Origin: a virus
Taxonomy: Duplodnaviria > Caudoviricetes
Reading direction: 5' to 3' (one strand)
Length of the DNA: 64,000 nt
IMG/VR virus record: IMGVR_UViG_3300013232_000197
Location: 1-64,000 of that record
Part shown: in pieces, positions 1 to 64,000 of the stretch
Position numbering within the stretch: position 1 is the stretch's first letter
How the letters are laid out: each line of letters opens with the position of its first letter
The notes under the pieces: model-generated
What the model saw: the letters and a program-made list of their open reading frames with translations, nothing else
Told to the model about the DNA's origin: nothing
Databases searched by the model: none
Translations under genes and position numbers: made by a program

Positions 1-8660: not shown

Positions 8661-9626
8661 TTACTTCAACTTGGACTTCAACAAGTCTTTCACCATAACC
8701 GCAGTTTTCTTGGTGATTGCTTTGCGGACCATATCGTTGTCCACAATTTCACCTTTCGCTTCTCGGGTTACGTCTTCAACCATTGCTTTAAGAATGATGG
8801 GCATTTTATCCATCCCATATCCTGGAATCTTGTCCAAGACATGCTCCAGACGTGTCATCGTGACCCACTCATTGGCAATCTTATCGGCATCTGCCATCAC
8901 TTGCATTTTGGCAGGATCGGCAACTACTCGGGGCGATGCTGTCTCACGAAAGTCATCACCTTTATGCTTACAGATAATACGGGAACCTGTACTCGTTGTC
9001 AAGTCAATAAGCGGACGAAGTACAACGCCTTCACGTTTCTTTGGATTGGCAATTCGACCCCCAAATTTGCCGTATGGTTCGACTACAGTTCCCGAAGGAC
9101 AGTTGAAATCAGCACCCTCTGGGACAATCATACTTATTCCATTGCGAATTGCCTGTACAGAAGGAGCGTCACGTTGGGCGTCAATCTCTTTGAGATCAGT
9201 TGTGATTTTGACCCAAGGAACGAAGTCAATATTTAGCGATTCGCAGAATGTTTGTGCCTCTGGCACACTGAGCCAGTTGGATCCATCCAAACAAACATCA
9301 AAAGCAATAAATTTTAAGTCGGGTCCATACGTATGGCTCATTCCCTGTTGTTTACCACCGTAAGCTTCGCCATAGATGGTTACGGCCCTGGTTCCATATC
9401 CCATATCTATTAGTTTGGCTTTGATAGCGTCGGCATCGAACAGTGCTACGAATCTCTCATGGCTTTCTCCACCGGAGGAGAATTTCAATTCAGAAGGTCC
9501 CGTCAAAGACATTGCTGCCCATGAAACATTAGCACTAGTGCCGTGGATTTTCTCCATAGCATAGCACTCCTTAAACATAAGGATTGTTTGATTCTTGTAA
9601 AGGTTTTCGATGTGGAGGTAGCCGAT
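8661..9626 (-). CDS. RNA ligase, Rnl2-like
   Basis: EKIHGTS motif I, YGEAYG, FIAFDV, REGVVLRP, ICKHK; N-terminal GYLHIENLY lies upstream of the called ATG 9578, so the start may be ATC 9626. Confidence 0.85.
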   Translation of the reverse strand: MGYLHIENLYKNQTILMFKECYAMEKIHGTSANVSWAAMSLTGPSELKFSSGGESHERFVALFDADAIKAKLIDMGYGTRAVTIYGEAYGGKQQGMSHTYGPDLKFIAFDVCLDGSNWLSVPEAQTFCESLNIDFVPWVKITTDLKEIDAQRDAPSVQAIRNGISMIVPEGADFNCPSGTVVEPYGKFGGRIANPKKREGVVLRPLIDLTTSTGSRIICKHKGDDFRETASPRVVADPAKMQVMADADKIANEWVTMTRLEHVLDKIPGYGMDKMPIILKAMVEDVTREAKGEIVDNDMVRKAITKKTAVMVKDLLKSKLK

Positions 9627-9647
9627 ATGTCCTTTCCGCTCAACAAG

Positions 9648-10307
9648 TTACGTTGATGCTTGGTTGATTTTGTGTCGTTTTAGATACCATTTTAGTTTAT
9701 CGAATTCGGTTCCGTTCTTTTCAATAAATCCGATAGTGACGTTGCAGTTATTGCATAACAAATCTCGAATTTGACCCGTAGTGTGGTTATGATCGACCGC
9801 CAACATTTTACCATTTTGTTCCGGTGTCTTGCCACATATAATACACTGTCCTGATTGTTTGTCAAGGATATTTTTGTATTGTTGAAGGGTCATTCCAAAT
9901 TTTCTACGAAGTTTTTGATCGATCAACTTTTCACGGTTTCGTTTATATGCTTTGTGTTTTGCTTCCTTTCCTTCATCCGTAGCATTGCGTTCGGATGCCA
10001 TTCGATTGGAGCATTCTTTACAATGGGATGCAACCCCACTGCGTATCTTCATTGTTGAAAACTCTGTAATGTTTTTTATTTGTTTGCATCCGGGACAATA
10101 TTTCATTCCATCAGTTACAAGCTGACGATTGGCAAGAGTAGGAAATTTGATAGATAATCCTCGTTCTATACGTCGTTCTCTTCTACATTCATATTTACGT
10201 AAATGCCTGCATGTTTTACATGATGACTCGTGGCCAGATTTGTTTTTGGATGGATAAAATTCAAACTCGTCTTTGGGACATTTACACGTTTTACATATTA
10301 TTGTCAT
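9648..10307 (-). CDS. Endonuclease VII-like homing endonuclease
   Basis: CIICG...LAVDHNHTTGQIRDLLCNNCN; N-terminal CxxC repeats. Confidence 0.85.
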   Translation of the reverse strand: MTIICKTCKCPKDEFEFYPSKNKSGHESSCKTCRHLRKYECRRERRIERGLSIKFPTLANRQLVTDGMKYCPGCKQIKNITEFSTMKIRSGVASHCKECSNRMASERNATDEGKEAKHKAYKRNREKLIDQKLRRKFGMTLQQYKNILDKQSGQCIICGKTPEQNGKMLAVDHNHTTGQIRDLLCNNCNVTIGFIEKNGTEFDKLKWYLKRHKINQAST

Positions 10308-10339
10308 ATGCTATAAATATGCAAATATCCCACGAAAAT

Positions 10340-11383
10340 TTAATCTTTTTCTTTGTAATTCTCGTTGAGCACTTTACCGGACCAAGACTTGTTGAGTGCT
10401 GTGCTGACAAATCCTTCCTTTGGACGAACGACAATACCTTCCGCTGGACCATCCGTAGGGTATTTTTGTTCGTTTGCCAATTTGATCAAACCATCCAAAG
10501 TGTAACTAAAGATATTGCCCTCTTCAATCAAGGGTACCATAGGAATGTTATACGTGGTGGTAAAGGATACCAGTTTCTCATAACTCAAGTAATAACGAGA
10601 TTTAATGTCAAAGACATTGAATACACGCAGTTCTAGTTCCTTCAACCCCAAGTTATTCTTCTGAATACCAGGCCCAACAATTTCGCCTTGAATAGCAATG
10701 TCCATATCAGGAAATGCAGTACGAAGGGCTTGTTCAATGTTGTACTTGCGAGCCATCTTCCAGAATCCATTTGATTCACTCTCTTTCAAATGAATACGAC
10801 GACTGCATACGCCAAACTCACCATTTCTGATAAAGAATGTGCCGCTACTTCCATCTTCTTTGCGAGTGATGTAATATGAATGGCTATGCAACTCGGGCAC
10901 AGCATCGGGATAAGAACGAAGGTTGTCTTCGTCCGTCACAATTAAGAATCCAGGAATGGTGCCGAAAGCTTGCCCAGCAAGTTCTGCGGGCATTGGTTTT
11001 TCGTAATGCTTTACACCAAGAACATTGGTAACATCGTCGCCCGTTTCCCATTGTGCTTGAGTTTCTACGGGATTGTCTTTTCCATCGTTGGCCATAATAC
11101 TTTTGCCCATTGGTAAAATACTCAATGGAAAGCAGATACCAGCCGATGCTTCGCCACGAAGGCGAATGGGCTTGATGCGAAAGTGTTTGTTGCGAAGAAA
11201 CTCAAATGTGGGTTGCTCTGGAAGTATGGTGTCAATGCAAATATACACACAAAAGTCGCCAACTTTGAATTCGTCACGTTTGGCTACAACAGTCCATCCC
11301 AAGACTTCTACGAGGTCGAGGGCATCGGCGTTCGGATGTTTACGAACACTTTTGATCGTTTGAATGGTCGCTAGATTATTCAT
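10340..11383 (-). CDS. RNA ligase, DRB0094/Rnl family
   Basis: LATIQTI...HPNADAL, IRLRGEASAG, TRKEDGSSGT, IQGEIVGPGIQKN, EGIVVR. Confidence 0.9.
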   Translation of the reverse strand: MNNLATIQTIKSVRKHPNADALDLVEVLGWTVVAKRDEFKVGDFCVYICIDTILPEQPTFEFLRNKHFRIKPIRLRGEASAGICFPLSILPMGKSIMANDGKDNPVETQAQWETGDDVTNVLGVKHYEKPMPAELAGQAFGTIPGFLIVTDEDNLRSYPDAVPELHSHSYYITRKEDGSSGTFFIRNGEFGVCSRRIHLKESESNGFWKMARKYNIEQALRTAFPDMDIAIQGEIVGPGIQKNNLGLKELELRVFNVFDIKSRYYLSYEKLVSFTTTYNIPMVPLIEEGNIFSYTLDGLIKLANEQKYPTDGPAEGIVVRPKEGFVSTALNKSWSGKVLNENYKEKD

Positions 11384-11429
11384 AGTCTCGCCAACTATAC
11401 TCTAAATCGGTGAGAATGTCAACCATTTT

Positions 11430-11609
11430 CTAGGAAAGGTTTGATGGCTCTTCGTAGCTTTCAAAGATGGGTAAGGTTAACTGACCAATTTCGGCATTTT
11501 CCGTTTCCACGGTTTCTTTTATTTGCATCATTCGGAAATCGTGATCCGATAACGATTGTAGCCATTTGGACCATGCTGTGGTAGGTAAGATTGAGTTTAT
11601 TTCTATCAT
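11430..11609 (-). CDS. Hypothetical protein (59 aa, TAG stop)
   Basis: MIEINSILPTTAWSKW...; ATGA overlap with the upstream gene. Confidence 0.5.
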   Translation of the reverse strand: MIEINSILPTTAWSKWLQSLSDHDFRMMQIKETVETENAEIGQLTLPIFESYEEPSNLS

Positions 11610-11836
11610 AGGTTATCTTTGTTTCTATGCCATAGGTAATAAATGGAAAATTCAAAGATGGTAAAATTGAGAATTCTCAATGATGTTTCCCATCGTGGAG
11701 TATGATCGGCGAGAAATCTATCCCAGTTTAGGTTTAGTTCCAGTACAGAAAGACCATCGGATAGATCACGGTACTTGTAAAGTGCCGCAAACTCCCATGC
11801 ATAGTTGTCGTTGATTTCTGTACCCAACCAAATCAT
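11606..11836 (-). CDS. Hypothetical protein
   Basis: 76-aa ORF. Confidence 0.55.
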   Translation of the reverse strand: MIWLGTEINDNYAWEFAALYKYRDLSDGLSVLELNLNWDRFLADHTPRWETSLRILNFTIFEFSIYYLWHRNKDNL

Positions 11837-11950
11837 AAAAGTAAATAATAGCAGATTATTCTAAAAAGTCAACTTTTTTCAATGATGCTTGAAGATTGAA
11901 ATTATAAAAAGTTGACCCATTTGATTGGCTCTGCTATGATATGCGACATT

Positions 11951-12772
11951 ATGGGCGACGGTGCTGATATGTTGATTGAGCAAATGGAGCGAGATGAACT
12001 CTATTTTGACAACGTTATGTACATGGAAGAGACGGACTCTTATATTGGGCATGGACATAAATCACCCCCGACTTGCAGATTTTGTAAGAAGCCTGGTTTG
12101 ACGTGGGGCATGGTAAAGGAAAGATGGATGCTTTATGAAGCCGATGGCAATATACATGATTGTCCCACACATCCATTACCATTGAGTTTTTGGAAAGAAA
12201 AATTTGAGTTAAGCCGATTGAAAAAGAAAATGAAAATGAAAATGAATACCACACAACTTTTACCGATTCCGTCTTGGGACGAGACTTTTATGCACGATGC
12301 CTATTGGTGGGCACGCCGGTCCAAAGACCCTCGTACCAAGATCGGTGCTGTCTTGGTTCTTCCCGGTGATAAAGACCCAATCTCACATGGATACAATGGA
12401 TTTGCTCGAGCGGTAAATGATAATGAAATGTCTCGATGGGAACGTCCTGAAAAGTATGAATGGATTGTTCATGCTGAAGATAATGCCGTACTTAACTGTT
12501 CTCGCAAAGGACAATCCTCCAAGGGATCAATAATGTACACCCAAGGCGTCCCTTGTACTCGTTGCGCCGACGCCTGCGTGCAAGGTGGCATTATTGAAAT
12601 TGTTGTTCATAAGCAATGGCAGGACTATGAGAAGAAGTTTGGTTGGGACAAATGGATTGACTCTGCCAAACGAAGCGAGCAAAAGTTCAATGAAGCAGGA
12701 ATCAAAATCCGAGTTTTCGATGGTGCCCTTGGAATGCAAGGCGTCCTCGATGGAAAAGTAATCAACATCTAA
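11951..12772 (+). CDS. dCMP deaminase with N-terminal Cys/His domain
   Basis: SKDPRTKIGAV, GYNG, HAEDNA, PCTRC; N-terminal CRFC...HDC; TTGACC-17-TATGAT promoter at 11912-11940. Confidence 0.88.
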   Translation: MGDGADMLIEQMERDELYFDNVMYMEETDSYIGHGHKSPPTCRFCKKPGLTWGMVKERWMLYEADGNIHDCPTHPLPLSFWKEKFELSRLKKKMKMKMNTTQLLPIPSWDETFMHDAYWWARRSKDPRTKIGAVLVLPGDKDPISHGYNGFARAVNDNEMSRWERPEKYEWIVHAEDNAVLNCSRKGQSSKGSIMYTQGVPCTRCADACVQGGIIEIVVHKQWQDYEKKFGWDKWIDSAKRSEQKFNEAGIKIRVFDGALGMQGVLDGKVINI

Positions 12773-12794
12773 ATTAGTTAAACATACAAAACAC

Positions 12795-13220
12795 ATGAAA
12801 GTATCATTAGAACAAATTGAAGCAACCCTCCTCGAACGTAAGATTGACCCACCCAAGGTCCAAGAAATCCTTAAAGACCTTCAGCAAGCCGTTGAGGATG
12901 AAAAAGCAGACGGTGGAAAAGGACCAAAGGCAAAGTGGGAGCATATCATTGTTCTCAACGATCCCGAAGGTAAAATCAAAGAAGATTTCACTGGTTGGGT
13001 TGTAGTTCAACAAGAGGGACAAGATAGTGGATTAGTACTGTCCAAACTGGTTGACGCTGCCAAGAATCAGAATGAGGCATCGGTGAGGAAAAAGAACCTC
13101 GTCAAGTGTTTCGGCGACCTGTTTGAGTCCTTGAAGCCCAAGTTCCTTAAAGAAAAGGGTCTTAAGATCAAGACCAAGGAAGCAGTCCGAGTTCTGGTTG
13201 TAAACGGTAAGACTCTGTGA
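12795..13220 (+). CDS. Hypothetical protein
   Basis: 141-aa ORF. Confidence 0.7.
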   Translation: MKVSLEQIEATLLERKIDPPKVQEILKDLQQAVEDEKADGGKGPKAKWEHIIVLNDPEGKIKEDFTGWVVVQQEGQDSGLVLSKLVDAAKNQNEASVRKKNLVKCFGDLFESLKPKFLKEKGLKIKTKEAVRVLVVNGKTL

Positions 13221-13229
13221 AAGAAATGA

Positions 13230-13266
13230 GGATGGCCCATCGAAAAGTGCGGTGGGTCATCCTTTT
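13230..13266 (+). terminator. Intrinsic terminator
   Basis: GGATGGCCCATC/GGTGGGTCATCC stem plus TTTT. Confidence 0.75.
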
Positions 13267-13293
13267 CGGGTAAGTAGATAAAATCTCACATCT

Positions 13294-13319
13294 TTTTCGG
13301 TTTCGTGGCGATATTTATA
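13294..13319 (+). promoter_or_regulatory. Putative phage late-type promoter TTTTC-N-ATATTTATA
   Basis: Motif recurs before 2532, 10307, 28392, 38515 and 52291. Confidence 0.55.
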
Positions 13320-13326
13320 CTCGTCT

Positions 13327-14700
13327 ATGAATATACCGGAAATTTATCTCGTTGAGCCATACAATGCTTATGCACCCAAAGGACGTAAGAAGCATTGGCA
13401 TGAAGTCGTTGAAGAACAAGCCTTGATGCAACGCATTATGGCCGAGCAAATGGCTCTTCAAGAAGCAGCCAGTAAGACCCTGCCTCCAAACTCCCCTCCA
13501 ACTTCAATTCAAACTGCTGTTGGTACTCCACCCGCAGGCGCAGGTGGTCAACCAGTGTGGGATTTTTGGAACCCAACAGGTGACATTGTCAATTTCTCTG
13601 CTACACCACTCGCTGGTGCTGGACCAATGACGGTAGTGTTTACCAACCTCACTACTACTCCACAATTTGATACATACCTTTGGTTGTTTGGTGATGGAAC
13701 TACGAGTACTGAAATCAATCCAACTCATGTATATCATAGTGCCAGTGCTCTCATAACTGCATCTTTGCAAGTTAGTAGCTCAACTACGGGTCAACCTGGT
13801 GGAAATGTTACTAAAAACGGATATATTAGTGCATCCGTTCCTCTTGTTATTGCCTCTGGGTCGTATATTACTTCATCAGGACCTGGTCCAATTTCAGCAT
13901 CGTTTACGAATTTGACAGTCAACACAAGTCAAACTCCAACGACACTTTACAAGTTGTTCTATGGCGATGGACAATCAGCAAGTTTTGCAATAAGTGGAAC
14001 AATTCCATCAACTCCAGTTATTCATAACTATGTCAATACTGGAAGCTTTACCGCATCCATTCAAGCAACGGGTTCCTACCGTATCGCATCGGCTTACACA
14101 GCAGCATTCTTTGTCCCAGCACCAACGTTGAATGCAGCATTCACGTTTAACACTTCGTCTAATTATGCTCCAGCTACTACAACCTTCTTGAATGGTACTT
14201 CATATAATGGTGTAGGTGGCAATTTAACATATCATTGGGAACTTGGTAGTGGAAGTTTGACTTCTTCAGCGATTATTCCTCTTGGAGCAGTTCTATATGG
14301 TAATGCAGGACCATATACTGCCTCATTGGCGGTAACTGAAAGTCTATATGGTATCAAGTCATTTATTACTCGTAGTTGGAGATTAGAAGTTCCGACTTTG
14401 ACAGCAGCATTCACGACTCAATCTGCTGGATACGGTGCGGAAGCAAATAATCCTAATGAGCCAGTAAGTATGTCTTTCACCAGTAGTACTGCTTATGCTG
14501 GAAATGGAACATTGACCTATCTATGGAATTTCGGGTCAGCAAGTATCGGTGGCCAATCAGGAACTTCAACCGCAGTTGGACCACATTATCGCTTCCCTTA
14601 TATTTTGCAAGATGGAGGTTACACCGCTTCATTGCAAGTCACAGCAAGCAACTACGGACTTACTTCGAAAGCAACGAAGATGTTCTACGTATCTTCTTAA
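13327..14700 (+). CDS. PKD (Ig-like) repeat protein, probably virion-associated
   Basis: Repeated A.F.......P..V.FTN.....Y.W.FGDG units; Ser/Thr/Gly-rich. Confidence 0.8.
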   Translation: MNIPEIYLVEPYNAYAPKGRKKHWHEVVEEQALMQRIMAEQMALQEAASKTLPPNSPPTSIQTAVGTPPAGAGGQPVWDFWNPTGDIVNFSATPLAGAGPMTVVFTNLTTTPQFDTYLWLFGDGTTSTEINPTHVYHSASALITASLQVSSSTTGQPGGNVTKNGYISASVPLVIASGSYITSSGPGPISASFTNLTVNTSQTPTTLYKLFYGDGQSASFAISGTIPSTPVIHNYVNTGSFTASIQATGSYRIASAYTAAFFVPAPTLNAAFTFNTSSNYAPATTTFLNGTSYNGVGGNLTYHWELGSGSLTSSAIIPLGAVLYGNAGPYTASLAVTESLYGIKSFITRSWRLEVPTLTAAFTTQSAGYGAEANNPNEPVSMSFTSSTAYAGNGTLTYLWNFGSASIGGQSGTSTAVGPHYRFPYILQDGGYTASLQVTASNYGLTSKATKMFYVSS

Positions 14701-14716
14701 ACGAAATAACAATTAC

Positions 14717-14740
14717 AACCCCGCTTCGGCGGGGTTTTTT
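14717..14740 (+). terminator. Intrinsic (likely bidirectional) terminator
   Basis: AACCCCGC-TTCG-GCGGGGTT plus T run. Confidence 0.9.
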
Positions 14741-14744
14741 GTTA

Positions 14745-15710
14745 TCAGTAAGGAGGAGGCATTTTGGAAAGTTTTCCGCCGAAGAAATCTTCGGCATTGA
14801 CATAATCAAATCCACACCTAGCGGCGAAGGTATCATCCGAAGTCATATCACCAACCATAATACAATGCGAAGGACGTAGTTTGTATTTCTCAATGAACCA
14901 CGCTCCAATACCTGGATGGGGTTTCCTGCAATAACAAGATACTGGAGGAATGCGGTGAGGACAAAATTGATAATCAATCTTTACACCGAGCAGACGATTG
15001 GTTTCCTCAAAGCAAGTGACTACCGCTTCTCGTGGTGTCCCCCTGGCAATACCTGACTGGTTGGACGCTCCCAGTAAGATATATCCTTTGTCACGGTATT
15101 CTTTCAACTTTTCGGCACGGCCAGGAAGCATTTGAATATCACTAATGTCAATAGGATACTTTTGTTTGCCGACGCTAAGGCGTAAGGTACCATCGTAATC
15201 TACAATCAGTGCCTTATTGATGTAATCTGGTCCCCATACTCGTCTGAAAGGTACTTCTTCAATGGAAGCAAATCCTTCAGCGGTAGTAGGTTTCTGAAAC
15301 TCTTTCCTGTAATGAAATAGAGCTACAGGAGGAAACAGGTTGGGGTCATTGATCTTTTTGAAATCTTCCGGTTGAAGTAGTTTACCTGTTTTACGTACCA
15401 TACGAAGGCACGCATTCAACTGAGCATCTTCAAAAGAAGTAGTCAGATGGACACAGCGAATGGGCACTTTATTGGTCTTGGCAGCACGAACAATGGATGC
15501 TCGGCTTTTCACCGATGGGTACGTGTTATCAAGGACAAGAGAGCCGGAGCCATTACGAAGCATGGCTTCGGCTTCTTCAGCTAAATCGTCAATACCCTTC
15601 CCAGCAAGGTCCCGGTTCAGACGGGTATAATCTTGCTTAACAAAAGTTTCAACAAGGGTACTTTTGCCGGCGGCATTGTACCCCATTATGATGACGATCT
15701 CTTTGCTCAC
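14745..15710 (-). CDS. Polynucleotide kinase/3'-phosphatase (AAA_33 + HAD-IIIA)
   Basis: GYNAAGKST, VLDNT, then DYDGTL, SNQSG, CRKP.PG, MVGD; GTG start 15710 preferred over 15905. Confidence 0.88.
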   Translation of the reverse strand: MSKEIVIIMGYNAAGKSTLVETFVKQDYTRLNRDLAGKGIDDLAEEAEAMLRNGSGSLVLDNTYPSVKSRASIVRAAKTNKVPIRCVHLTTSFEDAQLNACLRMVRKTGKLLQPEDFKKINDPNLFPPVALFHYRKEFQKPTTAEGFASIEEVPFRRVWGPDYINKALIVDYDGTLRLSVGKQKYPIDISDIQMLPGRAEKLKEYRDKGYILLGASNQSGIARGTPREAVVTCFEETNRLLGVKIDYQFCPHRIPPVSCYCRKPHPGIGAWFIEKYKLRPSHCIMVGDMTSDDTFAARCGFDYVNAEDFFGGKLSKMPPPY

Positions 15711-15711
15711 C

Positions 15712-16200
15712 TTACGACTTGATGTTATAAGTGTTGAGAAACAACTTACGGCGAACAATCCAAACATCACTGTGATCGGTCTGGTTGCGGCAGATGAAAT
15801 CGCCAGCAGAACCCCGCTGGACATTTTTTTCAAGTCCCACGGTTTCACCCCACTGTCCGATAATGTAGAATCCGCCGATATCGGTTTGACTCTCAGGGAC
15901 TTCAATCACGTTAACGGCATTGTCGGGGAGCGGTTCACACACCATCCAGCCATCATTGTCAATGGCTTTGACGGCATATTTGGCGAGCAACTTCTTGGGC
16001 ATTTGCTGCCACGTATCTCCCGCTTCACCGACACAGATAACCACGCCATCACCCAATGGTTCCTTGCCTTCAAGGGTATCCACGAGGAACTTGTTAGTCA
16101 CACTTCGGTCAACCAAAAGGCTGATTAGGGGTTTCGCTTTGATCGGACGAGTTTTGCTGGCAATCTTCCAGCCCGTTAGGTTTTTGGTTTCAATTTTCAT
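15712..16200 (-). CDS. PGDYG-like repeat-domain protein
   Basis: Two TLEG/GD.I..G..GD.W-like units. Confidence 0.55.
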   Translation of the reverse strand: MKIETKNLTGWKIASKTRPIKAKPLISLLVDRSVTNKFLVDTLEGKEPLGDGVVICVGEAGDTWQQMPKKLLAKYAVKAIDNDGWMVCEPLPDNAVNVIEVPESQTDIGGFYIIGQWGETVGLEKNVQRGSAGDFICRNQTDHSDVWIVRRKLFLNTYNIKS

Positions 16201-16366
16201 TTGTTTCTACGACGAGGAATTCTTTTTCTGCTTCCCACCACAAGCCAAGAGATTTCTTAGCTTCGGGTGAAATTTTTGATCGTTGAAGTCCTACCCGCAA
16301 AACTTCCGAGAAGTCATCTACAAGTTCCACGGGTAGGTAAACTGCAATGTCAGGCGTTTTAGCCAT
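16190..16366 (-). CDS. Hypothetical protein
   Basis: ATG 16366 just after the upstream stop. Confidence 0.6.
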   Translation of the reverse strand: MAKTPDIAVYLPVELVDDFSEVLRVGLQRSKISPEAKKSLGLWWEAEKEFLVVETNEN

Positions 16367-16367
16367 A

Positions 16368-16997
16368 CTACCAGTCAATTTGTGAGGCAGACAAGTAATG
16401 GGGATTGGCGACCACGGTGTATCCCAACCCCTCAACGTAATCCTGAATCTTTTCACACGACCAACCAGTGCTCACATCACGCTTGATGGCAGATTGCACT
16501 TGTTTGAGGGTTGGATGAAACCCCTTGGACTCACAGTTGTCCAAGTAACTTGCAATGCGATCCTGAACCACTGAATCAGATACCTTGGTAGCAGTAGCCA
16601 CAGGAGGCGTCGGAAATTGTATGATGTTGCTTGGGACCGGCTGCGATACTGGAGTTGCCGCCACAGGCTGATAGATGGGACTCGTAGCTACGAGGGTTGG
16701 CGTGTATTCAAAATATGTGCCATTGAAGTTGCGGCTGAGCGAGAAGTCGGTGTCAAAGACGCCCGTGCGCCACAGTTCATCGAAAATGGCTTTGACTTTG
16801 GCGTGAGGAATGTCAAAGCGGAACGAAGCACCAGAAACTTCCACTTCGGGGATTTCCAAATTTCCACCAGAAACTTTGGAACGAACAGCACGAGTAATAT
16901 CGTGGACACTAAACTGCTTGTTTTGTGAGGCGAACTCCTTGGTCTGCATCAATACGGCAGTTTGAAGAGTTACACTAGGAACGTTGGATTTGCACAT
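16368..16997 (-). CDS. Hypothetical protein with Pro/Thr-rich linker (TAG stop)
   Basis: 209-aa ORF. Confidence 0.7.
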   Translation of the reverse strand: MCKSNVPSVTLQTAVLMQTKEFASQNKQFSVHDITRAVRSKVSGGNLEIPEVEVSGASFRFDIPHAKVKAIFDELWRTGVFDTDFSLSRNFNGTYFEYTPTLVATSPIYQPVAATPVSQPVPSNIIQFPTPPVATATKVSDSVVQDRIASYLDNCESKGFHPTLKQVQSAIKRDVSTGWSCEKIQDYVEGLGYTVVANPHYLSASQIDW

Positions 16998-17225
16998 ACG
17001 GTTATTACACTATTGTTGGTTGTTTATTCTATTTCTACGTTACGAGAGCATTATATCTTACTCTGCGAAAATGTCAAGGATTTTTTGATCATCGGTTAAT
17101 CCAGTCTATCCATGATACCCATTACCACAACCATTGCCATAGCTATCATATAGTTGGCAAGAGGTAGTGGCCATATGGCAAAGGTAAACACTATCCACGC
17201 AATGACCCATACAATGATTTTCATA

Positions 17226-17501
17226 TTATTGAGTCTTTTGTTTTGCAACGTGCATTGCAGATTCAAGTTCATTGGCTAGTTCTCGCAGAATATGGGGAGT
17301 AATAGTCACACCATACAATGCAAGAGTAGCAGCATTGCAATAAGATTGTAAAGTTAGCTCTTGATTAAGAAAAATACCTCCTGGTTCGCCGTTGGCGATA
17401 AACTTGGTTGTCAGAGTCAACGACTCCCCACCGTTATCGTGTGGGTTAAAGTTGAAAGAATGAGTCTTGACCACTGCGTCTGCTTTAGGTTTTGTTTTCA
17501 T
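17226..17501 (-). CDS. Hypothetical protein
   Basis: 91-aa ORF. Confidence 0.7.
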   Translation of the reverse strand: MKTKPKADAVVKTHSFNFNPHDNGGESLTLTTKFIANGEPGGIFLNQELTLQSYCNAATLALYGVTITPHILRELANELESAMHVAKQKTQ

Positions 17502-17518
17502 GTTATTTACATTCCAAG

Positions 17519-17749
17519 TTATACAATCGTAAACATTTCGTATTTGTATTCTTTGGACGCCCGTTCAACAAAATAATCAAATGTTTCCATATCACTTGAA
17601 TGAGCATTGAACTCACTGATTTCATCCTCGGTAATTCCGAAGAGCTTATGGTAATCGTTTGGCTCAATATATTTTGCATTGGGATTGTTTATTTTAATCC
17701 CATGAAATCCAAAGGTATCGTTGAATACAATCCAGTAGGTCATTTGCAT
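17519..17749 (-). CDS. Hypothetical protein
   Basis: 76-aa ORF overlapping the PARP stop. Confidence 0.6.
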   Translation of the reverse strand: MQMTYWIVFNDTFGFHGIKINNPNAKYIEPNDYHKLFGITEDEISEFNAHSSDMETFDYFVERASKEYKYEMFTIV

Positions 17750-19011
17750 TCCAAGAGGTATCGGATATTGACTTGTTTGTTGCGATAAACGATCAGTTCA
17801 TCATTATGCAAACTAGAACCTGCTTTGGCCCAGACGCTATCATAACCGCTGGGAGCGCCCGAATAAAGTGAGCTACGAGTTTCGTGAATCTTACCCATAG
17901 CAAAGTCGCAGATGAATAGCCAGCCAGCATCACCGCTATTACCTTGACCCCAACGGCCATAAGTGTAACCAAGTGACTTAGTACTGTTAATCGCACCATA
18001 GATACCATTACCAAACATCTTGCCAGCAATGGCTGCGGTGCTTGGAGGACTGACTTTCAATCCACTCTTGAGAATGGACAGACAGTTGGCTTGTGACGTG
18101 CCGTGGAATACTTCTTTGATGGGGGACATGCTACGCTCAAAAGCGTGGTCCATATCGTGAATCGTCACCTTGAAGATTTCACGCACTCGCACGTTATCAT
18201 AGCCATGCATACGTTTCTTGGACGTTTCAAAGTAGCGGTCCAAGCGGGCACGCTCTGCCATGTCCGTAAGTACATCCAAATCCACTTGGAAGACTTGCTC
18301 TTGCTTCTTAGCGGGAGTACCGGGAGTAACTGGAGCGGCAGTCTGAGTCGCTTGATAGGACGATTCCAATGAGTCAATCAAGTCGTTCTGCTTTTGGATA
18401 GCATTGTCATCGGGGATAACCGACTGAGTGTTGAAACGGCCCATGCCAAGAGACTGAGGAATGAGACGGAGATAGAGAGACAAAAGGCGGTCTGCGTCAG
18501 TCCCAAACTTGCCATTGCGGACAAGGGGAGCCAGTTTAGCAAGCAAATCACGAGCCTCGGTCAATCCTTCCATTGTGACAATGCCGAGAGGGGTGGCGAA
18601 CAATCCCGTGGTGGAGTTGTACGTAATCTGCGTGTTGGCAGTAATCTTGTGGACATTCGCTTGAACGAAGCGGGTAATTAGACGTTCCAACGTAGGGTTG
18701 GTAGATTTGATAAGCTGAGTACGGGCGATGGTATGAAGGTCACGGTCTTTGACCACATTACCAGATGCCAGAGAAGCGGTAGCTGCACCTACGGTTTTCA
18801 GTTCGGTGTACCCCTTCTTCAACTTTTCACGAAATTTCTTTTGGAGGTAGTCATCCCCACCTTGCCATTCACCAGACTCGCCAGTATTCCCGACTCGTCC
18901 CCAACTAGCCTTTACAGTGCCATCGTCAAACAATTGACCAATCCACCATTTGTTGTTGTTATCACTGACCTCGGTTTTGATCAGTTTGACTTCTTTGATT
19001 AGAGTTGCCAT
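17740..19011 (-). CDS. WGR-domain poly(ADP-ribose) polymerase-like protein
   Basis: SWGRVG (WGR), helical domain, FHGT, GKMFGNGIY, KSLGY, DELIVY catalytic H-Y-E triad. Confidence 0.9.
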   Translation of the reverse strand: MATLIKEVKLIKTEVSDNNNKWWIGQLFDDGTVKASWGRVGNTGESGEWQGGDDYLQKKFREKLKKGYTELKTVGAATASLASGNVVKDRDLHTIARTQLIKSTNPTLERLITRFVQANVHKITANTQITYNSTTGLFATPLGIVTMEGLTEARDLLAKLAPLVRNGKFGTDADRLLSLYLRLIPQSLGMGRFNTQSVIPDDNAIQKQNDLIDSLESSYQATQTAAPVTPGTPAKKQEQVFQVDLDVLTDMAERARLDRYFETSKKRMHGYDNVRVREIFKVTIHDMDHAFERSMSPIKEVFHGTSQANCLSILKSGLKVSPPSTAAIAGKMFGNGIYGAINSTKSLGYTYGRWGQGNSGDAGWLFICDFAMGKIHETRSSLYSGAPSGYDSVWAKAGSSLHNDELIVYRNKQVNIRYLLECK

Positions 19012-19044
19012 AATGGGGTGAGTATAGCGTTTTTATATTGGGAG

Positions 19045-19254
19045 TCAAGTGCCAAATGTTTGATCCTGGCATTTCTGGCAGATGCCGCTAATCGTAAACT
19101 CTTTACGACTGAGTGCATCCCTAAACTCGGTATTGGGGTCAATGCTCTTTTTGCAAAAGACGCACTGGTTTGCAGTAATAGATGCTTTGCGGTCAACGCC
19201 AGTAAAAGACGTGAGTAACTGATCTATGGCTGTAGCTTTAGGTGTTGGGTTCAT
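19045..19254 (-). CDS. Small Cys-containing hypothetical protein
   Basis: CVFC...EFTISGICQKCQD. Confidence 0.7.
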   Translation of the reverse strand: MNPTPKATAIDQLLTSFTGVDRKASITANQCVFCKKSIDPNTEFRDALSRKEFTISGICQKCQDQTFGT

Positions 19255-19256
19255 TG

Positions 19257-19469
19257 TTAAGGTTTTAGTTGTTCGGTGATTGTTTTAATGGCTTCCTCCC
19301 GAGTTGTCGCTTCAAATGGTTTTACAACTCGTTTAACAAATGGATTGTTGCGACAATCTTCTTCATAATCTTCATGATCACCAAACCATCGTTTGACTTG
19401 AATGGTATCATTGGCGTGGAGATAACCCCACCACATTAGTTTGTTCATATGCTTATCTTCATCTCTCAA
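19257..19469 (-). CDS. Hypothetical protein
   Basis: WWGYLH motif ORF. Confidence 0.65.
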   Translation of the reverse strand: MRDEDKHMNKLMWWGYLHANDTIQVKRWFGDHEDYEEDCRNNPFVKRVVKPFEATTREEAIKTITEQLKP

Positions 19470-19472
19470 GGT

Positions 19473-19526
19473 TCACAACCTCATGACCAATAATTCAATC
19501 AGAGTAAAAGCGTTTTTCGTTTTCAT
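19473..19526 (-). pseudogene. 17-aa prepilin-type N-terminal methylation-motif ORF (remnant or micropeptide)
   Basis: MKTKNAFTLIELLVMRL*; TTGACT-16-TAGAAT promoter directly upstream. Confidence 0.6.
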
Positions 19527-19571
19527 TGTGGGAGCATTCTACATCATCTGTAAAAAAAGTCAAGGGAGAAG

Positions 19572-19763
19572 TCAAACTTTTTTTCGCCGATGGAATCGGC
19601 CTTCACCAAAAATGGCAGCAAGCAGGCGTTCTTCTGGAGAAATGGCAAAGACCAAGGATTGTCTGGCTATCTGAGTTGCCCGATAGCAGTAATAGCACTT
19701 TGGCCCGCCTGAGTGGACGGAATGATACCGACATTTTCGTGGTGCAATGGCGAATTGTGGCAT
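19572..19763 (-). CDS. Hypothetical protein
   Basis: 63-aa ORF with Cys cluster. Confidence 0.5.
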   Translation of the reverse strand: MPQFAIAPRKCRYHSVHSGGPKCYYCYRATQIARQSLVFAISPEERLLAAIFGEGRFHRRKKV

Positions 19764-19772
19764 AAAAAGAAT

Positions 19773-19989
19773 GGGGTCAACTTGCTTCCGTTACGTCGTT
19801 CTTACGATGGCACAAGAGAGTTTTGAATTCTGATGTTTGCACTTTGACTTTTGAGATATTGAGAGTTTAAGTTTGAACTACTGTTGGGAAACAGCAGGTA
19901 TCTTTCTCTTTATCGTTAAAATAAATCCTTTGAAGGGATTAAAGATGCGCCGAGTGTAGAGGAACGATTTCACTTCCACAAGTTGCCCC
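19773..19989 (-). ncRNA. Structured RNA element 3' of the DIP1984-like gene
   Basis: Terminal arms GGGGCAACTTGT / GCAAGTTGACCCC pair; internal hairpins; A-rich repeat tract. Confidence 0.7.
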
Positions 19990-19996
19990 AAATTTA

Positions 19997-20437
19997 TTAC
20001 ACCGTTTTTGTTGCGTTGTAAACATCCACTTGGTCTTGGAGGGCATTGATTTCCTCCTGAAGCTTCACGACCAAGGCATCACACTTTTCCTGATTGATAC
20101 AGGAATTCCAAGTGTAAGTAAGTTTTTCTTGGTTGTAACCTACCGAAGTAATTTCTTCACCTTCCCGCTTATCCAGACCTTGAATGAATGAAATACGTGC
20201 TTTCAATTCGGCCATACGCTCCAGCATTGGATAGATACCGATATTGGCAACGGTGATCTTACCCTTGAGTTCTCCCAACTGGGTGGATAACTCAAGAATC
20301 TTGGCCCACACGGCGTCACGGTCCACTTTGGACACGTTATCGTTTCGGCGAGCATTCTCCCGCTGAAGGATTTGCTGTTGACGGACGAGTTCACCGGCGA
20401 GACGATTCTTTTGTTTAAGTGCTTGTGCGAGATTCAT
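19997..20437 (-). CDS. DIP1984/DUF6847-like coiled-coil protein
   Basis: MNLAQALKQKNRL...LK.KI..AN...LAELK...LQ..ID.YN pattern. Confidence 0.75.
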   Translation of the reverse strand: MNLAQALKQKNRLAGELVRQQQILQRENARRNDNVSKVDRDAVWAKILELSTQLGELKGKITVANIGIYPMLERMAELKARISFIQGLDKREGEEITSVGYNQEKLTYTWNSCINQEKCDALVVKLQEEINALQDQVDVYNATKTV

Positions 20438-20513
20438 GTTTGGTCCTTTTTGATTAATTCGGGCTTACTCTAACAGATTGTTGGTTGTTTGTCAATGACT
20501 TTTTAGAGAAATC

Positions 20514-21344
20514 TTACCATGCATCATCGTCATCTTTATGATCTGTAGGTATATCTGGTGTTATCATTTGAATGAGAGATGTTTGTGTAGCTGCACAGTC
20601 AATACGAGTTTTTGACATAGCAAAGTAATCTTTACTCATTTCAACCCCAACGAAACTTCTTCCCAGTCTTACGGCAACATCGCCACTAGTACCACTTCCC
20701 ATAAAAGGGTCACAGATAACATCATCTTTATAGGAAAAGAGCTTGATGCACCGTATTGGTAATTCGGGTGGGAAAGCAGCAGGATGATCGGAGTTGGTTT
20801 GAGGATTCATGCTCCACAGATTTTTGATATAGGTCATGAAATCTTTGCCACTAATGGTAGATTCTCCTTTTGTTTTTCGTTTCCATTTGGTTTTGTAAAA
20901 GACCAAAATACATTCATTGGGGTCAATAATAAATGGAGCGGACGCAGACCGCCAAGACCCCCAACAAGTTTTATTGCTTCCCATCTTTTGCCATATGATA
21001 GTACGATAGTACTTGAATCCTGCGGCTTGACAAATCTCTATGTAATCTGCTGCTACAGGATAGTTGATGTCATCTTCTCCCTTAACTTTATTCAAGTGTT
21101 CGGGGGTAACTGAAAATGGGATATTGATACAAAGACGCCCATCATCGGCCATATAAAGAAACATTTTGGCAATCCATTTTTTACACCACGTCAAATATTG
21201 GGCATAAGTCATTGTATCTACATGCTTATCATATTCAATGCCTACGTTGTACGGTGGTGAGGTAACGACCAAGTTAATCGGTGGCAGTCCATCGAAGTTT
21301 GCTTTCAGGATGTCGTCGTTGATAAGTTTTATCATTCGTCCCAT
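20514..21344 (-). CDS. DNA methyltransferase, N4-C/N6-A beta class
   Basis: TSPPY, HPAAFP, DPFMGSGT. Confidence 0.92.
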   Translation of the reverse strand: MGRMIKLINDDILKANFDGLPPINLVVTSPPYNVGIEYDKHVDTMTYAQYLTWCKKWIAKMFLYMADDGRLCINIPFSVTPEHLNKVKGEDDINYPVAADYIEICQAAGFKYYRTIIWQKMGSNKTCWGSWRSASAPFIIDPNECILVFYKTKWKRKTKGESTISGKDFMTYIKNLWSMNPQTNSDHPAAFPPELPIRCIKLFSYKDDVICDPFMGSGTSGDVAVRLGRSFVGVEMSKDYFAMSKTRIDCAATQTSLIQMITPDIPTDHKDDDDAW

Positions 21345-21422
21345 TCTGTCATATTCTGCAAGTCAAGTCAAGTATTTTTAGGGCTTGACATTGATGCTGT
21401 TATGCGGTAAGCTGATGTCACG
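21345..21422. promoter_or_regulatory. Divergent sigma70-like promoters between two methyltransferases
   Basis: TTGACA-17-TAAGCT on plus; TTGACT box on minus. Confidence 0.6.
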
Positions 21423-22220
21423 ATGAATAACAATGCAATCTACTTGGGCGACACGCTCCAACTGTTGAAGTGGTTTCCTGAAAACTTTTTTGACATCACC
21501 GTTACTTCACCGCCGTACAATAAACAGAAGGCAAAGGGTAAACTGGTGAAAGAAGTAAAGTACCTCAAGGCAAATGATGCTCAAGATGAAACGGCTTATC
21601 AAGCTGAACAGGTTGAAGTGTTAGATCAACTTTTCAGAGTTACCAAACCTGGTGGACATATCTTTTACAATCATAAACTGCGTTGGTTCGATGGTGTTAT
21701 GGTGCATCCTTTGACGTGGGTATCCAAATCGTTGTGGGACATTCGCCAAGAAATCATTTGGGATAGAATCATTGCGGGTAATCTGCGAGGATGGCGTTTC
21801 TGGCAAGTTGAGGAACGTATCTATTGGATGCAAAAGGGAATTACCAAAGGAGAAGAATTAGCGAGTAAGCACGCCAAAATGACTTCTATCTGGAGAATGT
21901 TTCCTGAGAATAAGTTTCCCAATCATCCAGCACCATTTCCAGTTGAATTGCCCACTCGTTGTATCTATAGCATTGCGAATGACAAAAATGGATTAAATAT
22001 TTTGGACCCATATTGTGGTACTGGTTCAACACTAGTCGCTGCCAAAACACTTGGGCATAACTATGTCGGGATTGATTGCTCTCAGGAATATATCGATCAA
22101 GCAAAAGCGAGATTGCAGAGTGCTAGTGGAGCGGTGGAAGCATTGCATGAAGTAGCACTTCATACTGTAAACAAAACGTATAAGGAACGGAAGGCAGCGA
22201 AAAAACTTCGAGAAAAATGA
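21423..22220 (+). CDS. DNA methyltransferase, N4-C/N6-A beta class
   Basis: TSPPY, HPAPFP, DPYCGTGS. Confidence 0.92.
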   Translation: MNNNAIYLGDTLQLLKWFPENFFDITVTSPPYNKQKAKGKLVKEVKYLKANDAQDETAYQAEQVEVLDQLFRVTKPGGHIFYNHKLRWFDGVMVHPLTWVSKSLWDIRQEIIWDRIIAGNLRGWRFWQVEERIYWMQKGITKGEELASKHAKMTSIWRMFPENKFPNHPAPFPVELPTRCIYSIANDKNGLNILDPYCGTGSTLVAAKTLGHNYVGIDCSQEYIDQAKARLQSASGAVEALHEVALHTVNKTYKERKAAKKLREK

Positions 22221-22342
22221 TGTTTTTCGTTTTGAGTACATACTTAATATCAGAAGCCCGAAGCTTCCCTAATAAGAGTGAACGCTAAAATCCCTCTTGA
22301 AAATTTTGCAAAATAGTCCTTGACTTTTCTTGTACATGTGCT

Positions 22343-22639
22343 ATGATGTTACCCATGATAAGAGAAATAATGATCAAGCCAGTGTTGAATGGATTTGTTT
22401 GCAAAGTCGGTTGTCAGACAGTAGTGTTTGGAGATACTCTTACTTTGTCTCGGGAAATCAAAGCATATTATGATAATCCCGAGGCCACTGAGGCAAAATT
22501 TCTGGCGAAAGCGGTCAATAAGACCAATGATGGTCCGTGTATGCCAGAACCAGAACCAGCGCCGTGCGATGCGCCTCCAACACGATTGAATCGGATTACA
22601 AATGACTGTTGTGCCACAGAAGCACCGGCACGAAGATAA
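22343..22639 (+). CDS. Hypothetical protein (start uncertain)
   Basis: PVLNGFVCKVGCQTVVF; promoter just upstream. Confidence 0.65.
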   Translation: MMLPMIREIMIKPVLNGFVCKVGCQTVVFGDTLTLSREIKAYYDNPEATEAKFLAKAVNKTNDGPCMPEPEPAPCDAPPTRLNRITNDCCATEAPARR

Positions 22640-22682
22640 TAGTACTTGACATTTTCCGTGGTTGTGATATAGTTGAGTTATT

Positions 22683-22880
22683 ATGACAAATGAAGATTTT
22701 TTAGAATGGAACGCCGCCGTAGATCGATTGGCAAAGGAAATGCGTCCAACCCGCCTTGGGCCTATTACGGCACAAACGTTTATGGAAGAGGCCGAAAAGA
22801 TGTTTAAGGAAAATGGTTGGAATTTTCAGGTGTATATTTCGGTCGGTGAAAGCGCATACCGAGCCAGAATGCCATTGTAA
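22683..22880 (+). CDS. Hypothetical protein
   Basis: 65-aa ORF after TTGACA-16-TATAGT. Confidence 0.65.
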   Translation: MTNEDFLEWNAAVDRLAKEMRPTRLGPITAQTFMEEAEKMFKENGWNFQVYISVGESAYRARMPL

Positions 22881-22884
22881 TTTT

Positions 22885-23770
22885 GAGATGCATACAGCAT
22901 ATACCTTTAATGGAAAAGCGCATCTCGTTGTTTTAACGCTCCGACTAACCATCGGATAGTGGCAGAGGTACCTCCCACGAAAGGAAGCCGGTATGGTGCT
23001 GGCAGAGGAACTTCGGTGGTGGCTCCTGTAATAGGGAGTGTGCGCCGAGAACCAATTTCGTAGTGGTAGTCCGTGTAAAAGGGACTTTTGGCAAGGTAAC
23101 GCCGACACCACCGCTACATTTGATCTTTTGAAATACAATTTGAGTGTCAGGAGCATTGGCTCCGATGGTGTCAACCGACCACAATCAAACTGGTGGTGAA
23201 TCCACCTAACCTATCAAGGCATAGGCAACACCGTGGCACTCGTCAATTTAGGTCCGTACAGCAACAAAACCAAATTCATCTAAACATGAAAAAGAACGGA
23301 GATACTGGCATACTCCACCTATTCAGTTAGGAGAAATCTCAAGTGCTCTGAGGACGAACAGTAAACGTCTGGACCTAGCTCAATTTTAGATGCGTAACTG
23401 CAACACAAAAAATATCTAGTCGGTGGACCCGACACAAAACAATAACCCGGAAGTCTAACTGTAAAATGATATGCATCTAGTCACTTAAAAGAAGGGTTGA
23501 TATCTGTATGCCGTTAAGGATATTTTACCCGTGTTAAAGCCTATGGCAGCGGTTCACAAAGCTGTAGGAAAGATTTGCATAGTTGTTAGAAATAACATAA
23601 GTAATCATCCTTCAAAATGGATAATGGATAAAAAAGGATGCGCTTATTCCGTAAAGCTATCCGACAAAGGACCAATGGAGTCGCTATCCAAGCAGGAATA
23701 AGTTGTTGACAGACTACCATTACTATGCGATATTTTGTAAGATACTATCAGCAATTAGTTCTAGTATCTT
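22885..23770 (+). ncRNA. Array of structured non-coding RNAs upstream of the Ro60-like gene
   Basis: About 0.9 kb without a credible ORF; many perfect stems; four copies of a stem + ACAGCAA-like motif. Confidence 0.75.
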
Positions 23771-23802
23771 GAACCCGAAAACAAAGAAAGGAAACATCCG
23801 TT

Positions 23803-25362
23803 ATGAAGAACACTCGTACTGCAACTCGTAAAGCAACTCAGTTTGTCCCTATCTCCACTCCTGCCAATCCCTTCGTGAAGGCAATGCAGGTTCAATCTAA
23901 CTATGGTTTGACCGAGAAGGGTGCCCTCACCAATCGCAGCACTTTGAATGAAGTGTTGGACTTCTTTGGTGCTGGTGGAGCTATTCGTACCCGTTCAGAT
24001 GCGGACGTTATCGCTCTTTTCTCCAAGGCATTCGCTCAGGACCGTCTTTTGGCCACCAAGATTCTGTTTTATTTCCGTGATGTCCGTCAGGGACAAGGAG
24101 AGCGTAAGACCTTCCGCACTTTGATCAAGTGGCTTGCTCAAAACTATACTGATGTGGTTCGTAGGAACCTCGAAAACATCGCTTTCTATGGTCGCTATGA
24201 CGACATGTACGCCCTTATGGGTACTCCCCTTGAGGCAGAAGTGTTTGCTCTGTTTGCAACTCAGTTGAAGGCCGACCTTCGCAACATGAAGAAGGGAGAA
24301 AGTGTATCTTTGCTCGCCAAGTGGTTGAAGTCTGAGAATACTTCTTCTCCTGAGTCTCGTGCCTTGGGTTACAAGACCCGTAAGGCATTGGAGTTGACGC
24401 CGAAGCGTTATCGTAAGATTCTGTCGGCACTCCGTAAGCATATTGATGTTCTTGAAGTCAAGATGTGTTCCAACGAGTGGGCCAGCATTAACTTTGAGAA
24501 GGTACCTTCCAAGGCATCTCTCAATTACCGCAAGGCTTTTGGTAAGCACGACCAAGAGCGTTATGCTGCCTATCTCAAGTCAGTTGAGAAGGGCGATGCT
24601 AAGATCCAGGCGGGGGCAGTATATCCTTACGAAATCCTTCGTGCCATCATTGGAAAAAGTTCGTGGGGTCTCAGTGCTGTGTCCGTGGATCCACAAGCAG
24701 CCTTGGCCGCAGACCTTATGTGGAAGGCAATGCCTAACTGGCTTGCTGGAAATGAACACTATGGGCTTGTCATCGCCGACGTGTCGGGTTCTATGTTCAC
24801 CAATGACATGCTCCCAATCTTGGTGTCGGTATCTCTTGCAATGTATTTTGCTGAGCGCAATGTAGGTCCTTTCAAGGACTTCTGGATGAATTTCAGTGGC
24901 TCGCCCACGTTCCAGAAGTTGGTTGGTAACAACCTCCTTGAAAAGTATAACAACATGGATAAGCGCAACTGGTCCGGTACGACTAACCTCCAGTCGGCCT
25001 TTGACCTTATCCTTTCAACCGCAGTACAAAACAAGGTTCCTCAGAAGGAAATGCCTTCGTGTTTGTATATTGTTTCGGACATGGAGTTTGATCAAGCTTG
25101 CGAAAGCAACAGCAAGACCAACTTCGATGTTATGAAGCGTAAGTTTGAGCGTTATGGATACGAACTGCCTCGGGTAGTTTGGTGGAACGTCGCTTCTCGC
25201 AATGACAACTTCCCAATTCGTGCAGACGAAAACGGAACTGCATTGGTATCGGGTGCTTCACCAAGCATCCTCAAGTTTTTGCTCAGTGCGAAGAGCTTCA
25301 GTCCAATGGACATCGTTTACGAGACGGTTAATAGCCCTCGTTACGAGCGTGTCGTTGTGTAA
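23803..25362 (+). CDS. Ro60-like TROVE + vWA protein (DUF2828-type)
   Basis: TEKGA....ST....LDFF, FYFRDVR.GQGER..FR, YGRYDD, AKWL, DVSGSM MIDAS, SDMEFD, WWNV. Confidence 0.88.
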   Translation: MKNTRTATRKATQFVPISTPANPFVKAMQVQSNYGLTEKGALTNRSTLNEVLDFFGAGGAIRTRSDADVIALFSKAFAQDRLLATKILFYFRDVRQGQGERKTFRTLIKWLAQNYTDVVRRNLENIAFYGRYDDMYALMGTPLEAEVFALFATQLKADLRNMKKGESVSLLAKWLKSENTSSPESRALGYKTRKALELTPKRYRKILSALRKHIDVLEVKMCSNEWASINFEKVPSKASLNYRKAFGKHDQERYAAYLKSVEKGDAKIQAGAVYPYEILRAIIGKSSWGLSAVSVDPQAALAADLMWKAMPNWLAGNEHYGLVIADVSGSMFTNDMLPILVSVSLAMYFAERNVGPFKDFWMNFSGSPTFQKLVGNNLLEKYNNMDKRNWSGTTNLQSAFDLILSTAVQNKVPQKEMPSCLYIVSDMEFDQACESNSKTNFDVMKRKFERYGYELPRVVWWNVASRNDNFPIRADENGTALVSGASPSILKFLLSAKSFSPMDIVYETVNSPRYERVVV

Positions 25363-25381
25363 ACAATGAGTGTAGAAAACC

Positions 25382-25412
25382 AAGGACCCTCGCCTTCGGG
25401 CGGGGGTCTTTT
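25382..25412 (+). terminator. Intrinsic terminator
   Basis: AAGGACCCTCGCC-TTCG-GGCGGGGGTCTT plus T run. Confidence 0.9.
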
Positions 25413-25485
25413 ATTTCTTGACAGCAAGTTGGTTTTGTGGTATAGTTATGGAAAGATGGTTTAATTGATTATCTGCTTAATAGTT

Positions 25486-26793
25486 ATGAATTCACGCAAT
25501 CCAAACACGGCCAAAACATTGGCCAAAAAATACTCATTGGCTACTTCGTCTAAACGAGCACATTCTGTCTTTGTGGGCAGTGTGCCAACCGAAATAGTCA
25601 ACGACATTGTAAACGCAACTCTTTTTCATGCTTATGAGAAGTTGAATCAGAAAGTTCGGGAGCAATGGTTACGAACAAAGAGGGTTCCTCGGGAGTATGA
25701 GGAACTTATTCGGCTGAAACAGCCGGGAAGAAAACGATTTCCAATGAATTTTGAAACGGATAGCATAAAGGGTGTCAATCCCCAACTATTGGCGGAATGG
25801 AAGAACAAAGTGGTGTGCATGGACTGCGTTGAAGGTATGAGGCAACTGCCCGAGGCATGTACCGATTTAGTTGTATTTTCTCCACCATACGATGCTTTGC
25901 GGACATATGAAGGGAAGCCAGAATTCGACCTCCATCGCACGGGAGAGCAAGTGTACCGCATTCTTAAAGATGGTGGTATGTGTGCTATGGTCATTCAAGA
26001 CCAGACCAAGGATTTTGGAAAATCCATGACCAGCTTCAAGACTGCGGTAGATTGGGTTGAACGTTTTGGATTCAAACTTTTTGAATGCGTTATCTATCAT
26101 AAGAATGGCACCGAGGGAGCGTGGTGGAAGAATAGGTTTCGGGTTGACCACGAGTACATCTTTCTCTTTTTGAAGGGCGCACGTCCACTCTATTTCAATA
26201 AAGAGCCGTTGAAGATTCTGAGCAAGCATGGTGGAAAGGTCATGAGTGGTTTCGCTACTCGCAAAACCAACGGGAAAACTAACAAGTCTATCACCAAGAT
26301 GATTAACCCAACCAAGTGTCGTGGAACGGTGTGGGACTATATGTGTGCAGGCGACAAGAATAAAATCAAACGACAACATCCCGCCCCGTTTCCGGACAAA
26401 ATTCCCTATGACTTGATTCAATGTTTCTGCCCCGAAGGTGGATTGGTAATTGACCCATATATGGGAAGCGGATCAACCGCTGTGGCAGCGATAAAGCTTA
26501 ATAAGTCATTTATGGGGTTTGACATATCTCAGAACTACATTACTGAGATTTCCGAAAAGAGAATTGCCGAGGCATACGCTCAGTTGAAGGAACCGCTCGC
26601 CATCTCTCCGGTAATGGATGATGCCGATGCATTGACTGCCAAAGCGGGTGGCATCTGCCAAACAGTCATTGACCTTATGGACAGCAATCTCACAGAAGAC
26701 GAGAAGAAATCTATACTTAAACAGTTTGAAACTTTAACAAAAGAAACCTTAATTCAAATCAATGATAACTCAAACACAAATTCTAGCGAGTAG
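25486..26793 (+). CDS. DNA methyltransferase, beta class, with N- and C-terminal extensions
   Basis: FSPPY, HPAPFP, DPYMGSGS; TAG stop. Confidence 0.9.
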   Translation: MNSRNPNTAKTLAKKYSLATSSKRAHSVFVGSVPTEIVNDIVNATLFHAYEKLNQKVREQWLRTKRVPREYEELIRLKQPGRKRFPMNFETDSIKGVNPQLLAEWKNKVVCMDCVEGMRQLPEACTDLVVFSPPYDALRTYEGKPEFDLHRTGEQVYRILKDGGMCAMVIQDQTKDFGKSMTSFKTAVDWVERFGFKLFECVIYHKNGTEGAWWKNRFRVDHEYIFLFLKGARPLYFNKEPLKILSKHGGKVMSGFATRKTNGKTNKSITKMINPTKCRGTVWDYMCAGDKNKIKRQHPAPFPDKIPYDLIQCFCPEGGLVIDPYMGSGSTAVAAIKLNKSFMGFDISQNYITEISEKRIAEAYAQLKEPLAISPVMDDADALTAKAGGICQTVIDLMDSNLTEDEKKSILKQFETLTKETLIQINDNSNTNSSE

Positions 26794-27787
26794 GCCATGG
26801 TTGCAAGACCTCAAAAACGGTAAAGGATGTGACATTGTAATTGGTCCAGATGCCGATGGATGGATGTCGGGGTTGTATCTCACTAATATGGGAGCAACTG
26901 TACGAGGATTTTACAATAACCGTCAATTAGTTGTTTCATCCGACTGTGATAGAAATGAGCTTAAGTACATAGATGTAGATATAAAACTTCCCTCTGTCGT
27001 TTCAGTGGGACATCACATCACGTCGTATTCTAAAAAAAATAGTGTGGCGTCGTCGTATCACCCACAGGGAATTCACATCAATGACATGTATTCGGTAGTT
27101 GTTAAGGATAAGGATCCCAAGAAAAGTTTTTCATATAAGTATCCCCTCAACACCACGTTATGGTTTTTGTGGCTTTTTGAATATGATATAGCATCTTTTA
27201 CGGATGCTCAAAAAGACTACATACTTCAAGCCGATGGGGTTAGCAATAACAATTGGAATTACGGTCATTCGGTTCGGCATTGGATATACACGGCGTTTCC
27301 TTCTTTAGAAGAAATGTTTATATTCAAAACTCATAACCTGTTGGACCATTCCAAATACCTTTGTGAATACCGTGAACTTCGCAAACAGCACATTGAAACT
27401 CAAGCCGATGGTCAAGGCAAAGGAATTGAAAAGGTAAAGGTTCTGGCGGCTGATGACAAAGGAAACTTCACACTTAATCAATTAGGTTATCTCAAAGCCC
27501 TTGGTGAAAGTATTGGGTTTCCGTTCATTGAAGAGCGGTGGAAATGCTGGTCAAATATGAATACACATTCATTTTGGTCGAGGCATTTCAAACGATGTAC
27601 TGTTACATTCTCTCAGCGAATCATTCATAGTCCAAAGTCAATTTCTCTGGTGTTTTCAAACACTGCTGGAGAGTATGATTTTACATGGACGACACCCCCA
27701 CGTATTAACGCTGCGTTTGGTATTGACAAACCCCCCCGTCGTGTGATAAGCTACTCTCTACTAAGTCTCCATAGTGGAGAAAACTGA
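26762..27787 (+). CDS. DHH-superfamily-like phosphoesterase
   Basis: IGPDADG, YIDVD, GHH, ADG motifs; overlaps the methyltransferase end. Confidence 0.55.
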   Translation: MITQTQILASRPWLQDLKNGKGCDIVIGPDADGWMSGLYLTNMGATVRGFYNNRQLVVSSDCDRNELKYIDVDIKLPSVVSVGHHITSYSKKNSVASSYHPQGIHINDMYSVVVKDKDPKKSFSYKYPLNTTLWFLWLFEYDIASFTDAQKDYILQADGVSNNNWNYGHSVRHWIYTAFPSLEEMFIFKTHNLLDHSKYLCEYRELRKQHIETQADGQGKGIEKVKVLAADDKGNFTLNQLGYLKALGESIGFPFIEERWKCWSNMNTHSFWSRHFKRCTVTFSQRIIHSPKSISLVFSNTAGEYDFTWTTPPRINAAFGIDKPPRRVISYSLLSLHSGEN

Positions 27788-27817
27788 AATCAGTTCAAAT
27801 CAAACAGAAATACAGTT

Positions 27818-28003
27818 ATGACAAAATCAAAACAACAGAGATTCGGTTTGTTCTATCGTTCTAATGGACGCTGGACTGGCCCCTATGCGGGTATGTCCTT
27901 CACCGCCTTCTCCCTCAAGCGAAACCCTGTCAAGGGTGACGTGAGTTGGTTGAAGAATTACATTCTCAAGTCCCGCATTCAGTTGCGGGCCGTTGAGGCG
28001 TAA
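27818..28003 (+). CDS. Hypothetical protein
   Basis: 61-aa ORF. Confidence 0.6.
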   Translation: MTKSKQQRFGLFYRSNGRWTGPYAGMSFTAFSLKRNPVKGDVSWLKNYILKSRIQLRAVEA

Positions 28004-28019
28004 TCTGCGGAAGAACAAC

Positions 28020-28331
28020 GTGAATAATCAAACCACGTCCATAGTCAACCTTCGGCATCACCAAGCCGAAGTCAACTGTGGACGTGGTTCTCTTTTTGGC
28101 AACCCCTTCTCCCATGATCGCCTTGGCATCACACGAGACGAATGTTGTGAAAAGTTCGTTCCCTACTTCTATAAAAAGTTGCAGAATCCTGAGTTTCGTG
28201 CTAAGATATTGGCGTTGAAGGGACGAAAACTTGGTTGCTGGTGTAGATGTCTTCCCCACTGTGGAAATCCCAAATGTAAGTCACACCGCTGTCATCTGGA
28301 AACGATAGTCAACTACCTAGATAAGCAATGA
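28020..28331 (+). CDS. DUF4326-like protein
   Basis: GRGSLFGNPF, LKGRKLGCWC, CHLETI. Confidence 0.85.
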   Translation: MNNQTTSIVNLRHHQAEVNCGRGSLFGNPFSHDRLGITRDECCEKFVPYFYKKLQNPEFRAKILALKGRKLGCWCRCLPHCGNPKCKSHRCHLETIVNYLDKQ

Positions 28332-28391
28332 AATGTCCGTGTCTGATAAATAAAATCATCTATTTTCATTGGTGTGGTATATTTATACCAT

Positions 28392-29063
28392 ATGAAGGAA
28401 TATTCTAAAACCTGTCCGCTTTGCAAACATAAGCAAGTGTATTCAGATGAATATCATTTGAAAAGGGCAATAAATACCAATGCTTTATGTGTTAATTGTT
28501 CTCGTCACTTACCATCGAAAAAGAAGCAAAATTTAAGTGGTAATGTCTATGGACACTTGAAAGTTATTGTTTTAGACCACATCAAAAATGGACATCAATA
28601 TTGGAAATGTAAATGTGATTGTGGAACTGAAACTGTAGTTAAACATTCTCATCTTACAGGTCACACGGTCAGAACATGTGGGTGTAGTCATTTAGTATTA
28701 CAGGATAAGCATCCACATTGGAAAGGATATAAGGAAATATCTGGTGCTTATTTCAGTGTTGTGAAACGAAGTGCAAAAAAGAGAAATCTTCCATTTGATT
28801 TGACTATCGAAGAAATGTGGAGTATTTTTGAAAAGCAAAATCGAAGATGTGCATTGACTGGCGAATTACTCGAATTCAACAAATGTTTGCGAAGTACTAA
28901 CGGAACCGCATCATTGGATAGAATAGATAGTTCCAAGGGATATACCATTGGCAATGTTCAATGGGTGCATAAGTTCATAAATACTATGAAACAGGATTTA
29001 ACAGAAAAAGAATTTGCGAGATATTGCCAAATGGTTGTTGATTTCCGAAAGGATTTATTATGA
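28392..29063 (+). CDS. Homing endonuclease-like protein (HNH/His-Cys type)
   Basis: WKCKCDCG, SLDRIDSSKGY..GNVQWV...N.MK. Confidence 0.85.
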   Translation: MKEYSKTCPLCKHKQVYSDEYHLKRAINTNALCVNCSRHLPSKKKQNLSGNVYGHLKVIVLDHIKNGHQYWKCKCDCGTETVVKHSHLTGHTVRTCGCSHLVLQDKHPHWKGYKEISGAYFSVVKRSAKKRNLPFDLTIEEMWSIFEKQNRRCALTGELLEFNKCLRSTNGTASLDRIDSSKGYTIGNVQWVHKFINTMKQDLTEKEFARYCQMVVDFRKDLL

Positions 29064-29791
29064 AGCCACAACTTATCATATTACTGCGCCACGGACAATC
29101 ACAGGGCAACGTGGACCGAAACATTTACCAAACGCTTCCTGATTATGCTTTGCAGTTGACCGAACTTGGGCAACAACAAGCAGAAGAGGCGGGGTCCAAA
29201 ATCCACTCTATCATTGGATTCCCACATCAATCCATTCAGTTCTATGTCTCTCCCTTCTGGCGCACTCGTCAGACTTACCTTGCTATCAAAAAGCAGCTTT
29301 CTTCCAGTAAGGTTAGATATTATGAAGACCCTCGCTTGCGAGAACAAGAGTGGAGCCGCTCGGTATCTCGTCCAGTGGATGAAGCAGAACGTGATAGTTA
29401 TGGTCATTTCTACTATCGTTTCAATGGCGGAGAATCCTGTGCGGATACCTTTGATCGGGTGAGTGATTTCATGGGCACAATGTACCGTGATTTCAAGAAG
29501 AAAGAGTTTCCTCGCAATGCCATTGTGGTAACACACGGAATGACGATGCGCCTGTTTATCATGCGATGGTTTCATTGCTCAGTGGAAGAGTTTGAATCGT
29601 GGGCCAATCCAAAGAACTGTGAGTTTTTTGTATTGCAACTTCAAGAGGGTGAAAAGTATGAGTTGATGACTCCGTTGCGAAAACACGACATCAAACATCC
29701 CTATCAGTTTCCTTTCAATGGAAATGCTGAACATTTTCCATTCACTCACAAACTGCCTTATGAAAACAAAGACCTCAAGACAGACGAATAA
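29060..29791 (+). CDS. Histidine phosphatase (phosphoglycerate mutase family)
   Basis: RHGQS, SPFWRTRQT, LREQEW, GGES, THG. Confidence 0.92.
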   Translation: MKPQLIILLRHGQSQGNVDRNIYQTLPDYALQLTELGQQQAEEAGSKIHSIIGFPHQSIQFYVSPFWRTRQTYLAIKKQLSSSKVRYYEDPRLREQEWSRSVSRPVDEAERDSYGHFYYRFNGGESCADTFDRVSDFMGTMYRDFKKKEFPRNAIVVTHGMTMRLFIMRWFHCSVEEFESWANPKNCEFFVLQLQEGEKYELMTPLRKHDIKHPYQFPFNGNAEHFPFTHKLPYENKDLKTDE

Positions 29792-29812
29792 AAATTTACT
29801 GAGTCGAAAACA

Positions 29813-30148
29813 ATGAAAAATACATTTGGAAAATCGCTATCCGCTGAACGGCTGGAAGAACTACTGGAAAATAATCCTTCAGCCCGCAGAAAAGTCTCAA
29901 CCCTTCTCAGCACCTATACCAATCACTTGTTGTTGGTTACTCAAGCAAAAAATCCTAGCACGGTGAGACTGTGTATGGATTTGTTGCGTGATTACACATT
30001 GAATAGGGTGGACATAAAGGTGAACCTCAGTCCTGATATTCGTACTTATACCAAAAACGTCATTATTGCTCGTTACCGAGCGTTTCGCCACGGGTTTGAT
30101 ACGGTATCCAAGATGATGAAGCGTTTGGAGGACGATAATACTCCTTGA
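29813..30148 (+). CDS. Hypothetical protein
   Basis: 111-aa ORF. Confidence 0.6.
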   Translation: MKNTFGKSLSAERLEELLENNPSARRKVSTLLSTYTNHLLLVTQAKNPSTVRLCMDLLRDYTLNRVDIKVNLSPDIRTYTKNVIIARYRAFRHGFDTVSKMMKRLEDDNTP

Positions 30149-30181
30149 CATTTTCACTTACATCTGTTACCTTGTACTCTT

Positions 30182-30391
30182 ATGGATTTATACTACATCA
30201 AAGCAAAGATTAGCGTTCGTGTGGAGGGGATTTCAGGTCCGTTTAATGAAACCCTTTCAGCATTGGTTCGTGGCGTTTCTACCGAAAATGCAAAGGTCAA
30301 GTTTGAGGCGTATGTCAAACAGCATTATGCTCATATGCAAGCCAGGAAAATAGATTTTGAATATCTCGAAGTGGCGGGTGAAATCAAATAA
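30182..30391 (+). CDS. Hypothetical protein
   Basis: 69-aa ORF after TTGACA promoter. Confidence 0.65.
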   Translation: MDLYYIKAKISVRVEGISGPFNETLSALVRGVSTENAKVKFEAYVKQHYAHMQARKIDFEYLEVAGEIK

Positions 30392-30406
30392 CCATCAAAT
30401 ACGCAA

Positions 30407-31036
30407 ATGACTCTGCGACAACTACTTAAATCGGTTGACCTTGATAAGGTATTCGTTCTAATCAATAAGAAGGATAGCAAGGACATCGCAAGGCGTCCTA
30501 CAATGGAGCAGACGACTTTTTCATATAGGAAAGTTGTTAATGAATTGTTGGATAAGCCCCAGACACGAAAATATCACTTGCCTATCCTCGTAAAGTGGAG
30601 TGAGGACTGGTACGATCATCATAAGTACCCTGATGTTTGTTTTCTCAATCCCAAGCATGTTGCTCCACCCAAGGGATACAAACCTTGGGGTGGAAACAAG
30701 AACATGCCGCCCAAGCATTACAACTGCAATCTCAATAAGTATAATAAAACGTTTGCGATGGGGTTTACTTCGTGGAGCAAAATCATTGATACTCCCGTGG
30801 TGAATGATGGTGAGTTTTCCTATGAGCAATTAGCTGCTGAAATCCTGTGGGAACTTACCTTCTACGGATGGACCGAGAAAACGGTTGACGTGCAGGTGAA
30901 AAAAATCGAAGGCAAAATAAAAAAGGCAATGAAAGAAGTGAAGGCGGGTAAATACGTTGAACTTCCTCCTAAAAAGAAGGATAAATATAAAATTGTCATT
31001 CCTAATTGTCTTGTCAAACAACTCACCAGAAAATAA
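30407..31036 (+). CDS. Hypothetical protein
   Basis: 209-aa ORF, AEILWELTFYG motif. Confidence 0.7.
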   Translation: MTLRQLLKSVDLDKVFVLINKKDSKDIARRPTMEQTTFSYRKVVNELLDKPQTRKYHLPILVKWSEDWYDHHKYPDVCFLNPKHVAPPKGYKPWGGNKNMPPKHYNCNLNKYNKTFAMGFTSWSKIIDTPVVNDGEFSYEQLAAEILWELTFYGWTEKTVDVQVKKIEGKIKKAMKEVKAGKYVELPPKKKDKYKIVIPNCLVKQLTRK

Positions 31037-31100
31037 GATGTTAGAGACTTGATAAAATAAGGTCTTGACAAGTTGGCCTTCGTAGTTTAGAATGTGTGCC

Positions 31101-32114
31101 ATGATTAAGACAGATTGGTATCAGGTTCTTGAAGTTAATCCCCGAGCTAGACCCGAAGTGATTACTGCGGCGTACCATGCTCTGATGAAACAACATCATC
31201 CCGACGTTGACCACGCTACGGTTGGTGTTGTTGCTCGTGATCTCAATGAAGCCCACGATACTTTGACTGACCCTCGCAAGCGTAAGGAGTTTGACCGAGA
31301 GCGTAGTCCGGGTGCTGGCAAGATGATTGGGCCGTACAAGGTACAGGAAATCATTGCCGAAGGCGGATTTGGACGTACCTACAAAGCACAGCATTCCATT
31401 CTCAAAGAGTTGGTTTGCATCAAAGACTGCTCCAATGTTTCTCTCGCCGACACTGGAATGCTTATTGAAGAGTGTAAAGTACTGTGGGATTTGCGTCATT
31501 ATGCCCTTCCTGCTATGCGTGATTTGATACAGTTAGATGACGGTCGGGTGCTGCTTGTTATGAGCTATATTCCCGGTCTAACTTTGGAAAAGGAAGTCAA
31601 GCGAGTCGGTGCATTGGAGCCAGAAACCGTTGCTTGGATTACTGAGCGTATTCTGAATGCTCTTAACTATATCCATCGCCACGGTGTCATTCACGGAGAT
31701 TTGAAGCCCCAGAATATCATTGTGCAAGAAGATCGGCACATGGCGGTCTTGGTGGATTTTGGTCTTTCCTTGGTCAAGCCTTCAAGTGCTTCCGAAGCAA
31801 AAGGATTTACTCCTTACTTTGCCCCTCCCGAAGAGATTGCGGGCAGACCGCTCATTCCTGAGTCTGATTACTACAGTCTTGGAATGACGATGATTTATGC
31901 TTTATCGGGTGGTCCCGAGTACGTAGAGCGAAAGCAAGTACCCAGTGATGTCCCCGATGAACTTTGTGCTTTCATTAAGCGATTGATTGCACGAGATGTA
32001 AACTCCAGACCTCAGTATGGCAAAGAGGATCTTTGTGATACTATTGTGGAGTTGCGAAAGAAAGTGTTTGGACGCCATCGTTCAGGCATGAAACCCATCG
32101 CTGGAGTTAGTTAA
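31101..32114 (+). CDS. DnaJ J-domain + Ser/Thr protein kinase fusion
   Basis: DWYQVLEV...HHPD...LNEAHDTL.DP..R..FD; GEGGFG-like loop, VCIK, HGDLKPQN, DFG, APPE. Confidence 0.92.
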   Translation: MIKTDWYQVLEVNPRARPEVITAAYHALMKQHHPDVDHATVGVVARDLNEAHDTLTDPRKRKEFDRERSPGAGKMIGPYKVQEIIAEGGFGRTYKAQHSILKELVCIKDCSNVSLADTGMLIEECKVLWDLRHYALPAMRDLIQLDDGRVLLVMSYIPGLTLEKEVKRVGALEPETVAWITERILNALNYIHRHGVIHGDLKPQNIIVQEDRHMAVLVDFGLSLVKPSSASEAKGFTPYFAPPEEIAGRPLIPESDYYSLGMTMIYALSGGPEYVERKQVPSDVPDELCAFIKRLIARDVNSRPQYGKEDLCDTIVELRKKVFGRHRSGMKPIAGVS

Positions 32115-32128
32115 CAAAACAAAAACAT

Positions 32129-33127
32129 ATGTCAGAATCAGGCGATTACAATCCGGGTGTCTGGAAAGGACACGACTTCAAAAGTGCTCGTGCAACCTAC
32201 GATGCTTATGTGGGCCGAAGTTATAGCGATGCCGTCGCCGCAGGTAAAGGTACTAAAGACCTTATTGCGGAAAACGTCAAAACCAATAGCTCTGCTCCGC
32301 TTATCATTGTCGTGGATGAAACGGGGTCTATGGGCGACTGGCCCGCAACAATTTTCTCTAAGCTTCCTTACCTTGAAAACGAAGGCAAAGAGTACTTGGG
32401 CGATGATTTTGAGATTTGCTTTATGGCAATCGGGGATGCCTATTGCAGCAATGAAAAGTATCCTTTGCAAGTGCGTCCCTTCGCAAAGGGGCTTGAGCTT
32501 AAAGACCGACTCAAAGAGTTGGTGATCGAGGGCGGGGGTGGTGGACAGACCACAGAAACCTATGAGTTGGCGGCTTTGTTCGCCGCTCAAAAGGTGGAAA
32601 TGCCCAAGGCAGTCAAACCTGTCATTATCTTCATAGGTGATGAACAGTGTTATGATACTATTTCACCCGACCACGCCAAAAAGTTGCTTGGCATAGACCT
32701 TCAAAGGTCGCTCTCTACCGAGGCAGTCTTCAAACAGCTTAAAGATAAGTACTCGGTGTACGTCATCCGTAAGCCCTATGGAAGTTCCTCTGGGAATACG
32801 TTGAGTGAGGAAGATCGTCGCATTTCGGCACACTGGGCACGGCTCATTGGTGATGACCATATCTCCAACTTGCCCGAAGCCAGCCGTGTTGTGGATGTTA
32901 TCTTTGGTATTCTCGCCAAGGAAACTGGTCGTATTGCATACTTTGAACACGAGCTTGAGGACCGTCAGACTACTGATCAAGTCAAGGCTGTGTACAAGTC
33001 GCTGGCGACTATTCACAAGATTCCCGATGCTGTGCGAGCCACGAGTGGAGCGGGCAAATCCGTCCTTCGCAAAAGTATGAAGAAGATTGGGGATGGAAGT
33101 TCCAAGTTGGTCAAACCCTTGATCTAA
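32129..33127 (+). CDS. vWA domain protein
   Basis: DETGSM MIDAS, GGGG...ETYE, IFIGDE. Confidence 0.85.
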   Translation: MSESGDYNPGVWKGHDFKSARATYDAYVGRSYSDAVAAGKGTKDLIAENVKTNSSAPLIIVVDETGSMGDWPATIFSKLPYLENEGKEYLGDDFEICFMAIGDAYCSNEKYPLQVRPFAKGLELKDRLKELVIEGGGGGQTTETYELAALFAAQKVEMPKAVKPVIIFIGDEQCYDTISPDHAKKLLGIDLQRSLSTEAVFKQLKDKYSVYVIRKPYGSSSGNTLSEEDRRISAHWARLIGDDHISNLPEASRVVDVIFGILAKETGRIAYFEHELEDRQTTDQVKAVYKSLATIHKIPDAVRATSGAGKSVLRKSMKKIGDGSSKLVKPLI

Positions 33128-33128
33128 C

Positions 33129-33287
33129 ATGGCTCTTTACCTTTGGTTATTCCGCCACGCTCCGTCGTCGCCACTCTGTTTATGGATGTGGCGACGATAT
33201 GCGGCGGGAATGACGGTAACAAAGCACATGCAACGCCGTAACTGGAAACAAATGTTCATATGGATGCGGGCAACATTGTTAATGTAA
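33129..33287 (+). CDS. 52-aa Trp/Arg-rich ORF overlapping a long hairpin
   Basis: MALYLWLFRHAPSSPLCLWMWRRY...; abuts both neighbours. Confidence 0.4.
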   Translation: MALYLWLFRHAPSSPLCLWMWRRYAAGMTVTKHMQRRNWKQMFIWMRATLLM

Positions 33288-33288
33288 T

Positions 33289-34323
33289 ATGAAAGACCTT
33301 AATCTGTCAGTAACTTTGTGGCCTAGTTTCCCACATTTCCCTACATTCGTTCACGACGAGCGCATAGCTAGCATTCGTTTGAACAGTGCTATGATGAATA
33401 TGGTGGAACTGGACGAGGAACTGGCAAAGATTAAGAAGATGCGTATTGATACGCCGCTCTATTATGACATTAAAGGGCGGCAGCTTAGAATTACGAAAGT
33501 ATTCCTCAACAATGAATACTTGGATATCCGTATCAATCATCCGATTCAGGTTGACACTCCGACCCCGGTTCTTTTCAAAGCCGGGGCGGATGTCGCCTTG
33601 TTGCATGAAGTCACCGATGGTGGTTATCGTTTGAAGTTCCTTGGTGGGCCTAAATACATGGTCAAAGAAGGCGAGTCTCTTCATATCCGTGATGAAAGTC
33701 TCGTTGTCAGTGGCCCTCAGTTTGTTCCTGTAGAACTGGAAAAGATTGAAAAGGTTAAAGCGGCAGGGTTCAAACACTGGTTTCTGTCTTACGTTGAGAA
33801 TCAGAGAGACGTGGACGAGTTTGTTGAACTAGTGGGGGATGATGCAATAATCAACCTAAAGATTGAAAACAAGGCTGGGTTGCATTACGTGGCCAATGAT
33901 TTCAAAAAGAAGCCAAATATCAATTTGGTTGCCGCTCGTGGGGATTTGTATGTGGAAGTGGATAAGCCACACGAAATCTTGGCGGCAGTGAAGTTAATCA
34001 TTGACAAAGACCCTCAAGCTGTGGTAGGATCACGGATACTGTTATCGGTGATTACTGACCCAGTGCCCTCATGTGCTGATTTTCACGAAATGGCGTGGTT
34101 AGTGGACATTGGATACAAAAACTTCATGCTTTGTGATGAACTTTGTTTGAAGGAAGATTTGTTAGCCAGGGCGGTGAATGTATTCCAATCCTTCAAGGAG
34201 TCTTATGGTAAAGATACTGTTGTCGCCGATCCATTGAAAGGATTGGGAGCGAGGACGAATATAGCTCCTAACGCTTTTATTCAATGGTTCTGGAATAGAG
34301 GCGGTAGGTGTCGCAGTGTATGA
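33289..34323 (+). CDS. Pyruvate-kinase-like barrel protein (no C-terminal domain)
   Basis: IRLN, DIKGRQLR, LSYVE...DV, LKIEN..GL, AARGDL..E, MLCDE pattern. Confidence 0.7.
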   Translation: MKDLNLSVTLWPSFPHFPTFVHDERIASIRLNSAMMNMVELDEELAKIKKMRIDTPLYYDIKGRQLRITKVFLNNEYLDIRINHPIQVDTPTPVLFKAGADVALLHEVTDGGYRLKFLGGPKYMVKEGESLHIRDESLVVSGPQFVPVELEKIEKVKAAGFKHWFLSYVENQRDVDEFVELVGDDAIINLKIENKAGLHYVANDFKKKPNINLVAARGDLYVEVDKPHEILAAVKLIIDKDPQAVVGSRILLSVITDPVPSCADFHEMAWLVDIGYKNFMLCDELCLKEDLLARAVNVFQSFKESYGKDTVVADPLKGLGARTNIAPNAFIQWFWNRGGRCRSV

Positions 34324-34511
34324 GCGATGAATTAAAAGAAATGGGTTGTAGCTGTCATACAATGCCTCCATGTAACTTTTGTATGGAATTGACGGAGGAA
34401 GAAGCTACAATACTATGGAATGGTAGTATGAAAGATTTGTGGAAATATTGGCACGAACAAGTGATGAACGAAAATCAGATGGTAACTATATTTGATTATG
34501 AGAGACTTTAA
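34320..34511 (+). CDS. Small Cys-rich hypothetical protein
   Basis: GCSCHTMPPCNFC. Confidence 0.6.
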   Translation: MSDELKEMGCSCHTMPPCNFCMELTEEEATILWNGSMKDLWKYWHEQVMNENQMVTIFDYERL

Positions 34512-34577
34512 TCGAGACGATATTGTTGACTTTTGCTGAGCTATCTGGTATCTTACATGGCAATAATCTCTACACTT

Positions 34578-35381
34578 ATGCAAGACAATCTCGGAGACAG
34601 GATGAAAGGACAATACGAAGACCGCACTCGGTTCTTACTTCCTCGCCGCACATACACAATCATTCGTCTGGATGGCAAAGCATTTCACACGTACGCCCGT
34701 GGATTGCAGAAACCCTTTGACAAGGCTCTCTTTGAGGATATTGACTCAGCCATCATCGCTATGCTTCCTGAGTTACAAGGTGCTGTGTTTGCCTACACGC
34801 AGTCAGACGAGATTAGTGTACTTTTGACTGACTTTGCTGACCCTTCCACCTGTGCGTGGTTTGACGGCAATCTACAGAAAATGTGCTCTGTGGCCGCATC
34901 CATTATGACTGCGGAGTTCAATCGTCTTCGTATAAAGCGAAAACTGACATCGTGTGGATGTTCACTGACTGATGATATTACGCAGATTGAAGTTCCAATG
35001 GCATACTTTGATGCCCGTGTGTTCACTATTCCTGACCGTATTGAAGTAATGAACTATTTCATCTGGCGCAATCAAGATTGCTCTCGTAACAGTGTATCTA
35101 TGGTGGCTCAGTCTTTATTCTCTCACAAGGAGCTTCAAGGCAAGTCCACCAGTGATATGCACGAAATGATGCACCAGCAAAAGAATGTAAACTGGGCAAC
35201 CGATTACTCCGATAGGGAGAAAAATGGTGGATTGATTGTTAAGGATGAGTATCTTGCTCATACTCCAAAATGCACTGAACCAAATCTCCCAGTGAGAACA
35301 CGTTGGGTATCCAAGGGTGCTTGGAAGTTCACTGAGAACAAGGAAAAACTCCTTGGCATGATTCCTCAATATCCTGTATGA
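34578..35381 (+). CDS. thg1: tRNA-His guanylyltransferase Thg1/TLP family
   Basis: IIRLDGKAFH, YTQSDEIS, FDARVF, WRNQDC.RNS. Confidence 0.93.
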   Translation: MQDNLGDRMKGQYEDRTRFLLPRRTYTIIRLDGKAFHTYARGLQKPFDKALFEDIDSAIIAMLPELQGAVFAYTQSDEISVLLTDFADPSTCAWFDGNLQKMCSVAASIMTAEFNRLRIKRKLTSCGCSLTDDITQIEVPMAYFDARVFTIPDRIEVMNYFIWRNQDCSRNSVSMVAQSLFSHKELQGKSTSDMHEMMHQQKNVNWATDYSDREKNGGLIVKDEYLAHTPKCTEPNLPVRTRWVSKGAWKFTENKEKLLGMIPQYPV

Positions 35382-35390
35382 AAGTTTAGT

Positions 35391-35762
35391 ATGACTTACG
35401 GCACCGACATTTGGACTGACGCACTTCAAGAGGAAGCGAAATCTAAAGAACCACGTCCCCTATGTGTTGTTCGTTTGACTACTTCGGCATGGAGTGATGG
35501 CAATGGTGTTCATATCAAGAAGACCCTTCGCTATTTGCGAAAGCAGTGCCAAGGGTACAACATTCTTGACGAGGACTGTTCCAATGGTGGGGTAAGTGAA
35601 ACTGTAAAGCGCATTACCAACCTCGATGAGTGTGAGGATGGTGTCTATAAAGTCGTCACTTGTAATGAGTTTGCCGCTTGGGAAACCCCTAACATAATAG
35701 AAGATTATGATTACGAATTGATACCTTATGAAATACTTAAGAAGGCGAAGGGTTTGGCTTAA
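35391..35762 (+). CDS. Hypothetical protein
   Basis: 123-aa ORF. Confidence 0.65.
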   Translation: MTYGTDIWTDALQEEAKSKEPRPLCVVRLTTSAWSDGNGVHIKKTLRYLRKQCQGYNILDEDCSNGGVSETVKRITNLDECEDGVYKVVTCNEFAAWETPNIIEDYDYELIPYEILKKAKGLA

Positions 35763-35765
35763 AAT

Positions 35766-36104
35766 ATGACATCAACTAAATATGGCAACGATCACTTCTG
35801 GGCTTTCATTGAAGATGGATGGAATGGCAAGGAAGTAGCTGTTTGGAAAGGCCCCGAAGGGCAAGAAGAAATCATTGCCCGTGCCAAGGACAAGTACGAA
35901 GCAAAACTCATAGTGGATGCTTTGTTGAACTATGTCCACATTGAGGATAAGACCAAGTTTGGCAAGAAGGAATCGGCTTTCTTGGAGTTTGTTATGGCTA
36001 ATTGTGTTGAGCCATATGCCACGATGGCATCAAATGCTTTGTTATGGAATGACCGAGAAGCATATGAGAAACTAAAAACGGATTTCCCAACGATATACCA
36101 ATGA
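35766..36104 (+). CDS. Hypothetical protein
   Basis: 112-aa ORF. Confidence 0.65.
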   Translation: MTSTKYGNDHFWAFIEDGWNGKEVAVWKGPEGQEEIIARAKDKYEAKLIVDALLNYVHIEDKTKFGKKESAFLEFVMANCVEPYATMASNALLWNDREAYEKLKTDFPTIYQ

Positions 36105-36264
36105 CGCCGTTTATCACAGTATCAAGAGGAATGTGTGGGTTTTATATTTGTCTTGCGGATGACGCAGGACCAATCGAACGATTGGAAAATTGGAATTACG
36201 ACACGTATGATGAATGTGCCATAGAAGCAGAAAAATTGGCCAATGCCTACAATATAAGATACCT

Positions 36265-37446
36265 ATGAGTAATAAAAACTTTTACTTCACCGACCCTTTG
36301 ATTGGCCAAGGACTTCCAGTCCTGACCAAAAACGGAGCAATTGCCAAGAAGCGATTGGCTGATTACATTGAGAAACTCCTTCTGGAAAGAAACTATACGC
36401 CGCTGGCGACACCGCATATTGGAAACTTGGCTCTGTTTGAGAAGAGTGGGCATTATCCTTATTACAAGGAGTCAATGTTCCCTCTTATTTATGAACACGT
36501 CAAAGATGGGCAACCCAATCCTTATGATCGTTTTGTTCTAAAACCAATGAACTGCCCGTTTCATATCATGGCTTACAAGGATATGGGTGTGGTATCCTAT
36601 AAGGAACTACCCGTCAAGTTCTATGAGTTTGGGCAAGTATATCGCAATGAAGATTCGGGTGCTCTCAACGGATTGCTACGTCTCCGCTCCTTTACTCAGG
36701 ATGATGGACATCTCTTCTGTATGATGAACCAGATACATGAAGTAATGGAAGAGTGTATTGTACTGGTGCGTATTATCTGTGAGAAGTTTGGATTGAAAGT
36801 GGTTGCCAAGTACTCCAAGCGGGGAGACAATAAAGAGAAGTATATCGGTGATGGTGCTTCTTGGGGTGCTGCTGAAGATGTTATGCGCTCGGTATGCTAC
36901 AAGAACTTTGGAGACGATTACCAGATGGATGTTGGCGGTGCGGCCTTCTATGGACCAAAGATTGATTTTGCTGCCAAAGATGCGATGGGCAGAGAGTGGC
37001 AACTGGGTACCATTCAACTGGATTTCAATCTACCTAAACGCTTCGATCTACATTTCATTGACAACGATGGAAGTCAGCAAGTGCCGGTGCTAATTCATCG
37101 GGCATTGCTTGGGTCTTTGGAAAGATTCTTGGCTATTCTTTTGGAAAACGATTGTCTTCACGAACATCTTCAGCCCTTCAATATGGGAATGATTTGGATT
37201 GGGGGAGGGAAGGATTATTTCGATCTTATCGTTTCAGAGTCGAAACGACGTGTTCATGTTTATCCAACCATCATTGAGATGCCCAATAATCTAAAAGAAG
37301 CGATGGCCAAACTGTTTTCCAAAGGTATCAGTAACATTGTTATCATTGGCAAAAAGGAAGAAGAGGCACAGACCGTGAACTTCAATAAAACTGCATTTTC
37401 GCATGAAGAATACTTTGATCATGCGAGTAGAAAATTTACCCTATGA
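36265..37446 (+). CDS. thrS: Minimal threonyl-tRNA synthetase (catalytic core + divergent anticodon domain; no TGS/editing domain)
   Basis: SGHY, KPMNCPFH, RNE.SG.L.GL.R.R.FTQDDGH, AFYGPKID, WQLGTIQLD, HRALLGSLERF. Confidence 0.92.
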   Translation: MSNKNFYFTDPLIGQGLPVLTKNGAIAKKRLADYIEKLLLERNYTPLATPHIGNLALFEKSGHYPYYKESMFPLIYEHVKDGQPNPYDRFVLKPMNCPFHIMAYKDMGVVSYKELPVKFYEFGQVYRNEDSGALNGLLRLRSFTQDDGHLFCMMNQIHEVMEECIVLVRIICEKFGLKVVAKYSKRGDNKEKYIGDGASWGAAEDVMRSVCYKNFGDDYQMDVGGAAFYGPKIDFAAKDAMGREWQLGTIQLDFNLPKRFDLHFIDNDGSQQVPVLIHRALLGSLERFLAILLENDCLHEHLQPFNMGMIWIGGGKDYFDLIVSESKRRVHVYPTIIEMPNNLKEAMAKLFSKGISNIVIIGKKEEEAQTVNFNKTAFSHEEYFDHASRKFTL

Positions 37447-37781
37447 AGAATATTAACTTGACTTTAACACCGAAACAGTATAACCTTCTCGTTGAAATAT
37501 TGGAGGAAGTCTCCGACACCCGTTCTGACTGCGGATGTAATGATGTGTACGAAGAAGAGCTTCGTATGTTTTCGGGGAAAGAACTACAAGCAGTCATAGA
37601 GTCAATGGGAAAGGGATATGCAAGGAGTCAATACCGGGAATGGAAGCAAGAATCCCAAGCCGGTAACATAGAAGGCACTTGGGAAGATGCACTGAAAGGG
37701 GGATGGGGATTGTTTGATACGTCCTTCATTACCTATTTGATTTCGGTAATTAAGCAGCAGGCGAAAGAGAGCAATGAATAA
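37443..37781 (+). CDS. Hypothetical protein
   Basis: 112-aa ORF. Confidence 0.65.
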   Translation: MKNINLTLTPKQYNLLVEILEEVSDTRSDCGCNDVYEEELRMFSGKELQAVIESMGKGYARSQYREWKQESQAGNIEGTWEDALKGGWGLFDTSFITYLISVIKQQAKESNE

Positions 37782-38469
37782 AGGATATACCATTCCAGTT
37801 TTGGACCACGGGTTCGTAAGGTACATTGACCATATGGGGTCTGACGAGCGTATTTGTGAGGCAGCACGCATTTCCTACAAATCACCTTCCAAGGGAAAGG
37901 AACAAGATAAGAAATTGCTGGAATATTTATGGAAAAATAAACATACCAGCCCGTTCGAGCAATGTAACATTACGTTTGACATTAAACTTCCATTGTTTGT
38001 ACAAGGTCAAATGGTACGACATAGAACGCAACGATTAAATCAGGTGTCTGCCAGATACACCGAAATGACCGAAGAATTTTATGTACCCAACGAATGGCGA
38101 AAACAAGATGATAGGAATAAACAAGGAAGTGTGACGGATGAAGGTTTACCACACGATAAAATTAAGGAGATGGTATCAGGATTGTGTAAGTATTCCTATG
38201 ACCACTATCAATATTTAATTGGATATGGTGTAGCAAGAGAAATGGCCCGAATGATTCTTCCTCAAAACCTTTATACCGAAATTTATTCCAATTGGGATTT
38301 ACACAATTTAACACATTTCTTTACGCTTCGATTGGATAGTCACGCCCAATGGGAAATTCAACAATATGCCAAAGCAATGTATGATATTACTAAAGAGATT
38401 TATCCGTGGACTGTAGCTGCATATGATCGCTACAAATGGAATGTGTTGGATTTAGGTGAAAATATATGA
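37774..38469 (+). CDS. thyX: FAD-dependent thymidylate synthase
   Basis: HTSPFE, RHRTQRLNQVSARY, EMARMILP, LRLDSHAQWEI. Confidence 0.95.
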   Translation: MNKGYTIPVLDHGFVRYIDHMGSDERICEAARISYKSPSKGKEQDKKLLEYLWKNKHTSPFEQCNITFDIKLPLFVQGQMVRHRTQRLNQVSARYTEMTEEFYVPNEWRKQDDRNKQGSVTDEGLPHDKIKEMVSGLCKYSYDHYQYLIGYGVAREMARMILPQNLYTEIYSNWDLHNLTHFFTLRLDSHAQWEIQQYAKAMYDITKEIYPWTVAAYDRYKWNVLDLGENI

Positions 38470-38514
38470 CATTTTCGTTATTCTACATATATTTATTAGT
38501 GGAGGATAACAATT

Positions 38515-39087
38515 ATGTTTATTAGAGAATTTTACTATACATCAAAGGATGGACGCAAGCGAATAAAGTGGGAATACAAATGTGATATTTGTGGCGACAA
38601 AGGCACATCGGATAAATACAACCTTTGCAAAAGCATATCACATAAATGTAAAGGTTGTAACAACAAGATTGAAGGTAAAAAGAAGAGGGGGAAATCTACT
38701 TCAAAAAAAGGTAAAAGTTTTCTATCCTTGCAGCGAGAAAACAGTGCTTGCTGGAATGGAGGAAGATATGTCAACAGCGGGGGGTATGTAATGGTATTAG
38801 TTAAAAGCGGGTCCACTCATAGAAATAGTGGATGGGATAACTATCGCCCAGAACATATTGTTGTAATGGAAAAGTCATTGGGACGAAAACTAAATAAAAA
38901 TGAATGTGTCCATCATATTGATGGAAATAGACGGAATAATATGGTTGGCAATCTTGCTCTAATTACTTCTAATGAACATCACCGAAAAACACATATGTCA
39001 CTTCAAAAAATTGGATATGAGCTTTATAAACAAGGTAAAATTTCCTTTAATCGAAAAACCAAAGAATATGAAGTGGAAGTAATATGA
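38515..39087 (+). CDS. HNH homing endonuclease
   Basis: EHIVVME..LGR.L...ECVHHIDGNRRNN...NL. Confidence 0.9.
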   Translation: MFIREFYYTSKDGRKRIKWEYKCDICGDKGTSDKYNLCKSISHKCKGCNNKIEGKKKRGKSTSKKGKSFLSLQRENSACWNGGRYVNSGGYVMVLVKSGSTHRNSGWDNYRPEHIVVMEKSLGRKLNKNECVHHIDGNRRNNMVGNLALITSNEHHRKTHMSLQKIGYELYKQGKISFNRKTKEYEVEVI

Positions 39088-40745
39088 AAACCACTATTGG
39101 CTCACTAATCAGAAAAGAACTGAAAACCCCCGACTCTCCAATGAGTAAAGCGGTTCGGGAGTTTAGAGCGTATGCCAAGATTGCCAAGGTCAACCCGAAG
39201 CAATGTAAGATGTCCGTGGGACTTTTGGGTGAAAGATTTCATTATTCTCTTTACATTCCATCGTGGAGACGATTTGACGAAAGAAGTAGTTATGGTGTGA
39301 CAATAGGATACCTTTTACATCTAACAGATTACCCATCATGAAAATAAAAACTGAAATTTCCACATTGCCACAATTTCACGTCAAAATCATTCGCACACAT
39401 AGCGAAAATGTTACTCGTGATCGAGACCCCAATGATGAATGGGATAACGATGATATTTCCCACGAGCATGACATTCAGGGATTTGAAGTGGTAGATGAAA
39501 AAAGTGGATGGGATTTTGTATTGAATGAAAAACCTTCGGGTGATTGGCATTTGATTTGTGCCTTCCATTCCTCGGGCGATTCTTTCCATTGTGAAGATAA
39601 CTGTCTTTTACTTGTTTCTTTCGTCAAACATATGGAAGACGCTGAAATAATACTTGCTGCTATTGAAAAGGATTACAAGGCATATCAGGAAAAACAAGAG
39701 TGGAAGCACGAACCTCTTAAAGTTCATCTTCCAGTTGCCAATAGAGAAGAACAAATCTATACTGGTACTTGGAAAGGTTACTTTGAGCGTTTACAATCAG
39801 TCGAAATTAAGACCCTCGGTGCTACGAGAAAAGTTACATTTGCTTCCAGACACTATCGCAGGTAATATGAAACAACTAATCTTTTCACCGCAGCCAAATG
39901 CTACTCCTGATGAAGTAATGCAGGTGCTCAAGGTTATTATCATTCCTCTCTCTCCCTATACCACACAAGATTTGCTGATGGAAACTTATGAAGCTCTTCC
40001 ACCGGAAGCAAAGCGACATTTTAGAATAGAAGAACCCAAATGAAATCTACCAGCAAACTTATTCTTCTGAAGGATATGGATAGTCTGACTATATCTCTTC
40101 TCAAAAAAATTGCCCATCAACGTTTGAAAGAAATTTTGAAAGATAAAACATTTCCATTCAAAGTATCACACGATATAAACGAGTGGGTGGTTCGGGCAGA
40201 CTCAAACGGCGATGTTGTATTATTAGCACCTTATTATGAATTACAATCAATTAAATCAAATTCACGATTACTGGTATGAGGACGTAGCTCCTCATTTAGT
40301 CCACCAATACACGGTTACTTCGTTTGATGATTACTTGAGAAAGTTTTCATTTCTACCAAGTGGGAAATGGTTGCGTGATATGGAAAACTTGAAATTAAGA
40401 CGAGTAATCTTTTTGGTTGACCCCGTAAAGTTTGCTAAGAAGTACAAAGAGTTTTGTGTCACATACAATGCCCCCGTCAAAGTAGAGGATGGGTTTCAGA
40501 GAGTTATTTATCAAATTTCACCGACGATGCATATTGAGGCGGCTTTCTATGTGTGGATCGAGCATAAAATAGTACAATCCTACGTCACAGTATTTGTTTG
40601 TTACGATGTCAGTGTAGAAAAAGAATATGCAACCCTTATCAAGGACTTGTATAAAATCCGTCGAGAAGGTAACACTGAAGATAAACCAAAATCGGTGGGG
40701 TTTGCTGGTTTCCAAGATGTTGATGCAGAGGATAATACAAAGTGA
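39084..40745 (+). CDS. Run of five hypothetical ORFs (39084-39341, 39338-39865, 39867-40043, 40040-40279, 40236-40745)
   Basis: Tightly abutting or overlapping ATG-started ORFs; no recognisable motifs. Confidence 0.6.
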
Positions 40746-40788
40746 GATGGTACTTGACTTTTTCCTGGAATGGAGTAAACTGCACACC

Positions 40789-42054
40789 ATGAATCAAACA
40801 TCACTGTTCACATTTCAGTTGCCCACACTCTATGCTCGTGCCAAAACGGGTGCTGTCCTTACGTGGGACATTGAGATTGAGGGTAACAAGTTTCGTACTA
40901 TTACTGGACAAGAAACTGGAGCTAAAACGACTTCTGCGTGGACCATCTGCGAAGGCAAAAACCGTGGTCAATCCAATGAAACAACGGATGAACAACAAGC
41001 CAATGCCGAAGCGGATAGCAAGTGGAAGAAGAAACTTAAGTCGGGTGGATATTTTGAGGACGTGAAGGACATTGACAAGCCATTGTCTTTCATTGAGCCA
41101 ATGCTTGCCTATCCTCTTATCAGCAAGAAAACAGATAAGAAAACCAAGAAAACCATCATCATTGACCGCACTCCTTATGTGGTGCTTCCTGTAATGCTTG
41201 ACCGCAAGTACAATGGAATGCGTCAGGTGGCTTCGGTCGTTGGCCCGTATTCTCGCAAAGGTGAGGAAATCAAAACTGCCCCTCATATCTATGATGCTCT
41301 CACTCCATTGTTTGAGAAAATCCCGACCTTGGTATTGGACGGAGAGTTGTACAACCACGAGTATCGTCATAAGTTGAATGAACTTATCCACATTGTCCGT
41401 ACCACTGCGGACCATAAGATTACTCCCGAATTGCTGGCCGAAAGCGAACGTGTTGTCCGCTACTATGTGTATGATGGATATGGGTTTGAATGCCCCGAGA
41501 ACATCAAGGTTATGGATAGCGGGATTCCCATAATGGGTATGGTTGCGGGAAATCTTGTCACGGAGAATACTCCCTGTGCATTGCGACGTGAAGCATTGAA
41601 GGTGCTGTTGAAAAATGTACCTTACATTGTCGTAGTTCCTTACTTCATGTCTAAGACAATGGAAGAGGCAAAGGAACTCTATGGTGACTTCATTGAAGAC
41701 GGATACGAGGGAGCAATCCTTCGCAATGCCAGTGCGCCGTACCAGCACTTCCGTACCAACGACTTGATCAAACTCAAGCCATACGAAGATATGGAAATCG
41801 TCATTCTTGATGTCATTGATCCCGGCTCTGGTAACTGGGGAGGTACAGGAAAAACTGCTTCTGTCCGCATGGACAATGGCAAAGTATTCAATGCTACCTT
41901 CAAAGGTGGGCGTGAGACTTTGGCCAAGATTCTCCAAGAGAAGGATAAGTGGATTGGTCAAAAAGTGACCATCACTTACAATGGGTGGACGGGCAAAGGT
42001 TGTCCCAACTATGCCCAGATTGATCCTAACAACTGTATGGTGGGAGACCGATAA
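40789..42054 (+). CDS. ATP-dependent DNA ligase with N-terminal accessory domain
   Basis: RKYNGMR motif I, LDGELY, YDG, YEGAILR, LIKLKP. Confidence 0.92.
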   Translation: MNQTSLFTFQLPTLYARAKTGAVLTWDIEIEGNKFRTITGQETGAKTTSAWTICEGKNRGQSNETTDEQQANAEADSKWKKKLKSGGYFEDVKDIDKPLSFIEPMLAYPLISKKTDKKTKKTIIIDRTPYVVLPVMLDRKYNGMRQVASVVGPYSRKGEEIKTAPHIYDALTPLFEKIPTLVLDGELYNHEYRHKLNELIHIVRTTADHKITPELLAESERVVRYYVYDGYGFECPENIKVMDSGIPIMGMVAGNLVTENTPCALRREALKVLLKNVPYIVVVPYFMSKTMEEAKELYGDFIEDGYEGAILRNASAPYQHFRTNDLIKLKPYEDMEIVILDVIDPGSGNWGGTGKTASVRMDNGKVFNATFKGGRETLAKILQEKDKWIGQKVTITYNGWTGKGCPNYAQIDPNNCMVGDR

Positions 42055-42058
42055 ACTT

Positions 42059-42514
42059 ATGACCAAAACATCATACCGATTGTATATTTTGATGCGGAAT
42101 GATCTTCCGTCAATGAATCCTGGCCGAGCAATGGCCCAGGCGGCTCACGCTGCCAACCAGTTTATACATGAGCATGGTAAGTGTGCTGATGTTCGAACAT
42201 GGCAAAAAGATGCCAATGGGTTTGGTACAACTATTTGTCTCTCAGCAAGCAAGTCTGACATTTTTCGTATTGTAAGGGAAGCGAAGCACATAGGGGTTCC
42301 TGCGGAATTGGTATTTGATCCCACATACAAATACTCAATGGATTCCGAAGTGGCACAGTTGGTACATTCAAGTACTTTTACTGCCGACCCAGTTTTTCAA
42401 TCTAATGGTCTGGTGACTCTTTTCAGAAAAGAACTCACTTGCGGCTACTTGTTCGTTGACAGCAACAGTACCGATAAAGAAGCACTGGTGGGTGCTCTGC
42501 CACTCCACCCATAG
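42059..42514 (+). CDS. Second Pth2-like protein (TAG stop)
   Basis: LYILMRNDL.SMNPGRAMAQAAHA, GTTICL, ...L.L.P C-terminus. Confidence 0.7.
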   Translation: MTKTSYRLYILMRNDLPSMNPGRAMAQAAHAANQFIHEHGKCADVRTWQKDANGFGTTICLSASKSDIFRIVREAKHIGVPAELVFDPTYKYSMDSEVAQLVHSSTFTADPVFQSNGLVTLFRKELTCGYLFVDSNSTDKEALVGALPLHP

Positions 42515-42527
42515 AAACTATGTCTAT

Positions 42528-43010
42528 ATGCCGTCACAAACTCCACAGAAGAAGTCTCTCTACAATCGTAGAAAGTATTGGTATCATGTTTCAACAACCT
42601 TGAAAGGAAAACACATTCGTCTTATCCCTTGGGGAGAAGATGAAGCATCCAATCGTAGTGGTGACGAGCCGAGAGGTAAACGCATTTGTGTTGCACCAAC
42701 TGTAGAGCAATGTATTACGGCAATCCCCTATTACATGGCTACAGTTTGTACAATTTATCGTACAAAATCACCCGTCGAAGCGCATCGGCCAAAAAACGTA
42801 TTTGATTCTAGGGTGACAAACGAAGGATGGTTGAAACATCCAACTAACTTCGTGAAGATAGGTATATTGAAGTTTCAAGATGTAGAAAGAGGTATCGGGG
42901 TGAAAGACGTGATTAGCGAGGCGGCATCGAGTGATGACATTAAATATTCCAAAGAAGTGTTGGCATGGTGGAAAAAGGCCAAGATAAAGAGATTCATCAA
43001 AAGAGCTTGA
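42528..43010 (+). CDS. Hypothetical protein (possible ADP-ribosyltransferase-like fold)
   Basis: WYHVS...RICVAPT...T.EGW spacing; fold call is weak. Confidence 0.5.
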   Translation: MPSQTPQKKSLYNRRKYWYHVSTTLKGKHIRLIPWGEDEASNRSGDEPRGKRICVAPTVEQCITAIPYYMATVCTIYRTKSPVEAHRPKNVFDSRVTNEGWLKHPTNFVKIGILKFQDVERGIGVKDVISEAASSDDIKYSKEVLAWWKKAKIKRFIKRA

Positions 43011-43044
43011 CATTTAACTCCAATCAGCTATAATGTGCGGCACA

Positions 43045-43611
43045 ATGATTAAATATCTCCATCTTGACTGTGAAATGGGCGGTAGAGACTTGAAGTACTC
43101 CTTGCTTACTGCCGCTTTCATTGTTACTGATGACCAGTTCAAAGTCCTTGGGTCAGTGTACCTCAAAGTAAAGCCAGATGATGGAGATTACATTGTCAGC
43201 GGGCAAGGCATGTTGGTTAACAAGATCAACTTGCAAGAACACGATAGGGTTGCTTTGCCATATAAACAAGCCAAGCCTCTGCTGTACGATTTTCTAAAGG
43301 CGCATGGTGCTGGTTGCCGACTGACTCCTGTAGGTCATGGTGTGAAGGGAGATATTCAGCATATCTTAGACAAACTGATCTCTGAAGGTTCGTGGGAGCA
43401 GTTTTGTACCTATCACTACATTGACACCAGTGTTGTCTTGCAATTTCTCCGTGCTTGTGGTAAGATGCCTCAAGATACCGATGGAAGCGTTCAGGCGTTG
43501 GCAAAATATTTTGGATGTAACATTCTGCCAGAGAAGTTGCACGATGCGTTGTATGATGCGGAATTGACATCTCTGGTGTACAAACACATGGTAAACCTCG
43601 GAAAGCAATAA
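43045..43611 (+). CDS. DEDDh 3'-5' exonuclease
   Basis: HLDCEMG, GHGVKGD, YIDT, LHDALYD. Confidence 0.85.
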   Translation: MIKYLHLDCEMGGRDLKYSLLTAAFIVTDDQFKVLGSVYLKVKPDDGDYIVSGQGMLVNKINLQEHDRVALPYKQAKPLLYDFLKAHGAGCRLTPVGHGVKGDIQHILDKLISEGSWEQFCTYHYIDTSVVLQFLRACGKMPQDTDGSVQALAKYFGCNILPEKLHDALYDAELTSLVYKHMVNLGKQ

Positions 43612-43615
43612 GAAT

Positions 43616-43810
43616 ATGAAAGACATCCTCGGAATCTTAGCAGTTTTGTGTATTGTCGTTGCTGTAGCCATCGGCGGATGGAAGCTTGAGCGGTATATCA
43701 ATTATAAGTGGGAATATGGGCCGCTTATCCAAGCAGAAATCAAACCATTGACTGAGCGCATCCAAAAACTGGAAGCCGAAGTGCAAGTTTTGAAAACGAA
43801 CAAGTTTTAA
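43616..43810 (+). CDS. Small membrane protein
   Basis: N-terminal hydrophobic helix, coiled tail. Confidence 0.6.
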   Translation: MKDILGILAVLCIVVAVAIGGWKLERYINYKWEYGPLIQAEIKPLTERIQKLEAEVQVLKTNKF

Positions 43811-43814
43811 GAAT

Positions 43815-44486
43815 ATGTTATTGAATATCAGAGAATCCGAAGAACAGAAAATCTATGTTAGCTCAGATTTCCATCTGGGACACCAGAGGGATTTTGTATG
43901 GCAAGCTCGTGGATTCACCGATGTTCAGTCGCACGATACGGGAGTTATTGATTCTGTCAATGCTCTTGTGCGCCCGAATGACATTCTGTTGTTCCTCGGT
44001 GATTTCTGTCTTAACACCACATTGGAACAATTTGATGCTTATTTGGCACGATTCAATTGCCAGAACATATGGTGCATATGGGGCAATCATAACAACCCAC
44101 ATGAGAAGGCTATCTTTCGGAAGGCGATGCCGACTATATCAATGAATGGTCGCATGTACGATGTGGAAACATATCCCTTCAAGTACAAAAACATTGTTCA
44201 CTGGGGGTACTATGCAGAAATGGTTCTCAATGGTCAATACGTCGTGTTGATGCATTATCCCATTTACATTTGGAATGAAATGGCGCATGGAGCATGGATG
44301 CTTTGTGGCCATTCTCACTATGGATGTCCATTGACCAAGGCCGATAACCTTTATGGAAAGATACTGGATGTTGGTTGGGATGGATACAAGAAACCGTTGT
44401 CGCTGAACGAGATTGCTGCCATTATGAACAACAAGCAATTCGCAGCAGTTGATAACCATCACATAAACAAGCAGAAAGTAGCGTAA
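43815..44486 (+). CDS. Calcineurin-like metallophosphoesterase
   Basis: SDFHLGH, LGDF, WGNHN, MHYP, CGHSH, DVGWD. Confidence 0.92.
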   Translation: MLLNIRESEEQKIYVSSDFHLGHQRDFVWQARGFTDVQSHDTGVIDSVNALVRPNDILLFLGDFCLNTTLEQFDAYLARFNCQNIWCIWGNHNNPHEKAIFRKAMPTISMNGRMYDVETYPFKYKNIVHWGYYAEMVLNGQYVVLMHYPIYIWNEMAHGAWMLCGHSHYGCPLTKADNLYGKILDVGWDGYKKPLSLNEIAAIMNNKQFAAVDNHHINKQKVA

Positions 44487-44490
44487 GCAT

Positions 44491-44745
44491 ATGAAAGACA
44501 AAAAATTCAGCATTCTCTGTATTTTAGGAGTTATTTGGTTGCTACTCTTCATCGCAGTTGGTGAAGGTATCCGCCCTCTCCGAAACGTATGGTTTATGGT
44601 ATCTGCCATAGGTGTTTGTTGGTTTGCCTACTGGACAATATCATTTATCCGTAGTAAACCACCAACAGAACCAACAGAACCAACTCAGGAGGAATCTCCA
44701 AGTGCCAACGCCTCGAAAATCACCACAAATCCCCCGAAGTCGTAA
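44491..44745 (+). CDS. Two-TM membrane protein with PTE repeats
   Basis: Two hydrophobic segments; ACCAACAGA tandem repeat. Confidence 0.6.
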   Translation: MKDKKFSILCILGVIWLLLFIAVGEGIRPLRNVWFMVSAIGVCWFAYWTISFIRSKPPTEPTEPTQEESPSANASKITTNPPKS

Positions 44746-44818
44746 TCTGGACAATCTAGGTTTCAACTACGGATATAGCACACAAGAAATAAGTCAACCA
44801 AAAGAAACAAACAGCAAT

Positions 44819-45253
44819 ATGAGTAACAATCCAATCAAACTGATAGTCAGCGGTATCGTCCTTCTCGTCGCCAATGCGTTGTATGCGTGGGAAGATGCCA
44901 CCTACAATCGGGTTGGTTTCGTGGCCAAGGGAAGCAATCTGTTTACTGAACATTACTCTGGCGTTCAAGCCGACGTGCCGGATGACAGTGACCCTAGCAC
45001 TAAGCTCAACACTGAGTTGATCAAGACCCTTCAGGAAGCTGATGAAATCCTTATCACTGGCGAAGCGTTGAGCCATTGTGTGGCCAATACCGTTACTGAT
45101 GTCGCAACTCAGTTTGGCCCCGATAACGTTAAGAAGTTCACTCTCCTTGAGGATACTTCGTCCAACGTGTATCAATGCGAAGCCCTCGGCAAAAACTTCG
45201 TGAAGACGATGATGGCCAAGGGAATGCGTATCACCACAACCCGGGATTGGTAA
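44819..45253 (+). pseudogene. C-terminal half of a nicotinamidase/isochorismatase-like enzyme fused to an unrelated hydrophobic N-terminus
   Basis: KGSN..TEHYS, GEALSHCVANT present; N-terminal IDPQNDF-type catalytic Asp motif absent. Confidence 0.65.
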
Positions 45254-45393
45254 AACAAAGTGTTTAAGCAAATGTTGAAAAGAATCGGCGATGATCCGTG
45301 TGCAATGATAAACCTATTGGTATTGATCGCTATCATTGCAGGTTTGATTCAATACTTCCTTAACGTAAGATAACCAGCAACAAATATAAATAT

Positions 45394-46167
45394 ATGGGAT
45401 TACTAGACAAAGACCTCGAACAGCTACAGGCTGGTTCAGGATACAAGTTCAGTGCAACCAAGGTGAAAGCTTTGGGAGCACATATGTACACACTGGCCTC
45501 AATTGTCATGGATGCAAGCGGTTCGGTTGAACCGTTTGCTACGCAACTGGAACAAGCCCTGAAGACCATCTTCAAGGCATGTGAAAAGTCGCCTCGTAGT
45601 GACAATCTGATGCTTCGCCTCACTCAGTTTAGTTCACGTCTGACTGAGTTACATGGATTCAAGTTGCTTGGGTCTATTGCTGAGAAGGATTATGATAACA
45701 TTCTCCAACTCGGAGGTAGCACGGCACTGTTTGATGCGGTGGACGAAGCCATTCAGGCAACCGCTACTTATGGTAAACAATTGACTTCGCAAGATTTCCT
45801 TTGCAATGCCATTGTGGTAGTGGTGACTGATGGTGAGAGTAATACTGGAAACATTAACAGTGGCGACATTTCTGTTGACGCCGCAGTTATTAAGAAGGCC
45901 CTTCTGGCAGCACGTCGGGCCGAAAACTTGGAGAGCATTCTGCTTATCCTTGTGGGCGTTACCAATGATGACGTTAGTTTGAATACCTATCTCCAGACCG
46001 TCAAGGACGATGGCGGATTCGATCAGTACGTCAGCATCGGCAAGGCTTCGCCCGGGCGCATTGCAAAGTTGGCAGAGTTTGTTTCCCAATCCATTTCCAG
46101 TACCTCTTCGGCGCTGGGCACGGGTGCGGCGAGCACTCCGATTAACGCTGGTCAGTTCACTTTCTAA
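45394..46167 (+). CDS. TerY-like vWA domain protein
   Basis: MDASGSV, GSTALFDA, VVTDGESN. Confidence 0.85.
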   Translation: MGLLDKDLEQLQAGSGYKFSATKVKALGAHMYTLASIVMDASGSVEPFATQLEQALKTIFKACEKSPRSDNLMLRLTQFSSRLTELHGFKLLGSIAEKDYDNILQLGGSTALFDAVDEAIQATATYGKQLTSQDFLCNAIVVVVTDGESNTGNINSGDISVDAAVIKKALLAARRAENLESILLILVGVTNDDVSLNTYLQTVKDDGGFDQYVSIGKASPGRIAKLAEFVSQSISSTSSALGTGAASTPINAGQFTF

Positions 46168-46186
46168 GCGAACCACCAACCCTACC

Positions 46187-46220
46187 AAAAGGAGTGCTGG
46201 GCAACTGGCACTCCTTTTTT
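46187..46220 (+). terminator. Intrinsic terminator
   Basis: AAAAGGAGTGCTGG-GCAA-CTGGCACTCCTTTT. Confidence 0.85.
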
Positions 46221-46259
46221 CTTATTGACTTGCCCCTCGGCATTTGGTATTATGCTGAA

Positions 46260-46634
46260 ATGAAACTTGTCAAATACTTTGATATTCACGATAAAGAAGT
46301 GACCCCAGTTGTCTATACATTATTCTTTGCCCTTGTTGAAAGTAAAGGCAACGATATTGTGTATCAGCAGTACGTCGAGTCGTGGTGTCCCGAAATGGGT
46401 GAGGGTGAAGATTGTGAACCGTGGGATGATGATTGCTACCGGGGACTTGAGAAATTGTACGAGGAACACATTGGCCGTGGTTGGAACAATTGTTTCCATG
46501 ATTCAGCAGCAATGAAAGCGTTCTATGAGAACCCGCCTCCTATCAAAGAAGCTATCGCTCAATGTTGGGAGTGGTTAAAGAAACAAGGTATCACAAAAGA
46601 CGACGAGTTCTTTTGTGTCAAACTCTGGTGGTGA
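46260..46634 (+). CDS. Hypothetical protein
   Basis: ATG 6 nt after TATTAT box. Confidence 0.65.
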   Translation: MKLVKYFDIHDKEVTPVVYTLFFALVESKGNDIVYQQYVESWCPEMGEGEDCEPWDDDCYRGLEKLYEEHIGRGWNNCFHDSAAMKAFYENPPPIKEAIAQCWEWLKKQGITKDDEFFCVKLWW

Positions 46635-46635
46635 T

Positions 46636-47109
46636 ATGATAATAGATATTCGCAGCACACGAGATAAGGACTTGATTTCGTTTAAGTTCTTTGGCAATAG
46701 TCCCGTCATTGGATTGACTTCGGGATGCTTCGACCTATTTCATCCCCTCCATCTGACTTACTTACAGAAATGCAAACGTCTATGTGATGTACTGATTGTA
46801 GGTGTGGATGCTGACGATTTTGTCCGAAAGAATAAAGGTTCGGGCCGACCCATCATATCAGAGCACCAACGAGTAATGATTGTGAATGCGTTGGAATGTG
46901 TGGACATAACTTTCATTATGGGAAGTCTCCATGATTGGGAAATTGCTTGTGGCACATTTCATCCTACCGTACTATTCAAGAATTCTGATTTCAAGCCAGA
47001 CGCAGTTATCAATCCTTACGGGACCGAAGTTATCATTGTCCCCGACGTAATGCAGTTCGAATCCACGTCACAGATCATTCAAGCAATCACAAAGACAAAT
47101 GAACACTAA
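46636..47109 (+). CDS. HIGH-motif cytidylyl/adenylyltransferase (RfaE/TagD-like)
   Basis: GCFDLFHPLH, VGVDAD, KGSGRP, STSQII. Confidence 0.88.
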   Translation: MIIDIRSTRDKDLISFKFFGNSPVIGLTSGCFDLFHPLHLTYLQKCKRLCDVLIVGVDADDFVRKNKGSGRPIISEHQRVMIVNALECVDITFIMGSLHDWEIACGTFHPTVLFKNSDFKPDAVINPYGTEVIIVPDVMQFESTSQIIQAITKTNEH

Positions 47110-47893
47110 TAGCACATTTCAGATAGGTAAGGACCACACCGTTTGTGAAGATTATGCTCTTTCGGGTGAAATTGCAGGCATGGCCTATATCATAGTATCT
47201 GATGGATGTTCTGCATCCTCTGACGTTGACTTTGGTGCCCGTTGTTTGGCAATGTCTGCCAAGAGAACATTGCGGCTTCATGTAATGAATGACGGTATCA
47301 TTTCTCCCGAGCGATTCGGGCATTTGAGTATCAGTAATGCGGAGAAGGTCCGTGAGGTCTTTCCGTATCTCAATTCTCAATTCCTTGATGCAACTTTGCT
47401 CGTGGCGTGGGTAAGAGATGGGAAAATGAAAGCATATCTATATGGAGATGGATTGTTGGTTCATAAAACCAAAGATGGGTGCCATGTTACCCACATTCAT
47501 TTGACAAGTGGTGCTCCCGACTATCTATCTTATCACCTTGATCCATTGAGACGCCAGGCTTACGAAAATATTGAAGGCAATAGGAAAGAAATCACTTGTG
47601 AATCTCTCACTGAACAAGGTATGATTACCACGGGCACACCACTTGAACCTCTAACTCTTACTGCCGATGTTCAAGCGGGTGATGTCATTGCTGTCATTTC
47701 TGACGGTATCAATAGCTTTAGGAAAGCAGACAATGAACCTATTGATTGGCGTGACCTTGTGGACGAGTTTACGGGGTACAAGACAACCGAGGGCGAGTTT
47801 GTATTGCGAAGGATTGCGGCATTCAAAAGAAAGTGTCTGAAAGAGGGCATCACGCATTCCGATGACATAAGTATTGCGAGCATAGTGGTATGA
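47099..47893 (+). CDS. PP2C-like protein phosphatase (TerY-associated type)
   Basis: CEDY, VSDGCS, ATLL, GDG, SDG, DD. Confidence 0.85.
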   Translation: MNTNSTFQIGKDHTVCEDYALSGEIAGMAYIIVSDGCSASSDVDFGARCLAMSAKRTLRLHVMNDGIISPERFGHLSISNAEKVREVFPYLNSQFLDATLLVAWVRDGKMKAYLYGDGLLVHKTKDGCHVTHIHLTSGAPDYLSYHLDPLRRQAYENIEGNRKEITCESLTEQGMITTGTPLEPLTLTADVQAGDVIAVISDGINSFRKADNEPIDWRDLVDEFTGYKTTEGEFVLRRIAAFKRKCLKEGITHSDDISIASIVV

Positions 47894-48588
47894 AAAAACA
47901 ACTCAATAAACTCGTGGGTGAATTTGTTTCGGTTCACAATATAAACAACATGAACTATGTTTTTATAGTCCACGGCTGGTTAAAGAAAGAAGGCAACTCA
48001 TTTGTAGTCAGAGAAGGCAGTGGATATGTTTCTTTTAATGAGTGTAAACATATTAGAACCCTTGAAGGTAGTGTGATACCCCAAATATGGATATGAAACT
48101 AGTATTCACAGAAAAGTTACCGACTGAAGTAGGGTTCTATTGGTGGACTGACTTCGGCGAGCATACCCCGACTATCCTTGAAGTCACTAAGGATTATGGT
48201 ACTGGTAAGTTGTGTGCATCCAATGAAGAGTTTGCCTTTGAAATCAAACAACCAAGTCCTCAACAAGAGTTGGGGTTGCAAGAAGAAGTTGACCCCGATG
48301 AATTTCGGGAAGGAAAATATAGATATGGTGACATGTTGTGGTGTCGCATTCCCAATCCATTTCTTCCCGGTGGAAAGAAACAAGTAGAACCTGATTGCTA
48401 TTGATATGAAATGTTACCTTCTCAAGTTGAAAATATTTCCGTGGAGTGAAATAGAAGAACGAGAGTGTGATACTTTCTCCGAGGCAGAAAATATAGTAAT
48501 GGCCCATGCACCAGTTGTATTTTATCATCTCTATCGTGACGGAAAACTTATAAGTCGTGGCGATGGTACAGCTTTCAATAGATCATGA
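47890..48588 (+). CDS. Three small hypothetical ORFs (47890-48096, 48087-48404, 48406-48588)
   Basis: Abutting ORFs between the phosphatase and the kinase. Confidence 0.55.
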
Positions 48589-50306
48589 ATCAAAAAATAC
48601 GAATAGGTTCGGGTGGGTTAGTCACCATCACAGATAAGCACTACAAGGCTGCGGGTGGTGAAGCCGCCATTTATGTCCACGGTACCAAAGCATTCAAGCT
48701 GTATCACGATCCTGCCCACAAGATGCTTCCTTCTAAAAAGATGCAGGAGTTGGCTACCATTGGAAACAGTCAAGTAGTCATTCCTCAAGAAATCATCTAT
48801 GATGCCTCTACAGGCAATCCATTGGGATATACTACTACTTTCATCGACGATGTTGACCCTCTCTTGAAGTTGTTTACTCGTACCTTCAAAGACAACAACA
48901 ATATCAGTTTCAGGATGATTAATGAGTTAGTCAAGGCAATGCAGCTTGTAGTTGCTGATGTCCACAAGGCTAAATGTCTTATCGTAGATTTGAATGAGTT
49001 GAATATCTTGGCTAAGGTTAACCCAACTGCTATTGTTCCGTGGTTCATTGATACGGATAGTTATTCTACACCGTCCTACAAGGCAACTGCCATTATGGAC
49101 TCGGTGAGAGATAGGCGTGTATCCGTGGTGGATACAAAAGGTGTTCTTCACTACAACCCAGACGAGTTTTCCGATTGGTATTCGTGGGCTATTCTTGCAT
49201 TTCAGCTTTATACCAACATTCATCCCTATCGTGGCAGTCATCCCAACTATCGCCCGAAGGATAAACAGAAACAAATGGATGATGGCGTCAGCGTATTTCA
49301 TCCTTGTGTGCGTACTCCACCAAGCGTCAATGACTTCAAGGTTATTCCGTCTCGCCACTTGGATTGGTTCAAGCGGGTGTTTCTAAAGGGCGAACGTGGA
49401 GTACCACCACTGGCAGATAGCAGCGTGCCTTTACTCGTGCCGACTCAAATGGTAACAATCACGGGCACTGATAAGATTGGTGTGGTTGAAATCTCATCCT
49501 ATGCCGATGCAGTAACGTCGGTGTATCAGTTTATGGGTATCTATTACGTTACGACCAAAACCCATATCTATGCCAACAAGAAAGAAGTCGGAACGTACAA
49601 GGCAAAGAAAGCATTACTCTGCTGTGCTAACGACGGAACGTTGGTAGTAGCTACTCAGTCTGGTAATACTATTACTTTCGCCGAACCAGCCAGCACAACT
49701 CCAGTTGGTACCATTAAGAGCGATGACATGTTTGCTCGCAATGGTTGTATCTACACCGTAGCCAATGGTAAAATGGTAGAAAACTCGTTCACTTCATTTG
49801 GAAATAGACTAATTCATAACATTGTTGAAGTGGAAAATGTGTTGGTTTCCTCGGCAATGATATGTGATGGATGTATCATTCAAGATTTGCTTGGAAAGAA
49901 ATACCTTACGTTGCCCTACAAGAAGGGAAGTTCCTTCTCCAAGTATATTCCTCAAATGGATGGGTTTCGTATCATTTCCGCCAAGTCGGATAAAACGGTA
50001 ACAGTGGTACTGGCTGAAAAGGCTGGTATCTATCATCGGTTTGTTATCATCTTTGACAAAAAGTATTCAGATCTAAAAATCAGAGAAACCAAAGATGTGG
50101 CCTACGATGAAATCAACGTTGCGGTAATGGATAATGGTCTTTGTGTCCTTTTAGCCAGCGACACCGAGCTTGAGCTATTCGCTACTGCCGATCAATGTGA
50201 AGTGTTGAATAACCCTCCCTTTGACGCCACAATGAAACTGTTCACCACGCCCGATGGGATATTCTTTATCAATGGAAACAGCATCCACCAAATCAAACGA
50301 AAGTAA
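48585..50306 (+). CDS. Protein kinase-like protein with C-terminal beta-rich domain (TerY-associated type)
   Basis: AGGEAAIY, AFKLY, VDLNELN, IDTDS, HPYRG. Confidence 0.85.
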   Translation: MNQKIRIGSGGLVTITDKHYKAAGGEAAIYVHGTKAFKLYHDPAHKMLPSKKMQELATIGNSQVVIPQEIIYDASTGNPLGYTTTFIDDVDPLLKLFTRTFKDNNNISFRMINELVKAMQLVVADVHKAKCLIVDLNELNILAKVNPTAIVPWFIDTDSYSTPSYKATAIMDSVRDRRVSVVDTKGVLHYNPDEFSDWYSWAILAFQLYTNIHPYRGSHPNYRPKDKQKQMDDGVSVFHPCVRTPPSVNDFKVIPSRHLDWFKRVFLKGERGVPPLADSSVPLLVPTQMVTITGTDKIGVVEISSYADAVTSVYQFMGIYYVTTKTHIYANKKEVGTYKAKKALLCCANDGTLVVATQSGNTITFAEPASTTPVGTIKSDDMFARNGCIYTVANGKMVENSFTSFGNRLIHNIVEVENVLVSSAMICDGCIIQDLLGKKYLTLPYKKGSSFSKYIPQMDGFRIISAKSDKTVTVVLAEKAGIYHRFVIIFDKKYSDLKIRETKDVAYDEINVAVMDNGLCVLLASDTELELFATADQCEVLNNPPFDATMKLFTTPDGIFFINGNSIHQIKRK

Positions 50307-50451
50307 TATCATCTATCCAGATGAATGCCCTCGTTGTCGTTATCATAACCTTCATATCAATGAATGGAAAGTAGATGATATACTGTGGCTAACGCTTTTA
50401 TGCGAGTCATGTCATTATCAATGGCGAGAACAGGTGGATTTGTCCGCTTGA
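50254..50451 (+). CDS. Small zinc-ribbon protein (start uncertain)
   Basis: CPRC...CESCHYQW. Confidence 0.6.
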   Translation: MGYSLSMETASTKSNESNIIYPDECPRCRYHNLHINEWKVDDILWLTLLCESCHYQWREQVDLSA

Positions 50452-50508
50452 CTTTGTTCGGGGGGTATGATATAGTGTGGGCATGACTCCGAGCATGTAC
50501 AAATTGCA

Positions 50509-51000
50509 ATGAAATGGATAAAGAAAATCATTCACCGCCTACGGTTGCGATTTGATAAGAAGTATCGAAAAGATACCGAGCTTATTGTGGAAGCGATGTA
50601 CGATATGATGTATGTCATTGTTAATCGTCTCCCCGTTGCAGAGGCGTGTATGCTTGTTTCTATGAAACATCCTTCTGAATGGCCAGACGCTGTTTTGTTT
50701 CCCTATCCCGATAAGCGACCAAATGGCGATATTCACAGTTCATCTATTTTTGGTAATACACAACATCAGGCAATGGATAGAACCAGATCTATATCTTTAA
50801 TGGATGCCCTCTTATGGACTGAACTTTGTGATAGTAAAGGTGATGTTCGTAGGGCAATAAAGAATAATGGGATTATGGTCAATCGTAAAAAGATGACAGA
50901 CCCCAACTACATCTTATCGGCGAAAGATGCCTTGCCGAATATAGATGCTATTGTATTGGAGAATGGCAAGTACAATTTTGGTATTATAGAAATGTGTTGA
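50509..51000 (+). CDS. Protein ending in a TyrRS-type S4 RNA-binding domain
   Basis: SLMDAL....CDSKGDVRRAIKNNGIMVN.KKMTDP. Confidence 0.7.
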   Translation: MKWIKKIIHRLRLRFDKKYRKDTELIVEAMYDMMYVIVNRLPVAEACMLVSMKHPSEWPDAVLFPYPDKRPNGDIHSSSIFGNTQHQAMDRTRSISLMDALLWTELCDSKGDVRRAIKNNGIMVNRKKMTDPNYILSAKDALPNIDAIVLENGKYNFGIIEMC

Positions 51001-51001
51001 A

Positions 51002-52259
51002 ATGAGAAAGCTAAGAAGTCTATTAAGAATGCATATGGTTCACAACAAGGATGAAGATCGCTTATTTGTCATTCATTGGCTGGGTCAAGACTATTTTGCA
51101 GGATGGTATAAACAAGGATGTAAAACGGTAAGAGCACAACGGATTCAATATCCAGCAAGCTCTCCGTTTGGGTATATTCGGTGTGGGCAAGCAAACGTGT
51201 TTGACGTATGAATAAGAAAACTAAAGAACCGGTCTATCGTGACATTCACAAAGGGGCACGATGGCGTTTCATTTCTGAACATGAATATGCGTGGGGAACT
51301 TCGTGGCTGATGGCCCGAGTGAAAGATGGCTTCCGGGCGCATTGGCCTCCCAACAAGATGAAACTTGAAAAACCCGCTTGACTTTTTTCAGGAGTCTGGT
51401 AATATGGTGGCACAATGAAAATGTCACCTGAGATGTTTGAGAAGTATGCCGCCGACCCGATGGGGATGGACAAGGTTGTACGTAAGCATTTCAAAATCCC
51501 CGATGACAAGTACTACAGCGTAGCTATGATGAACGATGTTGGGGCAGTTACTCTCATTACGTCCAAAAAGCCACGGGTGGAAGAACCCGTGAAAATCTCC
51601 AAATCTGACGCACAATAATAAAGAACCCCATATGAATATACGTGAAGAAATGGACAAGCGGAAACTGTACTGTGGCAGAATGGTTTCTGGTAGCAAATGT
51701 GCTCCCGAAGGTCAACGTTGTGTATGGAATGCTAATGTCATAATCAAGTCACAGGGCAAAGTTTGGTTTGGTGATTTGAATATCACTAAGGAAGGCAAAA
51801 TATTGAAAGAAGTTGCCGAAGTCATTGGTGAACCTTTATACGTCTTGAGAGAGATGGACTGTCGGTTTGAAACTGCCTTAGATGACATTGATCTGCTTAT
51901 CAGCAGAGCAGTGTGGAACACTAACGAATAAAACTATGAATAATCCCGGCTATGTTAAATGTGAATGTTGGAACTGTAACACCCCAATCGAATTTAATTC
52001 CAATGCAGCCGATGAAGAAACCGGAGCACCGCTGATTGTTTGTCCCAATTGTTTCAAAGATACTCAATTATACGTACCGGACGCTCCGTTGACTGGGGCT
52101 GCCCTAGACTTTTTAATTTCATTGAATAAACAATCCGTGCCCATCTTTATTTCACAAAGATTAAGGTGGATATGTTTATCCAATGGCATTCCAATTTTAA
52201 GTGATGACAGTGTACACTCCATCATTCAAAAACTTTTTGATAAAACAAATATAGTTTGA
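51002..52259 (+). CDS. Run of small hypothetical ORFs (51002-51211, 51208-51381, 51415-51618, 51632-51931, about 51936-52259 with CxxC motifs)
   Basis: Co-directional ATG-started ORFs. Confidence 0.55.
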
Positions 52260-52290
52260 TGTTTTACAAGTCGTCGTCATATTTATATGT

Positions 52291-52998
52291 ATGACCAATA
52301 AACTTCATTCTATCTATGTTTTTAAGGACGAATTAGGAAGTGTGTTTTACGTTGGAAAAACTAGTACACCAGATAAACGTTTCAAAAGACATCTTGCCCA
52401 CGTTCGTTATGGCAGCCATTATCCGGTTCATAACAAACTTCGTAAAGTTATTGCCACTAAAGGAAGTGCCAATGACATTTACGAAGTTATAGAACACAAC
52501 ATTCCATACAATAAAGCAGATGAACGTGAAATGTTTTTCATTAAACATTACAGAGGGTGTGGTTGTAAGTTGAAAAATCTAACGGAAGGTGGTGAAGGAG
52601 GAAAAGGATTTACAGATGAAATAAATAAGCGGGGAGCACTTAAACGTACCGGATTAAAACGTACTGTGGAAACCCGAAGACGGATTAGTGAAGCAAAGCG
52701 AGGAGTACCATTTTCAGAGTCACATAAAAAATCTCTAAAAAAAGCATGGAAAACCCGAGTACCTTTGTCGGCAGAACACTATCAAAAAATCAGCAGTTTG
52801 AATCGTGGAATTGTCAATATTAAAAACTTCGTTGTTATGTCTCCGAGTGGAATTTCTACTGTAACAACTCAAGGATTGACTGATTTTTGCCGTAAAAATG
52901 GATTAGATGCTCGTAACCTTATTCACACCAAACCAAACGGTAAACGCAAGCATCATAAAGGATGGAGGATAATCCAAGAACTCAAACATTCCACTTGA
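52291..52998 (+). CDS. GIY-YIG homing endonuclease with NUMOD3 repeats
   Basis: SIYV....FYVGKT....R...H, LKNLTEGGEGG, ETRRRISEA. Confidence 0.9.
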   Translation: MTNKLHSIYVFKDELGSVFYVGKTSTPDKRFKRHLAHVRYGSHYPVHNKLRKVIATKGSANDIYEVIEHNIPYNKADEREMFFIKHYRGCGCKLKNLTEGGEGGKGFTDEINKRGALKRTGLKRTVETRRRISEAKRGVPFSESHKKSLKKAWKTRVPLSAEHYQKISSLNRGIVNIKNFVVMSPSGISTVTTQGLTDFCRKNGLDARNLIHTKPNGKRKHHKGWRIIQELKHST

Positions 52999-53028
52999 CA
53001 TTTTATACGTCCGTGGTATGATGTAGTC

Positions 53029-54201
53029 ATGATCAATGAACCTATAATCCGTTCAATGCTAGATTGTGACCTTTACAAATTTAACATGGGGTCTGTGGTC
53101 TTTCATCTGTTCCCCCGTGCGGTAGTCACCTATAAGTTTTTCAATCGGGGCAAGACGGTCTTTCCCAAGGGATTTGCCAATGCACTTCAATATCAGATTG
53201 AAGCGTTGTCTAAGCTTGCGCTAACTCCCGACGAAGAGGACTGGATGATTGAAAAAATTCCGTATGCCCGTCCCACTTATATTGAATGGCTGGCGGGGTA
53301 TCGGATGAATCCAGATGAAGTAGAAATTACACAAGATTTTGATGGATTTCTTCATATCATTATCACTGGTCCGTGGTATCGTACTATTTACTGGGAAGTC
53401 AAACTCATGGCCGTCATTTCCGAGTTGTACTTCCGTATGACGGGACAGAAGATGGCTGACGATTGGCAGTGGCGAATCGTCAATAAGGCAGACCAACTTT
53501 CAAAAATGGGATGTTACTGGATTGATTTTGGAACTCGACGACGTTTCTCGCTTGCCGTTCAGGACGAGGTTGTCCGTGTTATGGCAAATAAGAATGGTTT
53601 CCTCGGTACTAGCAATATCCACCTTGCCCACAAGTACGGACTAACGCCACACGGCACTTATGCACACGAATGCCTTATGGCCATGAGTGCTCTTTACGGT
53701 GTCCGTATGGCAGATAAAATGTGGCGTAAGCACTGGAGCGATCATTATGAGGGTAATGTGGGCGTTGCTCTGACTGATACTTTCACCACGGACGTATTCC
53801 TGCGTGATTTTGGTACGTATGATGCCCGTCTGTTTGATGGCTGTCGGCAAGATAGTGGCGATCCGATTGCATGGGGACACAAGATGCTTGCCCATTACAA
53901 GAAACTGAATATCCCCGCAACTAATAAGCGTATGGTATTCAGTGACAATCTCAATGTCAGCAAGTACATTGGTATTCACAATACGTTTCAAGGTCTTGCT
54001 CAACCTGTCGCTGGTATCGGTACAAACTTTACCAATGATGTCGGGGTTAAACCGTTAAATATGGTTATCAAACTGACCAGTGCCGATTTCGGGCAAGGTG
54101 TAGTTGACGTAGTAAAATTGTCAGATGACGCTGGCAAGCACACTGGAAATAAGTTTGCCATTGACATGGCAAAGGTTGAACTGGGTATTAATACAATATG
54201 A
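53029..54201 (+). CDS. pncB: Nicotinate phosphoribosyltransferase
   Basis: LDCDLYK, DFGTRRRFS, GTSN, GTYAHE, LTDTFTT, RQDSGDP, FSDNL, GIGT, KLSDDAGK. Confidence 0.95.
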   Translation: MINEPIIRSMLDCDLYKFNMGSVVFHLFPRAVVTYKFFNRGKTVFPKGFANALQYQIEALSKLALTPDEEDWMIEKIPYARPTYIEWLAGYRMNPDEVEITQDFDGFLHIIITGPWYRTIYWEVKLMAVISELYFRMTGQKMADDWQWRIVNKADQLSKMGCYWIDFGTRRRFSLAVQDEVVRVMANKNGFLGTSNIHLAHKYGLTPHGTYAHECLMAMSALYGVRMADKMWRKHWSDHYEGNVGVALTDTFTTDVFLRDFGTYDARLFDGCRQDSGDPIAWGHKMLAHYKKLNIPATNKRMVFSDNLNVSKYIGIHNTFQGLAQPVAGIGTNFTNDVGVKPLNMVIKLTSADFGQGVVDVVKLSDDAGKHTGNKFAIDMAKVELGINTI

Positions 54202-54386
54202 AAACTATACGTTACGAAGTCCGAACCAAAGGCGACGGAGAGTTTGACTACTTCATTGACGATGGGCCATGTGATGATTGTGGCTATGATGCCGAGATAG
54301 ATGGTAAAAACATTGAGCGTGCCAGAAAACATGCCAAGTGTTGTGGCGGTAAGGTGGTGAGAGTAACTATGGAACCTGTAAAATGA
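54198..54386 (+). CDS. Small hypothetical protein
   Basis: 62-aa ORF with ATGA overlaps. Confidence 0.55.
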   Translation: MKTIRYEVRTKGDGEFDYFIDDGPCDDCGYDAEIDGKNIERARKHAKCCGGKVVRVTMEPVK

Positions 54387-54856
54387 ATATGCCTAAACCC
54401 AAAAATGCGGCTGGATTGCTGATGTTTAAGCAAGTGGATGGAATACTAAAAGTATTCATCGTACATCCTGGGGGACCAACGTGGGCAGATAAGGACGTTG
54501 GGGCATGGAGCATTCCAAAGGGTGAGATTGAAGGAACAGACGAACCTTTGCCAACTGCCATCCGTGAGTTTAAGGAAGAAACTGGCTTTGAGCCCGACCA
54601 TCCGTATATGCAGTTGGGGCAGATAACTCAAAAATCTGGTAAGGTAGTTACGGCATGGGCGTTTGAAGGTGAACATGATCCGGCGACGATGAAATGTAAT
54701 GAGATTGAGATTGACTTCCCTCGTGGTTCTGGTAAGATGATAACCATTCCCGAAGTAGACCGGGGCGACTACTTCACGGTTGAGGACGCAAGTATCAAAC
54801 TCAACCCAGCACAAGTCCCGTTTTTGAAACGTTTAACTGAAATACTATATGAATAA
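54383..54856 (+). CDS. NUDIX hydrolase
   Basis: VHPGGP, WSIPKG......A.REF.EETG Nudix box. Confidence 0.92.
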   Translation: MNMPKPKNAAGLLMFKQVDGILKVFIVHPGGPTWADKDVGAWSIPKGEIEGTDEPLPTAIREFKEETGFEPDHPYMQLGQITQKSGKVVTAWAFEGEHDPATMKCNEIEIDFPRGSGKMITIPEVDRGDYFTVEDASIKLNPAQVPFLKRLTEILYE

Positions 54857-55136
54857 ATACCTGCCAATCTTGGCCTTAGCAGCACTCTTGGTGGGGTGTG
54901 ACCCTCCTGCCGTAAAAATGAATAGCGACATTCAAATCGGTATTGTAGATGGAAAGGTTCTCCATCGAGTCACTACAAGTAGTGGTGAAGGAAGCACTCA
55001 CTACATCTACTACTTTCCAAGTGATCGCAGTCAACCCATAAGCAACAATATGCGTATCGGTAAGGTAGGAACTGTCATCGTACTGATTGATGGTCAACCC
55101 GTATCTACCAATCGCATTACCCTTGAACAACAATGA
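54849..55136 (+). CDS. Putative lipoprotein
   Basis: Signal peptide with LVGC lipobox. Confidence 0.7.
   Translation: MNKYLPILALAALLVGCDPPAVKMNSDIQIGIVDGKVLHRVTTSSGEGSTHYIYYFPSDRSQPISNNMRIGKVGTVIVLIDGQPVSTNRITLEQQ

Positions 55137-64000: not shown

Follow-up and report, generated by a model that had tools for sequence, protein, structure and literature searches.

The locus lies on the minus strand of a 64,000-nt stretch of DNA, the whole of which is referred to here as the window, and which corresponds to positions 1-64,000 of the 81-kb IMG/VR virus record IMGVR_UViG_3300013232_000197. A gene for a protein of 146 aa is preceded by a sigma-70-type promoter and followed by a non-coding RNA of about 220 nt, beyond which lie a small ORF for a basic, Cys/His-rich protein of 63 aa and, further along the same strand, a gene for a WGR-PARP protein (Table 1). 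The 81-kb record is estimated by CheckV to be only 23% complete, and the source is therefore a phage with a genome of several hundred kb; contigs carrying relatives of the locus reach 369 kb.

Relatives of the 146-aa protein with 70-78% identity number more than 300 in metagenomes, and 11 viral and 52 metagenome loci were fetched for comparison. Among GenBank phages, a search at the DNA level gave no matches, and a search at the protein level gave a single unannotated record of 595 kb (LR756511), which carries the RNA too. No matches were found in plasmids when a distant member of the family was used as the query.

Table 1. Features of the locus and of its surroundings (positions in the window)
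Feature	Position	Strand	Basis or remark
Sigma-70-type promoter of the transcription unit	20467..20495	-	TTGACA, 17 nt, TAGAGT with TG; promoter scan
146-aa DIP1984-fold protein, remote DUF6847	19997..20437	-	ORF; helix, long helix, beta-hairpin, helix
Structured non-coding RNA, ~220 nt, whole element	19771..19991	-	Match to covariance model R1
Closing rod, 5' strand: P1 (19989-19978), GGAA internal loop, 2-bp P1b	19972..19989	-	Pair counts
Closing rod, 3' strand: GUA of loop-E-like loop, P1b, GGAA loop, P1	19773..19794	-	Pair counts, alignments
5' strands of P2, P2b and P2c (partners 19796-19814)	19946..19967	-	MFE fold, homologue folds, co-folding
P3 hairpin, variable in sequence	19924..19940	-	Per-homologue folds
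Near-invariant purine-rich segment CGAnAAAGAGAAAGAU, partly P5 5' strand	19900..19915	-	Invariant columns, P5 pair counts
P4 hairpin	19878..19897	-	All 5 pairs change on both sides
Heptad array, 8-9 units (U-Y-A-R-R-a-N)	19815..19877	-	Spacing statistics, logo
Small basic Cys/His-rich ORF, 63 aa	19572..19763	-	ATG 8-10 nt past the RNA; main phage clade only
WGR-PARP protein (context)	17740..19011	-	Pfam; syntenic
Pnkp-like kinase with HAD/PNK3P phosphatase, RNA-end healing (context)	14745..15824	-	Pfam; syntenic in L014
RNA ligase family PF09414 gene (context)	10340..11383	-	84 bits
Second RNA ligase family gene (context)	8661..9578	-	47 bits
DUF2828/DUF7788 protein, phrog_850 'RNA-binding protein' (context)	23803..25362	+	Pfam, PHROG annotation

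The surroundings are rich in genes for RNA repair, with two RNA-ligase-family genes, the Pnkp-like gene, the WGR-PARP gene and the DUF2828/phrog_850 gene all within 5-12 kb of the phage module, and a third PF09414 ligase at 64 kb, making three in the phage record. In addition, tRNA genes adjoin the module at three of the related loci (L013, L069 and L075). Jumbo phages are known to carry sets of RNA-repair genes directed against host attacks on tRNA (PMC7824862). In the 81-kb record, which represents 23% of the genome, neither an RtcB gene nor a TROVE (Ro60) gene, the latter sought with the TROVE model, was found.

The promoter, a strong one with a TTGACA box and extended -10 element, is kept upstream of the gene in most loci of the main clade, and further promoters follow the 63-aa ORF. 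A promoter scan found none belonging to the RNA itself, and the RNA is therefore made within the transcript of the protein gene. In nearly all loci P1 is followed by a U-rich spacer, with the next start codon coming within 6-12 nt whatever the next gene, an arrangement that could represent a weak point of termination or processing, or mere tight packing. The start codon after the RNA lacks a Shine-Dalgarno sequence, but this was dropped as a special feature because most genes here lack one, such sequences being found in just 15 of 62.

A closed RNA with an array of seven-nucleotide units

The first-pass annotation, made from the sequence of the window, had proposed that the two ends of an RNA (19989-19978 and 19785-19773) pair with each other from a point 7 nt past the stop codon (19999-19997), with GGAAG flanking each arm, and that three local hairpins and a periodic A-rich tract are enclosed between them. 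This closing pairing and its GGAAG flanks are real, as are two of the hairpins, P3 at 19940-19924 and P4 at 19897-19878; the ORF itself ends in a double stop, TAA TAA. The third hairpin, TCGT-AAGA-ACGA, is not supported, its bases belonging to the long-range helices P2 and P2b, where they pair with 19967-19956.

A stretch of 232 nt at this site has a minimum free energy of -54.1 kcal/mol (z -2.9), a value equalled by 1 of 200 shuffles. The comparative evidence is much stronger. A conserved RNA of about 220 nt emerged first from a purine-rich motif and then from a complete alignment of 28 distinct homologous sequences. With P5 included, 90.6% of the cells in this alignment are paired as against 77.7% in shuffles, and cells in which both partners have changed number 118 against 40 expected, a count that was reached by none of 500 shuffles; in controls where the partner strand was slid, pairing amounts to only 38-48%. 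The RNAalifold consensus comprises the closing helix P1, the 2-bp helix P1b and the hairpin P4, and 18 of its 21 pairs keep pairing through double changes. Changes on both sides are seen for 11 of the 13 pairs of P1, for both pairs of P1b and for all five of P4. Downstream of homologues there is a conserved element whose long closing rod and two hairpins are supported by covariation.

The remaining helices emerge from other kinds of evidence. P5 joins 19864-19855 to 19914-19905, and one of its pairs covaries between UA, CG and GU. When homologues are folded one at a time, P2, P2b, P2c and the variable hairpin P3 recur at the same places in most of them, and co-folding of the two variable flanks yields 13.6 inter-strand pairs compared with 8.7 in shuffles (mean z -2.8). 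In the case of P3, a hairpin is found at the same site in nearly every homologue despite differing sequences. The internal loops of the rod, GGAA/GGAA and GAAA/GUA, are near-invariant in the alignments, and the latter resembles, as judged by sequence, the loop-E or bulged-G motif.

The architecture that results is a long rod, formed by P1, the GA-rich and loop-E-like loops and P2, which joins both ends of the molecule and ends in a junction carrying two hairpins and an array of eight to nine units of 7 nt. Insertions and deletions in the alignments are not multiples of three, and no ORF is present. The element at 19771-19991 is a real, closed and structured non-coding RNA. Two further pairings were considered, the first a candidate pseudoknot between AAAGA and a 3' CUCUUU, of which the 5' side (AAAGA) never varies in homologues, and the second a local hairpin P6 around the last heptad, which was set aside as marginal (4.4 bp against 3.9 bp in shuffles).

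The covariance model R1 matches the RNA of the window with 189 bits (E 4e-37), and a search with it revealed no second copy elsewhere in the 81-kb record; a motif match at 26169 was not confirmed by the model and was discarded as a copy. At the gathering threshold of Rfam 15 the RNA is unmatched, the only match in the whole window being a tRNA elsewhere, and with E values up to 10 only two chance-level matches on the opposite strand are returned for the region. For the bacterial and distant versions of the RNA described below, Rfam returned only tRNAs and chance-level matches, and the RNA matches no described family. A tRNA or tmRNA, as the GGGG...CCCC ends might suggest, was rejected, ARAGORN being negative and P1 being a helix of 12-13 bp and not an acceptor stem. 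The view that this is not a simple terminator also held: by the definition of an intrinsic terminator as a short G+C-rich hairpin with a loop of 3-8 nt and a T run directly after it, a scan of the RNA strand was negative, and the stem that precedes the U-run is a long-range helix enclosing about 190 nt.

The A-rich tract had been described as apparently unpaired and as consisting of about eight repeats of 6-9 nt. The number of units survives, as the array holds eight to nine of them, and the spacing gives way to a strict period of 7 nt: the gaps between U-Y-A-R words are 7 nt in 118 cases, 8 nt in 36, 14 nt in 30 and 6 nt in 13, a gap of 14 nt representing one degenerate unit that is skipped. 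The longest run of heptads averages 4.9 units, compared with 1.2 in shuffles. Within the unit, positions 1-4 are conserved and positions 5-7 are variable, with 83% purine at position 5, 62% A at position 6 and position 7 free. The description as unpaired fails for the first units, since the first three heptads overlap the 3' strand of P5, and is correct for the last five to six, which form a single-stranded core and are the best-conserved part of the RNA in distant relatives. As the array is partly paired in P5, fewer than eight to nine units may be free.

The word itself varies by clade (UCAA, UUAA, UGUA or GCAA) while the period is kept, and in other clades the units read UUAAAAG, UGUAAAN and GCAAGNN. 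Such differences between clades are more readily explained by a reader that is encoded with the RNA and co-evolves with it than by a conserved host factor. A Rho-binding (rut) site was dropped from consideration because some clades use C-poor UGUA units, and heptad-like words in the leader of the protein gene were set aside as unconserved. In the ToxIN type III toxin-antitoxin system, tandem repeats of about 36 nt lie upstream of the gene for an endoribonuclease toxin; a ToxI-like antitoxin RNA was rejected here, the units being 7 nt in length and downstream of the protein gene. Altogether, this structured RNA, with its array of 7-nt repeats, is both new and widely conserved.

The protein and its pairing with the RNA

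The protein had been called DIP1984-like, and this holds by fold. The AlphaFold model (pLDDT 88) has a helix, a long helix, a beta-hairpin and a helix, and structure 3KDQ, which is DIP1984 of Corynebacterium diphtheriae, ranks first in searches with both Foldseek (3kdq_A, probability 1.0, TM 0.54) and VIA-align (Z 10.5, a modest value where helical proteins are concerned; the alignment takes in 140 of the 146 residues at an rmsd of 6.2). It is also the sole full-length structural match, the others covering just the first helical hairpin. Length and the order of helices and beta-hairpin are therefore shared with the DIP1984/DUF6847 family (PF20935, NF038048, 3KDQ), whereas the sequence of the window protein scores far below both curated cut-offs, with 11.2 bits (E 0.3) for NF038048 against a cut-off of 70 bits, and with no Pfam match at E 0.01. 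PF20935 matches five of 25 close relatives (best E 0.007), and distant family members reach 34.6 bits (E 2e-8) with NF038048, still below the cut-off. Neighbours in the ESM Atlas are mostly viral clusters, some of which carry PF20935, and one is named 'putative septicolysin', a label that is often attached to the DIP1984 family.

A profile search of 1.8 billion representatives gave a family of 1450 representatives at 50% identity. Invariant residues cluster in a basic N-terminal helix and in a C-terminal LQDxIDxxN motif, with an overall charge of the 146-aa protein near neutral. No recognised RNA-binding domain was found in it by searches of Pfam and NCBIfam. The model of the monomer is a helical rod with a beta-hairpin, and neither a HutP nor a TRAP fold appears in the Foldseek and VIA-align lists. 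In the literature on DIP1984, DUF6847, DUF2828, septicolysin and 3KDQ, no functional or RNA link was found, nor was a publication found that describes the gene-RNA pair.

At the phage and metagenome loci, R1 gives one match per locus, always on the same strand and downstream of the gene (44 loci with a match). Loci that are negative with R1 are cut off too close to the gene, the exceptions being L011/L012, L013 and L062, where inspection by eye shows a stem that closes the RNA and heptads built on another word. At some loci the RNA is separated from the gene by one or two small ORFs, the gap reaching 1108 nt. In the main clade the order is methylase, protein gene, RNA, small ORF and PARP, and such synteny alone proves little about a link between gene and RNA. 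At about 30% protein identity, the RNA still follows the gene and no other neighbour is common. For instance, family members retrieved with E values of 1e-35 to 1e-21 lie in loci that have no neighbouring gene in common with the window, and in most of these a stretch of about 160-245 nt behind the gene is free of other genes; R1 matches in several of these gaps, with 35-56 bits in L066-L068 and 25 bits in L072. In L074, another gene abuts the protein gene, and the contig ends soon after.

The linkage at about 30% identity, together with that in bacteria (see below), indicates that gene and RNA form a conserved unit, and the pairing of the DIP1984-fold gene with the RNA in these genomes is obligate. 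The first-pass annotation had allowed that no conserved element might be found downstream of homologues; the element is conserved from phages to bacteria. The gene downstream of the RNA differs between clades, whereas the upstream gene is constant. The 63-aa Cys/His-rich ORF, considered as a third partner, was rejected, having no family match and no fold match and being absent from distant loci.

Bacterial homologues and the rtc operons

A first scan of bacterial genomes with a profile of the close clade gave no matches, and a profile built from distant members gave 63 bacterial loci, in Opitutae and other Verrucomicrobiota, Lentisphaerae/Victivallales, Kiritimatiellia, Planctomycetota, Armatimonadota, Flagellimonas and a MAG of Eubacteriales. 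In about 15 of the 63, R1 has a match immediately behind the gene, and in 37 of 60 the sequence that follows the gene shows its best periodicity at a lag of 7. When 15 intergenic regions from Opitutae were aligned independently, they folded into the same rod and hairpins, together with the heptad tract.

Immediately beyond the pair, and on its strand, a gene for RtcB (19 loci) or RtcA (4 loci) is present in 23 of the 63 bacterial loci. The remaining 40 have other downstream genes, including AAA ATPases, RecA and unknowns, and the link to Rtc is therefore frequent and not universal. A divergent RtcR gene lies upstream in L096 and L078 (a Lentisphaerae and a Kiritimatiellia locus), and at 11 loci a sigma-54 promoter motif is located 53-231 nt upstream of the DIP-like gene, as compared with a background of one in 392 kb. 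The pair is thus frequently placed in RtcR/RtcB/RtcA operons; a position at the head of an RtcR-controlled operon is seen at some of the bacterial loci and does not apply to the phage copy. In Salmonella, the layout of the locus is rtcR / rsr-yrlBA-rtcBA. The bacterial layout described here is that of the Salmonella rtc locus, with the new pair taking the place of Ro60 and the Y RNAs.

The genes for Rsr (Ro60) and Y RNA are likewise adjacent (PMC4201824), and the likeness to the Ro60/Y RNA systems (YrlA/YrlB, Yrn1) extends to several features: a protein gene with an adjacent non-coding RNA gene on the same strand (about 220 nt for the heptad RNA), an RNA that is closed by pairing of its ends and has conserved internal loops, a place as the leading genes of an rtcB/rtcA operon that is under RtcR/sigma-54 control in bacteria, and an occurrence in phages too. 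In contrast, the partner here is a small helical protein of the DIP1984 fold and not a TROVE/vWA ring, and the heptad RNA has no tRNA-like domain, Y RNA signature or Rfam match, while a heptad array is absent from Y RNAs. No same-strand neighbour with a TROVE domain was found; DUF2828, though encoded close by, lies on the opposite strand and does not occur at distant loci.

For the array, the closest parallels are found in proteins that read short words at regular intervals. The Bacillus protein HutP reads XAG with spacers of 4 nt (PMC2425495), giving a period of 7 nt, and the targets of HutP and TRAP, both of which are homo-oligomers, share with the heptad array a word of 3-4 nt at a fixed short period with unconserved spacers. 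Such regular spacing of a word is what one would expect to see if a symmetric oligomer read one unit with each of its subunits. However, the folds are unrelated, and HutP and TRAP act on leader RNAs to control termination, whereas the heptad RNA has eight to nine units, another word and a large structured scaffold, and the DIP1984-fold gene lies upstream of its presumed target. In phage T4, gp32 binds cooperatively to an operator in which a folded pseudoknot, the nucleation site, adjoins an unstructured tract with UUAAA/UAAA repeats (PMC535899); the heptad RNA resembles it in having words of the U(U/C)AAA type lined up along an A-rich single strand beside a folded element. The T4 operator differs in that it overlaps its own ribosome-binding site and is located upstream of gene 32, whereas the heptads are shut inside a 220-nt RNA that follows the protein gene; furthermore, the DIP1984-fold partner is no OB-fold single-strand binder.

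A candidate ribonucleoprotein and competing explanations

We consider it fairly probable that the DIP1984-fold protein and the RNA make up a ribonucleoprotein of an RNA-damage response, in which several copies of the protein read the heptads, contact between the two being suggested by gene order. That the pair heads RtcB/RtcA operons in bacteria argues for a protein-RNA particle that probably acts on RNA damage. In the proposed mechanism, gene and RNA would together make one module that is transcribed early, as a unit, from a promoter of the host type. Several copies of the protein would bind the array, each U-Y-A-R unit being occupied by a single copy or a dimer, and a ribonucleoprotein of defined composition would result; the conserved internal loops of the rod may represent a nucleation site or a second site of binding. 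The presence of gene and RNA on one mRNA suits a particle with many proteins per RNA. The gene neighbourhood suggests that the particle would act ahead of RNA-sealing enzymes or in concert with them. The bacterial pair forms the first two cistrons of rtcB or rtcA operons under RtcR/sigma-54 control, and in the phage the pair would serve the phage's own RNA-repair toolkit of RNA ligases and Pnkp against the RNA-cutting defences of the host.

A wider and distinctly tentative proposal is that the pair constitutes a second ribonucleoprotein platform, independent of Ro and Y RNA, in bacteria of the PVC group, in other bacteria and in giant phages, with the RNA setting the copy number and geometry of the protein. 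With the same reserve, which applies to both parts jointly, the particle might capture broken RNAs or gate repair by RtcB/RtcA (Rnl/Pnkp in phages). The 7-nt units may present a bait or splint of the size of an anticodon loop to cleaved tRNAs. If the ribonucleoprotein reading is true, the widespread DUF6847/DIP1984 family, mislabelled 'septicolysin', would gain both a function and a partner RNA, and a large new RNA family would be added to phage and bacterial genomes. What the Rtc system acts on, and how it selects its substrates, would become testable in cultured bacteria by way of a dedicated particle, encoded at the head of rtcB/rtcA operons, that replaces Ro60/Y RNA. For phage biology, it would represent an early-expressed ribonucleoprotein that probably aids giant phages against RNA-cutting defences of their hosts.

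It is unlikely, by our estimate, that the RNA is instead a cis-regulator of its own operon, with the protein or another single-strand binder coating the heptads and so controlling termination (at P1 and the U-rich tail) or translation of the downstream gene, which is rtcB/rtcA in bacteria and the 63-aa ORF here. Such a role would account for the next ATG being at a fixed short distance across a U-rich spacer, whatever the gene, and for the RNA being the leader of rtcB/rtcA in bacteria, and it has a precedent in the cooperative coating by T4 gp32 of its UUAAA operator (PMC535899). However, the heptads are located 60-100 nt from the start codon, shut in by P1/P2 and outside the initiation region, the gene that would be regulated is unrelated across clades whereas the upstream gene is constant, and at 220 nt, with strongly conserved non-canonical loops, the RNA would be a large attenuator. 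Phage genomes are moreover normally packed tightly, and the low number of genes with a Shine-Dalgarno sequence in the window has been mentioned above.

The RNA as a decoy or sponge that acts without the upstream protein, its heptads soaking up a host factor or an RNA-cutting enzyme such as an anticodon nuclease, is an improbable explanation, as it leaves both the linkage to the protein gene and the placement in bacterial repair operons unexplained. The unit does have the length of an anticodon loop and reads as U, three variable bases, a purine and A, in keeping with the logo (83% purine, then 62% A), and UCAA, UUAA, UCAG and UGUA can be read as U33 followed by Leu or Tyr anticodons, with tRNA-repair enzymes and tRNA genes in the neighbourhood. 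Against this reading, the units lie outside stem-loops, the leading U is lost in Gemmatales, where the units are GCAAG, and position 7 has no pyrimidine preference; the word also varies by clade, whereas the presumed host targets are conserved.

Proximity of the DUF2828/DUF7788 (phrog_850) gene, 3.8 kb away, raises the question of whether the RNA might be a Y-RNA-like partner of its product rather than of the DIP1984-like protein. DUF2828 is found near the module in the window and at L033 and L057, Y RNAs lie within 4 kb of the Ro60 gene (PMC4201824), and a stem closing the RNA from both ends with conserved internal loops is as in Y RNA. We regard this as very unlikely nonetheless, given that Y RNAs share the strand of Ro60 (PMC4201824) and DUF2828 is encoded opposite to the RNA, that distant phage and bacterial loci have the RNA and the DIP-like gene without DUF2828 in the available sequence, that the RNA matches neither Y_RNA nor YrlA at E up to 10 and lacks a tRNA-like domain, and that the TROVE model has no match in the record. 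Finally, that there is no functional RNA here, only an intergenic spacer in which a terminator-like stem meets low-complexity A-rich sequence, is hardly credible, for although P1 is followed by a U-rich run reminiscent of a terminator tail and A-rich sequence is common in intergenic DNA of phages, the terminator scan was negative on the RNA strand, more than 18 pairs show compensatory changes, the element is conserved from phages to bacteria, and the position-specific 7-nt periodicity is far above that of shuffles.

Flanking genes and variants of the module

All three of the N6/N4 DNA methyltransferase genes listed in the table lie inside 6 kb surrounding the module, and many relatives show synteny between the first of these genes and the module. 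The small ORF directly 3' of the RNA encodes a protein with three invariant cysteines and the motif PEERLL..IFGEGRF. Family and fold matches to this 63-aa protein were sought, and neither was found; conservation of the ORF is limited to the main phage clade, within which the block running from the methylase to PARP is syntenic.

In other relatives, the arrangement of the module itself varies. For instance, the DIP1984-like gene is present at locus L008 as two tandem paralogues (1976-2413 and 2501-2938; 53% and 62% identity to the 146-aa protein of the window), with a single RNA after both. In the 595-kb phage LR756511 (locus L069), a tiny lysine-rich ORF separates the DIP1984-like gene from the RNA, and tRNA genes are found 2-3 kb downstream. 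The module is also flanked by tRNA genes at loci L013 and L075.

Features of the window and of phage LR756511
Feature	Coordinates	Strand	Remark
63-aa basic protein ORF	19572-19763	-	directly 3' of RNA
N6/N4 DNA methyltransferase, first	20514-21344	-
N6/N4 DNA methyltransferase, second	21423-22220	+
N6/N4 DNA methyltransferase, third	25486-26793	+
Histidine-phosphatase-family gene	29060-29791
N-terminal DnaJ domain fused to Ser/Thr protein kinase domain	31092-32114	+	one protein
tRNA, anticodon CUA	7063-7137	-	ARAGORN, tRNA-Pyl; Rfam tRNA, 66 bits
9-mer ATATTTATA	1619, 10312 (-), 13311, 28379, 45385 (-), 52279		6 copies
Lysine-rich ORF	L069:3490-3575		~28 aa, KKxP-type repeats

The RtcB-linked module in Opitutae

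At four Opitutae loci (L129, L136, L121 and L108), what precedes the RtcB-linked module is not RtcR but a sigma-70-family gene (regions 2-4) in the same orientation, located some 500-1400 nt 5' of the DIP-like gene, suggesting that the same operon is under different control. Geminisphaera and Nibricoccus each carry the locus in two copies.

Start signals and possible recoding

A Shine-Dalgarno-like motif, even loosely defined, precedes just 15 of the 62 window ORFs of at least 120 aa, and thus Shine-Dalgarno pairing is probably little used by phage and host. The early promoters resemble sigma-70 sites of the classical type. The 9-mer ATATTTATA is over-represented in the window (0.76 copies expected; 6 reached in 0/100 shuffles), with several copies positioned 3-8 nt 5' of start codons, as for the genes starting at 10307-, 13327+, 28392+ and 52291+, and may represent a phage-specific promoter yielding near-leaderless mRNAs. 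The tRNA with a CUA anticodon is of the amber-suppressor type, suggesting that TAG may be recoded in part of the phage's genes.
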